From NCBI GenBank assembly GCA_031409655.1, contig JANNXQ010000179.1, positions 1 to 52,941 of the forward strand: a stretch of DNA of 52,941 nucleotides, written 5' to 3'. The stretch comes from Chthoniobacteraceae bacterium. GTDB taxonomy: Bacteria; Verrucomicrobiota; Verrucomicrobiia; Chthoniobacterales; Chthoniobacteraceae. The position numbers were made by a program, and so were the translations under genes. The notes below the pieces were generated by a model. The model was given only the letters and a program-made list of their open reading frames with translations, had not been told where the DNA came from and made no database searches. Shown piece after piece: positions 1 to 52,941 of the stretch (the stretch's first letter is position 1; every line of letters begins with the position of its first letter).

Positions 1-766
1 CCTGCTGGACCTTGCGGCGGTCGCCGACGGATTTGCACCCGGCGGCGAGGTGGTCGTAAGCCTCCACGAGGAAGCCGCCGGTGCCGCAGGCGGGGTCGAG
101 CACGGTCTCGCCGAGCTGCGGGTCGGTGACATCCACCATGAACTTCACCACGGGGCGCGGGGTGTAGAACTCGCCGCTGTCGCCGGCGGCATCGCGCATT
201 TCGCGCAGCATGTTTTCGTAAAGGCGGCTGAGGGTGTGCATCTCCTCGCTGGCGGTGAAGTGGATGCCGGTGACTTTGTTGATGACATCGCGCAGTAGGT
301 AGCCGGACTCCATGCGGTTGGTGACGCCTTTGAAGACGTTGGCGATGACATCCTGCCGGGCCTTGCCGGACTCGGACTGGAGGCCGCGCAGATAAGCGAA
401 GAGGCCCGCGCCCTTGGTGCCGTCGGGCCGCATGGTTTCATCCTGCGAGATGAACTTGAGCAGTTCGTCGCCGGTGATGCCGTCGGCCATCACCGCCCAA
501 TCGCGCCAGCGGTAGGGCGGCTCGATGACGGGCTGGTATTTCTTTCGGCCGAGCTTCGATTCCTCCTCGGCGGAGATTTCCATGTCGTCGAGGAACTTGA
601 GGAAGAGAATCCAGGTGAAGAGCGGGAGGCGGTCGAGGTCGCCATTCAGCCCCTTGTCCTTCCGCATGATTTGGCGGGCGGACTTGATGAGCGACCCGAG
701 CCGCTGGGCGGTGGTCATGGGCTGCGCGGCTTTCTTCTGGCGCGTTTTTTTTGGAGAAGTGGTCAT
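1..766 (-). CDS. hsdM: Type I restriction-modification DNA methyltransferase subunit M (5' part; runs off the left edge)
   Basis: Not in the ORF track (no stop in window). Manual translation from ATG 766: MTTSPKK...RLGSLIKSARQIMRKDKGLNGDLDRLP...GEFYTPRPVV...VLDPACGTGGFL (SAM-binding motif I). Start overlaps the PIN gene stop (ATGA 763-766). Confidence 0.95.
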   Translation of the reverse strand, partial: MTTSPKKTRQKKAAQPMTTAQRLGSLIKSARQIMRKDKGLNGDLDRLPLFTWILFLKFLDDMEISAEEESKLGRKKYQPVIEPPYRWRDWAVMADGITGDELLKFISQDETMRPDGTKGAGLFAYLRGLQSESGKARQDVIANVFKGVTNRMESGYLLRDVINKVTGIHFTASEEMHTLSRLYENMLREMRDAAGDSGEFYTPRPVVKFMVDVTDPQLGETVLDPACGTGGFLVEAYDHLAAGCKSVGDRRKVQQ

Positions 767-1227
767 TTCTTTTTGCGAGTCGGCTCGACAGGAGGAGGGA
801 GCACTTTCAATCCGCAGCGACTGGCTACCGTGCGCTGGCGTGCATCGTAGGAGACGAAAGTTGCGCAGCCCGCCTCCAGAGCGGCAGCGACATGCCATAG
901 ATCCAAACTGCGTGAGCCCACCTCACCGGAAAACTTCGCAGAAAGGGTTTCCGCTCGCATGAAGACAGCAGCGAGATCGTAGGAAATCCGTTCAAATCGG
1001 CCAGCATCCACGTCGGAGAGAAAGGTGCGGATCGCGGCCGTTTCCTGGGTCTTGGTGATCTCTCCCCGGAAGCGCTTCAGGTGAATGGCGTTGGGTATCT
1101 CCAGTTCGTGGAGATGCGAGTAGGCGAAGGGCTCGCCGATCTCGTCGAGGAGGTGGATGGTCGCTTCTGAATCGGCCTCTAAAACCAGTGCTTTTACAAA
1201 GAGGGCGGTGTCAATGTAAGCCGTCAT
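763..1227 (-). CDS. PIN-domain (VapC-like) toxin
   Basis: 154 aa with the PIN acidic set: YIDT near the N-terminus, LHELE, SRSLDLWHVAAA, FVSYDARQ. Directly downstream of a Phd-like gene. Confidence 0.9.
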   Translation of the reverse strand: MTAYIDTALFVKALVLEADSEATIHLLDEIGEPFAYSHLHELEIPNAIHLKRFRGEITKTQETAAIRTFLSDVDAGRFERISYDLAAVFMRAETLSAKFSGEVGSRSLDLWHVAAALEAGCATFVSYDARQRTVASRCGLKVLPPPVEPTRKKK

Positions 1228-1466
1228 CGATCTCCGCGGTCATAGTCCATCACCGTGGTGGAATCCCCACCCACGGGACCATCCGGGAAGAGCTTTTGCA
1301 AGCGCTTGAGACGGTTCACTGGAGGCAGTTGCTTGCGTTTGCGGGCTGGTGCGAGGGTGGCGAAGGGGATGCCTCGCTTTGTAATCACGACGGCCTCTCC
1401 CTCGTGGATCCATTTTGACACGGTGGTGAAGTGGTTTCTCAAATCGGCGACAGTGGCGGTCTTCAT
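1224..1466 (-). CDS. Phd/YefM-family antitoxin
   Basis: 80 aa MKTATVADLRNHFTTV...EGEAVVITKRGIPFATLAP is a typical Phd N-terminal DNA-binding signature. ATGA overlap with the toxin. Confidence 0.9.
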   Translation of the reverse strand: MKTATVADLRNHFTTVSKWIHEGEAVVITKRGIPFATLAPARKRKQLPPVNRLKRLQKLFPDGPVGGDSTTVMDYDRGDR

Positions 1467-1467
1467 A

Positions 1468-1505
1468 ATGATAGATTATCTATCATGCTTGGCGATCCGG
1501 GTCAA
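1468..1505 (-). promoter_or_regulatory. Putative TA promoter and operator: perfect 9-bp inverted repeat over a candidate -10, with TTGACC as -35
   Basis: ATGATAGAT-T-ATCTATCAT at 1468-1486, 1 nt from the antitoxin ATG. On the minus strand TTGACC (1505-1500, overlapping the hsdR stop) is followed after 17 nt by TAGATAAT. Confidence 0.65.
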
Positions 1506-3910
1506 GCGGCGTAAAGGAGCTCCTGGAGTTTCGCGACGGCGGTGCGGAACTGGTCCGCCCCTCCGAAGCGCTGGGTAATCTCGGTGACGTTGCCGAGGTC
1601 GGAGAGTGGCGGGACTTTCAATGAGTCGGGGATGCTGAACTCAGCTGGGCCGTGTTCGGCGTATTTCGCAAGGAGCGCGTCGAGAATCTGGCGGGCCTGC
1701 TCCCCGTATTCCTCGAAGAAGGACGGAGCATCCTTGCGCAGACGGGCCGCGCGTTCCTTGCGCGTGAGCACGGGGGCTTTCCAGGCAATGTTGCAAAGCA
1801 GGTCGAAGGGGTCGGCATCGGGATTGCCAAACGCTTCCCCGGCTTCGGCGGCGCTGATGCCTTTCGCTTCCAGCGCGGTCAGGATTTCGGCGCGGCGGTC
1901 TGGGTCGGCCCAGCCGTGGCGGAACTCGGCGACATCCACGAAGAGCGAGCGGACGACTTCGCTGGTGTAATCACGAAACTCGGTGGCGCGAAGCTGCTTT
2001 CCCTCTGCGTCGAGGTCCTGCGTCAGATGCGTGGAGATGCTGACCTTGCCTTTGGTGACGTAATACTTGGCGGGGTCTTCTCTGAGCACGGGTGAATCGA
2101 TGATGACGGGTGGCTCGGGATCGACGATGACCTCTTCGCCGTCATCACCATCCCCGTCTTCGCCGTCCGTGTTCTCGGGTCCGGGGTCAACGACGGTGGT
2201 CGTGGTGGTGTTGCCGTCGCCGTCTATTTCTTCCTCGGAAACAAACTCGGGATCGCCGTCGAACTCCTTGTCGGCGAAGTGGCGCGTTGCCGTGCCGGTG
2301 TAGTCGAGGATGTTGAAGTAGAACTTGCCGTAGTCCTCGCGGAGGCGCGTGCCGCGTCCGATGATTTGCTTGAACTCGGTCATGGTGCCGATGACGCGGA
2401 TGAGCACGACGTTCTTGACCATCGGAGCGTCCACGCCGGTGCTGAGAAGCTGGGACGTGGTGAGGATGACGGGCGTTTCGGTTTCGAGTTCCTGAAAGCG
2501 CCCGAGATGGCCTTTGCCGATGGCCTTCTCGTCGGAGGTCACGCGGCAGACGTAGTCCGGGTGCATTTTGACGATGTCGGGGCTGAGATTGTTGAGCAGT
2601 TGCCGCATCTCGTCGGCGTGCTCCTGGTCCACGCAGAAGACGATGGTCTTGTCGTAGGGATTGGTGCGCTGGAGGAAGTTCGTGAGGTGCTTCGCGATGG
2701 CCTCGGAGCGGGGACGCAGCGAGAGACGTCTTTCAAAGTCAGGCGTGTGGTATTCCTCGTCGGGAATCTCGCGGCCCAGCTTGTCGAGTTCGCCTTGGGT
2801 CGGACGCCAGCCGGTGGCGTCGGCGGAGGTGACAATGCGATGCACGCGGTAAGGCGCGAGGAAGCCGTCGGCGAGGCCCTGGCGCAGGCTGTATTGGAAA
2901 ATGGGATTCCGGAAGTAACGGTAGGTGGCTTTGTTGTCCTTGCGCAACGGGGTGGCGGTCATGCCGATTTGCACGGCGGGTTTGAAGTATTCGAGAATCT
3001 CCCGCCAGTTGCTTTCCTTCCGAGAACTGCCGCGATGGCACTCGTCAATGATGATGAGGTCGAAGAAGTCGGGCGCGTATTCCTTGTAAAGCCCAGGGCG
3101 GTTTTCGTCCTCGGCGATGGACTGGTAGGTGGCGAAATACATCTCGCGGCTTTTGATGGCGTCGCCGTTTTCAATCTTGTGCCGCGCATCGCCGAACGGG
3201 ATGAAGGTTTTGTCCTTGGGATCATCCACGAGGATATTCCGGTCTGCGAGGAACAAAATCTTCGGACGCTTGACCGGGTCGTTGCTGCGGTTCCAGCGGG
3301 TGGACCAAAGTTTGTAGCAGATTTGGAAAGCGACGACGGTCTTGCCCGTGCCGGTCGCCATGGTGATGAGGACGCGGTTTTTGCCCCGCATGATGGCATC
3401 CACGGCGCGGTTGATGGCGATTTGCTGGTAGTAGCGCGGCGGGCGTTCGACGTCGTGGTAGAACGGCGCGAGAATCCTTTCGACTGCGAGCGTGGGAAGT
3501 GGCGCGGCTCCATTCAGCCGCGCCCACAGCTCATCGGCAGTCGGGAAATTATCAACGCTCCGCTCAATGCCAGTCGTGTAGTCGAACTCGACGATGCCTT
3601 GGCCATTGGTGGAATAGGCGAACTTCAAATCGAGAATTCCGGCGTATTCCTTCGCCTGCGAGAGGCCAGCGCCCGGCGTTTTGTAGTCTGCTTTTGCCTC
3701 AACTACCGCGATTGGAAAGTCTGGCCGGTAGCGCAGGAGATAGTCGGAGCGTTTCGGTTTTCCGCGAATGATTTTCCCGCCGACAACGCGGATGCGGCCC
3801 TTGGGATTGGTGAAGCAGCGTTGCTCCGCGATGCTGAACGGCGCATTTTCCCACCCGGCTGCCTGAAGCAATGGGACGACGTATTTTCGACAGGTGTCAG
3901 CTTCGTTCAT
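1502..3910 (-). CDS. hsdR: Type I restriction endonuclease subunit R (EcoEI-like C-terminus)
   Basis: Start MNEADTCRKYV. Nuclease motif SDYLL...VVEAK, Walker A MATGTGKT, DECHR, ATP motif TATP, QIIGRGTR. Confidence 0.95.
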   Translation of the reverse strand: MNEADTCRKYVVPLLQAAGWENAPFSIAEQRCFTNPKGRIRVVGGKIIRGKPKRSDYLLRYRPDFPIAVVEAKADYKTPGAGLSQAKEYAGILDLKFAYSTNGQGIVEFDYTTGIERSVDNFPTADELWARLNGAAPLPTLAVERILAPFYHDVERPPRYYQQIAINRAVDAIMRGKNRVLITMATGTGKTVVAFQICYKLWSTRWNRSNDPVKRPKILFLADRNILVDDPKDKTFIPFGDARHKIENGDAIKSREMYFATYQSIAEDENRPGLYKEYAPDFFDLIIIDECHRGSSRKESNWREILEYFKPAVQIGMTATPLRKDNKATYRYFRNPIFQYSLRQGLADGFLAPYRVHRIVTSADATGWRPTQGELDKLGREIPDEEYHTPDFERRLSLRPRSEAIAKHLTNFLQRTNPYDKTIVFCVDQEHADEMRQLLNNLSPDIVKMHPDYVCRVTSDEKAIGKGHLGRFQELETETPVILTTSQLLSTGVDAPMVKNVVLIRVIGTMTEFKQIIGRGTRLREDYGKFYFNILDYTGTATRHFADKEFDGDPEFVSEEEIDGDGNTTTTTVVDPGPENTDGEDGDGDDGEEVIVDPEPPVIIDSPVLREDPAKYYVTKGKVSISTHLTQDLDAEGKQLRATEFRDYTSEVVRSLFVDVAEFRHGWADPDRRAEILTALEAKGISAAEAGEAFGNPDADPFDLLCNIAWKAPVLTRKERAARLRKDAPSFFEEYGEQARQILDALLAKYAEHGPAEFSIPDSLKVPPLSDLGNVTEITQRFGGADQFRTAVAKLQELLYAA

Positions 3911-3920
3911 GATGTTAAGC

Positions 3921-3953
3921 GGCGAGGTGGTGGATGAAGTGCTGCACCCAGGC
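3921..3953 (-). pseudogene. Remnant of a second hsdM (AWVQHFIHHLA segment)
   Basis: Translates AWVQHFIHHLA, matching from memory the conserved NANFAWVQHFIHHLAP segment of a common HsdM subfamily. Only 11 codons. Confidence 0.6.
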
Positions 3954-3957
3954 AGGC

Positions 3958-4066
3958 AAATGACGAATGCTGAATTTCGAATGTCGAATTGGGGCCAATG
4001 CAAAGAGCCAGGTCCGAGTTTTGACCGGCGTTCCGTTCATCATTTGAAGTTCGTCGTTCATCGTTC
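3958..4066. repeat. Palindrome of degenerate heptamer arrays (downstream flank of the four-helix-bundle gene)
   Basis: AAATGAC GAATGCT GAATTTC GAATGTC GAA (3958-3988) faces TTCATCA TTTGAAG TTCGTCG TTCATCG TTC (4036-4066). The second arm contains the gene's stop codon. Confidence 0.7.
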
Positions 4067-4436
4067 GCTTCCCCTTGCGGTTTTTCGGGACGCCACGGTG
4101 ATGGCGACGAGTTGATTCGCTTCGTCGAGCAGGCGCGCCAGTTCTTGGGAAATTCGAACGTCGATTTTCAATTGTCGAAGTGCGCCAATATCGCGGATGC
4201 ATTTCGAGCCAGAAGCCGCTTTCGTCTGCTTCTTCTTCGACGGTTCCGAGTTTCGAGATGAAGTCGGCTTTCGATTTTCCACGACACGCTGAACGGTAGT
4301 TGGCCGCGACCGAACTGGACGAGCGGATGACTTGCCCGATGGCGTGGCGTGTTTCCAAGACTTGCGGAAAGCCAGCGCACAACCCGATGACGTCGAGCGC
4401 GAATTTCTTGGTTCGTTTCTTCAGTTCTTCACTCAT
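4058..4436 (-). pseudogene. Four-helix-bundle protein (23S rRNA IVP / bAvd-like family), +1 frameshift
   Basis: MSEELKKRTKKFALDVI...QVIRSSSSVAANYRSACRGKSKADFISKLGTVEEEADESGFWLE continues in another frame as CIRD...LLDEANQLVAITVASRKTAR. Span is 379 nt (3n+1), with an extra A in GAAA at about 4202-4204. Confidence 0.85.
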
Positions 4437-4438
4437 GC

Positions 4439-4515
4439 GAATTTCGATTGTCGATTTTCGAATGCCGAAGTGAAGCTGCTGCGGTTCGGCATTCGCACTT
4501 TGCAATTCGGCATTC
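4439..4515. repeat. Palindrome of degenerate heptamer arrays (upstream flank of the four-helix-bundle gene)
   Basis: GAATTTC GATTGTC GATTTTC GAATGCC GAA (4439-4469) faces TTCGGCA TTCGCAC TTTGCAA TTCGGCA TTC (4485-4515). Confidence 0.7.
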
Positions 4516-4519
4516 CCGC

Positions 4520-4591
4520 GGTGGGCTGCTTGGCGCTGGCCTGGAGGTGGGACCAGCGGGCGTCGGCGGTCACCCAGAAGACGTTCTCGGC
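4520..4591 (-). pseudogene. Remnant of a second hsdM (N-terminal domain segment)
   Basis: Manual translation AENVFWVTADARWSHLQASAKQPT matches from memory the HsdM_N segment AENVFWVPxxARWxxLQxxAKQPxIG. Preceded by an in-frame TAA, no start codon. Confidence 0.75.
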
Positions 4592-5127
4592 TTAGCATAG
4601 ATTCGCGCCTCCGCGCTCAGGGCCGTGCGCGAGAGGGACTCGTCCGTCGGCTTGGGCGATCGAACCAGCCCGCCAACGTCCGCGCATTCGGATGGGGAAA
4701 ACCACTTCACTCACGGCGGTGGACGCTGGCGAAGGTGGGGGCGGGGGTAAAGGGCAATTCGCGGCAGCCGCTTGGGATCTACCGCCACCCGGTGCAAGGT
4801 CAGAGGCGCTGGCTGGCGATCGGGGAGCGGGGAATTTTTTCGGGTACGACTCTGCCGGGGCGGTGAAGATGGGCGTTTCCCCGAGGCGGCAGGGCTGCTA
4901 TGGAAAGGATCGTGCGTGCTGTGCCCATGAACCCTTCGCTCGCGGATGACGCGCTGTTCGCGATGGGCGCGATTTCGGGCATCGGGGAAGGGTGCGCGCA
5001 GCCCGGTGCGGCGCCTCGGTCTGCCGCGGGACAGCGCGCAGACGGCGGCTTTTCTGCGGCCCACTACGGCAGAGTGCATGGATGCCCCGAAGGTCGTGCT
5101 CGATGGCGGGACGATGGCGCAGCCGCT

Positions 5128-6255
5128 ATGGTGAAGTTGTCGCGGGTCGTGGCGCTGGTGGCTGCTTTTCTCCTCTCGGTGGAAAGCGGGCGCGGCGCGG
5201 AGTCGGCGCTCGAGCGGGTGCGGGTGGCAGCGGATGGGCGGCGTTTCATCCTCGCGGAGACGCAGCGGGAATTCCGTCCCTGGGGGATGAACTATGGGAA
5301 TGCGGGACGGCTGATGGAGGATTTCTGGGAGGCGGATTGGGAGACGATCGCGGGGGACTTCCGCGAGCTGAAGGCGCTGGGGGCGAATTTGGTGCGGGTC
5401 CATTTGCAGGTGGGAAAATTCATGGAGGCGGCGGATCGGCCAAATGCCGCTGCCCTGAAACAACTCGCGCGGATGGTGCGCCTCGCGGAGGAGACGGGGC
5501 TGCGGCTGGATGTGACGGGGCTGGCGTGTTACCGGCCCGCGGATGGACCGGCGTGGTATAACGCGCTGGAGGAGCCGGCGCGGTGGGCGGCACAGGCGCA
5601 CTTCTGGGCAGCGATCGCGAAGACGTGTGCGTCGAGCGGGGCGGTCTTTTGTTACGACCTGATCAATGAACCGCTCTCGCCCGCAGGGAAACGCGCGGCG
5701 GGGCAATGGCCATCGGGCTCGCGCTTTGGCGGGTTTGATTTCCTGCAGTACATTGCCCTCGATCCAGCGGGGCGGGCGCGCGAGGAGATCCCGGTGGCCT
5801 GGATCCGCCAGCTCACGGCGGCGATCCGCGCTCACGATCGCACGACGCTGATCACCGTGGGGCTGCTGCCGTGGTCGCGCGATTGGAAGCATCTCAGTGG
5901 CTTTCTCCCGGAGAAGGTGGCGCCGGAGTTGGATTTTATCAGCGTGCATCTTTACCCGGACACGAAGAAGCCGGGCGAAGCGCTGGAGTCGCTGCGGCTC
6001 TTTGCGGTGGGCAAGCCGGTGGTGATCGAGGAGACATTCGCCCTGAGTTGCACGCCAGCGGAATTGGAGGAATTTCTGCGGGCCTCGCGGGAGTATGCGT
6101 GTGGGTGGATCGGGCACTACGACGGCAACACGCCGGAGGAGCTCGATGCCATCGAGCGGGAGGGAAAGTTGACGATCCCGCAGGCCGCCTACCGCGAGTG
6201 GCTGCGGATGTTTGTGCGGCTGGGGCCGGAATTTTCGCCGAGGCTTTCCCGCTGA
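5128..6255 (+). CDS. Secreted glycoside hydrolase, GH5-like (clan GH-A)
   Basis: Signal-like MVKLSRVVALVAAFLL. LGANLVRVHL, acid/base YDLINEP, VHLYP, nucleophile KPVVIEETF. Confidence 0.8.
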   Translation: MVKLSRVVALVAAFLLSVESGRGAESALERVRVAADGRRFILAETQREFRPWGMNYGNAGRLMEDFWEADWETIAGDFRELKALGANLVRVHLQVGKFMEAADRPNAAALKQLARMVRLAEETGLRLDVTGLACYRPADGPAWYNALEEPARWAAQAHFWAAIAKTCASSGAVFCYDLINEPLSPAGKRAAGQWPSGSRFGGFDFLQYIALDPAGRAREEIPVAWIRQLTAAIRAHDRTTLITVGLLPWSRDWKHLSGFLPEKVAPELDFISVHLYPDTKKPGEALESLRLFAVGKPVVIEETFALSCTPAELEEFLRASREYACGWIGHYDGNTPEELDAIEREGKLTIPQAAYREWLRMFVRLGPEFSPRLSR

Positions 6256-6339
6256 AACCTGCGTCACGGAAACGTGATTTCGCAAAGTTTGGCAACGTCC
6301 GTCAGCTCGGTGGCATCGGCCCGGAAGCAGGCTTAGAGA

Positions 6340-6510
6340 CTAGCAGCCTGTTGGAAAACGCATCCTCGGAGGATGGCGTCGCTCCGCGCGCCATGCCAAA
6401 CTCTGGCCGTAGGCCCATCTTTCAGAGTGGCGCTGCGCGCGATGCGAGTCATGGCGCGCGGAGCGACACCATCCACCGAGGCCCCAAGAGGTTTTGCAAC
6501 AGGCTGCTAA
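6340..6510. mobile_element. MITE copy 1 (~170 bp, palindromic)
   Basis: TIRs TAGCAGCCTGTTG...CAACAGGCTGCTA bounded by CTAG/CTAA. Internal ~30-bp inverted repeat. Near-identical inverted copy at 34603-34772. Confidence 0.85.
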
Positions 6511-9500
6511 GGTTGGCGCTCGCTCGCTTTGCGCAGCGTGGGCTGGGTGCGCTGCTGCCACGCTTTGACGTCGGCTCGCAGGACTTCGATGGCCTTCTGC
6601 AATTGCCGGTCCACGCCGCGCGCCATCTCGCCAGGTTGCGGCCAGATGATGTGGTCGGGTTGCGCACCGTTGAGTTCCATGTCCTAGCCATCGGCCGCGG
6701 AATACCATCCCCGGAACGGCAACCGGAGCGTCCCCACATCCATGATGCTCGTGGAGCCCGTGCTGATGACGCCGCCCGCGCTCGGCACGCCGATCAGGGG
6801 GCCGCGTTTCAGCGTCTTGATCGCGTGGCTGAAAATCTCGGCGTTGCTGAAGCTGTTCTGATTGCAGAGCACGGCGATCGGCTTCGTCCAGACGGCATAC
6901 ACGATGCGATCCTGCGGATAACCCGGAGTCCCGCCGCGCGGCACGGTGATGGCGTGCTGCGGCTGGGCGAGCGCGGTGAGCAGGTGATCGGTGGTCGAGC
7001 CGCCGCCATTTTCGCGCACGTCGATGATGAGCCCATCGCGGCCCGCGCCCGCGGCGTAGAGTTCCTCCTGAAAACGCTGGAAGCTGGCGTCGTCCATCTT
7101 GCTGATGTGCAGGTAGCCGAGCGTGCCGCCGGAGGTTTTCTCCACGGTGCTGCGGGTGTCCTTGATCCATTGTTCGTAGAGCAAAGTGCGCGCGGTGCTG
7201 TAGCTGATGGGGCGCAAGGTGACGTCGCGCTCGAGGCCAGCGACGGAGAGGACGCGCAGGAAAATATCCCGCTCGAGCGGGCCGTTGAGCACCTCGCTCG
7301 GATCGCGGGTCGGGCTCAGTTCGCGGCCGTCGATGCGGAGGAGGATTTCCCCCGGCTCGAGGCGGCTGGCGGTGTGACTTGCCGGACCTTTCTGCAGGAC
7401 GTCGCGCACTTTCCAACCCGGCCCGGCAAACGCCGGATCGAAGCGCAGGCCGAGGTGCGCGGTTTCCTCCCGCCAGGTATTCGCGGGGACCGACGAGCCG
7501 GCGATCGTGAAGCCGAGGTGCGAGCCGTTCAGTTCGCCGAGCATCAACTGGACGACATCGACCACGCCGCGCATCTCCGGCGCGGTCGCGGCGGCGTCCA
7601 CATACTTCGCGCGCATGGCATCCCAATCGCGATTGCCGAGGCGCTCGTCGTAGTAGCGGTCGCGCATCGTCTGCCAGCATTGATCGAAGACCGCACGCTG
7701 CTTGCCCGCCCGCACGCTGCGCTGCTGCGCCTTGAAGCTGAAAGTATTCACCGAACCGGTGGTCGTTTTGGGGGCGACAGGCTCGGGGTCCGCTTCGTCA
7801 GGAGGAGCGCCCGGCTTATCGGCGGGAGGAGCCGACGGCACGGCACCACCAGCCGCCTTCGCGGAAATGGACGCCGGCTTTCCATCCAGGAGACAGACGA
7901 TCTGATCGTCCTGCTTCAGCCAGCGCAGACCTGAGCCTGCGACTGGGGCGATGAGCTTCGGCTTCAGTCCATCCGGAAACTCGACGGAGTAAGTCCCGCG
8001 CCGACCTTCGATGGTCGCCGTGAAGGCGAGCTTCTTCGAGTCCGGCGACCACACGAGTTGGCTCTCGGCGGTATTCGGGATGGTGATGCGATGGATGCGC
8101 TCGTGGATGTTTTCAAACTCCGGCGGGAGGATCGGCGGTTTCACTGGCTCCTTCGGCGCACTGGGCTTCGCCGGAGTTCCCGGGGCACTGGTGGTCCGCC
8201 GAATGGGAGTCACCGCCTTCGCGATTTTCTCCCGCGCCTTCGTGAGGGTGCGCGCCCGCTTCGTCCGCTCTTCGTCTTCCGCCCGCAGCCAGACGTAGAA
8301 AATATCGACCTCCTCGTTCTCCCGCTTGCCAGTCCACGCGATGAGCCTGCCATCCGGCGACCACACTGGATCGGTGTCGTTGTCGGGATGGCGCGAAAGA
8401 TTGAAGGGCGGTCGCGAGCCATCCACTGGAGCCACCCAGACGTCGCCATTGAACCACTCGTCGCTGCGCGAATAAACGAGCCACGAACCATCTGGCGAGA
8501 AGTCGAACTCCGGTGCATTCCACGATTCGAGGAGCCGCCGCGCATTCTGCCCATCGGCATCCGCGAGCCAGAGGTCACCGCGCGTTTTCAGCCAGGCGAG
8601 GTGCTGGCAATCCGGGCTGAAACGCACGCGCGACTCGGCCTCCGCATCATGCGTGAGCCGGACGAGGGTGAAGGCCGTATTCTCCCACCAGTACTTCGCC
8701 GGCACCGCAGGCACCGCTTTCCACACCTCGGTCTGCCCACCCGCATCGCTCACGAAGCACAGCGACTTCCCATCCGGCGCAAAGACCAGCCCGCGCTCCT
8801 CTTCGGCGGTCTGCGTGACCTGCCGAGGTTCGCGCAAGATGGTATCCATCACCCACACATCGCCGCCCGCCAGGAAGGCCACCTGCAAGCCATCCGCAGT
8901 GAAAGCTACATCCGTCGCGCGTTCGAGCACGAGGCGATCGACAGCGGAATCCACCACATCCCCCACCCGCTCGATCGCGATCTTCTCCGGCGCCGCCGCG
9001 CCCGCCGGATGCCAGCGATAGAAGTCGAAGAGATGGCGAAAGACCAGCGTTCCGCCATCGCGCGCGATCGCCGGAAAAACCACCGAGTCCGTCTCAAACT
9101 TCGTGCGCTGCGTGTTCTTGCCGCTCGCGAGATCGTGCTCCCAGAGATTGTAAGCCCCGCTCCGATTCGCCACGTAGTAAAAGCCCTTCCCATCCGGCCT
9201 CCACAGCGGCCACCGACACTCCGTCGCCTCACCTTTGATCTGCGTCGTGGTCTGCGCGTCGCGATCGAATAACCAGATCTGCCCCGCGCGTGATCCGCGA
9301 TAACCCTGCCGCCACCACGATTCGCCCTCGCGCACAAAGAGCACCCGACGGCCATCCGGCGAGACCGCGCCATCTTCCGCATAGTCGTCAAAGAGCACCT
9401 GCTCCGCCTTCCGCTCATCCACCTCGAGCACCGCCAGCCGCGCCGAACGCGCTTCGCGCATCCACGAAAGATCGCGCGCCACACTCACCAGCAGACCCCG

Positions 9501-9872
9501 GCCATCCGGCATCCACTCCTCGATTTGGTACCCTTCCGTGTGCCAGGTCACTTGCCGCGGCTCCCCGCCCTCTGCCGCCATCACATAAGCCTGCCGGCTC
9601 CGCTCCCGCGTGCTCATAAAGGCGAGCTGCTTGCCATCCGGCGAAAAGGCCGGCTCCGAATCGAGACCGGGATGCAGCGTGAGACGCCGCGCCGCGCCGC
9701 CCGCCACGGGCACACTCCAGAGATCGCCCCGCCACGCAAAGGCGAGCGTCTTTCCATCGGGCGAAAGCGCGGGATCCTGAGCAAGACGCATGGCTTCGCC
9801 GAAAGCCGGGAGCGCTGGCAGAGACATGGCGACCAGTAAGATCAGGAATTTTCGGGAGAAGGCAGTGCGCAT
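6507..9872 (-). CDS. Tricorn-like S41 peptidase (PD40/TolB propellers, PDZ, S41 domain) interrupted by an in-frame TAG at 6684-6686; possible pseudogene
   Basis: Repeated SPDG motifs, ELNGSHLG, IIDVRENGGG, catalytic SFSNAEIF. After TAG the frame continues DMELNGAQPD...DRQLQKAIEVL to TAG 6507-6509. Confidence 0.85.
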
Positions 9873-9965
9873 AGATTTGGGAGGAGGTAGCGCCCACGGT
9901 AAGGCGCAGCCGAAAGAATGCGCAACCTCCGCCTCCCTGCGTCGTATCCCCAAAGGCGGGATGTA

Positions 9966-10103
9966 TTTTGAAAACGCAGAGACGCGGAGACGCAAAGGAT
10001 GCAGAGGAAAAGAAGGCGGGCATTTCACCGTTCACCGTGCGGTTGAAAATTGCTGGATAGCTCTCTGCGCCCTCTGCGTGTCCGCGTCTCTGCATTTTCA
10101 AAA
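9966..10103. repeat. Intergenic palindrome with 8/9-mer periodic arms
   Basis: TTTTGAAAACGCAGAGACGCGGAGACGCAAAGGATGCAGAG (9966-10006) vs CTCTGCGCCCTCTGCGTGTCCGCGTCTCTGCATTTTCAAAA (10063-10103). Confidence 0.8.
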
Positions 10104-10186
10104 ACTCGACCATCGACTTTCGTCGCATCGTTCTGGCGGAGCCCGGAGCGTGACCAACCCCCTGAACCGCACTCCCGCGCCCGCCG

Positions 10187-12634
10187 CTACAGAATCACCA
10201 GGCGATAATCGCCCGCCGCATCGAGGGAGGCGGGATCTTCGAGCTTCGAGAGCTTCGCTCCGCCCACCCGGTTGTAGCTCTTGATCACATCGGCCACGAA
10301 TCCGAACGGCACGACTCCATTCGTCGGATCGACTTTCTGCACGCTGATCGTGCCAAACTCCTGCGCGGCTACTTGCGAGCCCGCGAAAAGGTCGCCGGTG
10401 AATCCCGTGATCCCCTTGATGGCGAACTTCGAGATCGTGCGGTCGGCGAAGAAATCCGCGAGCCCCGCAGGCCGCGCCAGCGTGCCCGCAAAAACACCGC
10501 TCTCATTCATCCCGCCAATCGTCACCGTGCCGATGTCGCCCGCCGTCGTGATCGTCGCGCCATTCAGCAAACCCGCAATGGTGATACTTCCCACCGATGT
10601 GCTGGCGGCGACATTCACGCTCGCTTGCAAGTCGCCACGCGGACCGCCCTTTGCCCCGGCAATCGTCAGCTTATCGAGAGCCAGCAAACTGAGCGCTTCC
10701 TCCGCGCCGGTCGTCTCGAGCCACTCCACCGCCGTCAGCGATCCGATGGGCATCGAGGACTCGAGGGCGTAGTCATGCACACGACCGAGCGTGATCGCGG
10801 CCTTCGTCGTATTCGTTGGCAGCAAGGCGCCAATCGCGAGTGCTCCCGGGCCATTCAGGTCGCCGATCTTCAAGGTCTGGACGCCGCCGCTGAAGGCTCC
10901 GAATCCGCTAAGCTTGGCCGCACCGAGATCCACACTTCCGATGACACTGGCGAAGGAGACATCATCAAACTCCGCAGCACTCCCGCCTTTCCCCACACTC
11001 GCGAGGAGTTTGGATTTCACATCCGTGCTCTCGACCAGGAGATCGATCTTACCGTCGCCGTCGATCGTCAACTGACCCACTCCCAATCCCTTCATCGTGA
11101 GCGTCACAATGGGATCGACGGTCGTTGGGTTGCCATCGTCCTGCACATATTTCAGCGCCACGCCGGTGCGCCCGGCGAAGCTTCCAAAGGCATTGAAAAG
11201 TTGGTGCCGCCCACTCAGCCGCGCGGTGTCGTCGTCAGTGAAGTCGTTGAGCTGATCGACCGTTGAGAGTGGCGTGACTTTCGCGAGGATGCGATAGGTG
11301 TCGCCCGGGGTTTGGGTCAGGTCGGTCGGGATCGCGAGCTTCTGTGGGATCGTCACGCTCTTCCCCGGAGCGAGTGAAATCGCCCGACTGGCCAGCGTCG
11401 CGAGGAGCACGTCGCCCTCGCTGACCACGGTGCCTTCCGGCTCAGAGCTCTCAGGTCCGAGGACCTTCGAGAGGAAATATTCGATCTTCACCGAAGTCTT
11501 GAGGTTTGCCGAACCCGAGTTGGTGATGCTCACGCCGACCGTGCTGGAGTCGCCCGGGACGATCACGGAAGCGAATGAATCGGTGCCGTAGCTCGCGAGG
11601 AGATTCGGCGCGAGCCGCACCGTGAAAGTGTCCGTAGTCGGTTCGCCCGCCGCGTTCCGCCCAGTCACGATGACATCCGCGAGACCGGCGTTGCCGGAAA
11701 ATTTGAGGTCCAGCGTGGAGCCTTTGACGCTGGCTTTCAACAGGCTCGATGGCGTGCCGGGCGCGTTATGTTCCGTCACTTGCGCGGAGTAAGTAAAGCC
11801 GGTGGCGGAACCACTCACGATCTGCGCGTCGAGGATGCGGATGTAGTTATCCGCGGTGACGGCAGGCGGCGGCGTGCTGGCGTTGTTATCAGGATTGGCG
11901 TTGTAATTCTGGAGGGGCAGATCGGAGAAACTCCCGGAATTGAAGGTCGTGAGGTCCGAGATCCGATCAATGACCGCGAGGCCCTCGGGAGTCACGGCCC
12001 CGAAGACGGCGAAGCCGCCATTATTGCCACCACCGAGGATCGAGGTGTTGTCATGGACATTGAAGAACCACTCACTGGACGCCGAGTTCGGATCGCCGCC
12101 GATCTTGGCCATGGCCAGCGTCCCGCGAACGTTGGGCAGCGAGGCGCTGAATTCGTTGTGGACGGTGGGTCCAGTTGGGATGTGCTCGGACACTTTCGGA
12201 AACGCAAAGCCGCCGCCCTGGATGATGTCGTTGTCTTCGACCGTTGCACCTTGGAAATCGAAAGACCGATGGAAGAAGGTGTTGTCGTATCCGCCCTTGG
12301 CCCCGGCCTTCACGTATTCGAGGAAGTTTTGCACCGAGAGTGGTGCGAGGTCGTCGTAGAGTTCGATCTCGATCACGCCGCCCTGGATGCCGGCGGTCCC
12401 CGCGTCCATGTCCACATTCGTGATGAACTTCACGTAAGTCCGGGAAGTGCCGGTGACGGTGGCGTCGAACATTTTCGAAAGGTCGATCGACGCGGTCGAT
12501 TTCCCGGCGCCGCCGACGATGTCCGGCAGCGGATTGAGCAACACGGCGGCGGCCGGAGCGATCCGCGCCTCCAGAGTTTCGATGGACGAGCTGGCGCGCG
12601 GTTTGGGGCGGTCGGAGAGGAGGCGTGGGGTCAT
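10187..12634 (-). CDS. Large surface protein: LEPR-XLL-like leader, cyclophilin PPIase domain, Ig/CARDB-like region, beta-rich C-terminus
   Basis: IETLEARIAPA leader. APLSVQNFLEY, FFHRS, IIQGGGF, RGTLAMAK, SSEWFFN, FAVFGAV are cyclophilin motifs. Confidence 0.8.
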   Translation of the reverse strand: MTPRLLSDRPKPRASSSIETLEARIAPAAAVLLNPLPDIVGGAGKSTASIDLSKMFDATVTGTSRTYVKFITNVDMDAGTAGIQGGVIEIELYDDLAPLSVQNFLEYVKAGAKGGYDNTFFHRSFDFQGATVEDNDIIQGGGFAFPKVSEHIPTGPTVHNEFSASLPNVRGTLAMAKIGGDPNSASSEWFFNVHDNTSILGGGNNGGFAVFGAVTPEGLAVIDRISDLTTFNSGSFSDLPLQNYNANPDNNASTPPPAVTADNYIRILDAQIVSGSATGFTYSAQVTEHNAPGTPSSLLKASVKGSTLDLKFSGNAGLADVIVTGRNAAGEPTTDTFTVRLAPNLLASYGTDSFASVIVPGDSSTVGVSITNSGSANLKTSVKIEYFLSKVLGPESSEPEGTVVSEGDVLLATLASRAISLAPGKSVTIPQKLAIPTDLTQTPGDTYRILAKVTPLSTVDQLNDFTDDDTARLSGRHQLFNAFGSFAGRTGVALKYVQDDGNPTTVDPIVTLTMKGLGVGQLTIDGDGKIDLLVESTDVKSKLLASVGKGGSAAEFDDVSFASVIGSVDLGAAKLSGFGAFSGGVQTLKIGDLNGPGALAIGALLPTNTTKAAITLGRVHDYALESSMPIGSLTAVEWLETTGAEEALSLLALDKLTIAGAKGGPRGDLQASVNVAASTSVGSITIAGLLNGATITTAGDIGTVTIGGMNESGVFAGTLARPAGLADFFADRTISKFAIKGITGFTGDLFAGSQVAAQEFGTISVQKVDPTNGVVPFGFVADVIKSYNRVGGAKLSKLEDPASLDAAGDYRLVIL

Positions 12635-12659
12635 TGCGAGGAAGTTGGTCGGGACGCTA

Positions 12660-15383
12660 CTACGCGGGAATCACGCGGATCGAGACATCGTTATTCACGA
12701 GGTCGAGGGCCTCGGGGCGCGCGGTCTTGAGCACTCCGGCGACTTTGAACGAACCGACATCCTGAGCCACGAAGCCGAAGTGATCGCCGGCCAGGGCCGT
12801 GCCCGTGACGGTGCCGCCGATCTGCACACTCGCGATCTTTGAGAGGATCGTCGCGCTGTCCGCACCGGGTGCCTTCGCGTCGAGCGGATTCCCGAAGCCC
12901 GCGTCGGCCCCGGCGATGACTCCGGCGACGAGGTTCGAGGCGGTCCAATTCGCCAGGACTTTCACCGCGCCGATCTGCGCGTCCGGATTCACGGCGTTGC
13001 CATTGACATCGTAGCCCGCGAGGAAGTCCGAGCCAGTCACGCTGCCTTGCACGTCGATCCGCCCGATGGCCAGATCCACGCTGCGACCCTGCACCGCCTG
13101 ACCGCGCGCCGTGACCGTCACATCCTCGGCATCACCGCCGAAACTGAGCGACCCGAACGCAGCACCGACCTGCACGTTCGCTCCGCTGACCGCGCCATTG
13201 ATCGCGAGACTCGTGAGGTTATTACCAATGACAATGCTTGCCGACCCTACACCCGGAGTGCCGTGCGCCTGGAAGGTATTCAGCACCTTGATCGCGCCGC
13301 TCTTGCCGACCTGCAATCCGCCCTTCCCGGTGTGCAGACTTCCGCTGTCCGCGCCCGTCCCGCCATTCCACGAACCGACGGTGAGGCTCTTCAGATCGCC
13401 ATCCGCGCGCAAGCCGCCTGAATTTTCGCCGGCCCCACCGCGGAGTTGCCCGGTGATCGTCACGGCGCCAATGCTCCCGGCAAATTCGCCGCTGATCTCC
13501 GTGCGATCATAGCTCAAAAGCGTCCCGCTCGAAGCCCCGCCACCTCCTGCGAGACTACCCGTGATTTTCACCGTCCCCATCGCGCCGTAACTGGTGATGG
13601 ACCCACTGAAGTCGCCAATCCCACCTTCCAGCACATCCAACGCCGCCGTCGCCGTTCCGCCCAGGGTGACGCTCGCCAGCTTGCCATTGGAAATGATCGC
13701 GCCGGAACCAAAGCCGACTCCGCCCTCGACGCGCCCGAGGACCTTGACCACTCCCATATCACCGACCCGATCAGGATTAAAACCGCTCACAATCGTGGCG
13801 CTGCCCGCTCCATCGCCGCCGCTGACGTTTCCAGAAATGGTCACGCTCGCGAGCTTCCCATGGGCCACGATGGACGCCGACGAGACGCCGGTCCCGCCCG
13901 TCACATCGCCAAGAATTTTCAGCGTGCCGGCGTCGCCGATCACTTCGACGAAGCCCGACTGTCCCCCGCTGCCGCCGAGCAAGGAGCCGCTGAGCGTCAG
14001 GCTGGTGAGTTTACCCACCACGAGGCCACCGGAGCGGAGACCCGCACTGGCGATCGTGCCGTTGAGGTCATTTGCGGTGAGGGAACTGATGATCTGCGCG
14101 CTAATTTGGCCGCTGTTCGCGCCTGTTCCCGCGAGGATGTCATCGGCAATACTAACACTCGTGATGTTCCCTCCCGACTGGAGGCGCCCGGAACCTTCGC
14201 CGCTGCCACCCTCGAGGTCCCCGCCGATCTTCACCGCACCGACGTTCCCGCTCGCCAAGACTGACCCGCTCGAGAGACCTGAGTCACCGTCGAGACTCCC
14301 ACTGACTGTGAGACTCGTGAGCGCCCCGGCGGCCACGATCTGTCCAGAATTCGCCCCCGCTCCACCGATGATCCCATTGGTGAGATTCGTCCCGACTTTG
14401 ACCGCTCCCATGCTCCCCCGAGCGTCCACGCGACCGCTGAATTCCCCGGCGCCGCCGACGATGCTGCCGGTGACAGTCAGGCTGCCGATCTTTCCCGCCG
14501 CATTGACCTGACCGGAGCCGCTGCCGCCGCCGCCGAAGATGCCATCCGTGGCATCCGTGCCGATCTTCACGGTCCCGATGTCTCCGGAACTGTCGATCAA
14601 CCCGGTATTATTACTCGCAGCCTCGACCGCGGTGCGGCCAAACAAAGAGCCACCAATGGTAATACTCCCGATCTTTCCGACCGACCCTTTCGCCCCAGTG
14701 ACCGCACTCAAACGCGCATCTTGCACATCGCCAAAGATCTTCAACGAACCGAGCGCACCGGTGATGGTGCTCACGAGACTCGCACCAGCGGGCACCTGCG
14801 TGGCGATGCCGCTGACGCCGAGGGATTGCAACGTCAGCGAAGCAAGCCCGGTGGCCGTGCCCGAACGACCAGCATCAATCTGCCCGAGGTCGCCATCGAT
14901 CGCGACCGCCCCGAGAGCGAGGTTATCACCCTTGATGGCACCGACATCGGCAAAGCCATTGCCAGTTGCTCCGGACACGGCAGTAACGGAAAAGGAAAGC
15001 CCCGTCCCGAGCGCGGTCGCGAGTTGGGTAAGATCGATAAGTTGAAGCTGCTGGGTGGATAGGTCCGTGTCCGTCACTCCGGCGAGGCCGGTGAAACGGA
15101 GCACTTGATTCGCCTTGGCGAGTTGCAGCGATCGTGTCGGACCGTCGAAGACATTCTTCGAAAATTTCACCGTCACGGTATCCCCATCGGCATCCTGATA
15201 CTGGACAGTATTTAAGCTGATCAGGCTGGCCGGCGCGATGCGACCTTCCAGACCTTCGATGGACGATCCGACCGGACGGCGCCCGGCTGGGCGCTCAGGC
15301 TCAACCCGGACGACCGTCGGCGGCGTGGGTTCTTTACGGAGCTTCCCGAGTAGGGTTTTCAAAAGGGATTTGCGGCGTTTCAT
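12660..15383 (-). CDS. Large Gly-rich repeat (probable beta-solenoid) surface protein with LEPR-XLL-like leader
   Basis: IEGLEGRIAPA leader. Tandem ~26-aa units such as GKIGSLTVTGSIVGGAGEFSGRVDAR. Confidence 0.75.
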   Translation of the reverse strand: MKRRKSLLKTLLGKLRKEPTPPTVVRVEPERPAGRRPVGSSIEGLEGRIAPASLISLNTVQYQDADGDTVTVKFSKNVFDGPTRSLQLAKANQVLRFTGLAGVTDTDLSTQQLQLIDLTQLATALGTGLSFSVTAVSGATGNGFADVGAIKGDNLALGAVAIDGDLGQIDAGRSGTATGLASLTLQSLGVSGIATQVPAGASLVSTITGALGSLKIFGDVQDARLSAVTGAKGSVGKIGSITIGGSLFGRTAVEAASNNTGLIDSSGDIGTVKIGTDATDGIFGGGGSGSGQVNAAGKIGSLTVTGSIVGGAGEFSGRVDARGSMGAVKVGTNLTNGIIGGAGANSGQIVAAGALTSLTVSGSLDGDSGLSSGSVLASGNVGAVKIGGDLEGGSGEGSGRLQSGGNITSVSIADDILAGTGANSGQISAQIISSLTANDLNGTIASAGLRSGGLVVGKLTSLTLSGSLLGGSGGQSGFVEVIGDAGTLKILGDVTGGTGVSSASIVAHGKLASVTISGNVSGGDGAGSATIVSGFNPDRVGDMGVVKVLGRVEGGVGFGSGAIISNGKLASVTLGGTATAALDVLEGGIGDFSGSITSYGAMGTVKITGSLAGGGGASSGTLLSYDRTEISGEFAGSIGAVTITGQLRGGAGENSGGLRADGDLKSLTVGSWNGGTGADSGSLHTGKGGLQVGKSGAIKVLNTFQAHGTPGVGSASIVIGNNLTSLAINGAVSGANVQVGAAFGSLSFGGDAEDVTVTARGQAVQGRSVDLAIGRIDVQGSVTGSDFLAGYDVNGNAVNPDAQIGAVKVLANWTASNLVAGVIAGADAGFGNPLDAKAPGADSATILSKIASVQIGGTVTGTALAGDHFGFVAQDVGSFKVAGVLKTARPEALDLVNNDVSIRVIPA

Positions 15384-15395
15384 GCTCGGAAAGGG

Positions 15396-18167
15396 TTAGG
15401 GCTCATTGTCCGTGTTCCGCACGTTGACGTCCGGCGGATTCAGCGGCGGATCTCCGACACCCGCACCGCCATAGAGCGTGTCCGTGCTGGTCACTGAATT
15501 GAGCCGGATGGTGTAGGATAGGTTCCCGTCTTTGGTGGTGTCATCCACGCCGGTGACCGTCACGGTTTGCGGGATGTTCCAGTTCAGAGAGGTAAAGACG
15601 AGTTGCGCTGGGGATACCGTACCTTCGGTCGTGTCGCTGCTTTGCAGCGGGATGGTCACGTCCGCGGTGGGTGCAGTATCGAGGACGACGTTAAAGGTCG
15701 CGGTGCCACCGGCTTCGGTCGTCACGAGACCGCTGCTCGGGGTCGAGACGATCGCCGGATCGATGGGACCGAGGGCGAAACTTTTCTCAATCGCCTGGGC
15801 ATTGGTGAGCGCATCTCCGTAGGCCACTTCAGTAATGAGAAACTTCCGTCCGCCACTAACGCCCTTCGGAAGGGCGACAGTGAGACCGACCGTGCCGGTG
15901 CTGGCACCCGCGGCGAATCCATTGAGGAAGAGCTGCGGCACGAAGGTCGCCAAGCCATTGAGCCGGACGGTCAGTTTTCTGTCCTGGGCCGTCTGGAGGA
16001 CGTTGTCATCCGAAAGCCAGAAGCGAAAAGTGGACCCACCGAGGGCTCGGCTTCCTGAGTTCAGAATGACGAAGTTCCCGGCGAGTTGAACCTGCTGCGT
16101 CGCCCCCGGCGCTCCCGAAAAAGTCTTCGTGATCGTCGGCCCAGTCACCGGCAACCAGGCAATCGTGACCCGCGGCTGGGGAAACGGCGGGAGATGTGGC
16201 GGCGAGGTGAAGCGGACACTTGCCAAGGAAAACGTAACCGCGTCGTTCACGTCCGTCGCCTCGGCTTTCCGATGCACGCGCACGCGGATCGAATAACGCT
16301 CGGAGTCTTTGTAAGTATGCGTACCCCGAATGGTAAAAGCACCACCGCCAATACGTAACGGCGTAACCCTGGACAAGCTACCGTCGCCCCAATCCAGCGT
16401 CGCAAGGTAGTCAGCCGGATTCCCGGTGGAAGCCGTGTCCGTAAAAGTGGCTACGACCTGATTGACCAGCTTCGACCCAACCACGTCCAGGTCACGACCC
16501 TCCGCTTGCAGCGCCGCGGTGGTGATCAAAGCCTGGCTTCGAACCGCAAGCCGCGCGCCTTTGTTTCCCGACACCTCGATAACCACCGGATACAAGCCAG
16601 CCTTCGGATAAGTGTGCGTCCCGCTGAGGGTCATGACACCGATCGCCGCCGAGGAAGTGTCGCGCGCCACCGTGGCGACCTCGAGCGGGGTGCCATCGCC
16701 CCAATTGATCGAGGCCGTGGAATCCGCCGGAAGCGCCGCCGGATCGACATCCCGAAACTTTCCGACCACGCCGGAAAAAGCCACGCCCGGAGCACCGTGG
16801 ATCGTGATCGCTTCAGCATCGATGATCCGATCTCCGACGCCGATGGCCGCAAAGGTCGAATCGAGGCCCGCCGCTGAAAATTTCTGCGCCCCCATGTTAT
16901 AGACAAAGGCATCGAGGCCGACCCGCAGCGGACCTTCGTAGCCGATCTTTGGCCGCACGCCGACGGTGCGTCCGCCAGTAACGATCAGCGACGCGTTCGT
17001 TGCGCCATTGAGCAGCAGCTTGTGCTGCGGATCGACAAAATCGAACTCGAGGTCGGTGACGTTGATCGGAAAGATGGAGTCGCGATCCTTCGCGGTAATC
17101 TGCGACGGGACTGGACTGAAAATCGTTGGCGTGTTCGTCGTGTCCTTCACGCAGGTGGCGGTGAAAATCTTCGTCGCTTTTCCTCCGCGACCATCGTCCA
17201 CGGTGACGGTGATCACCGCAGTCCCGACGGCCGTCGCACTGAGCACCAGCACCGCATCCGTCTGCCCAGGCCCGCTGGTCGGCTGCACTGCTCCACCGAC
17301 GAGGGTCACCGGGATGATGGGCTTGGAAGGCACTGGCTCATTCGGATCGTTGGCGACGCGAAACTCGCGCCCCGTAGCCTTCAGCTTCGGCAAAAGATCC
17401 CAGCCCCGGACCAACTGCGCGAAGACCGTGTGATTGAAATCCAGAAACCGAGGTTGGGCATCCGTGATGAAAAACTGCGAACCATTGGAGTCGCTGTAGT
17501 CAGGACTCACGACGTTCCCGCCCACCAAGCGCGGACTGGTAAAGGTTCCTGAATTGGCCATTGCAAGCTGCCCCCGTCCGGAAAAAAGCAGAGCGGGCTG
17601 CAGCTCATTCTGAAACTTCCACGCCGTGTCCGGGTCGTTGCCGGTCATCCCCGGCCCGCCACGTCCCGCGTTCGCGGTCGGGCCAAGAGGATCGCCACCT
17701 TGGAAAATGAAACTCGGCGATCCCACCCCTCCGGCAAGGTCCGTCATCCGATGAAAAACGGTGCCGTCATAGTAACCCGATTGCGCAAATCCTCCGATGA
17801 ACCGCGCGGTGACCGGCGTCCAGTCCTGGAGGAGCATGAAAATCAGGTCACCGGAGTAGGCGGGATCACCCACCGCTCCTGCCGCGTGATCCACAGAGAA
17901 CTTTAAAAAGGGATTACCGGTTTTGACCCTCGCGAAGATGCGCGGATTCGAGCTTTTGACGGTGTAAATGAGCGGATCGCCGTCGGCATCGGACGCCGTC
18001 AGAGGCATGAGCAAAACCTTGCCCCCCGGGATCGTCGGAGCGACTCGATCGACCTGCACCGGGTCGTCGAGCACGGGATCGGCGGCAATCGCCGTCGAGA
18101 TGATCAAGCAGGCGAAAGTCTGGGCGGCAGCGAGGAGCGGGAGTTTCAGACGAGACAGGGCATCCAT
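15396..18167 (-). CDS. Secreted cyclophilin PPIase fused to PKD-like and Calx-beta-like domains
   Basis: Hydrophobic signal peptide. VFHRM, IFQGGDP, LAMANSG, NGSQFFIT, LDFNHTVF. Two WGDG...HTY repeats. C-terminal TTEAGGTATFNVVL...NWNIPQTVTVTGVDD. Confidence 0.8.
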   Translation of the reverse strand: MDALSRLKLPLLAAAQTFACLIISTAIAADPVLDDPVQVDRVAPTIPGGKVLLMPLTASDADGDPLIYTVKSSNPRIFARVKTGNPFLKFSVDHAAGAVGDPAYSGDLIFMLLQDWTPVTARFIGGFAQSGYYDGTVFHRMTDLAGGVGSPSFIFQGGDPLGPTANAGRGGPGMTGNDPDTAWKFQNELQPALLFSGRGQLAMANSGTFTSPRLVGGNVVSPDYSDSNGSQFFITDAQPRFLDFNHTVFAQLVRGWDLLPKLKATGREFRVANDPNEPVPSKPIIPVTLVGGAVQPTSGPGQTDAVLVLSATAVGTAVITVTVDDGRGGKATKIFTATCVKDTTNTPTIFSPVPSQITAKDRDSIFPINVTDLEFDFVDPQHKLLLNGATNASLIVTGGRTVGVRPKIGYEGPLRVGLDAFVYNMGAQKFSAAGLDSTFAAIGVGDRIIDAEAITIHGAPGVAFSGVVGKFRDVDPAALPADSTASINWGDGTPLEVATVARDTSSAAIGVMTLSGTHTYPKAGLYPVVIEVSGNKGARLAVRSQALITTAALQAEGRDLDVVGSKLVNQVVATFTDTASTGNPADYLATLDWGDGSLSRVTPLRIGGGAFTIRGTHTYKDSERYSIRVRVHRKAEATDVNDAVTFSLASVRFTSPPHLPPFPQPRVTIAWLPVTGPTITKTFSGAPGATQQVQLAGNFVILNSGSRALGGSTFRFWLSDDNVLQTAQDRKLTVRLNGLATFVPQLFLNGFAAGASTGTVGLTVALPKGVSGGRKFLITEVAYGDALTNAQAIEKSFALGPIDPAIVSTPSSGLVTTEAGGTATFNVVLDTAPTADVTIPLQSSDTTEGTVSPAQLVFTSLNWNIPQTVTVTGVDDTTKDGNLSYTIRLNSVTSTDTLYGGAGVGDPPLNPPDVNVRNTDNEP

Positions 18168-18305
18168 ATAGAATCGGGGCGAGAAAACTATGGTGAATAT
18201 GATCCAAGCGGTGGGCGGCGCAAGGTGTAGATGTATTTTTTATCAGCGTGCGTTATTGCCTCTGTCCGAGCAGGTCGCGCTTTTTGCGGCAACCGGCTCA
18301 GCGGA

Positions 18306-21300
18306 TCACGCCCGCAGCTTCACGAGCAGGTCCCCCGCTTCCACGGAATCCCCGGCGGTCGCGTGGACTTCCGCGATGACCCCATCGGCCGGCGCGTAAA
18401 TCGTGGTCTGCATCTTCATCGCCTCGAGCACCGCAAGTTTATCGCCCTTCGCGACCTTGCCGCCGACGGTGGCGCTGAGGGCGGTGACCATCCCGGGGAT
18501 GGGCGCACCGACTTGCAGCGGATCGTTCGCGGCGGCTTTGGCCCGGGCTTTCACGGTCTTGGTCTGGCTTTTGTCGAGGACCACGGCTTCGCGCGGGTAG
18601 CCGTTGAGTTCGTAGGTCACGACGCGGCGCCCGTCCTTGTCCGGCGTGCCGATGTTGATCAGCTTGATGAAGAGCACCTTGCCTTCGTCGATCGCGACGT
18701 GGACTTCCTCGCCCGGCCGCAGCCCGTAGAAAAACGCGGGCGTGGGCAGGCAACTCACGTCGCTGAAGTCGCGCAGGAACTTCGCGTAGTCCGCAAAGAC
18801 CGCCGGATACATGAGGTGCGAATAGAGGTCGTCGTCGGTCGCGGTGTGCTTGAGCTTGCCGGTGAGTTCGGTCTTCACTTCGGCCAGTTTCACGGGCTCG
18901 ATCTTCGCCCGCTTCGGTTGCTTCGCGTGGCCGAGCACGGCTTTCAGCACGGCGGGTGGCCAGCCACCCATCGGCTCGCCGAGGCCGCCGCTGAGCATGT
19001 CGATCACGCTCTCGGGATAGCCGGTCGAGCCGGGTTCGAGATTCACCACGTCGGCGGGTTTGATGCCGCGGGTGAAAAGGAAGAGCGCCATGTCGCCCAC
19101 GACCTTGCTCGAAGGCGTGACCTTCACGATGTCGCCGAAGAGCAGATTCACCTCGGCGTAAGTGCGGGCGATCTCCGGCCAGCGATGGCCAAGGCCCATC
19201 GAGGCGGCCTGCTCCTTGAGGTTCGTGTATTGCCCGCCGGGCATCTCGTGCAGATAGACCTCGGCGCTGCCGGCTTTCGGCGCGGTGTCGAAGGGCGTGT
19301 AGAAGGTGCGGACCTGCTCCCAGTAGTCGCTGAATTCGTTGAGCGTATCCAGATCAAGGCCGGTCTCGCGGGGCGTGTGCTGGAGCGCGGCGACGACGGA
19401 GTTGAGATTCGGCTGCGAGGTGGAGCCGCTCATCGAAGCGATGGCCAAATCCACGACATCGACGCCGGCATCGCTGGCGCGCAAGACCGACGCCGCATTG
19501 ATGCCACTCGTGTCGTGCGTGTGGAAATGCACCGGGATGCCGATCTCCTCCTTCAGCGCCTTGACCAGCGCGCTCGCGGCATACGGACGGCAGAGGCCGG
19601 CCATGTCTTTGATCGCGAGGAAGTGCGCGCCCATCTTCTCCAGCTCCTTGGCCAGCGCGACGTAGTACTTCAGCGAATACTTCGAGCGTGCCGGATCGAG
19701 GATGTCGCCAGTGTAGCAGAGCGCGCCTTCACAGATGCCGTGGGTCTCCTGCACCGCCTCCATCGCGGCCTTCATGTTCTTGAGATCGTTCAGCGAATCG
19801 AACACGCGGAAGATATCCATGCCCGCCTCCGCCGCGTGCTTCACGAAACCGGCGACGACATTCGCCGGATAACTCGTGTAACCCACCGCATTCGCGCCGC
19901 GCAGGAGCATCTGGAAACAAATGTTCGGCACCTTCTCGCGCAAGAGCCGGAGCCGATTCCACGGGTCTTCATTGAGGAAGCGCATCGCCGTGTCAAAGGT
20001 CGCGCCACCCCACATCTCCAGCGAGAAAAGCTCCGGCGTGCGCCGCGCCACCGCCGGGGCGATGGCCGCCATGTCGTAAGTCCGCACGCGCGTCGCCATC
20101 AGCGATTGATGGGCGTCGCGGAAAGTCGTGTCGGTGACGAGCAGGCGCTTCTGCTTGAGCGTCCACTCGGCGAATTTCTTCGGCCCAAGCTCGAGGAGCA
20201 TCTGGCGCGTGCCGCGTGGCGGCACTTGTTTTCCATCGGACTTCGGCAGTCGCGCGGCCTCCAGCGGGGCCGACGGTTTGTGGCCCTTCGCGTGGGGATT
20301 GCCATTCACGATGACGTTGCCGAGGAAGTTCAGGAGCTTCGTCGCGCGATCCTTCTTCGCCCGGAAATGGAACAGCTCCGGCGACGTGTCGATCATCGTC
20401 GTCGTCGCCTGCCCGCCGCGGAAGACCTGGTGATGCAGCACGTTTTCGAGGAAGGGAATATTCGTCTTCACGCCGCGGATGCGGGTCTCGCGGAGCGCGC
20501 GGTCCATGCGGTCGATCGCGGTCTCGAAGGTCGGCGCGCTCGCGGTGATTTTCACGAGCAGCGAATCGTAGAAGGGCGTGACCACCGCGCCCGGATCGCC
20601 GAGGCCCGCGTCGAGCCGGATGCCAAAGCCACCCGCGCTGCGATAGGTGATGATCTTCCCGTAATTGGGCGTGAACTTATTCTCCGGGTCTTCGGTGGTG
20701 ACGCGGCACTGGATGGCGAAGCCATTGCGCGGCACGTCGGCCTGCGCGGGCAGCCCGATCTCATCGAGCTTCTTGCCCTGCGCGATGAGGATCTGCGAGC
20801 GCACCAAATCGATGCCGGTGATCTGCTCCGTGACCGTGTGCTCGACCTGAATGCGCGGATTCATCTCGATGAAGAACCACTCGTGCCGATCGAGATCGTA
20901 GAGGAACTCGACGGTGCCCGCATTGTCGTAGCCGATCTCGCGAGCGATCCGCGCCGAGGCGTCGCAAAGCTCGTGGCGCACCTTGTCCTTCAAGCCCACG
21001 GAAGGCGCGATTTCGACCACCTTCTGATGCCGGCGCTGCACCGAGCAATCGCGCTCGTGGAGGTGCATGGAGTTGCCGTGTTTGTCGCCGAGCACCTGCA
21101 CTTCGATGTGTTTCGCGCGCGGGATGTATTTTTCAAGAAAGACCGCCGAGTTTCCAAACGCGCGCTCCGCTTCACCCTGCGCTTCATCGAGCAACGAATC
21201 CAGATCGCCGGCCTTGTGGACGACACGCATCCCGCGCCCTCCGCCACCGAATGCTGCCTTGATGATCAGCGGAAATCCAATCTGCGCCGCGACCTTCAGC

Positions 21301-21755
21301 GCCTCACCGCGATCGCTCACCGGCTCCTCCGTCCCCGGCAGCGTGGGAATCTTCAGCCGCTGCGTCAGCGCGCGCGCCGCGACCTTGTCGCCCATGAGCT
21401 CGAGCAGTTCCGCCTTCGGCCCGACGAATTCGATCCCCGCCTCCCGACAAGCCCGCGCAAAGTGCGCATTCTCCGAGAGAAATCCGTAGCCCGGATGAAT
21501 GAGATCGACGCCCTTCTCCTTCGCCAGCGCGACGATCCCCGCGATGTCGAGATACGCACCGACCGGCCCCTTCCCCTCGCCCACCACGTAGGCTTCGTCC
21601 GCCTTGAAGCGGTGCATCGAAAACCGATCCTCCTGCGCATAGATGGCCACGGTTTTCAGCCCCAGTTCCGTGGCCGCGCGCATGATGCGGATGGCGATCT
21701 CTGAGCGGTTGGCGATGAGCAGTTTTTTCGGGGAAGCGGGAGCGCGGGAAGGCAT
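18306..21755 (-). CDS. pyc: Pyruvate carboxylase
   Basis: LLIANRSEIAIR, HPGYGFLSEN, carboxyltransferase RDAHQSL and WGGATFD, biotin site EAMKM. 1149 aa. Confidence 0.98.
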   Translation of the reverse strand: MPSRAPASPKKLLIANRSEIAIRIMRAATELGLKTVAIYAQEDRFSMHRFKADEAYVVGEGKGPVGAYLDIAGIVALAKEKGVDLIHPGYGFLSENAHFARACREAGIEFVGPKAELLELMGDKVAARALTQRLKIPTLPGTEEPVSDRGEALKVAAQIGFPLIIKAAFGGGGRGMRVVHKAGDLDSLLDEAQGEAERAFGNSAVFLEKYIPRAKHIEVQVLGDKHGNSMHLHERDCSVQRRHQKVVEIAPSVGLKDKVRHELCDASARIAREIGYDNAGTVEFLYDLDRHEWFFIEMNPRIQVEHTVTEQITGIDLVRSQILIAQGKKLDEIGLPAQADVPRNGFAIQCRVTTEDPENKFTPNYGKIITYRSAGGFGIRLDAGLGDPGAVVTPFYDSLLVKITASAPTFETAIDRMDRALRETRIRGVKTNIPFLENVLHHQVFRGGQATTTMIDTSPELFHFRAKKDRATKLLNFLGNVIVNGNPHAKGHKPSAPLEAARLPKSDGKQVPPRGTRQMLLELGPKKFAEWTLKQKRLLVTDTTFRDAHQSLMATRVRTYDMAAIAPAVARRTPELFSLEMWGGATFDTAMRFLNEDPWNRLRLLREKVPNICFQMLLRGANAVGYTSYPANVVAGFVKHAAEAGMDIFRVFDSLNDLKNMKAAMEAVQETHGICEGALCYTGDILDPARSKYSLKYYVALAKELEKMGAHFLAIKDMAGLCRPYAASALVKALKEEIGIPVHFHTHDTSGINAASVLRASDAGVDVVDLAIASMSGSTSQPNLNSVVAALQHTPRETGLDLDTLNEFSDYWEQVRTFYTPFDTAPKAGSAEVYLHEMPGGQYTNLKEQAASMGLGHRWPEIARTYAEVNLLFGDIVKVTPSSKVVGDMALFLFTRGIKPADVVNLEPGSTGYPESVIDMLSGGLGEPMGGWPPAVLKAVLGHAKQPKRAKIEPVKLAEVKTELTGKLKHTATDDDLYSHLMYPAVFADYAKFLRDFSDVSCLPTPAFFYGLRPGEEVHVAIDEGKVLFIKLINIGTPDKDGRRVVTYELNGYPREAVVLDKSQTKTVKARAKAAANDPLQVGAPIPGMVTALSATVGGKVAKGDKLAVLEAMKMQTTIYAPADGVIAEVHATAGDSVEAGDLLVKLRA

Positions 21756-21869
21756 ACAGTGACGGCTTTTCTAAACGACCGTTCTGCGACGGGCTAGCGC
21801 AGACTTGGGGCCTATCGCTTGCGCAACTTTACCGCTGCCCCCAAGTTGCAGCATCATCCACCGCCACCC

Positions 21870-23150
21870 ATGAATTCCTCCCCTTCCTCCCAGCGTTTTC
21901 TCCTCATCGGTGCCTGGATCGGCACTGCCGTTCTCGCCTACTCGCTCGGGAATCTCGGCACGCCGTCCGCGCCGCCAGTGCAAAGTGACGAGGCGGGCGC
22001 GCCGAGCAGCAGGCCCGTGGCGTCGTCGAATGGATACTCCGCCGCGGAGCCCGCCGCGGGAGAGCGGCCCTCGGACGGTGGACACGGCCTGACCGGCACA
22101 TCGCTCGAGTCGATCATCGGCACGCAACCGCTCGGGGATTATCTGAAACGCATCCTGACGCTCGACGACGACATCAAGCGCACGACGGCTTTCATGCAAG
22201 TGCTCGAGACTCTGAAGACGCCGGAGGAAATCCAGGCCGCGCTCGACGCGGTGGCGAAGTCCGGTCGCGGCTGGGGGCGCGGGGTGGCGAGTCGCGAGTT
22301 CTCGATGCTTTTGCAAAAGTGGACCACCATCGATCCAAAGGGCGCGGCGGAGTTTGCGGTAAAATCCACTGGCCGCGAAGAGCGCTACATGGCGACGAGT
22401 GCGGTGCTGAAAACGTGGATGCGCACGGATCTCGAAGGCGCACTCGGGTGGGCGCGGACGAACGGCGTGCCGCCCGCTGGCGATCCAAACACCGAGCAGC
22501 GCGGCGAAGGTGACGGCAACTACGCCGTGGCGATGATCACCGCGCAGATCGCCCGCACCGATGCGAATCGCGCACTGGCCCTCGCCAGTGAAGATGGCAA
22601 TAGCCGCGCGAACACGCGGCTCACCGACACGCTCGTCGAGGAGCTCTTCAAGCAGCAAGGCGAACCCTTCGCTCGCGATGCCATCCTGGCGATGCCGCAG
22701 AGCAAGCTGCGGGACTCGATGATCGGCGAGCACGCGGATCGCATGGCCAAGACCGACGGCCTGGGAGCCGCGCAGTTCGCGGTGTCGCTGCCGTCGGGAA
22801 ATGCCCGCAGCCGCGCCCTCTCCGAGGCCATCGCGGGCTGGGCCGATGACGATCCGGTGGCGGCCGGAAATTTCCTGAACACCCTCCCCCCATCCACCGA
22901 TTCCGACGGCGCCCGCGAGCGCTTCGCGCGCCAGGTCCTGACCAAGGATCCCGTGGGCGCGCTCTCCTGGGCCGGCACGATCTCGAATCCCCAGGACCGG
23001 CAGGAGACGACGGAAAAGCTCATCCAATCGTGGCTCAAGCGCGACGGTGAAACGGCGAAGACCTGGGTCCTGCAAAGTCCGCTGACGGAAGAAACCAAGC
23101 AGCGCCTGCTCGCCCCAGACTCGCGCAACGGCGGTCGCGGACAGAACTAA
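21870..23150 (+). CDS. Hypothetical membrane-anchored protein with helical W-x3-DP-x2-A repeats
   Basis: N-terminal hydrophobic segment, then KWTTIDPKGAA, WMRTDLEGALGW, WADDDPVAAG, KDPVGALSW, WLKRDGETAKTW. Confidence 0.7.
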   Translation: MNSSPSSQRFLLIGAWIGTAVLAYSLGNLGTPSAPPVQSDEAGAPSSRPVASSNGYSAAEPAAGERPSDGGHGLTGTSLESIIGTQPLGDYLKRILTLDDDIKRTTAFMQVLETLKTPEEIQAALDAVAKSGRGWGRGVASREFSMLLQKWTTIDPKGAAEFAVKSTGREERYMATSAVLKTWMRTDLEGALGWARTNGVPPAGDPNTEQRGEGDGNYAVAMITAQIARTDANRALALASEDGNSRANTRLTDTLVEELFKQQGEPFARDAILAMPQSKLRDSMIGEHADRMAKTDGLGAAQFAVSLPSGNARSRALSEAIAGWADDDPVAAGNFLNTLPPSTDSDGARERFARQVLTKDPVGALSWAGTISNPQDRQETTEKLIQSWLKRDGETAKTWVLQSPLTEETKQRLLAPDSRNGGRGQN

Positions 23151-23151
23151 T

Positions 23152-23273
23152 CTGGGAGCGCCGCCGTCCCGTGCGGCATCGTCCCACTCGCGCGCCGCGC
23201 CCTTTCCCGCAATGGCAAGAGTGGCGCTTCGCGCGTGCCGAAGGATGCCGCACGGGGACGGCGGCACTCCTGG
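23152..23273. repeat. REP-like inverted pair between convergent genes
   Basis: CTGGGAGCGCCGCCGTCCCGTGCGGCATC (23152-23180) vs GATGCCGCACGGGGACGGCGGCACTCCTGG (23244-23273). Confidence 0.7.
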
Positions 23274-23277
23274 GCGT

Positions 23278-24081
23278 TTACACCACCACGTGCCCGTCGA
23301 AAACGAAGTCCGCGGGACCCGTCAGCGTCACCTGGCGATAGTTTGCGCCAGCGCGCTCAAAGCCGACCTCGAGGCGATCGCCACCTTTCACCCACACCCC
23401 GATCGGCGACGCCGCGTCCTCGAGCTGATTGAGGATCAGTGCGGAAGCCACGACGCCCGTGCCGCAGGCCAGCGTCTCACCTTCCACCCCGCGCTCGTAG
23501 GTGCGGATGGCGAGATCCCCACCCTCCTGCCGACCGACGAAGTTTGCGTTCGTGCCCTTGGGCGCGAAATGCTCGTGAGAGCGGAGCGCGGCGCCCAGGC
23601 CAAGCACGTCAGTGCCCTTGAGATCATCCACCAAGACGACCGCGTGCGGCACGCCGGTGTTCACAAAATGCACGGTCAGCTTCTGTCCCTTCACATCGAG
23701 CTTGGCCCCGAGCGCGAGTCCCTGCGGCACACTCATTCCCAGCTCCACCATTCCGTGATGCAGCTTGGCCGAGATGATCCCCGCCAGCGTCTCAAATTTC
23801 ACCTCCCCCGTCTGCCCCGAGACCCGGCTCGCAAAACGCGCGAAACACCGCGCGCCATTGCCACACATCTCCGCTTCGCCGCCGTCGGCATTGTAGTAGC
23901 GCATCCGAAAATCCCCGTCCTGCTGCGGAGGCTCCACCGCGATGAGCCCATCGGCCCCGACACCCCGATGACGGTCGCAGATCCGGGCGATGGCTTCCCG
24001 GTCGAGGTCGTAACGAAGGTCGCGATTATCGACCATCACGAAGTCATTCCCGGCACCGTTCATCTTGGTAAATGTGAGCAT
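23278..24081 (-). CDS. dapF: Diaminopimelate epimerase
   Basis: FTKMNGAGNDF, AEMCGNGARC, TYERGVEGETLACGTG (both catalytic Cys). Confidence 0.97.
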   Translation of the reverse strand: MLTFTKMNGAGNDFVMVDNRDLRYDLDREAIARICDRHRGVGADGLIAVEPPQQDGDFRMRYYNADGGEAEMCGNGARCFARFASRVSGQTGEVKFETLAGIISAKLHHGMVELGMSVPQGLALGAKLDVKGQKLTVHFVNTGVPHAVVLVDDLKGTDVLGLGAALRSHEHFAPKGTNANFVGRQEGGDLAIRTYERGVEGETLACGTGVVASALILNQLEDAASPIGVWVKGGDRLEVGFERAGANYRQVTLTGPADFVFDGHVVV

Positions 24082-24198
24082 GTTGGCAGGAGGTTAAAGC
24101 ACACCCACGGGGCGGCGTCCATCGCAGCACGCGGGCGCGCGGTCGCAAGCCGCTGCTTGCCGCGCCCGCGCTTTGCCGGTATCCACGCGACCCCGAAT

Positions 24199-25041
24199 TT
24201 GAAAGTCGTCCGCTCCATTTCATCCGCAGCGCGCCTTTGCCGTCAGGCGCCAGGTCCGGTCGTGCTGGTGCCGACCATGGGGGCGCTCCACGCGGGGCAC
24301 ACCGCGCTCCTCGACCGCGCCCGCCAGCTCGCCGGGGCGCAGGGCACGGTGGTCGCGAGCATCTTTGTGAACCCGACGCAGTTTGCGCCAAAGGAGGATC
24401 TCGCGCGGTATCCGCGTCCCTTTGTCGCGGATCAAAAGCTCTGCGCGGCGCACGGCGCAGACGTGATTTTCCACCCCTCGGCGGAAGCGATGTATCCCGA
24501 GGGCTACTCGACTTTCGTGACTGAAACCTCGGTGAGCACGCCGCTCTGCGGAGCCTCACGGCCCGGACATTTCCGCGGCGTCGGTACCGTCGTTTTGAAA
24601 CTGTTCCAGATCGTCGCACCGCAGATTGCCGTCTTCGGTCTGAAGGATTTCCAGCAGTGCGCCGTCATCCGCCGCATGGTGCGCGATCTGAATCTCCCGG
24701 TACGCATCGTCCCGGTCCCGACCGTCCGCGAAGCCGACGGCCTCGCCCTGAGCTCACGCAATCGCTACCTCTCGCCCGAAGAACGCGCGCAGGCACCGAT
24801 CCTCCGGCGCGCTTTGCTCGCCACCCGGGCCGCCGTGCAGGCCGGCGAAAAGGACGCGGGCAAACTTCGTCGCAAGCTCGTCACGCAACTCGCCAGCGCG
24901 CCCCTCGCCCGGCTTGATTACGCGGAGATCGTCGATGCCGATTCGCTGCGCCCGGTCGTGAAAGTGGGGCGTAACACACTCGTTGCGCTCGCCGTTTTCT
25001 TCGGTCGCACGCGGCTCATCGATAACCTATGGCTGAAGTGA
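24199..25041 (+). CDS. panC: Pantoate--beta-alanine ligase
   Basis: TTG start inside the long ORF 23212..25041. VPTMGALHAGH, SIFVNPTQF, RPGHFRGV, READGLALSSRN, TRLIDN. Confidence 0.95.
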   Translation: MKVVRSISSAARLCRQAPGPVVLVPTMGALHAGHTALLDRARQLAGAQGTVVASIFVNPTQFAPKEDLARYPRPFVADQKLCAAHGADVIFHPSAEAMYPEGYSTFVTETSVSTPLCGASRPGHFRGVGTVVLKLFQIVAPQIAVFGLKDFQQCAVIRRMVRDLNLPVRIVPVPTVREADGLALSSRNRYLSPEERAQAPILRRALLATRAAVQAGEKDAGKLRRKLVTQLASAPLARLDYAEIVDADSLRPVVKVGRNTLVALAVFFGRTRLIDNLWLK

Positions 25042-26624
25042 CCCGTTACGATTTCGTGATCATCGGCAGCGGGATTGCGGGCCTCAGCTTTGCGCTGAAG
25101 GCTGCAGCGGGCGGGCGCGTCGCGATCATCACGAAGCGCAATCGCTCCGAGTCGAATACCAACTACGCGCAGGGCGGCATCGCTTGCGTGACCAGCGCGG
25201 AAGACACCTTCGAACTGCACATCCGCGACACCCTCGACGCCGGCGCCGGACTCTGCGACGAGGGCATCGTCCGCCGCATCGTGACCGACGGTCCGGCGCG
25301 CATTCAGGAACTCATCGACATCGGCGTACACTTCGACGAGCGCGCCGATGGCTCGCATGAGCCCGAACTCGCGAAGGAAGGCGGACACTCCAAGCGCCGC
25401 ATCCTGCACGCCCGCGACATGACGGGGCGCGAGATCGAGCGCGCCCTGCTTGCCGCCGTCGCCACACATCCCGAGATCGACGTCCTGGAAAATCACATCG
25501 CCGTGGACCTCATCACCCTCGCCAAACTCGGCCTGCCTGGCGAGGACCGCTGCGTCGGCGTTTACGTGCTGAACGACGCCACGGGTGAAGTGATCCCGCT
25601 GCGCACTGACCGCGTGATCCTCGCGACCGGCGGCTGCGGCAAGGTGTACTTGTACACCACGAACCCGGCGATCGCGACGGGCGACGGCGTGGCCATGGCT
25701 TGGCGCGCGGGAGCGAGCGTGGCCAACATGGAGTTCATCCAGTTTCACCCGACGTGCCTCTATCATCCGGAAGCGCGCGGGCTCCTAATTTCGGAAGCGG
25801 TCCGTGGCGAAGGCGCTCGGCTCATCGATGCGAAGGGTCGCACCTTTATGGAGCGCTACGACAAGCGCCGGGAGCTGGCGCCGCGGGACATCGTCGCCCG
25901 CGCCATCGACGCCGAGATGAAGCGCACCGGCGCGCGCTGCGTCTTCCTCGATATCTCGCACAAACCCGCGGCGGAAATCCGCGATCGTTTTCCGAGCATC
26001 TACGAGATGTGCCTCGCCAACAGCATCGACATCACCAGACAGCCCATCCCCGTCGTCCCCGCGGCGCACTACCAGTGCGGCGGCGTGCTCACGGATGAAA
26101 ATGGCGCGTCCACTTTGCCCGGGCTGCACGCGATCGGCGAAGTGGCCTGCACCGGTCTCCACGGCGCGAATCGCCTGGCCAGCAACAGCCTCCTCGAAGC
26201 CGTGGTCCTTGCCCATCGTTGCCACGAATCGCTGGCCCGCACCGCTCCCGCAGCGAGCCCTGAGATCGCGCTCCCTCCATGGGTCAGCGGCGATGCGCAT
26301 GACGTGGATGAACTCGTCGTGATCTATCACAACTGGGATGAAATCCGCCATCTCATGTGGGACTACGTCGGCATCGTGCGGACGACGAAGCGCCTCCAGC
26401 GTGCCGCTGCCCGGCTGCGCCATCTGGAGGAGGAGATTCAGGAGTTTTACTGGAACTTCAAAGTGACGACCGACCTCCTCGAGTTGCGGAATCTCTGCAC
26501 CGTCGCGTCCGTGATCGTCACCAGTGCGCTCCACCGGAAGGAAAGCCGCGGCCTGCACTACACCCTCGATTTTCCAGATGCCGACGCGGCCTACCGCCTG
26601 AACACCGTGCTCCGCCGGGCGTGA
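25029..26624 (+). CDS. nadB: L-aspartate oxidase
   Basis: GSGIAGL, YAQGGIA, EGGHSKRRILH, EFIQFHPT, ELAPRDIVARAI, HGANRLASNSLLE, ESRGLHY. Confidence 0.96.
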   Translation: MAEVTRYDFVIIGSGIAGLSFALKAAAGGRVAIITKRNRSESNTNYAQGGIACVTSAEDTFELHIRDTLDAGAGLCDEGIVRRIVTDGPARIQELIDIGVHFDERADGSHEPELAKEGGHSKRRILHARDMTGREIERALLAAVATHPEIDVLENHIAVDLITLAKLGLPGEDRCVGVYVLNDATGEVIPLRTDRVILATGGCGKVYLYTTNPAIATGDGVAMAWRAGASVANMEFIQFHPTCLYHPEARGLLISEAVRGEGARLIDAKGRTFMERYDKRRELAPRDIVARAIDAEMKRTGARCVFLDISHKPAAEIRDRFPSIYEMCLANSIDITRQPIPVVPAAHYQCGGVLTDENGASTLPGLHAIGEVACTGLHGANRLASNSLLEAVVLAHRCHESLARTAPAASPEIALPPWVSGDAHDVDELVVIYHNWDEIRHLMWDYVGIVRTTKRLQRAAARLRHLEEEIQEFYWNFKVTTDLLELRNLCTVASVIVTSALHRKESRGLHYTLDFPDADAAYRLNTVLRRA

Positions 26625-26643
26625 CGCGGACTGACGGGAGGGT

Positions 26644-26740
26644 CTCGTAATCGTAATCGTAATCGTCCTCGTCCTCGAACCGCCCGTGGATTTTCGAGGA
26701 CGAGGAGGATTACGAGGAGGATTACGAGGACGATTACGAG
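26644..26740. repeat. Palindrome of hexamer arrays
   Basis: (TCGTAA)3(TCGTCC)2TCGA at 26645-26678 faces TCGAGGACGAGGAGGATTACGAGGAGGATTACGAGGACGATTACGAG (26694-26740). Confidence 0.8.
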
Positions 26741-26842
26741 GACGGCCCAAGGCGCTGCGCCAACCCACCCGCGAACCCTTCGCGGGATTGTCACGCGGAG
26801 GGGGCTTGCGGTGCCCGCTCCTTTAGGCACAAGCTTCCCTCC

Positions 26843-29152
26843 GTGATCGCTTTCAGCGAGCTTCGCAGTCGCAATCCGGGACTCCCTCTCATGGTCGGCG
26901 GGGTCCTCGTCTCGGTGATGGCGCTGAGCTTTGCCGCCATCGAACCGCTCGCGGTGCCCGCCAAAGCGACGATCGCATTCTTTCTCCTCCTGCTCTCCGG
27001 TGCCCTGCTCTGGAGCGCGCGCCGGGTGCGCGCCCAGTGGACCACCGTCCACGAGCACGAGGAGTGGCTGGCGACGATCTTGCAAAGTATCGGCGACGCG
27101 GTGATCGCGACGGACCCGGCCGGACGCATCACCTTCATCAATCCCGTGGCGCAGACCCTCACCGGCTGGAACGAGCGCGACGCCAAAGGGCAGCCGCTGC
27201 CGAAAGTGCTCCGACTCCTGGACCGCGAGACCCGCGAGCCGCTCGAGAGTTCCGCACTCCGCGTCATGCGCGACGCCGCCGCACTGCCCCAGAGCCGGCC
27301 CGCCCTCCTCGTGGCCCGCGCCGGGACCGAGCTGCCGATCGCCGACAGCGCCTCGCCGATCCGCCAGGCGGACGGGGAGATCAGCGGCGTCGTCATCGTC
27401 TTCCGCGATGCGACGGCCGCCTCCGATAGACTGGCGGCGGAGGAGCGCGTGCGCAGCGAAAAGGAGTTTTCCGATACCCTTATCGATTCGATGCCGGGCA
27501 TCTTTTATCTCTACGATGCCCGGCGGAAACTCCTCCGCTGGAATCGAAACTTCGAGATCGTGACCGGCTATTCGCCAGCCGAAATCGCCCGGCTCGATCC
27601 GCTCGCTTTCTTCACCCCGGATTGCCGCGACCGCGCTCGTGAACGGATGCAGAAATGCGTCACGGAAGGACAGGCGGATGTGGAAGTGCATCTCCTCCAA
27701 AAGGAAGGCAGCGCAGCGCCGTATTACGTGACCGGTCGCCGGCTGGAAGTCGCCGGGCATCCGTGCGTGCTCGGCATCGGCATCGACATCTCGGACCGCG
27801 AGCGCGCCCAGACTGCGCTCCTCGCCACGATGCGGCGGCTCGGCCGCCAGACCGCCGTCCTCTCGGAGCACGCCCACGACGCCGCGCTCCTGGAGGCGGA
27901 CCTCGATACGGCGCTCCGCCACATCACGGAACTCGCCGCGCGCACCCTCGAGACGAGCCGCGCCAGTGTGTGGTTCTACGATGAAAGTCGCGCCGTCCTG
28001 CGCTGCGCAGATCTTTTTGAGACGCAGACCGGGCGACATTCCTCCGGCACGGAGCTGCGGGCCGCCGACTTCCCAGCCTACTTCCGGGCGCTGGAGCTGG
28101 AGCGCTCTCTGGCCGCCACCAACGCCTGCACCGACTCGCGGACTAGCGAATTTGCCGACGCCTATCTCCGCCCGCTCGGCATCGCCGCCCTGCTCGATGC
28201 GCCCATCCGCTCGGGAGGAAAGATGGTCGGCGTGATCTGCCACGAACACACCGGCGCGCCGCGCGAGTGGGCGCCGGATGAGCAGACCTTTGCCGGCTCG
28301 ATGGCGGATCTCGTGGCGCTCAGCCTCGAAGTCGGGCAGCGGCAAAATGCCGAAGCCGCGCTGCGCGAGGCGCACGATGACCTCGAAATCAAGGTGACGG
28401 AGCGCACCCGCGAACTGGCCGAAGCGAACGAGCAACTCAAGGAACTCGACCGGCTGAAAAGCGAATTCCTCGCGACCATGAGTCACGAACTGCGCACGCC
28501 GCTGAACTCGATCATCGGCTTCACGGGCATCCTGCGCCAGGGTCTGCCCGGCCCGATCAATGCCGAGCAATCCAAACAGCTCACGATGGTCCACTCGTCC
28601 GCGCGCCATTTGCTCGGGCTGATCAATGATTTGCTCGATCTCTCGCGGATTGAATCCGGCCGCATGGCCGTCGATCGCGAACGCTTTCTCCTCGCCGAAG
28701 TCATTGAGGAAGTCGCGCAGAGTCTGCGCCCGCAGGCCGAACAGAAATCCCTGAAACTCGAAACGCACCTCGACGATCCCACCCTGACGCTCTCCAGCGA
28801 TCGTAAAAAAACTTTCCAGATCCTGCTCAACCTCGCGAACAACGCGGTGAAGTTCACGCCCCAGGGCTCCGTGCGCCTCGCGGCGACGACGACCCGCGAG
28901 GCCGTGACGGTGGTCGTGAGTGATACTGGCATCGGCATCAAAGCGGAGCACATGGACCGGCTCTTCGAGGCTTTCCGGCAAGTCGATGGCTCGGCCCGGC
29001 GCGTCTATGAAGGCACCGGACTCGGCTTGTATCTGTGCCGCAAGCTGGTCACGATGCTCGGCGGAACGATCTGCGCCGAGAGCGAAAGCGGCGTCGGATC
29101 ACGTTTTACTTTCACCCTCCCCCGCCACCCCCCAGGAGCCACCAACCCATGA
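26843..29152 (+). CDS. Membrane sensor histidine kinase (2 TM, PAS-PAS-GAF-HisKA-HATPase)
   Basis: SIGDAVIATD (PAS), GAF ending GVICHEH, H-box MSHELRTPLNSI, NAVKFT, DTGIGI, GTGLGL. Confidence 0.93.
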   Translation: MIAFSELRSRNPGLPLMVGGVLVSVMALSFAAIEPLAVPAKATIAFFLLLLSGALLWSARRVRAQWTTVHEHEEWLATILQSIGDAVIATDPAGRITFINPVAQTLTGWNERDAKGQPLPKVLRLLDRETREPLESSALRVMRDAAALPQSRPALLVARAGTELPIADSASPIRQADGEISGVVIVFRDATAASDRLAAEERVRSEKEFSDTLIDSMPGIFYLYDARRKLLRWNRNFEIVTGYSPAEIARLDPLAFFTPDCRDRARERMQKCVTEGQADVEVHLLQKEGSAAPYYVTGRRLEVAGHPCVLGIGIDISDRERAQTALLATMRRLGRQTAVLSEHAHDAALLEADLDTALRHITELAARTLETSRASVWFYDESRAVLRCADLFETQTGRHSSGTELRAADFPAYFRALELERSLAATNACTDSRTSEFADAYLRPLGIAALLDAPIRSGGKMVGVICHEHTGAPREWAPDEQTFAGSMADLVALSLEVGQRQNAEAALREAHDDLEIKVTERTRELAEANEQLKELDRLKSEFLATMSHELRTPLNSIIGFTGILRQGLPGPINAEQSKQLTMVHSSARHLLGLINDLLDLSRIESGRMAVDRERFLLAEVIEEVAQSLRPQAEQKSLKLETHLDDPTLTLSSDRKKTFQILLNLANNAVKFTPQGSVRLAATTTREAVTVVVSDTGIGIKAEHMDRLFEAFRQVDGSARRVYEGTGLGLYLCRKLVTMLGGTICAESESGVGSRFTFTLPRHPPGATNP

Positions 29153-29550
29153 GCGCCCGCATCCTCCTCGTCGAGGACAACGCGACGAACCGCTATCTCG
29201 CGACCTATCTTCTCGAGCAGCACGGCTTCACCGTGAGCCATGCGGCGAATGGCGAGGAAGCGGTGGAGCGGGCCTTCGCGGACCCGCCGGACCTCGTGCT
29301 CATGGATCTCCGGATGCCGAAGATGGACGGCTTTGAAGCAGCGCGCCAGATCAAGGCAGAGGAAAGGCTGCGCCACATCCCGCTCGTGGCGCTCACGAGT
29401 TACGCCATGGTCGGTGATCGCGACCGCGCGCTGGGCGCGGGCTTTGCCGGCTACATCGAAAAGCCCATCGCCACCGAAACTTTCGCCGCCGACGTCGAGA
29501 AGCACTTGAGCCTGGCGGGAAGCCCGCCGAACATCCCCAAGAAGCCATGA
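29149..29550 (+). CDS. Single-domain response regulator (DivK/CheY-like)
   Basis: MSARILLVEDN, DLVLMDLRMP, ALTSYA, YIEKPI. ATGA overlaps on both sides. Confidence 0.92.
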   Translation: MSARILLVEDNATNRYLATYLLEQHGFTVSHAANGEEAVERAFADPPDLVLMDLRMPKMDGFEAARQIKAEERLRHIPLVALTSYAMVGDRDRALGAGFAGYIEKPIATETFAADVEKHLSLAGSPPNIPKKP

Positions 29551-31256
29551 GAATCCTAAGCGCCGATGACAAAGCGGAGAACCTCTACATGCTGGAAGCA
29601 CTCCTGCGCGGCCACGGCCACGAAGTGGACTCGGCCAGCGACGGCTTGGAAGCTCTGCGGCTCGCGCAGAGCGGGGCCTACGATTTCATTGTCTCGGATA
29701 TCCTGATGCCGCGCATGGATGGCTTTCAGCTCTGCCGCGAGTTGAAAAAGGATCCCCGTCTGCGCGGCATCCCCTTCGTTTTCTACACCGCGACGTACAC
29801 TGATCCGAAGGACGCCGCCTTTGCGCTGAGCCTCGGCGCCGACCGCTTTCTGATCAAGCCGATGGAGCCGGATCAATTCCTCGCCGCCACCGCCGCCGTG
29901 ATGGCCGAGGCCGCCCACCGGACGCCCCAATCGGCCTCAAGCGAAGACCACGTGCCGGAAGACGAGTCCATCTACCTCAAGGAATACAACGCCCGGCTCG
30001 TCTCGAAGCTGGAGAAAAAGATGCTCGATCTCGAAGCCGCGAACCGCGCCCTGCGGGAAGATGTGGCGGCCCGCGAGCGCCACTCCGCCGAACGCGCGCG
30101 ACTCGAGCGCCAGCTCCGGCAGGCGCAGAAACTCGAAGCCATCGGCACGCTCGCCGGCGGTATCGCCCATGACTTTAATAACATCCTCGGCGTCATCTCC
30201 GGCTTCGCAGAGGTCGGCGAGATGGAGTGCGAGGAAGGCGACACGAATGCGCAGATTTTTGCCCAAATCCTCCGCGCCACGGAACGCGGCCGCGACATCA
30301 CGCAGCAGGTGATGGCCTTCAGCAGTCAGGCCGATGCTTCCCGGGAAGTGCTGGACGTCGAGGAGGCCGTCAAAGAAGCCATCGGCCTGACCAGCGTGAC
30401 CCTTCCGCCGACGATCGAGGTGCGCGCGGATTTCGCCAGCCCGCTCGCCCCCATCCTCGGAAACGCCACGCAGATCCACCGCATCCTCGCGAACATGATC
30501 CAGAACGCCTGCCACGCGATCGGCAACCGTGCCGGGCATATCCTGGTTAAGGCCTCAAACTTTGAGGTGACGAAGGACTTCGCCGCCGACAATCCGACGC
30601 TGCAAGTCGGGCGCTACGTCCTGCTCACCGTCGCCGACGACGGCGGGGGGATGGACACCGCAACGCTCGACCGCATCTTCGATCCCTTCTTCACCGCCAA
30701 AGCCTTTGGCCAGGGCACCGGCCTCGGTCTTTCCATCGTGCATGGCATCATGAAAGCCTACGAAGGCGCGATCACCGTGACCAGCGAGCCCAATCGCGGG
30801 ACCGCTTTTCACCTCTACTTCCCCGTCCGCGAGACCGCCCTCGAGCCCGCGACCGAGACGGCGAATGCCGCGCCGCGTGGCCATGGCGAGCGCGTCCTCG
30901 TGATCGACGACGACGATGCCATCGCGCGTTTCACCTCCCGTGCGCTGGAGCGGCTCGGCTACACCCCGGAGGCCTTCTGCAAAGCGGAGGACGCGCTCAG
31001 CGCACTCGCCGCGCAACCGTTCGACCTCGTCATCACCGACCTGACGATGGGCCAATTCACGGGTCTGGAAATCGCCCGCAAAGTCTGGGACGTGCGCCCC
31101 GAGACGCCCGTGATTTTGATCACTGGCTACAGCGCCACCCTCGATCAGGCAAAAGCCCGCTCGCTCGGTTTCCGCGATCTCCTCTGCAAGCCCTACACCG
31201 CGCAGGAACTCGCCGAATGCGTGCGCCAATCCCTCGCGCAGCCAGTCCCGGCCTAG
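29547..31256 (+). CDS. Hybrid histidine kinase REC-HisKA-HATPase-REC (CckA-like kinase core)
   Basis: N-terminal REC (VSDILMP), [26 protein letters not shown]-terminal REC (ITDLTM...KP). Confidence 0.92.
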
Positions 31257-31315
31257 CGATCCGCGTGCAGAAAAAGGAGCGGCCCCGCGCGTCGCCACCC
31301 AGTGCGGAAAGCTCG

Positions 31316-31462
31316 ATGAAAGCAGCCCCCTCCTCGCCGCTCTGGCTCGGCCTGGATCTCGGCACCCAGAGCGTCCGCGCGCTGGCGGTGGCCGCCTCCG
31401 GCGGAGTGGCGGACCTCGGCTCGCATCCGCGAGACCATCGACCCACGACCGGCGCAGGCTGA
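31316..31462 (+). pseudogene. FGGY-family sugar kinase N-terminal fragment
   Basis: MKAAPSSPLWLGLDLGTQSVRALAV carries the GxDxGTxSxR phosphate-1 motif, but the frame stops after 48 aa. Confidence 0.65.
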
Positions 31463-31608
31463 GCGCGAAGGCCACCTGCGACTCGTCGCGGAATTTGAGA
31501 CGCGAGGCTGGTTGCCAGAAACTCTCGCAAGCCACTGCCAGCAGCGCCCTGCCATCTCCCACAGATAAGTGAAATCAGGCTCGGGCTCCGACTTCCGCAC
31601 TGCGCGCT

Positions 31609-32661
31609 CTACTCCTTCCACCCATGCGCGTCGCGGACGGCGATCATGGATTTGAGGATGTTATTCCAAGTGTCCTGGTTCTCCATCACGGCGTTCGGGA
31701 ACATGCAGCCGTCCCAGCAGAGGTGTTTGAATTTCTTCGTCAACGCGCCCGCTTCATCGCGCAGCCAGAAGCCGGCGACATGCGGGATGTCGAGCTTGCC
31801 ATTCGGATCGTCGGCGAGGCAGTGGCGGCCAGTCTTATCGTGCGAGCCGGAGCCTTTCACGGTGGCGTCGTTTTGGGCGACGTGGAAATCAAGAGTCCAC
31901 GGACGGAGCGCGGCGGTCAGGGTTTTCAGCGCTTCATCGAGCACCGACTTATCCTGCCAGTCATAGCCTTCGGGCAGAATGCGGTCCTGCTCGCGGTTGT
32001 AGCCGAGGGTGTAGAGAAGGGTGTGCGCCATGTCCGCCTGAAAGCCGACGACATCGGGGCGGTCCACCATTTCGAGCAGGCGGACCATTTCCTTCCACGA
32101 ATGCATGCCACCCCAGCAGATTTCACCTTCCGCTGCGAGCTTCTCGCCGAAGGATTCGGCGACATTCGCCGCTTCCCGGAAGGTGTGGGCGATGAGCTGC
32201 GTGTTCCCATCGGGATCGCGATCCCAATCGGTGACCCCGGCAGCGGAGTCGATGCGGACGACACCGTGCGGGCGCACGCCAAACTCCCGGAGCCGCTTGG
32301 CGATGCGGCAGGCCTTGCGGACCTGGCCGACGAAATTCTGCCGCTCTTCGCACGTACCCATGGCGGAGCCGCCACCCGTCGGCGGCCACACCGGCGCGAC
32401 GACGGAGCCGACGTTAAAGCCCTTTGCCGCCACCTTGTCAGCGATCGCCTTGAGCGCGTCGTCCTCGATGTCGATCGCCACATGCGGATCGAAAAGGAAG
32501 ATATCCACGCCATCAAATTTCACCCCATCGACCTCCGCCTTGGCGGTCAAATCGAGCATCGTATCGAGGTCGAAAGCAGGCTCGGAGTCGGGGCCCTTTC
32601 CGACAAGACCGGGCCACATGGCGTTGTGAAGTTTTGGGAAGTTATTGGGGTGAGTGCTCAT
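31609..32661 (-). CDS. Sugar isomerase/epimerase, xylose-isomerase-like TIM barrel
   Basis: 350 aa. [29 protein letters not shown] metal-ligand pattern. Confidence 0.75.
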
Positions 32662-32871
32662 GGTGGGATGAGGAGGGATGAAGGTGAGTCTTGAGAGGTG
32701 CGCGCGAGGCTATTGCGGGCCGATGCACACGCAAGCGGAATGTGCGGATCACACTTTGGTGCCGGCGCATCTGCTTTCGGCAGTCCACTTCTCCCAGATT
32801 CCCTCGCCGCTGGATATCCGGCGCGCAGGAGACTACCGTCACCGACCTCCAGCATTCCCCCTGTCCTCATC

Positions 32872-34548
32872 ATGCACTCGATTTCCCCCCAGCGCGTGGC
32901 CCTCGCCATCTTCGTCCTTTTCACGGCGGAAGCCTCTGCGGATTGGCCCATGTATGGCCGCAATCCGCAGCACACTGGCCAATCGCCAGTCCGCGGACGC
33001 GCGCTCAGCACGATCCTTTGGGACACGCCAGTCGATCGCCACCCGGGGACTTTCACTCACTATGGGTCGCCTCTGATCACCGCTGGCAATACCGTGATCG
33101 TCCCGGTGACAACCGGGGAAGGTGCGGACTTTCTCGTCGAAGGCCGCCGTGGGGTGGATGGCGAGTGGCTCTGGGAGCAGCCCACCGATTATGTTACCCC
33201 CGAGTCTGGCTGGCGACCCAGCTTCTCTCCGGTGCTGGCCCGCACTTCACCCACCGCCTATCGCGTCTATATTCCTGCGGCGGGTGGCACTCTGATTTGG
33301 CGGGACGACGCCGATCACGCCACTGGAGCAACCGGCAAGCTGGCCTTCTTCGATAACTCGCCCGCCCTCACCAGCTACCTCGCGAACAAGGCGGCCTACG
33401 ATGCGAACGTGAAGATCAACACGCCCATCACCGTCGATGCCGCGGGCAATCTTTACTTTGGTTTCGAGGTCGCCGCGAGCACGGGTGTGCTTTTGCAAGG
33501 TGGCGGCATCGCCCGTCTTTCCGCCGTGGGCGTCGGCAGCTACGCCACCGTAAGCAGCCTCGCGCCCGGCTACACCAAACCCGCCCTCAATTCCGCCCCA
33601 GCCCTCACCCCCGACGGCACCAAGCTTTACGCCGCCTTCAACAATGGCGGCGACTTCGACAATGGCACACTCGTCCAGCTCCACACCGCCACCCTCACCA
33701 AACTCCACAGCTCTGGTCCCATCCCAGGGGTGTATAACTTTTCCACGTCGTCGCCCACCATCGGACCCGATGGTGATGTCTATTACGGCAGTGGCAGTGG
33801 CTCAGGCTATCGCGGCAAGCTCCTGCATTTTTCCTCCGACCTGCAGACCATCAAGTTACCTGGCTCCTTCGGCTGGGATACCACCGTGGCCATCGTCCCG
33901 ATCAGCTTTGTGCCAGGCTACACCTCTTCCGCCGGGTCCACCTACCTGCTCTTCACAAAGTACAATAGCTACACCTACAACGGTGGACTGAATAAAATCG
34001 CCATCCTCGATCCAAACGTTTCGCAGATCGATCCGCTCACCGGCCAGACGGACATGCTCGAAGTCCGCACCCTCGCCAGCCCTGGGCCACACGACGACGA
34101 GTGGTGCATCAACACCTCCGCGATCGACCTTTCCGCCCGGGCCATCTACGCCAACAACGAAGACGGACGTCTCTACCGCTGGGATCTTACCGACGGCACT
34201 TATACGAGCGTCCAGTTGGCCGGTCCGGGCGGCCAGCCTTACACGCCCACCCTCATCGGACCAGACGGCACCGTCTATGGCATCACCCAAGGCACCCTCT
34301 TCGCGATCGGCGCGCGCCCCCTGATCGACGAGCTGCCCGAGACGACTTTGGAGAATGACACAGCCAGCCTGCTCTTCAGCTTTTTGCGCGATCGCGCAGA
34401 CTTAAGCTACATCGTCGAGTCTTCCGAAGACCTGAAGATCTGGAACCACATCGTCACCGACCCAGGCACCGTCGGTGGCACCGTCACCGTGACGGCGCCA
34501 ATCCCGATCAATGCGGATCAGTATTTCCTCCGGCTGCGCGTCTATTGA
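32872..34548 (+). CDS. Secreted PQQ-like beta-propeller protein with Verrucomicrobia-type C-terminal domain
   Basis: Signal peptide ending AEASA, then [24 protein letters not shown] and [12 protein letters not shown] repeats. C-terminal [12 protein letters not shown]...YFLRLRVY. Confidence 0.7.
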
Positions 34549-34602
34549 ACGCGGCGGCAACAACCAAGCGCCGCCCCTCCCTCGCGCCGGCCACGAACGC
34601 CG

Positions 34603-34772
34603 TTAGCAGGCTGTTGAAAAACCTCTGGGGCCTCGGTGGATGGCGTCGCTCCGCGCGCCATGACTCGCTTCGCGCGCCGCGCCACTCTCAAAGATGGGCC
34701 TGCGGCCAGAGTTTGGCATGATGCACGGAGCGACGCCATCCACCGAGGATGCGTTTTTCAACCGGCTGTTAG
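34603..34772. mobile_element. MITE copy 2 (inverted relative to copy 1) with TTAG direct repeats
   Basis: TTAG-CAGGCTGTTGAAAAA...TTTTTCAACCGGCTG-TTAG. Interior is the reverse complement of 6340-6510 with scattered substitutions. Confidence 0.88.
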
Positions 34773-36037
34773 TTAAATTTATTCTTTCGATACGCACCCA
34801 TCTTCGGGGCGTCGGGATTCACTTCGGGGCCGAAGTAACGCAGGCAGACGAGAGGCTCGGTCTCGCTCAGGTTTTCAAAAGTCACACCCGCCTTCGCCCC
34901 GGCTTCGGTGGCGAAGTATTCGTCTTCGGTCAGTTCGTGGAAGCGAATGAGCTTCGGACTGTTGAGCGGCTGGCCGTTGATCTTGCCGACGCCTTGCACA
35001 CAGATGAGGCCATAGGCGCCGTTATCCGTGATCGTCGTTGTGACGCCAGGATCGACGGTCAGTTCCTTCGCGGTGAAGAGCTGCTCTCCATCGACCTTGC
35101 CGTACACGATCCAGCGATCGACGAAACCTTCCTTGCGGGTGTCCGCCACGGGCACGGGCTCGAGGTAGTGGTTATCCTTGAACTTCGGGTCCACGTTCTT
35201 CGCCCAGTCGAGTTGCTCGACGATGAAGTCCAAATCCTTGTGGTGCTTCTTCGGCATGTCTTTCACGAGCAGCGCCCATGGCACTTCGCGGCCTTCGACG
35301 AGGGACTGGTACATGCCAAATACATCCGAGCCCCACTGCGGCTCATAGGTACAAAGTGAACCTGGCGCGTGCAGCACGCACGGGTCGATGAGCCAGCCGC
35401 TGCCGACTTTCAGCCGATAGGCCTTCGAGAGATCGAGGATGCCATTGTCGCCCTTGTTCCAGTTTTCCAAACAACGGCGCACCTCCGCCTTGGTCGTTCC
35501 GGGCTCGAAGCCCATGAAGGTGTAGGGAAAGTTGTTCCCGACGTTGTTATGCTGTGGCGGAAAGTAATAGGACTCCGGCTTACCTTCCTGGCCAACGAGC
35601 TTCGCCTGCGCGGCGCTCTGGTGCATGTGGTGCGGGATCGGCCCCATGTTGTCGAAGAACTTCGAGTACACCGGCCACTTCGAGTATTTCTTCCAGATCG
35701 TCGAACCGATCAGATCCGCGCCGCACTCCGCGACTGCTTGCTTGAGCGTAAAGCGTGACTTGCCCGCGACCACATAACTAAGGCCTTCATCCGGCGTCCG
35801 GTTGTCATTGGCGGCCGGGGTGGTGCTGGCAAACCAGCGCTCGTCGATCCCGCCGCGATTCAGGCCGTAGGCGTAGAGATCATCCGGATGCAGCTTCAGC
35901 CGTTTGCCCGGCTGGAGGAAACTGCGCGGCACCCAGCACGGCGCGAGGCGGAGCAGGCCGCGGTTTTTGTCGAGTTCAGAGGCAACGGCGCCGCTGACGT
36001 TTTTGGTGACGGTTTTGAGTTTCAGGACCGAGTTCAT
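34769..36037 (-). CDS. Cupin protein resembling class I mannose-6-phosphate isomerase
   Basis: GIDERWFAS, SKFFD...PHHMHQ, GKPESYYF, VLHAPG parallel the PMI metal-binding motifs. Substrate unknown. Confidence 0.6.
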   Translation of the reverse strand: MNSVLKLKTVTKNVSGAVASELDKNRGLLRLAPCWVPRSFLQPGKRLKLHPDDLYAYGLNRGGIDERWFASTTPAANDNRTPDEGLSYVVAGKSRFTLKQAVAECGADLIGSTIWKKYSKWPVYSKFFDNMGPIPHHMHQSAAQAKLVGQEGKPESYYFPPQHNNVGNNFPYTFMGFEPGTTKAEVRRCLENWNKGDNGILDLSKAYRLKVGSGWLIDPCVLHAPGSLCTYEPQWGSDVFGMYQSLVEGREVPWALLVKDMPKKHHKDLDFIVEQLDWAKNVDPKFKDNHYLEPVPVADTRKEGFVDRWIVYGKVDGEQLFTAKELTVDPGVTTTITDNGAYGLICVQGVGKINGQPLNSPKLIRFHELTEDEYFATEAGAKAGVTFENLSETEPLVCLRYFGPEVNPDAPKMGAYRKNKFN

Positions 36038-36121
36038 GAGTAGGGAGGGCGTGTGGGTAAGGGTACGACGCGGGCGGGCTTTATTTCAGCGGCCCTCGGG
36101 AGCGTCAAACCTTTTGGGCGC

Positions 36122-38632
36122 TCACGGAGCCGCGATCTCAAGACGCAGGAAGCGCCGACCACCGGGAGCGACCCCGATGGCGTTGTCGTCCCGGACTTCG
36201 AGCAAGGTCGCGGTGTCGGTGATCGTCGTCAGTCCGGCGCTCGACCACGAGATGAGATCGGGGGAAACCTGCACGGCGTAGCTGACATCGAGGAGCCTTT
36301 GCAGGCGCGGAGCGCGCAAGGTGAGATGCGCCGCCCCGCTGAGATCGACGACCACGGCTCCGGCGTTTGCCAGCGTCGGATTCAGGCCGAGCGCGTACTC
36401 GACGGCATTGCGGTAGCCATCCAGATCCGGGTCGGCGAGATCGGCGGCATTGCCAGTATTCGCCGGCGAGCCGAAGTAACTGTTGCGCCACACCTCGCGC
36501 GCCGTCCAAGGCGTGAAGCGCGAGATCGAACGGCCATTCGTGCTGATCCACACCGTGCCCGCGCGCCACGGATCGACCGCCACGGCCTGCGCATTGCCGA
36601 AGCGAAAGCCGGGCCGCGTGATCTCTTCCCAGTTCACTCCATTGTCGGGCGAGACGTAGATCTTGTTAAAGGCATCGCCGGTCCGCTGACCGATCGCGGC
36701 AAGTCGCCCCCCATGCACGTCGAATTCCGTGACGCTCGTGAAGGCGCCGCTCGCGATCCACGTCAAGCCAGCGTTGTCGCTGTAGTCAAAGCCGGTCGAA
36801 AATTCAGTGCCGACCCAAAGGCGTCCGCTCACCGCATCGACATGCAGATGGGCGTAAGTATTGCGCGGCTGCGCGGCAGGTTTCGTCCACGTCGCTCCGC
36901 GGTCGGTGGATTTGTAAAAGCCGCGATTGCGCAGGAAGAGATAACGCACGGCGGCATTGGTCGCGTCGCGATCGAGCGACGGATGCCAGTAAAATTTGTC
37001 TCCTGAATCGAAACCCGCCGGCAGTCCCGCGGCCTGCGCGAAGCTCGCACCTCCATCGGTGGTGCGATAGATGCCGCCAGTGCCCGCGCCGAGGACTCCG
37101 CCGACGAAGACAAGGAAGTCGTTCGCATTGTCCGAGGACGCCACCGCGTCGATGATCGCGCGGTTCGCCGCGGTTGGCAGGCCGGCGGCGGCGAGCTTCG
37201 TCCACGTCGCGCCGTGGTTCGTCGTCTTGTAGATCCGCGCACCATTACTCCCCTGCTCTCCGCCCGGCGCGATGACCTGCCCGGCACTGATGAGCAGCCG
37301 GTGGGAGAACATGATGTTGTCATCGGGATAGATGAAATGCGGATAAATGTAGCCGGAGGTCGAGCCACTCGCGCCGGCGTCGGCGACGGTCGCGCAGCCG
37401 AGATCGGCGAGCGGGAGCCACACGCGCTGCGGATCAGTCGGGTGAAAATTCACGCGCCACGCCACGGTCTCGCCGATGCCATGCGGATTCCCCACCCCGC
37501 CGACGATGTAGCGCCAGGTCGCACCGCCGTCGTCGCTGCGGAATGGGCCGAAGCCTCCACCGAGAAACCAGCGGCTCGCCAGCGTGGGGTCTTGCAGGAA
37601 ATTGTTGCGCCCGCCGAGCACCGTCGGGTGGCCGGGGTAATCCCACGCCGGCAGCGGACCGGTGAGCGTGAGCGGCAGCGTCGTCCACGTGGCACCGTTG
37701 TTCGTGCTCTTGCGGGTGAAGTTGAAAAGATCGGCCCCGATGAGGTCGCCATTCGCGAGCACCGAGATCGTCGCGAAATCCCCGCCGGGCGAGTAGGGCA
37801 GGCCGGCCAGGTAGTTCGCGTAGATGTTTGTGCTGGTGTAGGTCGCGGGGTTGTTCCAGTCCGTGGCCGTGATGCGGGAGAGCACGTTGCCACTATTGGT
37901 TCCGGCGACAAAGGTGGTGCCATCCGCCTTCCGGACCACGCGGTAGGCGCGCGTCATGGTCAGCACCTTGGTCCAGGCCACGCCGTGATCGACGGAAACC
38001 CACACGCCACCTTCCGCCGCGACCCAAATCTGATCAGGAAACGCCGGATGCATCGTCACGCCGCAGACGATCACATTCGGCGTGTCGAAGGTGGCCGGCG
38101 CGACGTTCGTCCAGTTCGCGCCCGCGTCGATGCTGCGGCGGAGCCCATCGCCGCGCGTGCCGGCCCACACTTCCGCGTCATTGCCCGGCTGGATCACGAT
38201 GCACTCCCCTCCGAAGCGCGGATCGTCGTTGCCGGAAAAATTCACGCCCGCGAGCACCTTCGTCCAGGTCGCGCCGGCATCCGTGCTCTTCCAGATGCCG
38301 CGACCCGCGGTCGTGTCGTAGGAAGTGCCCGTGCATTGATACACGACGTCCGCATTCCCCGGCGGCGTCGCCACGCCCTGCACAAAGGTGCTCCCCGTGG
38401 TCGTGAAATCCCCGCTGAGAAAAGTCCACGCGTCGCCGCGATTGTCGCTGCGATAGAGCCCGCCGACATCGGTGCGCCCGTAGAGGCGCCCACCTGGATG
38501 CGCCACGATCCCGCTGAACCAACCGCCGCCGTCGCAGTTCACCTGCTGGAAAGTGCCGGGGACAACGCCGCGCGCCTCGAAGCGCAAGACCAGCGAGAAG
38601 AGTGCGACGAATGCGCAAATGGGGAGCTTCAT
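36122..38632 (-). CDS. Secreted GH74-like (xyloglucanase-type) BNR-repeat protein with Verrucomicrobia-type C-terminal domain
   Basis: Signal peptide. GGGWFSGI...LYGRTDVGGLYR (GH74 catalytic-Asp motif). Many SxDxGxTW Asp-boxes. Tail ADPDLDGYRNAVEYALGLNP...YAVQVSPDLISW...RFLRLEI. Confidence 0.75.
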   Translation of the reverse strand: MKLPICAFVALFSLVLRFEARGVVPGTFQQVNCDGGGWFSGIVAHPGGRLYGRTDVGGLYRSDNRGDAWTFLSGDFTTTGSTFVQGVATPPGNADVVYQCTGTSYDTTAGRGIWKSTDAGATWTKVLAGVNFSGNDDPRFGGECIVIQPGNDAEVWAGTRGDGLRRSIDAGANWTNVAPATFDTPNVIVCGVTMHPAFPDQIWVAAEGGVWVSVDHGVAWTKVLTMTRAYRVVRKADGTTFVAGTNSGNVLSRITATDWNNPATYTSTNIYANYLAGLPYSPGGDFATISVLANGDLIGADLFNFTRKSTNNGATWTTLPLTLTGPLPAWDYPGHPTVLGGRNNFLQDPTLASRWFLGGGFGPFRSDDGGATWRYIVGGVGNPHGIGETVAWRVNFHPTDPQRVWLPLADLGCATVADAGASGSTSGYIYPHFIYPDDNIMFSHRLLISAGQVIAPGGEQGSNGARIYKTTNHGATWTKLAAAGLPTAANRAIIDAVASSDNANDFLVFVGGVLGAGTGGIYRTTDGGASFAQAAGLPAGFDSGDKFYWHPSLDRDATNAAVRYLFLRNRGFYKSTDRGATWTKPAAQPRNTYAHLHVDAVSGRLWVGTEFSTGFDYSDNAGLTWIASGAFTSVTEFDVHGGRLAAIGQRTGDAFNKIYVSPDNGVNWEEITRPGFRFGNAQAVAVDPWRAGTVWISTNGRSISRFTPWTAREVWRNSYFGSPANTGNAADLADPDLDGYRNAVEYALGLNPTLANAGAVVVDLSGAAHLTLRAPRLQRLLDVSYAVQVSPDLISWSSAGLTTITDTATLLEVRDDNAIGVAPGGRRFLRLEIAAP

Positions 38633-38691
38633 CGCCGTCCTTCGCACCCCGCATTGGCGAGGTCAATGCGCTTATCCCCGAGTCGGGACGG

Positions 38692-41154
38692 TCACACTTC
38701 GTGCAGCTTGAAATCGCCCGTCGAGCCGATGGCTGCGTCTGAATTGTGCAGACCGGAAGGATGAGGGATGCCGATGCCACGCACCCGGACCGGGCCGATG
38801 CGCTCGGCGACGATGCCGTATTGATCGAGCGTGCTCACAGACTCCGGACTACCCAGCGCGGTCCCGCGGATGGAGACGCTGCCGATCTTGGAAAAGGTGT
38901 TGGCCGTGTCCTTCACTCCTGGGCCGCCTAGTCCGATGTCGTCCGCAGTTCCGAAACGCGCATTGAGGCCCGGCCCGGCTCCGGCGACGACCGACGTCGC
39001 GATCCAATCGCCACCCACCCGCACGGAGCCAATCTGCGCGTCCGCATTTTTCCCGACGAGGTCGCGATCGTAGCCCGCGAAAATGGACGCATACTCGACG
39101 CGCCCGCGGACGATGATGCGGCTGATCGCCTGATCGGTCGTGGAGGTGGGCACCTCGCGGCCCCGGGCCACGATCGTGGCGATGGAATCCGCATTGCCGA
39201 TGATGCTGCCCTGCACTTGGAGGAGGCCGAGATTGTCGCCGGCCCGGATCGAGCCGTTGGAATTCAGATCACCCGCGACGCTGGTGTCGGTGCCCGTGAT
39301 GAAGGAACCGCCGATGAAGATGCTGCCGATGCGCCCGAGGCTCTCGATGTACCCACTGGCGCTCAAGTCGCCATCCGAACCCACGATGCTCCCGCCGACG
39401 AAATCGTTTTTAATGGCGATCCGCGAGATATTGCCCGAGGCAAAAATCTCGCCGGAATCGTCGCCCCGCCCGCCGATCACCGAACCGCCGATCGAGAGTG
39501 AACCGAGATTCCCGAGCGCGATGACGCTGCCCGAGCCCGCGCCCGAACCGCCCCGCAAGTCGCCTTTGATTTTCGCCAAGACCGTATCGCCGGTGCTTTG
39601 GATGAAGCCGCTGGCGAGGCCCGCGCCGCCGATCACCGAGCCACCCACGGACACCTGCCGGATCGTGCCGAAGGAAAAGATACTGCCGGAGGAAGGGCCG
39701 GCCCCGCCTTCGATATTCTGCCCGACGTAGGCGCGCCTGATGTCGCCATCGGCGAAAATCGTGCCGCCATTAAAATCGCCCGTGCCGATGATCGAGCCGC
39801 GGATCGAGACGGAGAAGATTCGCCCGTCCGTCCCGCCCGTCACATTAAACGCCGAACCCTCGATATCCCCAGACACGGTCAGGGCGCGCACCGGTCCGAT
39901 GATGTCGCTCGAGAGACTGGCGGTCGCGGGATCCTGCGTATCCAGTCCGAAGCGGCCCATGGAATTCACCCGGAGCGTCTTCACGCCGAAGGTCGAAGTG
40001 GTCGCATCGCCCGCATCGATCTGCCCGAGGTCGCCGCGCACGATGACGGTGCCGAGATCGTGCCCGGTGGCATTGATGAAACCCACATTCACCTGCCCGT
40101 CGCTGCCCCGGATCCGCTGCTGGACGTAGATGCTCACATTCGCGCGATCAAACTCCGCGCCGTCGTCGCTCAGGTTCACCTCGAGCAACTGGCTGCGCCC
40201 GCTCTGCAGCGTGGAGAAACGAAAATCCTCGGCGCTCAGCGAGCCCTTGCTCACCCGGACCAAGGCCTTGTCTCCATCCACATCGATGAAGGTCGCGGTG
40301 CGAGCGTTCACGATCGTCGCGCCGGGCATGGCCACCGCGAGTCCGGTGATCGCCGCACCCGAGCCGAGCGTGCTCACGAGAGTGGCGACACCCGTGGTGA
40401 GATTCACCGTGTAGAGGCTCGTCGTCGCTCCCACCTGGAGCGCGGCGTAGGCCGTGCCGGTTTGGTTCTGGATGTCAAAAGCCCCCACCGCAGTCGCATT
40501 CACCCCGAGCGCACCGATCGCCGTGACGGCTCCGCTATTCGGCGAAGGCGTGCCATTCAACCCGCCGATGCGCACCAGGCGATCGCTGCCGGAGTCGAGG
40601 CCAAAGAGCGTCGTCGTCGTGGCATCCGAGCCGTTCTGATCGTAGGCGACGTCGATCACCGGACCAGTCGCTGGGGCGGTGAAAGTGAGATTCGTGTCCG
40701 AGCCAGCGAGCGCGCCGGTGTCCGGATTCACGCGCAGACTTTCGCCGGCGCTGTTCGTGACGCGGAGACGATCCACGACGGGATTGAAATCGAAACCGTA
40801 AGACGCGCCGTCCGCCAGTCCGGTGCTAAAAGCCGTCCCGCCCACCTGCGTGGCCACGCCCGTCGTCGGGTTGATTTTATAAATGCGCCCCGTATCGAGC
40901 CCCGCAGTGTCCTGGATGCTGAGGGCGTAGATTTCGCCGGTGGTTGGCCGCACATCGAGATCCGCGATGCGCTCGCCAGCGCCGAATCCCGTGATCGTCA
41001 CCGAGGCCACGGTCCCGGCGGCGGTGCTGTCAAAAGTCAGGAGGTGATTGGCCGTATCCACGGCGAAAATCTTCGCCGGCGCGATCCGAGCCTCGAGGGG
41101 CTCGATGGCGGAAGTGGGGAGCGTGCGGCTGCTAGGCTGCGATGGTTTTTTCAT
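38692..41154 (-). CDS. Surface protein: LEPR-XLL-like leader, DUF4394-like propeller, Gly-rich 26-aa repeats
   Basis: IEPLEARIAPA leader. DVRPTTGEIY and GFDFNPVVDRLRV (DUF4394-like). Rear two-thirds paralogous to 12660..15383 (GDLGQIDAG, DAQIG.V.V...W.A...VAG). Confidence 0.78.
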   Translation of the reverse strand: MKKPSQPSSRTLPTSAIEPLEARIAPAKIFAVDTANHLLTFDSTAAGTVASVTITGFGAGERIADLDVRPTTGEIYALSIQDTAGLDTGRIYKINPTTGVATQVGGTAFSTGLADGASYGFDFNPVVDRLRVTNSAGESLRVNPDTGALAGSDTNLTFTAPATGPVIDVAYDQNGSDATTTTLFGLDSGSDRLVRIGGLNGTPSPNSGAVTAIGALGVNATAVGAFDIQNQTGTAYAALQVGATTSLYTVNLTTGVATLVSTLGSGAAITGLAVAMPGATIVNARTATFIDVDGDKALVRVSKGSLSAEDFRFSTLQSGRSQLLEVNLSDDGAEFDRANVSIYVQQRIRGSDGQVNVGFINATGHDLGTVIVRGDLGQIDAGDATTSTFGVKTLRVNSMGRFGLDTQDPATASLSSDIIGPVRALTVSGDIEGSAFNVTGGTDGRIFSVSIRGSIIGTGDFNGGTIFADGDIRRAYVGQNIEGGAGPSSGSIFSFGTIRQVSVGGSVIGGAGLASGFIQSTGDTVLAKIKGDLRGGSGAGSGSVIALGNLGSLSIGGSVIGGRGDDSGEIFASGNISRIAIKNDFVGGSIVGSDGDLSASGYIESLGRIGSIFIGGSFITGTDTSVAGDLNSNGSIRAGDNLGLLQVQGSIIGNADSIATIVARGREVPTSTTDQAISRIIVRGRVEYASIFAGYDRDLVGKNADAQIGSVRVGGDWIATSVVAGAGPGLNARFGTADDIGLGGPGVKDTANTFSKIGSVSIRGTALGSPESVSTLDQYGIVAERIGPVRVRGIGIPHPSGLHNSDAAIGSTGDFKLHEV

Positions 41155-41298
41155 AGTGATCAGTAAAATGGCGGGCCCTGGGTGCTAAGGGGCAAGACTC
41201 CGCCACTCTTTCAAGCAAGCACATCCCGAACCCCCGACGGGGCGGCAGTCCCTCGAAAGGCCGGTCGGCGAGGCGCTTCCTCTATCCCGCTGAGGCGG

Positions 41299-42702
41299 CT
41301 ACTTCGCCGGCTCCAGGTCCTCGGGCAGCGGGCGCCCCTTCGTCTCCGGCAGGAAGATCAACGCCACGAGCCCCACGAGGAAGATCACGCTCATGTAACT
41401 GGCCGCATTGCGGAAGGCGTCCATCTTCGCCGCGGCCTTCGCGACGTCCGTGGCCGTCGGCCCGAGCGCGGTGATCGCCGCCGTGGCGATGCTCATTTGC
41501 ATAACGCCCAGGGTAAAGGGCCCGCTCGCCGCGAGGAAACGCCCCACGTTATAGCAAAAGCTCGTCCCCGTGCTCCGCAGCCGCGTGGGGAAAAGCTCCG
41601 GCAGGTAAATGGCAAAGCCCGCGAAGAGCGAGAGCTGGAAAAAGCCCATGACCGCGCTCATCCAGATGTCGCTCTTACTATTGAAGAGTTGGAAATAGCC
41701 GATCGTCGCGGCCATCGCACAGACAAAGGCCACCGCGAAAGTCTTCCGGCGTCCCCAGCTTTGGGCAAATTTCGTGAAGACCAGCATCCCGAAAAACGCG
41801 CCGATGTTTTGCACGATCATATTCACCCCGATCCACTTCGTCTTCTGCCCCGGGATATCCGCCGCCGCCACGCCCTGCTCCTTCAGCGAACGCTCGATCA
41901 CATCGCCCACCAGTTCCGGACTGAAAAAGCCGATCCCCCAGAGGCCGATCACACCCGCGACGCAGAGCACCATCCCCAGCAGCGCCGAGCGCCGCCAGCG
42001 TGGATCACCGAAGAGCGACGCGTAGGAGCCAAACTTCACCCCCGCCAACCGCCCCGCCTCGCGCGCCTTCACCCACTTTTCAGGCTCCTTCAGCCGCATC
42101 TGGAGAAAGACACACATAAAGGCCGGTAGCGCACCGATAAGAAACATGTACTTCCACGCCATCCCCGCCGGAAAGGCGCGCCCCTCCAGACTGCCCAGCC
42201 ACATACTGATCACTCCCGCCGTCACATTTCCCACTGCCGAGAGCGCCTGCAATGTCCCCAGCGCACTGCTCCGCGCCGCATCCGGGAGACTGTCCGCGAC
42301 CAGCGCCACCGCCAGGCCAAACACCCCGCCGACGCCGAGCCCGGTGAGAAAGCGATAGATGGCAAAGTCGATCCACCCTTTGGAAAACGCCGAGAGCCCC
42401 GTGCAGACTGAATAGATGAGCACCGTGAGGGTCAGCGTCTTGGCCCGCCCAACGCGATCGCCCACCGAGCCAAAGATCAGCCCGCCCGTCGCCCAGCCCA
42501 TCACGAAGATCGACGTCGCATAACCCCCGTAGAGCTTCACATCCGTGCCCGGCGGCAGCAGCGCCTTCATCGCCGACCCACGAGCGAGGAGAAAGAGCTG
42601 CTGATCCAGGCAATCAAAAAGCCAGGCGAGCGAAGCCATGGCAAAGACGAACCAGTGATACCGAGTCAGGAGCTTCCACCAAGGCTGGGAGGTTTGAGAC
42701 AT
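41299..42702 (-). CDS. MFS transporter
   Basis: AWLFDCLDQQLF, motif A GSVGDRVGRAKTL, RFLTGLGVGG, PELFPTRLRSTG, FLPETKG. Confidence 0.92.
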   Translation of the reverse strand: MSQTSQPWWKLLTRYHWFVFAMASLAWLFDCLDQQLFLLARGSAMKALLPPGTDVKLYGGYATSIFVMGWATGGLIFGSVGDRVGRAKTLTLTVLIYSVCTGLSAFSKGWIDFAIYRFLTGLGVGGVFGLAVALVADSLPDAARSSALGTLQALSAVGNVTAGVISMWLGSLEGRAFPAGMAWKYMFLIGALPAFMCVFLQMRLKEPEKWVKAREAGRLAGVKFGSYASLFGDPRWRRSALLGMVLCVAGVIGLWGIGFFSPELVGDVIERSLKEQGVAAADIPGQKTKWIGVNMIVQNIGAFFGMLVFTKFAQSWGRRKTFAVAFVCAMAATIGYFQLFNSKSDIWMSAVMGFFQLSLFAGFAIYLPELFPTRLRSTGTSFCYNVGRFLAASGPFTLGVMQMSIATAAITALGPTATDVAKAAAKMDAFRNAASYMSVIFLVGLVALIFLPETKGRPLPEDLEPAK

Positions 42703-42781
42703 AAGGCCGCGGAGAATGCCCGGCGCCACCGGTCCATTCCAAGCTCCAAGCTGCACTTTCCGCAGAAAGGTCCGCCCTGCC

Positions 42782-43969
42782 CTACCCTGGCAGACACGCC
42801 GGGCCGATGGGCTCGAAGCTTTTGTAAACGAGCGAAAATTCGCGGTGGCCGAGGGCTTCGCTCGCGGTCTGGCCGCCGGCGGCGACATGCAGGATGCGGT
42901 CGTAGATTTCGTCGCCCACTTCTCCCAAGGTCGCGCGGCCTTCGAGGATGCGGCCGGCGTCGATGTCCATGTCTTCGCTCAGGCGGCGGTAGGTCTCGGG
43001 ATTCGCGCACACTTTGATGACGGGGGAAATGGCGCTGCCGACCACGGAGCCGCGGCCCGTGGTGAAGACGGTGACGTGGGAGCCGCAGGCGATGAGTTCG
43101 CCGATCTCCTGGATGTCGCTGATGTTCGGGAAGCCCCAGCGCGGCTCGCCATCGGGGACGACATCGAGGAGGTAAAGTCCGCCGCGCGGCGGCACATCGC
43201 CAGGGGTGAGGATGCCGGCGATGGGGGAGTTCCCACTCTTGCTGTAGGCCCCCATGGATTTCTCCTCCTGCGTGGTGAGGCCGCCTTCGGCATTCCCCGG
43301 CGCAAAGCTGCCGTGGCCCATGGTGGTGTAGTAACGCGCGGCTTTTTCCACGCAGGCAATGAGCGCGGGCGCGAGCTCAGGGCGCGCGGCGCGGGCGGCC
43401 ATGATTTGCTCGCAGCCGATGAGTTCGCCGGTTTCCTCGAAGATGACGCGGGCGCCGCTTTTCACGAGTCGATCAAAGGCGAGGCCGACGGCGGGATTCG
43501 CGGTGATGCCGCTAGTGGCATCGGAGCCGCCGCAGACGGTGCCGACGACGAGTTCCTCCACGCTCATCGGCGCGCGCGGCACGGCGGCCACTTTCTCCAG
43601 TGCCGACTCGATCCACGCGCGCCCCTCCTCGATCGTCTTCCGGGTGCCGCCGGTCTGCTGGATGACGAGGGTGCCCGAGGGGCGTCCGGTGGCCTCGATC
43701 TCGCGGAGGAGTTCCTGGCGGTTGAAGCCTTCGCAACCGAGCGAGACGAGCAGGGCGGCGCCGACATTGGGGTGCGTGCAGAGCTGCCGGAGCATGCGGT
43801 GCGCGTAGGCATTGGGGTAGCAGCCGGGGAAGCCGAGGAGATGCAACGCGTGATCGCGAAAGGGCTGGACGATCTCCCGCGCGACGTGGTGGGCGCACTC
43901 GACGAGATAGACGACGACGGTGATGTTGCGGATGCCTTTGCGGCCGTCGGTGCGGAGGTAGCCGGTCAT
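42782..43969 (-). CDS. UxaA/GarD/SuyB-family dehydratase, large subunit
   Basis: GYLRTDGRKGIRN, HPNVGAALLVSLGCE, CGGSDATSGITANPAVG, GNAEGGLTTQEEKSMG, FTTGRG. Confidence 0.9.
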   Translation of the reverse strand: MTGYLRTDGRKGIRNITVVVYLVECAHHVAREIVQPFRDHALHLLGFPGCYPNAYAHRMLRQLCTHPNVGAALLVSLGCEGFNRQELLREIEATGRPSGTLVIQQTGGTRKTIEEGRAWIESALEKVAAVPRAPMSVEELVVGTVCGGSDATSGITANPAVGLAFDRLVKSGARVIFEETGELIGCEQIMAARAARPELAPALIACVEKAARYYTTMGHGSFAPGNAEGGLTTQEEKSMGAYSKSGNSPIAGILTPGDVPPRGGLYLLDVVPDGEPRWGFPNISDIQEIGELIACGSHVTVFTTGRGSVVGSAISPVIKVCANPETYRRLSEDMDIDAGRILEGRATLGEVGDEIYDRILHVAAGGQTASEALGHREFSLVYKSFEPIGPACLPG

Positions 43970-43979
43970 GGGGAATGGG

Positions 43980-44083
43980 GAACATCGAACGTCGAACGTC
44001 GAACATCGAACATCGAGCACGGAGGAAGCGCGGGAGTCTTCTGCATTCGATGTTCGATGTTCGATGTTGGAAGTTCGATGTTC
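43980..44083. repeat. Gene-less palindrome of heptamer arrays
   Basis: (GAACRTC)5 GA at 43980-44016 faces TCGATGT TCGATGT TCGATGT TGGAAGT TCGATGT TC at 44047-44083. Confidence 0.88.
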
Positions 44084-44092
44084 ATCCGAGGC

Positions 44093-44431
44093 TCACTGCT
44101 GCTGTTGTTGCTGAGCAAAGTAACGACCCTGATCTTCCCGGAGAAACGTGGGGAGATAGTCGCTCTTTAAGTTGTGGGTATGGACGTGCTCGCCCGCCGC
44201 GATCGCGCGGGTGGCGGAGCCGATGGGCGCACCGTATTTTACGATCTTCGCGCCAGCGGGAATGGCTGCGGCGGCGAGCTTGTGACCGATGGCGAGCGCC
44301 ACGGGCATTTCCAAAGACGCTCCGGCGACTTCGACGCAATCACCGACGGCCAGCGGGGCGATGACGGTCAGCACGTTATCGTGCGGGTGGAGTCGCAGGA
44401 GTCGGGGATCGTGGAGAGGAGGTGTGGACAA
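44093..44431 (-). CDS. SAF-domain small subunit of a UxaA/SuyA-like dehydratase
   Basis: LHPHDNVLTV...GHKLAAAAIPAGAKIVKYGAPIGSATRAIAAGEHVHTHNL. Confidence 0.88.
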   Translation of the reverse strand: MSTPPLHDPRLLRLHPHDNVLTVIAPLAVGDCVEVAGASLEMPVALAIGHKLAAAAIPAGAKIVKYGAPIGSATRAIAAGEHVHTHNLKSDYLPTFLREDQGRYFAQQQQQQ

Positions 44432-44484
44432 GCGGGGAGAAGTTATCGCTTGCGGAAATGGGTGTCCACGGCTCCGTCCCGAAC

Positions 44485-45903
44485 CTACGCCAGCAAGGCC
44501 TTCACCACTTCGCCATGCACATCGGTCAGGCGGAATTCGCGGCCCTGGTATTTGAAAGTGAGCTTTTCGTGATCGAGGCCGAGGAGGCGGAGGATGGTGG
44601 CGTTCAAGTCGTGGACGTGGACGGGATTTTCCACGGGGCTGAATCCGAAGTCATCGGTGCGGCCGAAGGTCTGCCCGCCTTTGATCCCACCGCCGGCGAG
44701 CCACATGGTGTAGGCGTCCTTGTGATGATCGCGGCCGGGGTTGGTGCTTTTGCCGTCGCCGTCGATGCCTTGCGCGAGCGGGGTGCGGCCAAATTCCGAC
44801 CCCCAGATGACCAGCGTGTCTTCGAGCAGATGGCGCGCTTTCAGATCCTGGATGAGCGCCGACATCCCTTGATCCACGTCGCGGCATTTCGTGGGCAGGC
44901 GGCTGGCGATCGCGGAGTGATGATCCCAGTCCGCGTCGTAGAGTTCCACCACGCGCACGCCGCGTTCGATGAGACGGCGGGCGAGCAGGCAGTTATTGGC
45001 GAAAGAGGCCGCGCCGGGCTTCGCTCCGTAGAGGTCGAGGACGGACTGCGGCTCTTGCGAGAGATCGGTGAGTTCCGGGACGCTGGTCTGCATGCGCGCG
45101 GCCATTTCGTACTGGCTGATGCGCGTGGCGATCTCCGGATCGCCGACATCCGCGAGATGCCGTTCATTGAGCGACTTCACCGCATCGAAAACGCGGCGGC
45201 GATCGCTCTCCGTCTGACCTTTGGGATTGCTCAGGTAGAGCACCGGATCGCCGCTCGAGCGGAACTGAATGCCCTGATGCACGCTGGGCAGAAAGCCATT
45301 TGCCCACAGCGCCGTGCCCGCGCCACCGGGCGGGCCGGAGAGCAGGACGATGTAGGCAGGCAAATCCTGATTCTCCGTGCCGAGTCCATAGGTCACCCAC
45401 GAACCGAAACTCGGCCGTCCGCCGCGTCCGAAGCCAGTGTGCAGGAACATCTGCGCAGGGGCGTGATTGATCTCCTCGGTGTGCAGCGTCTTCACGATGG
45501 CGAGGTCATCGGCGACCTTCGTGAGGTGCGGGAGAAGCTCGGAGATTTCCTGTCCGCTCTGGCCGTGCTGCGCGAACTGAAACTTGGTCCCCGCGAGCTT
45601 CAGCTTGCCACCGATGAAGGCGAAGCGGCGTCCTTTCAAAAGCGACTCGGGACAGTCCTCGCCATTGCGTTTGTTCAGTTCGGGTTTGTCTTCAAAGAGA
45701 TCGAGCTGCGAGGGTGCGCCGATCATGTGGAGATAGATGACGCGCTTGGCTCGCGCCCTGAGCAGCGGCTTGCGCGCAGCAAGTGGGTTCGCCGGTGCGG
45801 CCACCGTCTGGTCATGGAGCAGCGAAGCGAGCGCGATGGCACCGAGGTTCAGGCCGGAGCGGTGGAAGAACTGGCGGCGGGAAAATGTTTCGTCGGCGTA
45901 CAT
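44485..45903 (-). CDS. DUF1501 protein (Tat-exported)
   Basis: SRRQFF twin-arginine motif. [60 protein letters not shown]. Confidence 0.9.
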
Positions 45904-45907
45904 GGCA

Positions 45908-48900
45908 TCAACCTTTCGTAATGGTCTCATCGAGATTCAGCAGCGCCGCGGCCACGGCATACCACGCGGCAAATTCCGTTGCGTCGGTGCCCGCCGGCAG
46001 CGTGAAGTCGCCCACGAAAGTTTTCGCGCCCGCAGGATCAGCAGCGCGGGCAGAGCGTTCCGCTTCGAGTAAACTGCGGAGCGTTGCGGCCTCCTCGGCG
46101 CTGGCGTTCCGAGCGGTGGCAATGCGAAAGGCTTGCGCGATGCGGGCGTTGGCGGTGGCGGTCGGTTGCTCGGTGAGGATGCGCTGCGCGAAGGCCATGG
46201 CGGCTTCCACATACACGGGATCGTTCATCAAGGTGAGCGCCTGGAGCGGGGTATTCGAGCGCGGGCGTTTCACGCGGCAGGCCAGGCGCGCATTGGCGTC
46301 GAAATTCACGAAGCTCGGATAAGGCGCACCACGCTTCAGCACGACGTAGAGTCCGCGACGGTACTTCGTTTCGCCGGGGCTCACTTCGTAATCGTACTTC
46401 TGCCCGCCGACTTTCACCCAAAGTCCATCCGGCTGCGGAGGCCGGATGGGTTGCCCGCCCTGGCCGAGGCTGAGCAGGCCGGAGATGGCGAGCGCGTTGT
46501 CGCGGATGGCTTCGGCATCGAGGCGGAAGCGCGGGCCGCGGGCGTAGAAAAGATTGCGATCATCCTTCGCGAGCAAATCCGGCGTGACCCGCGAGGACTG
46601 TCGATAAGTCGCGCTCGTGACGATGGTCTTGAGCAGCTTTTTGAAGGACCAACCATGGTCCATGAACTCGACGGCCAGCCAGTCGAGCAACTCGGGATGC
46701 GTGGGCGCCTCGCCTTTCAGGCCGAAGTCCTCGGGCGTGGTGACGAGACCGTGACCGAAAATTTCCGCCCACCAGCGATTCACGGTGACGCGGGCGACGA
46801 GCGGATTCTCCCGACTCACGAGCCAGCGCGCGAGGTCGAGGCGGGTGGGCGTTTCGCTGGCCTTCAGCGGATGCAAGATCGCGGGGACCGACGGCGCGAC
46901 CTTCTCACCCGGCGAGCGGAAGTCGCCGCGCTCAAAGAGGGCGTTCATGCGCGGTTCGGCGAGTTCCTGCATCACGAGTGTCGTCGCGGGTTTCAGCGTG
47001 CGGAGTTCGGCGGTCAGGCGCGCCTTCTCCTTTTCGAGGGCCGCGTGTTCCGGGATTTCGCGGAGGCGAAACTCGGTGAGGGCTTTTGTCTGCGCGGGGG
47101 TGCGCTGGGCAGCGGGAACCTTGAGCGTGGCGACGATCTCGTCGGGGAGCGACTGGCCGCCAACATGGCCGGTGATGGCAGTGAGCCGCACGCGGCCGAT
47201 AGTGCGGCCTCCGCCGAAGTTTTGCTCGAGGCGAAACTTCAGCACGACGCCATCCGCGCTGCCCACGGGCGCAGCCGTCTCCAGAATCGCCCAATGTGGC
47301 TGGTGCAACTGCGGCGTAATCGCCCAACCGCTGCGCGCGTCGTTCTCCTTGAGCAAGTTCGCGACGACGAGATTCTTCTGCGAAAACGAGGCGGTCGCCT
47401 TCGTGAAAGTCACCGGCACGGCGCGGTCGGGCGCGGTCGCGGGCGCGGCGGTGACGGTGAAATTATTGAGGACAAAGTTGGGCCGCTTTTCGTCGCCGCG
47501 TCCCGGTCCCATGCCGGGCAAGGAGTCGTCGGTGAGCGCTTCGAGTTTGAGCGCGCGGATGTCGGCGAGCTTGGTCTTCGCTTCGATGATGTAGGTGTCT
47601 TTGTCCGGCGCGGGTTCGCCGCTCAGGAGCACGGATTTATCGGGCTGCACTTCGTGCGTCGCGCCGCCGAGCGACTCAAACGATGCGACCTCGAGCACAT
47701 GCTCGACGGGCGCGGAGGCGATCTTTTCCAGCAGCGCCGTCTCCCATTCCGCAGTCGGCGCGGAGGCTTTCGTGAGCTTGAAAATTTTTCGACTGACCTC
47801 AGCGATTCGCGCGGCGAGCTCGATGCGCTGCAGGTCCAGCGCGGCGTCGCTCAAAGGCATCTCCGGTCCGAGGAAGGCGATGGAGCCGGGCACTTTCGGA
47901 TTCTTCCGATCGGCCTCGAGCGCGCCGCCATTGAAAAAGGAAAAGAGCCCGTAGTATTCGCGCTGCGAGAAAGGGTCGTACTTGTGATCGTGGCACTGCG
48001 CGCATTCGAGCGTCGCGCCGAGCCAGATCATGCCGACGGTGTTCACCCGATCATGCACTTGATTGACGCGCGTCTCTTCAGGATCGCTGCCGGCCTCGAC
48101 GTTCGTTGGCGCACTGCGGTTAAAGCCGGTGGCGATGCGCTGCGCTTCGGTCGCATTTGGGAGCAGATCGCCCGCGAGCTGCTCGATGGTGAATTGATCG
48201 AACGGCATGTCGGCGTTCAGCGCATTCACGACCCAGTCGCGATACGGCCAGAGGTCGCGCAGGTCGTCGCGCTGAAAGCCGTGGGAGTCGGCATAGCGCG
48301 CGTAATCGAGCCACGGCCGCGCCCAGCGCACGCCGAATTGCGGGGAGGCGAGGAGGCGGTCTGCCGCCGCGGCGATGGCCGATGGCAAATCGCCACTGGC
48401 CGCTTTGGTGAACGCATCGACTTCCTCCGTCGGCGGCGGCAGCCCGATGAGATCGAGCGAAAGTCGGCGGATGAGCGTGGCGGGATCGGCCTCTGGCGAA
48501 GGCGGGAGATTTTCCTCAGCGAGCTTCTTTGAGACGAAGGCGTCGATCGGATTCAAGGAGCGGCGGTTTGCAACCGCCGTCGGCGATTGCCAATCGCCGC
48601 TCCCGGCTGGCTCCCCCGTCCGCACGGGCTTCACATACGCCCAATGCTTCGCGGGCTTCACGCCTTCCGGCCAGACGGCTCCGGCGTCGATCCAGGCTTT
48701 GACGCGATCGGTCTCGGCTTTCGTCAGCGGTTCACCGCGGTTCGGCATCGCGTCCTCGTGATCTTTCGGCAGCGTGATGCGGACGTAGAGATCGCTCTTC
48801 GCCGCGTCGCCTTTCACGATCACGTCCTCATTGGCAAAGGCACCCTCGGGATTATCGAGTCGCAGCTTGCCCTTCTGCTTCTTCGCATCGTGGCACTCAA

Positions 48901-49009
48901 AGCAGGAGCGCTGGAGGATCGGGAAGACGTCGCGGGCGAAATCAACGGCGGCAGCGGCCGTCTGGGAAACGACCGCGAAGGTGAAAGCGATGAGGTGGAC
49001 GAGACGCAT
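45908..49009 (-). CDS. PSD1 / planctomycete cytochrome c protein (DUF1549 + DUF1553)
   Basis: CFECH and [11 protein letters not shown] heme motifs. [42 protein letters not shown]. Confidence 0.92.
48557..48603. repeat. REP-like doublet inside the coding sequence
   Basis: GGAG-CGGCGGTT TGC AACCGCCG-T-CGGCGATT GCC AATCGCCG-CTCC: two perfect 8-bp hairpins with complementary GGAG/CTCC ends. Confidence 0.75.
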
Positions 49010-49056
49010 GGATCGAAGGGGAAATCCGGTGAGTGGCGCGGTGTTAGTCGCGACGT

Positions 49057-50580
49057 TTAGTTCGCGCTTGGCGGCGGCGCCTCGAAGCCCGCCTCGGTGC
49101 GGACCAGTTCGGACTCCAATGCGGAACGGAGCGCCGCGGCCCGCGTGGCGTATTCGCTGTCGGCCACGCGGTTGGTCAGTTCGTCGGGATCGGCACTCAG
49201 ATCATAGAGTTCCTCACCGACTCCGGGCTCGAGATAGCGGATGTATTTCAAACCACTCTGGACGATCGAAACATACCATGGGACATGGTGGTAGGTGGCC
49301 TCCGCGGGGCTCTGCCGGACGAGGTTCGCGACGTCCGAGCCGTAGCGATCGCCGGTGAATTCGTAGAGACAGGGATGCGGCCAGGCGGCGGCGGGCTCGC
49401 GGAGCCGCGGCGCGAGATCGTGGCCATGCAGGGCCCAGGGGATCTTCACCTCAGCCAGGGCGCAGAAGGTGGCGACAAGGTCGGCGGCGTTCACCGGCGT
49501 GGGGCAGACTTTCCCGGACGGAAAACGCGCCGGCATCGAGACGATGAGCGGCGAGCGATAGGTCGCGTCATACGGTGCGAGCTTGGTGCGGAAGCCGTGT
49601 TCACCCATACCGAAGCCTTGGTCGGCGGAATAGACGATCAGCGTGTTTTCGAGCTGCCCACTTTCGCGCAGCGCGTCGATCAATCGCCCCACGCCTTCGT
49701 CCACTGCGGGCACACACTCATTCACCTGGCGTACCCAGTTCGCGAAGGTCGCCTTCTTCTTCCCGCTCTCGTCGCCAAAGGCTTCGCCGCTTTTCCCGGC
49801 GATGGGCTGGCCATCCTCGCCGCGCGCCCAGGCCTGGGTCTTGTCGAGATAGGCGGGTTTGTCCGGACGCGGCGGAAAGATATCCGCCGGAGTCGGCACC
49901 TCGGCGTCTTTGTAAGTGCCCCGGTGTCGCGCGGCAGGTTTCGCGGGACCGTGGACGCTGCCGTAGCAAAGCCAGAGATACCACGGCTTCGTCGCGTCGC
50001 GGTTTTTGCCGCGGATATATTCGCAGGCCCAGTCGGTGTAGTTATCCGCCGGATAACCCTCGACCGTTTTCTCCACGCCATCGATCGCAAGGATCTGCGA
50101 CTCGTAATAAGCGCCCGCGTTCGCCGGATGCTTCGGCCGATTCCAGACGATCTGATGATCCCAGTCACGCCCCCACCCCGAATCGATGCCGGTGTGCCAT
50201 TTCCCGATGTGCGCCGTGTGATACCCCTGCTGCCGGAAGACCGCCGGCCAAAACGGACACTGCTCCGGATCGTAAGCACTCGCGGGATACTTTCCCGCCA
50301 TGCGCATCGACTCCACCCCATGCGGCTGTCGCCCCGTAAGCAGCGACGCCCGCGACGGCATGCACCAGGCCCCGAGATAGGCCGCGTGAAAACGCACGCC
50401 ATTCGCCGCGAGCCGATCAAGGTTCGGCGTCTTCACCCACGGCCATGACTCCGGGTAACAGCCGACGGTCTTGTACGATTGATCGTCGGCGAGGACGAAG
50501 AGGATATTCGGTCGCACCGCCGCGGTGACGTCGCCGAGGAAGCTGCCGAGGGTCAAAAGCGAAACGAGGAGAGTGCGCAT
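49057..50580 (-). CDS. Secreted Cys-type sulfatase
   Basis: RPNILFVLADDQ, formylglycine motif CMPSRASLLTG, GKWH, YSADQG, ELYDLSADPDE. Confidence 0.93.
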   Translation of the reverse strand: MRTLLVSLLTLGSFLGDVTAAVRPNILFVLADDQSYKTVGCYPESWPWVKTPNLDRLAANGVRFHAAYLGAWCMPSRASLLTGRQPHGVESMRMAGKYPASAYDPEQCPFWPAVFRQQGYHTAHIGKWHTGIDSGWGRDWDHQIVWNRPKHPANAGAYYESQILAIDGVEKTVEGYPADNYTDWACEYIRGKNRDATKPWYLWLCYGSVHGPAKPAARHRGTYKDAEVPTPADIFPPRPDKPAYLDKTQAWARGEDGQPIAGKSGEAFGDESGKKKATFANWVRQVNECVPAVDEGVGRLIDALRESGQLENTLIVYSADQGFGMGEHGFRTKLAPYDATYRSPLIVSMPARFPSGKVCPTPVNAADLVATFCALAEVKIPWALHGHDLAPRLREPAAAWPHPCLYEFTGDRYGSDVANLVRQSPAEATYHHVPWYVSIVQSGLKYIRYLEPGVGEELYDLSADPDELTNRVADSEYATRAAALRSALESELVRTEAGFEAPPPSAN

Positions 50581-50863
50581 GGGAGGAAGTGGCGGTTGAC
50601 GTTCAGTGTTTGCACCGTTTCGTCACTTTTGTAACGAAGGCAAAGACCGAAAGTTTCAAACGCTCGCCGGCCTTAGCACTCGCAGCTTGTGCTCGCTCAG
50701 AACCACAAAACATGCCGCCCAAGACTCGACATCCTCGCTCGCGAAAACTTCGGCAATCCGTCGCATGAGCGCCAGGCGCCCCGCATCGTGAAGGCGAAGC
50801 AGGAGCAGACCCGAATGGCCTTAAGTTAAGGGCGATTTGGGAACGAGCGCACCATGGACAACT

Positions 50864-51057
50864 CTGTCATTCCGAGCGGAGCGGAGCGGAGTCGAGGAAC
50901 CTCATCCTTCCGCGGGCAGCGGTGGCGCGGAGCTGCACCGTGGGTCGCGCGCAGGCTCCGCGCCGCCGCTGCCCGCGGAGATCGGCTCGCCCACCCACCA
51001 ACCGCCCTATTCCCCTCCGCCGCCTCGGAGGTTCCTCGACTCCGCTCGGAATGACAG
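50864..51057. repeat. GTCATTCCGAG-type palindromic element with a nested hairpin
   Basis: CTGTCATTCCGAGC(GGAGC)2GGAGTCGAGGAACCTC ... GAGGTTCCTCGACTCCGCTCGGAATGACAG, enclosing TCCGCGGGCAGCGG...CCGCTGCCCGCGGA (about 50910-50979). Confidence 0.85.
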
Positions 51058-51281
51058 CGTTGACGCTGCAATCCGTGGTTCCTACTTCCGGATTTAGCGG
51101 TTTGTCCTTCGTTTCCGCAGATGAGTTTCGGTCGGTTCGCGAGATGGATGCTCCGCTGGCGGAACGGCGATTTCTTCGGCGGTTCTTCACGGCTACCCTT
51201 GCCGTAATAGCGCAGGCAACCGTCCTCGACGCCGGCAAAGGCAGGAGTTTGAATCTTGAGTAGCCCGCCCCGGGCTCCGCA

Positions 51282-52010
51282 TCACCCCGCGTATGGGCGG
51301 GTGGCGGGGATGTCGAATTCCTTGCGGATGCCGATGTTCGCGGGGTCGTGCCAGGGCCAGAGGGCGTCGGCGGCGAATTGGATTTTCTGGCGCTTTTCCA
51401 CCAGGGCATCGACCCGCGTCTTCGCGACCGCGCGAGTCGCGGAGGCGTCGCCGCCGGTGCCGGTCTGGGTGTGTTCGCTGTTCACGTAGCGCTGGCGCAG
51501 GGTTTTGAGGGCGGCGATTTTTGCGGGGGTGATGCCGGGGAGCTGGTCGGTCTCGACGGCGTTGACGATGTCCTCGCTGGCTTGCTCGAGGACGGCTCGG
51601 TTGCCGCCGAGCCGGTCGCCGATGTGGTAGTTCGCGAGCGCCCCGGCTTTCGAGCCGTGCTTCTGCCGGGCGCGCGCCTGCACGGCCTGGAGGGCACGGA
51701 TGAGCTGCTCTTCGAGGGTGAGGCCTTCTTCGGTGGCGATTTCCTTTTCGGTGGTTTTCTGGGTGGCGACGCCGAGCAGTTTGCGCACGGCGCCAACTTC
51801 CTCAAAGATCGCTTCGAGGAAGGGCTCCGTGACATCGCTGCCATCGGCGGAGAGGAAGGTGATGCGGTCGGGCTGGACGGCGGCTTTGGTGACATTGTCC
51901 ACGCGCGAAAGCGAGAGGGCGAGGGCTTGATTGATGCCGGAGGACGCCGGGCTCGACGAGCCGGACTGGGGTTCCGGGGCGGGTGCGGGAGTGGGTGTGG
52001 TGTCGGGCAT
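51282..52010 (-). CDS. Hypothetical alpha-helical protein
   Basis: 242 aa from MPDTTPTPAP with host-like codon use. The upstream 212 codons of the listed ORF run through repeats and the transposase remnant and are not credible. Confidence 0.7.
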   Translation of the reverse strand: MPDTTPTPAPAPEPQSGSSSPASSGINQALALSLSRVDNVTKAAVQPDRITFLSADGSDVTEPFLEAIFEEVGAVRKLLGVATQKTTEKEIATEEGLTLEEQLIRALQAVQARARQKHGSKAGALANYHIGDRLGGNRAVLEQASEDIVNAVETDQLPGITPAKIAALKTLRQRYVNSEHTQTGTGGDASATRAVAKTRVDALVEKRQKIQFAADALWPWHDPANIGIRKEFDIPATRPYAG

Positions 52011-52154
52011 AAGTCGTGATTCGTTTCTGACGTGCGGCAGAGTTGAGCAGGAGGCTTGCCTGATCCTCGGAGAATTTTCTTGCCCGCTCATCTCCCGTGA
52101 AATTTCCCCGGTAAGCCGGGAGTTCGCACCAAGGCTCGCTGGCCCGATGGAAGA

Positions 52155-52290
52155 AACCGCGGATTTCACAGATGACACGGATTCATCGAAATGCGTGGGT
52201 CCGCCGGCTCCTCGTCCGTTCGCCGAATGGGTGAGTATGCGAGGCGCCCCGAGTGCTTGGAAATCCGTGCCATCCGTGCAATCCGTGGTT
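52155..52290. repeat. Palindrome with 9-mer periodic arms (CACGGAT type)
   Basis: AACCGCGGATTTCACAGATGACACGGATT vs AATCCGTGCCATCCGTGCAATCCGTGGTT. Confidence 0.82.
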
Positions 52291-52293
52291 CGC

Positions 52294-52461
52294 CTCGTTC
52301 CAAAACTGCGTTTTGGAATGCCCTTGCGGGCGCAACTATGTTGCGGTGCCGGTTCGGCGAAGCCCCCGGGCCTGCGGTCGTTGCAAACATCCCATCCACC
52401 TGCCGCGCAACACAGTTGCCCCACACACTGGCATGCCCAAACTCCGCAGTTTGGGCACGAG
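52294..52461. repeat. REP-like doublet (CTCGTTCC...GGCACGAG type)
   Basis: CTCGTTCCAAAACTGCGTTTTGGAATGCC (52294-52322) vs GGCATGCCCAAACTCCGCAGTTTGGGCACGAG (52430-52461). Each arm is itself a hairpin; there is an inner pair GCAAC-N-GTTGC. Confidence 0.72.
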
Positions 52462-52475
52462 GAAATGTCGCCTGA

Positions 52476-52941
52476 CCCCGGATCCCGGGCGGGCTTTATT
52501 TTCTTAGCCGGGAGAAGGACAATATGTGCCTGGAGGTCGTGGGTGAGAACCGCTGGGATCGCGCTGACCCACGGAACGCGGGTGTGCTGGCCGATGAACT
52601 GGTACCCACCAGCCAGGGCGTCAGTGTGCGGCGGGTGCGTTACCACTGCGTGTTACGAGGGGAGGAGTTTAGCTTCCTGACCAGCGAATCCACCCTGCCC
52701 CCGGGAGTGATCGCGCACCTTTACCGGTTGCGCTGGGAAATCGAAAAGACCTTCGACGAACTCAAGAACAAACTGGGAGAGACCAAGGCGTGGGCCAGCC
52801 CGGCCAACGCCAAAGCCATGCAGGCGCACTTCCTTTGTCTGGCGCATAACCTGATGATCCTGTGCGAAGCGGAGCTGGCCTGCGTTCACGGCGTGCGCAA
52901 CGCAGCGGAACTGGCCCGGCGCGCGCGGCGACTCGAGAACG
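52476..52941 (+). mobile_element. IS4-family DDE transposase, 5'-truncated remnant (runs off the right edge)
   Basis: Manual translation GLYFLSREKDNM...FSFLTSESTLPPGVIAHLYRLRWEIEKTFDELKNKL (Y-x2-R-x3-E-x6-K signature). In-frame TGA at 52473-52475. Confidence 0.85.

Follow-up and report, generated by a model that had tools for sequence, protein, structure and literature searches.

The window, the whole 52,941-nt stretch of DNA that was analysed, is contig C179 of genome G000 (6.85 Mb, 63% GC), assigned to a Chthoniobacteraceae bacterium; loci, genomes and contigs are labelled L, G and C throughout. On its minus strand a gene of the four-helix-bundle (FHB) family lies between two palindromes within the remains of an hsdM methylase gene. 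The order along this strand is hsdM stub, arm F1, 15-nt loop, arm R1, FHB gene, arm F2, 47-nt loop, arm R2, hsdM stub and hsdR, with the following features:

4600-4619, minus strand: tail of a different palindromic insert of ~62 nt (by-eye comparison with the L041 and L098 inserts)
4520-4593, minus strand: 5' hsdM stub, HsdM_N region, ending AKQPT (BLASTP E 1e-11, L009 residues 167-192)
4519-4485, minus strand: arm F1, five heptamers, first base exactly at the hsdM junction
4470-4484, minus strand: left-palindrome loop of 15 nt, possibly decayed hsdM from just after the HADT motif
4469-4435, minus strand: arm R1, five heptamers, running into the FHB start
4058-4436, minus strand: FHB gene, lineage A (TIGR02436/PF05635), with a +1 frameshift near 4198
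~4179-4145, minus strand: internal R-type arm within the FHB gene (alignment)
4070-4036, minus strand: arm F2, of five heptamers, which covers the FHB stop codon and an ATG for restart (4061)
3989-4035, minus strand: right-palindrome loop of 47 nt, resembling hsdM just upstream of the junction
3988-3954, minus strand: arm R2, five heptamers, ending at the right junction common to lineage B and gene-less derivatives
3922-3953, minus strand: 3' hsdM stub (AWVQH...), L009 residues 403-413
3915-4598, minus strand: open frame of 227 codons through the whole unit, created by the frameshift and ending 4 nt before the hsdR start
1502-3910, minus strand: EcoAI/FtnUII-family hsdR (NF046051, 995 bits against a cut-off of 550)

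The unit between the stubs measures 566 bp (3954-4519) and has four outer arms of five heptamers each, with AA at the end in F arms and TT at the start in R arms. An earlier note on this DNA had described the same palindrome-gene-palindrome layout with a size of 558 bp (3958-4515) and 4-bp gaps to the HsdM peptides; the layout stands, the size does not, and the bases of the supposed gaps belong to the outermost heptamers. Three of the four outer arms carry the exact fivefold heptamer pattern, for which 0.005 occurrences are expected per shuffled window (200 shuffles). The arms of the inverted arrays described earlier are thereby confirmed, and the single palindromes that they form are degenerate, with weak hairpin scores (z = -1.8 and -1.6). 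A heptamer run that had been seen inside the gene proved to be the internal R-type arm, at whose position L032 and L117 align with a full in-frame palindrome. The outer arms pair in the predicted fold; the whole unit as a stable RNA hairpin was rejected because this fold is no better than those of shuffles (z = +0.2). The left loop of L032 finds its best hsdM match just after HADT in three of four references and its right loop just upstream of the junction in two of four, with scores not above shuffles in either case; the loops of the window and L041 mostly miss these positions, and we keep a host origin of the loops as a lead only.

The stubs are 96% (5') and 97% (3') identical in DNA to the intact hsdM L003. 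As had been proposed for the peptides AENVFWV...AKQPT and AWVQHFIHHLA, they are collinear on one HsdM: both align to L009, an intact HsdM with HsdM_N and N6_Mtase domains, at residues 167-192 and then 403-413. The gene had rightly been called destroyed, but it is not merely interrupted: residues 191-402 of L009, or 212 codons, are absent and ~636 nt have been replaced. The SAM-binding and NPPF catalytic motifs of a functional type I HsdM both fall within the lost residues, and on this sequence the window's methylase would be unable to work. In other hsdM relics, inserts of the ~62-nt palindromic type directly precede the AENVFW motif, and here the insert sets the relic's 5' limit. Upstream of the relic, positions 4683-4763 match G000:C256 around 4690-4780 (L115), another hsdM relic, in which a short in-frame leader has been fused to hsdM immediately past the AKQPT site. 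The downstream hsdR opens a type I operon, and the hsdM of that operon belongs to another subfamily (34% identity to L009 over 93 aa); a Phd-PIN toxin-antitoxin pair (763-1466) lies between these two genes. The flanking ORFs scanned encode HsdR, Phd, PIN, HsdM and a GH5 hydrolase.

HMM searches place the FHB gene above both family cut-offs (TIGR02436, 64.6 bits against 24; PF05635, 38.5 against 33.8), bearing out the family assigned to it before. One extra base near 4198, lacking in four of four orthologues, shifts the reading frame by +1 after codon 79, and the window copy has no intact bundle-forming ORF. The FHB ORF is intact in the orthologues L032, L041 and L097, at 77-85% protein identity to the window copy, and contigs from three runs of a single study, one run possibly being the source sample itself, also show the extra base. 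No near-identical copies, such as an IS or MITE would leave, were found at unrelated sites of the genome, where the closest paralogue has 56% protein identity. The protein is homologous to 2RLD (E 9e-9), whose structure holds five chains; by homology to this structure and to Xcc0516, it is predicted to form a pentameric ring. The window's FHB gene is 95% identical to that of L117 and its palindromes are 82-87% identical to those of L041/L032 and 58-65% to those of L117; gene and palindromes thus have different closest relatives, which argues that the window's unit is a recombinant mosaic.

A genome in 306 contigs with 5% contamination, containing hsdM pieces that are near-identical across strains, invites the explanation that the unit is a metagenome assembly chimera of repeats and hsdM pieces. 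We hold this to be very improbable, since a single contig from run X1 spans 3924-4549 without difference, reaching 30 letters beyond each junction (the mapping rule asks for 31), and L032 and L041, which come from other assemblies, have identical junctions while their genes are 8-15% diverged. The depth of the X1 contig is 14.9 over the unit and 8-9 beside it; contig depth is no copy number, and the excess may hint at a second copy. In matching RNA data sets the shares were 0.07 or less.

Filled and empty sites

Among 29 hsdM relatives the downstream motif is visible in 24, all of which are native there, with the minimal spacing of 702 nt in six. A second site lies between trpE and trpG: of the 25 among 30 family loci with trpE adjacent, four hold an FHB cassette, one holds an arm and another gene, and 20, including a same-genus genome, hold neither. 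Presence/absence polymorphism, on which the earlier note had made its case depend, is therefore found at both places. At trpE-trpG, L151 carries one resident-type heptamer arm followed by a small non-FHB gene, from which it appears that arm cargo may be exchangeable. Heptamer-free loci at the same place (L158, L162, L163, L168 and L171) have other palindromes with period-9-like arms; the trpE-trpG junction is used by several repeat families.

Contig C66 of the same genome provides a second hsdM case, with an FHB gene 40% identical to the window's and an identical right junction position. We searched for this junction with a pattern demanding a non-native base before it; the pattern selects the junction, and its constancy is therefore no test of polarity. 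All ten matches in genomes have an R arm ending there and none keeps the adjacent upstream hsdM. Three of 12 metagenome matches are armed; of the nine without an arm, three are unrelated sequences and six are hsdM (two being duplicates) that differ by point changes or small deletions. An arm at the AWVQH junction with intact upstream hsdM was found in none of the 13 armed matches. The shared right junction carries two FHB genes (~40% identical) as well as gene-less forms.

When L001-L116 and the window were mapped on L003, which introduces less bias, 202 gaps appeared. Heptamers are present in 21 of these, from which L072 (twice), L082 and L103 were dropped as lying in variable loops or as spanning other genes. 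L033 and L037 are identical in sequence and were counted once, and L034 is a composite. That L033 and L037 stand under MAG titles of different taxa points to recent transfer or mis-binning. The FHB cassettes in hsdM belong to two lineages (positions from the mapping on L003):

Lineage A: window, L032 and L041 at 260 to 969; L097 at ~830 to 870; also L117
Lineage B: C66, L033/L037, L036, L038, L042, L049, L085 and L117

Lineage A is thus present at two hsdM sites, L097 marking the other one, and lineage B has several left ends; in L117 a lineage-B and a lineage-A cassette stand in tandem in one hsdM relic. Gene-less heptamer palindromes occupy other hsdM sites, and since L040 keeps a six-codon remnant of the lineage-B gene, such palindromes can derive from cassettes.

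None of the heptamer events mapped on L003 is a clean insertion. Host sequence is lost at every one (by BLAST ends, uncertain by ~3 nt), the shortest losses being 4 (~9 by eye), 18, 21 and 36 nt, whereas an IS or MITE inserts without loss of its target, usually duplicating it, and 31 of the 58 rows listed for other insert families in hsdM lie at -3 to +6 nt. Within the precision of these alignments, the comparison shows that heptamer elements occupy the place of host bases rather than adding to them. A possible 4-nt repeat at the right end of lineage A was seen by eye only, the junctions being BLAST ends. A native stem-loop as the target site was rejected for want of complementarity in three events inspected by eye.

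A preformed, transposase-less palindrome-gene-palindrome cassette that inserts whole, with the FHB protein itself or a host enzyme acting in trans, would fit the patchy occupation of orthologous sites, the finding of lineage A at two places in hsdM, the several left ends of lineage B, the purifying selection on the FHB gene (see below) and the inverted outer arms. We nevertheless consider such a cassette unlikely: besides the lack of clean insertions and the mosaic unit, the sole match above 59% identity outside G000 in 401 class genomes again lies in an hsdM relic, close relatives of the window's FHB gene were found in hsdM relics only, and SMC and QueG genes bear arms without any cassette. 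The same observations, together with the broken gene, fail to support the insertion of a 558-bp unit as one piece that had been put forward earlier. The earlier note's second option, loss of the gene's middle between two insertion sites, has a parallel in another insert family, in which one insert joins two distant sites in five of the 58 listed rows, as expected from recombination between two copies. The native AKQPT end resembles the left end of L097 over ~11 nt, so the window's long loss is also possible by microhomology. The unit is an hsdM-resident, recombined and decaying cassette, not a free 558-bp transposon.

The same host gene collects further inserts. In L004, L023 and L027 a DUF559 nuclease-like domain is fused in frame within the HsdM variable loop, bracketed by a different palindromic repeat, as a second gene-plus-repeat family. 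At least three more insert families of 30-128 nt occupy fixed hsdM sites (L001, L002, L036, L044, L085-L092, L097, L101 and L115); nearly all keep the frame, and at several sites the sequence differs between genomes.

Reading frames through the relics

Of 19 events, which are not independent because lineages share ancestry, 17 still lead translation into the downstream hsdM frame; L035 and L049 break it. In lineage A the hsdM frame stops on the FHB start codon (ATGA overlap), and the FHB stop overlaps, or comes directly after, an ATG in the downstream frame, that of the window (4061) being in frame with the 3' stub. Six copies of lineage B have no stop in the hsdM frame anywhere across the FHB gene, where it coincides with the -1 frame of that gene. 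A third-position T is seen in none of the 28 columns where it would create a stop, against 25 of 63 others (Fisher 2e-5, overstated because the copies are related). As controls, seven of eight other FHB genes of the genome have stops in that frame and one has none; in these genes T is already about half as common at stop-prone sites as at others (17/160 against 122/499). The FHB gene itself is under purifying selection, lineage-B pairs differing by 19-37 synonymous and 1-4 non-synonymous codon changes.

The open frame of a relic often terminates at or next to the following start codon. Sixteen neighbouring ORFs comprise six restriction or methylase genes, two without a match, two RhuM, a DUF4011 helicase, a phosphoesterase, a nucleotidyltransferase pair, DUF4386 and AraC; by these assignments, the genes downstream of relics are mostly predicted restriction or defence genes. 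Given that the methylase would be unable to work, we infer that the frame is retained by selection against polarity, which suggests that dead hsdM is kept open as an expression leader for exchangeable defence genes.

Heptamer arms across the genome and in coding genes

The genome contains 531 period-7 arrays, compared with 17-37 for periods 5, 8, 10 and 11. At a looser threshold there are 639, of which 599 are no longer than 42 nt; the length distribution has maxima at 30-32 and 37-40 nt, corresponding to five or six repeated cores, and drops after 41, so that arm length is capped. Neighbouring arrays are inverted in 187 of 215 pairs. Ten genes match TIGR02436, seven of them inside detected inverted pairs; those of C66 and C179 have arms by inspection, and that of C23 was left out of the arm count. 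In class relatives, arrays stand on both sides of 28 of 29 FHB genes but of only two of 58 control windows, which agrees with the expectation raised earlier that homologous genes would be heptamer-flanked. Short gene-less inverted pairs outnumber FHB genes by ~17 to 1 (170 against 10), and arms often end beside start codons. One such gene-less palindrome, of the genome's commonest heptamer type, lies elsewhere in the window (43969-44090), before a minus-strand start codon.

Arms also lie within coding genes. In the hinge of SMC, an F arm and an R arm stand ~150 nt apart, in frame and with SMC sequence between them, in four of 30 family genomes (G000, G650, G641 and G639); the same-genus G659 is native.

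G000:C293 17242-17457 (L193, L218), also L219, L221 and L233: SMC hinge arms

Three heptamer types occur across the four carriers, and the second arm matches its own first arm at 5-7 of 7 positions as against mostly 3-5 across genomes. The gene's length is unchanged at site 1 and increased by 12-21 nt at site 2. The site-2 scores in L223, L227 and L234 proved to be native sequence, not arms, and L228, which looks like a decayed arm pair, was left out of the count. An extra palindromic insert lies beside the second SMC arm in L221. A single ancient gain, followed by drift and losses, could also explain the SMC arms. In the QueG linker, two relatives have single arms of different types and two others none. 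Overall, long frames with codon bias contain seven of the 170 short inverted pairs, for example the frames of SMC, QueG, DnaE2 and squalene cyclase (named by resemblance), so that heptamer arms reside in frame in working genes, as RPE do. In-frame heptamer palindromes were seen on contigs C127, C137, C103, C253 and C53 of G000, in squalene cyclase-, QueG-, DnaE2-, permease- and ABC-fusion-like ORFs; the DnaE2 site of a same-genus genome is occupied by another kind of palindromic element. With matched arms on host sequence, SMC lends independent support to the repeat-templating system that the earlier note had offered as one option.

Arms might also have arisen passively, by slippage and quasi-palindrome template switching without a dedicated protein, and be retained as RNA hairpins or FHB-binding sites affecting translation or RNA processing; the FHB protein would then be a regulator or hitch-hiker, and hsdM relics would simply collect repeats and deletions. 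This would account for the excess of gene-less pairs, for the unrelated inserts and repeat-free deletions that the hsdM subfamily also gathers, and for arms ending beside start codons, as described in the text of the report on TAACTGA repeats (PMC4679880). Slippage alone predicts a long tail of array lengths, however, in place of the observed peaks and drop, and both SMC arms switch type together across ~150 nt. A passive origin therefore seems to us possible but doubtful.

Known systems and a proposed origin

The nearest likeness is to 23S rRNA IVS with an ORF. The Coxiella IVS gene has heptamers before it and is excised by RNase III, as described in the text of Warrier 2016 (PMC4990558), which also covers the Xcc0516 pentamer; it shares with the hsdM cassettes the protein family, complementary arms round the ORF, a patchy distribution and tandem heptamers of variable copy number just before the start codon (S23p; PMC4990558). 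The hsdM cassette differs in having a protein-coding host, two palindromes and an internal arm, in losing host coding sequence and in keeping translation frames, and its flanks are hsdM, not 23S rRNA. By analogy, it may work like an IVS placed in an mRNA, but it is not an IVS.

PF05635 has been linked to Avd of DGR (PMC10053308), and the likeness to Avd comes by way of this shared family. The four-helix bundle is homologous; Xcc0516 is reported to be a homopentamer, and 2RLD holds five chains. DGR retrohoming likewise replaces sequence rather than adding it. Reverse transcriptase and template/variable repeats are, however, absent from the window's scanned flanking ORFs, and no adenine mutagenesis was seen. 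The Beggiatoaceae TAACTGA repeats are dispersed heptamers, often beside start codons (MacGregor 2015, PMC4679880), and resemble the arrays here in forming hundreds of short period-7 arrays; the main text of that paper reports no four-helix or S23 genes and almost no inverted sets, compared with 187 of 215 here (PMC4679880).

By its target loss, its lack of near-identical copies and its scanned flanks, the cassette qualifies neither as an IS or MITE nor as a DGR. Dispersed heptamer repeats are also found in cyanobacteria as STRR. Small palindromic elements that lie in frame inside genes, in gene-bearing and gene-less forms, are represented by Rickettsia RPE, cyanobacterial SDR and REPIN/MITE, which are known as additions of conserved sequence. 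Heptamer arms, in contrast, come in varying types and without a transposase, take the place of host bases and can enclose host DNA.

Starting from the replacement, site residence and mosaicism observed, from the retained frames and from the arm pairs on host DNA, we favour, with about even confidence, the reading of the unit as a decaying cassette from an FHB/heptamer-arm lineage resident in one Verrucomicrobiota hsdM subfamily, with arms laid down by templated patching. Arms and FHB gene would first have replaced short pieces near the HADT-AWVQH region, giving an L097-like state; a later deletion, via microhomology or arm-arm recombination, would have joined AKQPT to the left arm, and further deletions would have reduced hsdM to the two stubs, through which translation now passes to an unrelated hsdR. 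Spread between genera may have occurred by homologous recombination in near-identical hsdM stubs. Arms of five to six units would be patched over host DNA from existing arms, in matched inverted pairs, by gene conversion or template switching. FHB genes would be cargo held between the arms and encode putative arm binders, as the five-membered ring of solved relatives suggests; the frames would stay open because a stop would have polar effects on the defence genes that follow. Against this reading stand the lack of a parent with an arm and intact upstream hsdM (0 of 13 armed matches), a junction chosen by the search pattern, events of shared ancestry, loops no more host-like than shuffles, the general scarcity of T at stop-prone sites, the broken frames of L035 and L049, a possible single gain in SMC and the weak hairpins.

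A literature search, covering the main text of mostly open papers, found no description of hsdM or any other coding gene with FHB cassettes or heptamer arms; what is new here are filled-versus-empty comparisons of FHB/heptamer elements in coding DNA. Coding targets give alignable empty sites, unlike intergenic examples, and the coding cases show replacement rather than addition, frame retention and arms around host DNA. TIGR02436 is a large family without an assigned function, and bacterial period-7 repeats have no accepted origin. Only tentatively do we suggest what could connect them: a transposase-free, protein-assisted system that would overwrite host DNA with matched pairs of five-unit arms in frame, even in essential genes, and convert both arms to a new type together. 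The predicted FHB ring would measure or hold five units and travel as cargo, and the window would be a footprint of this process, its hsdM now a translated leader for swappable defence genes.
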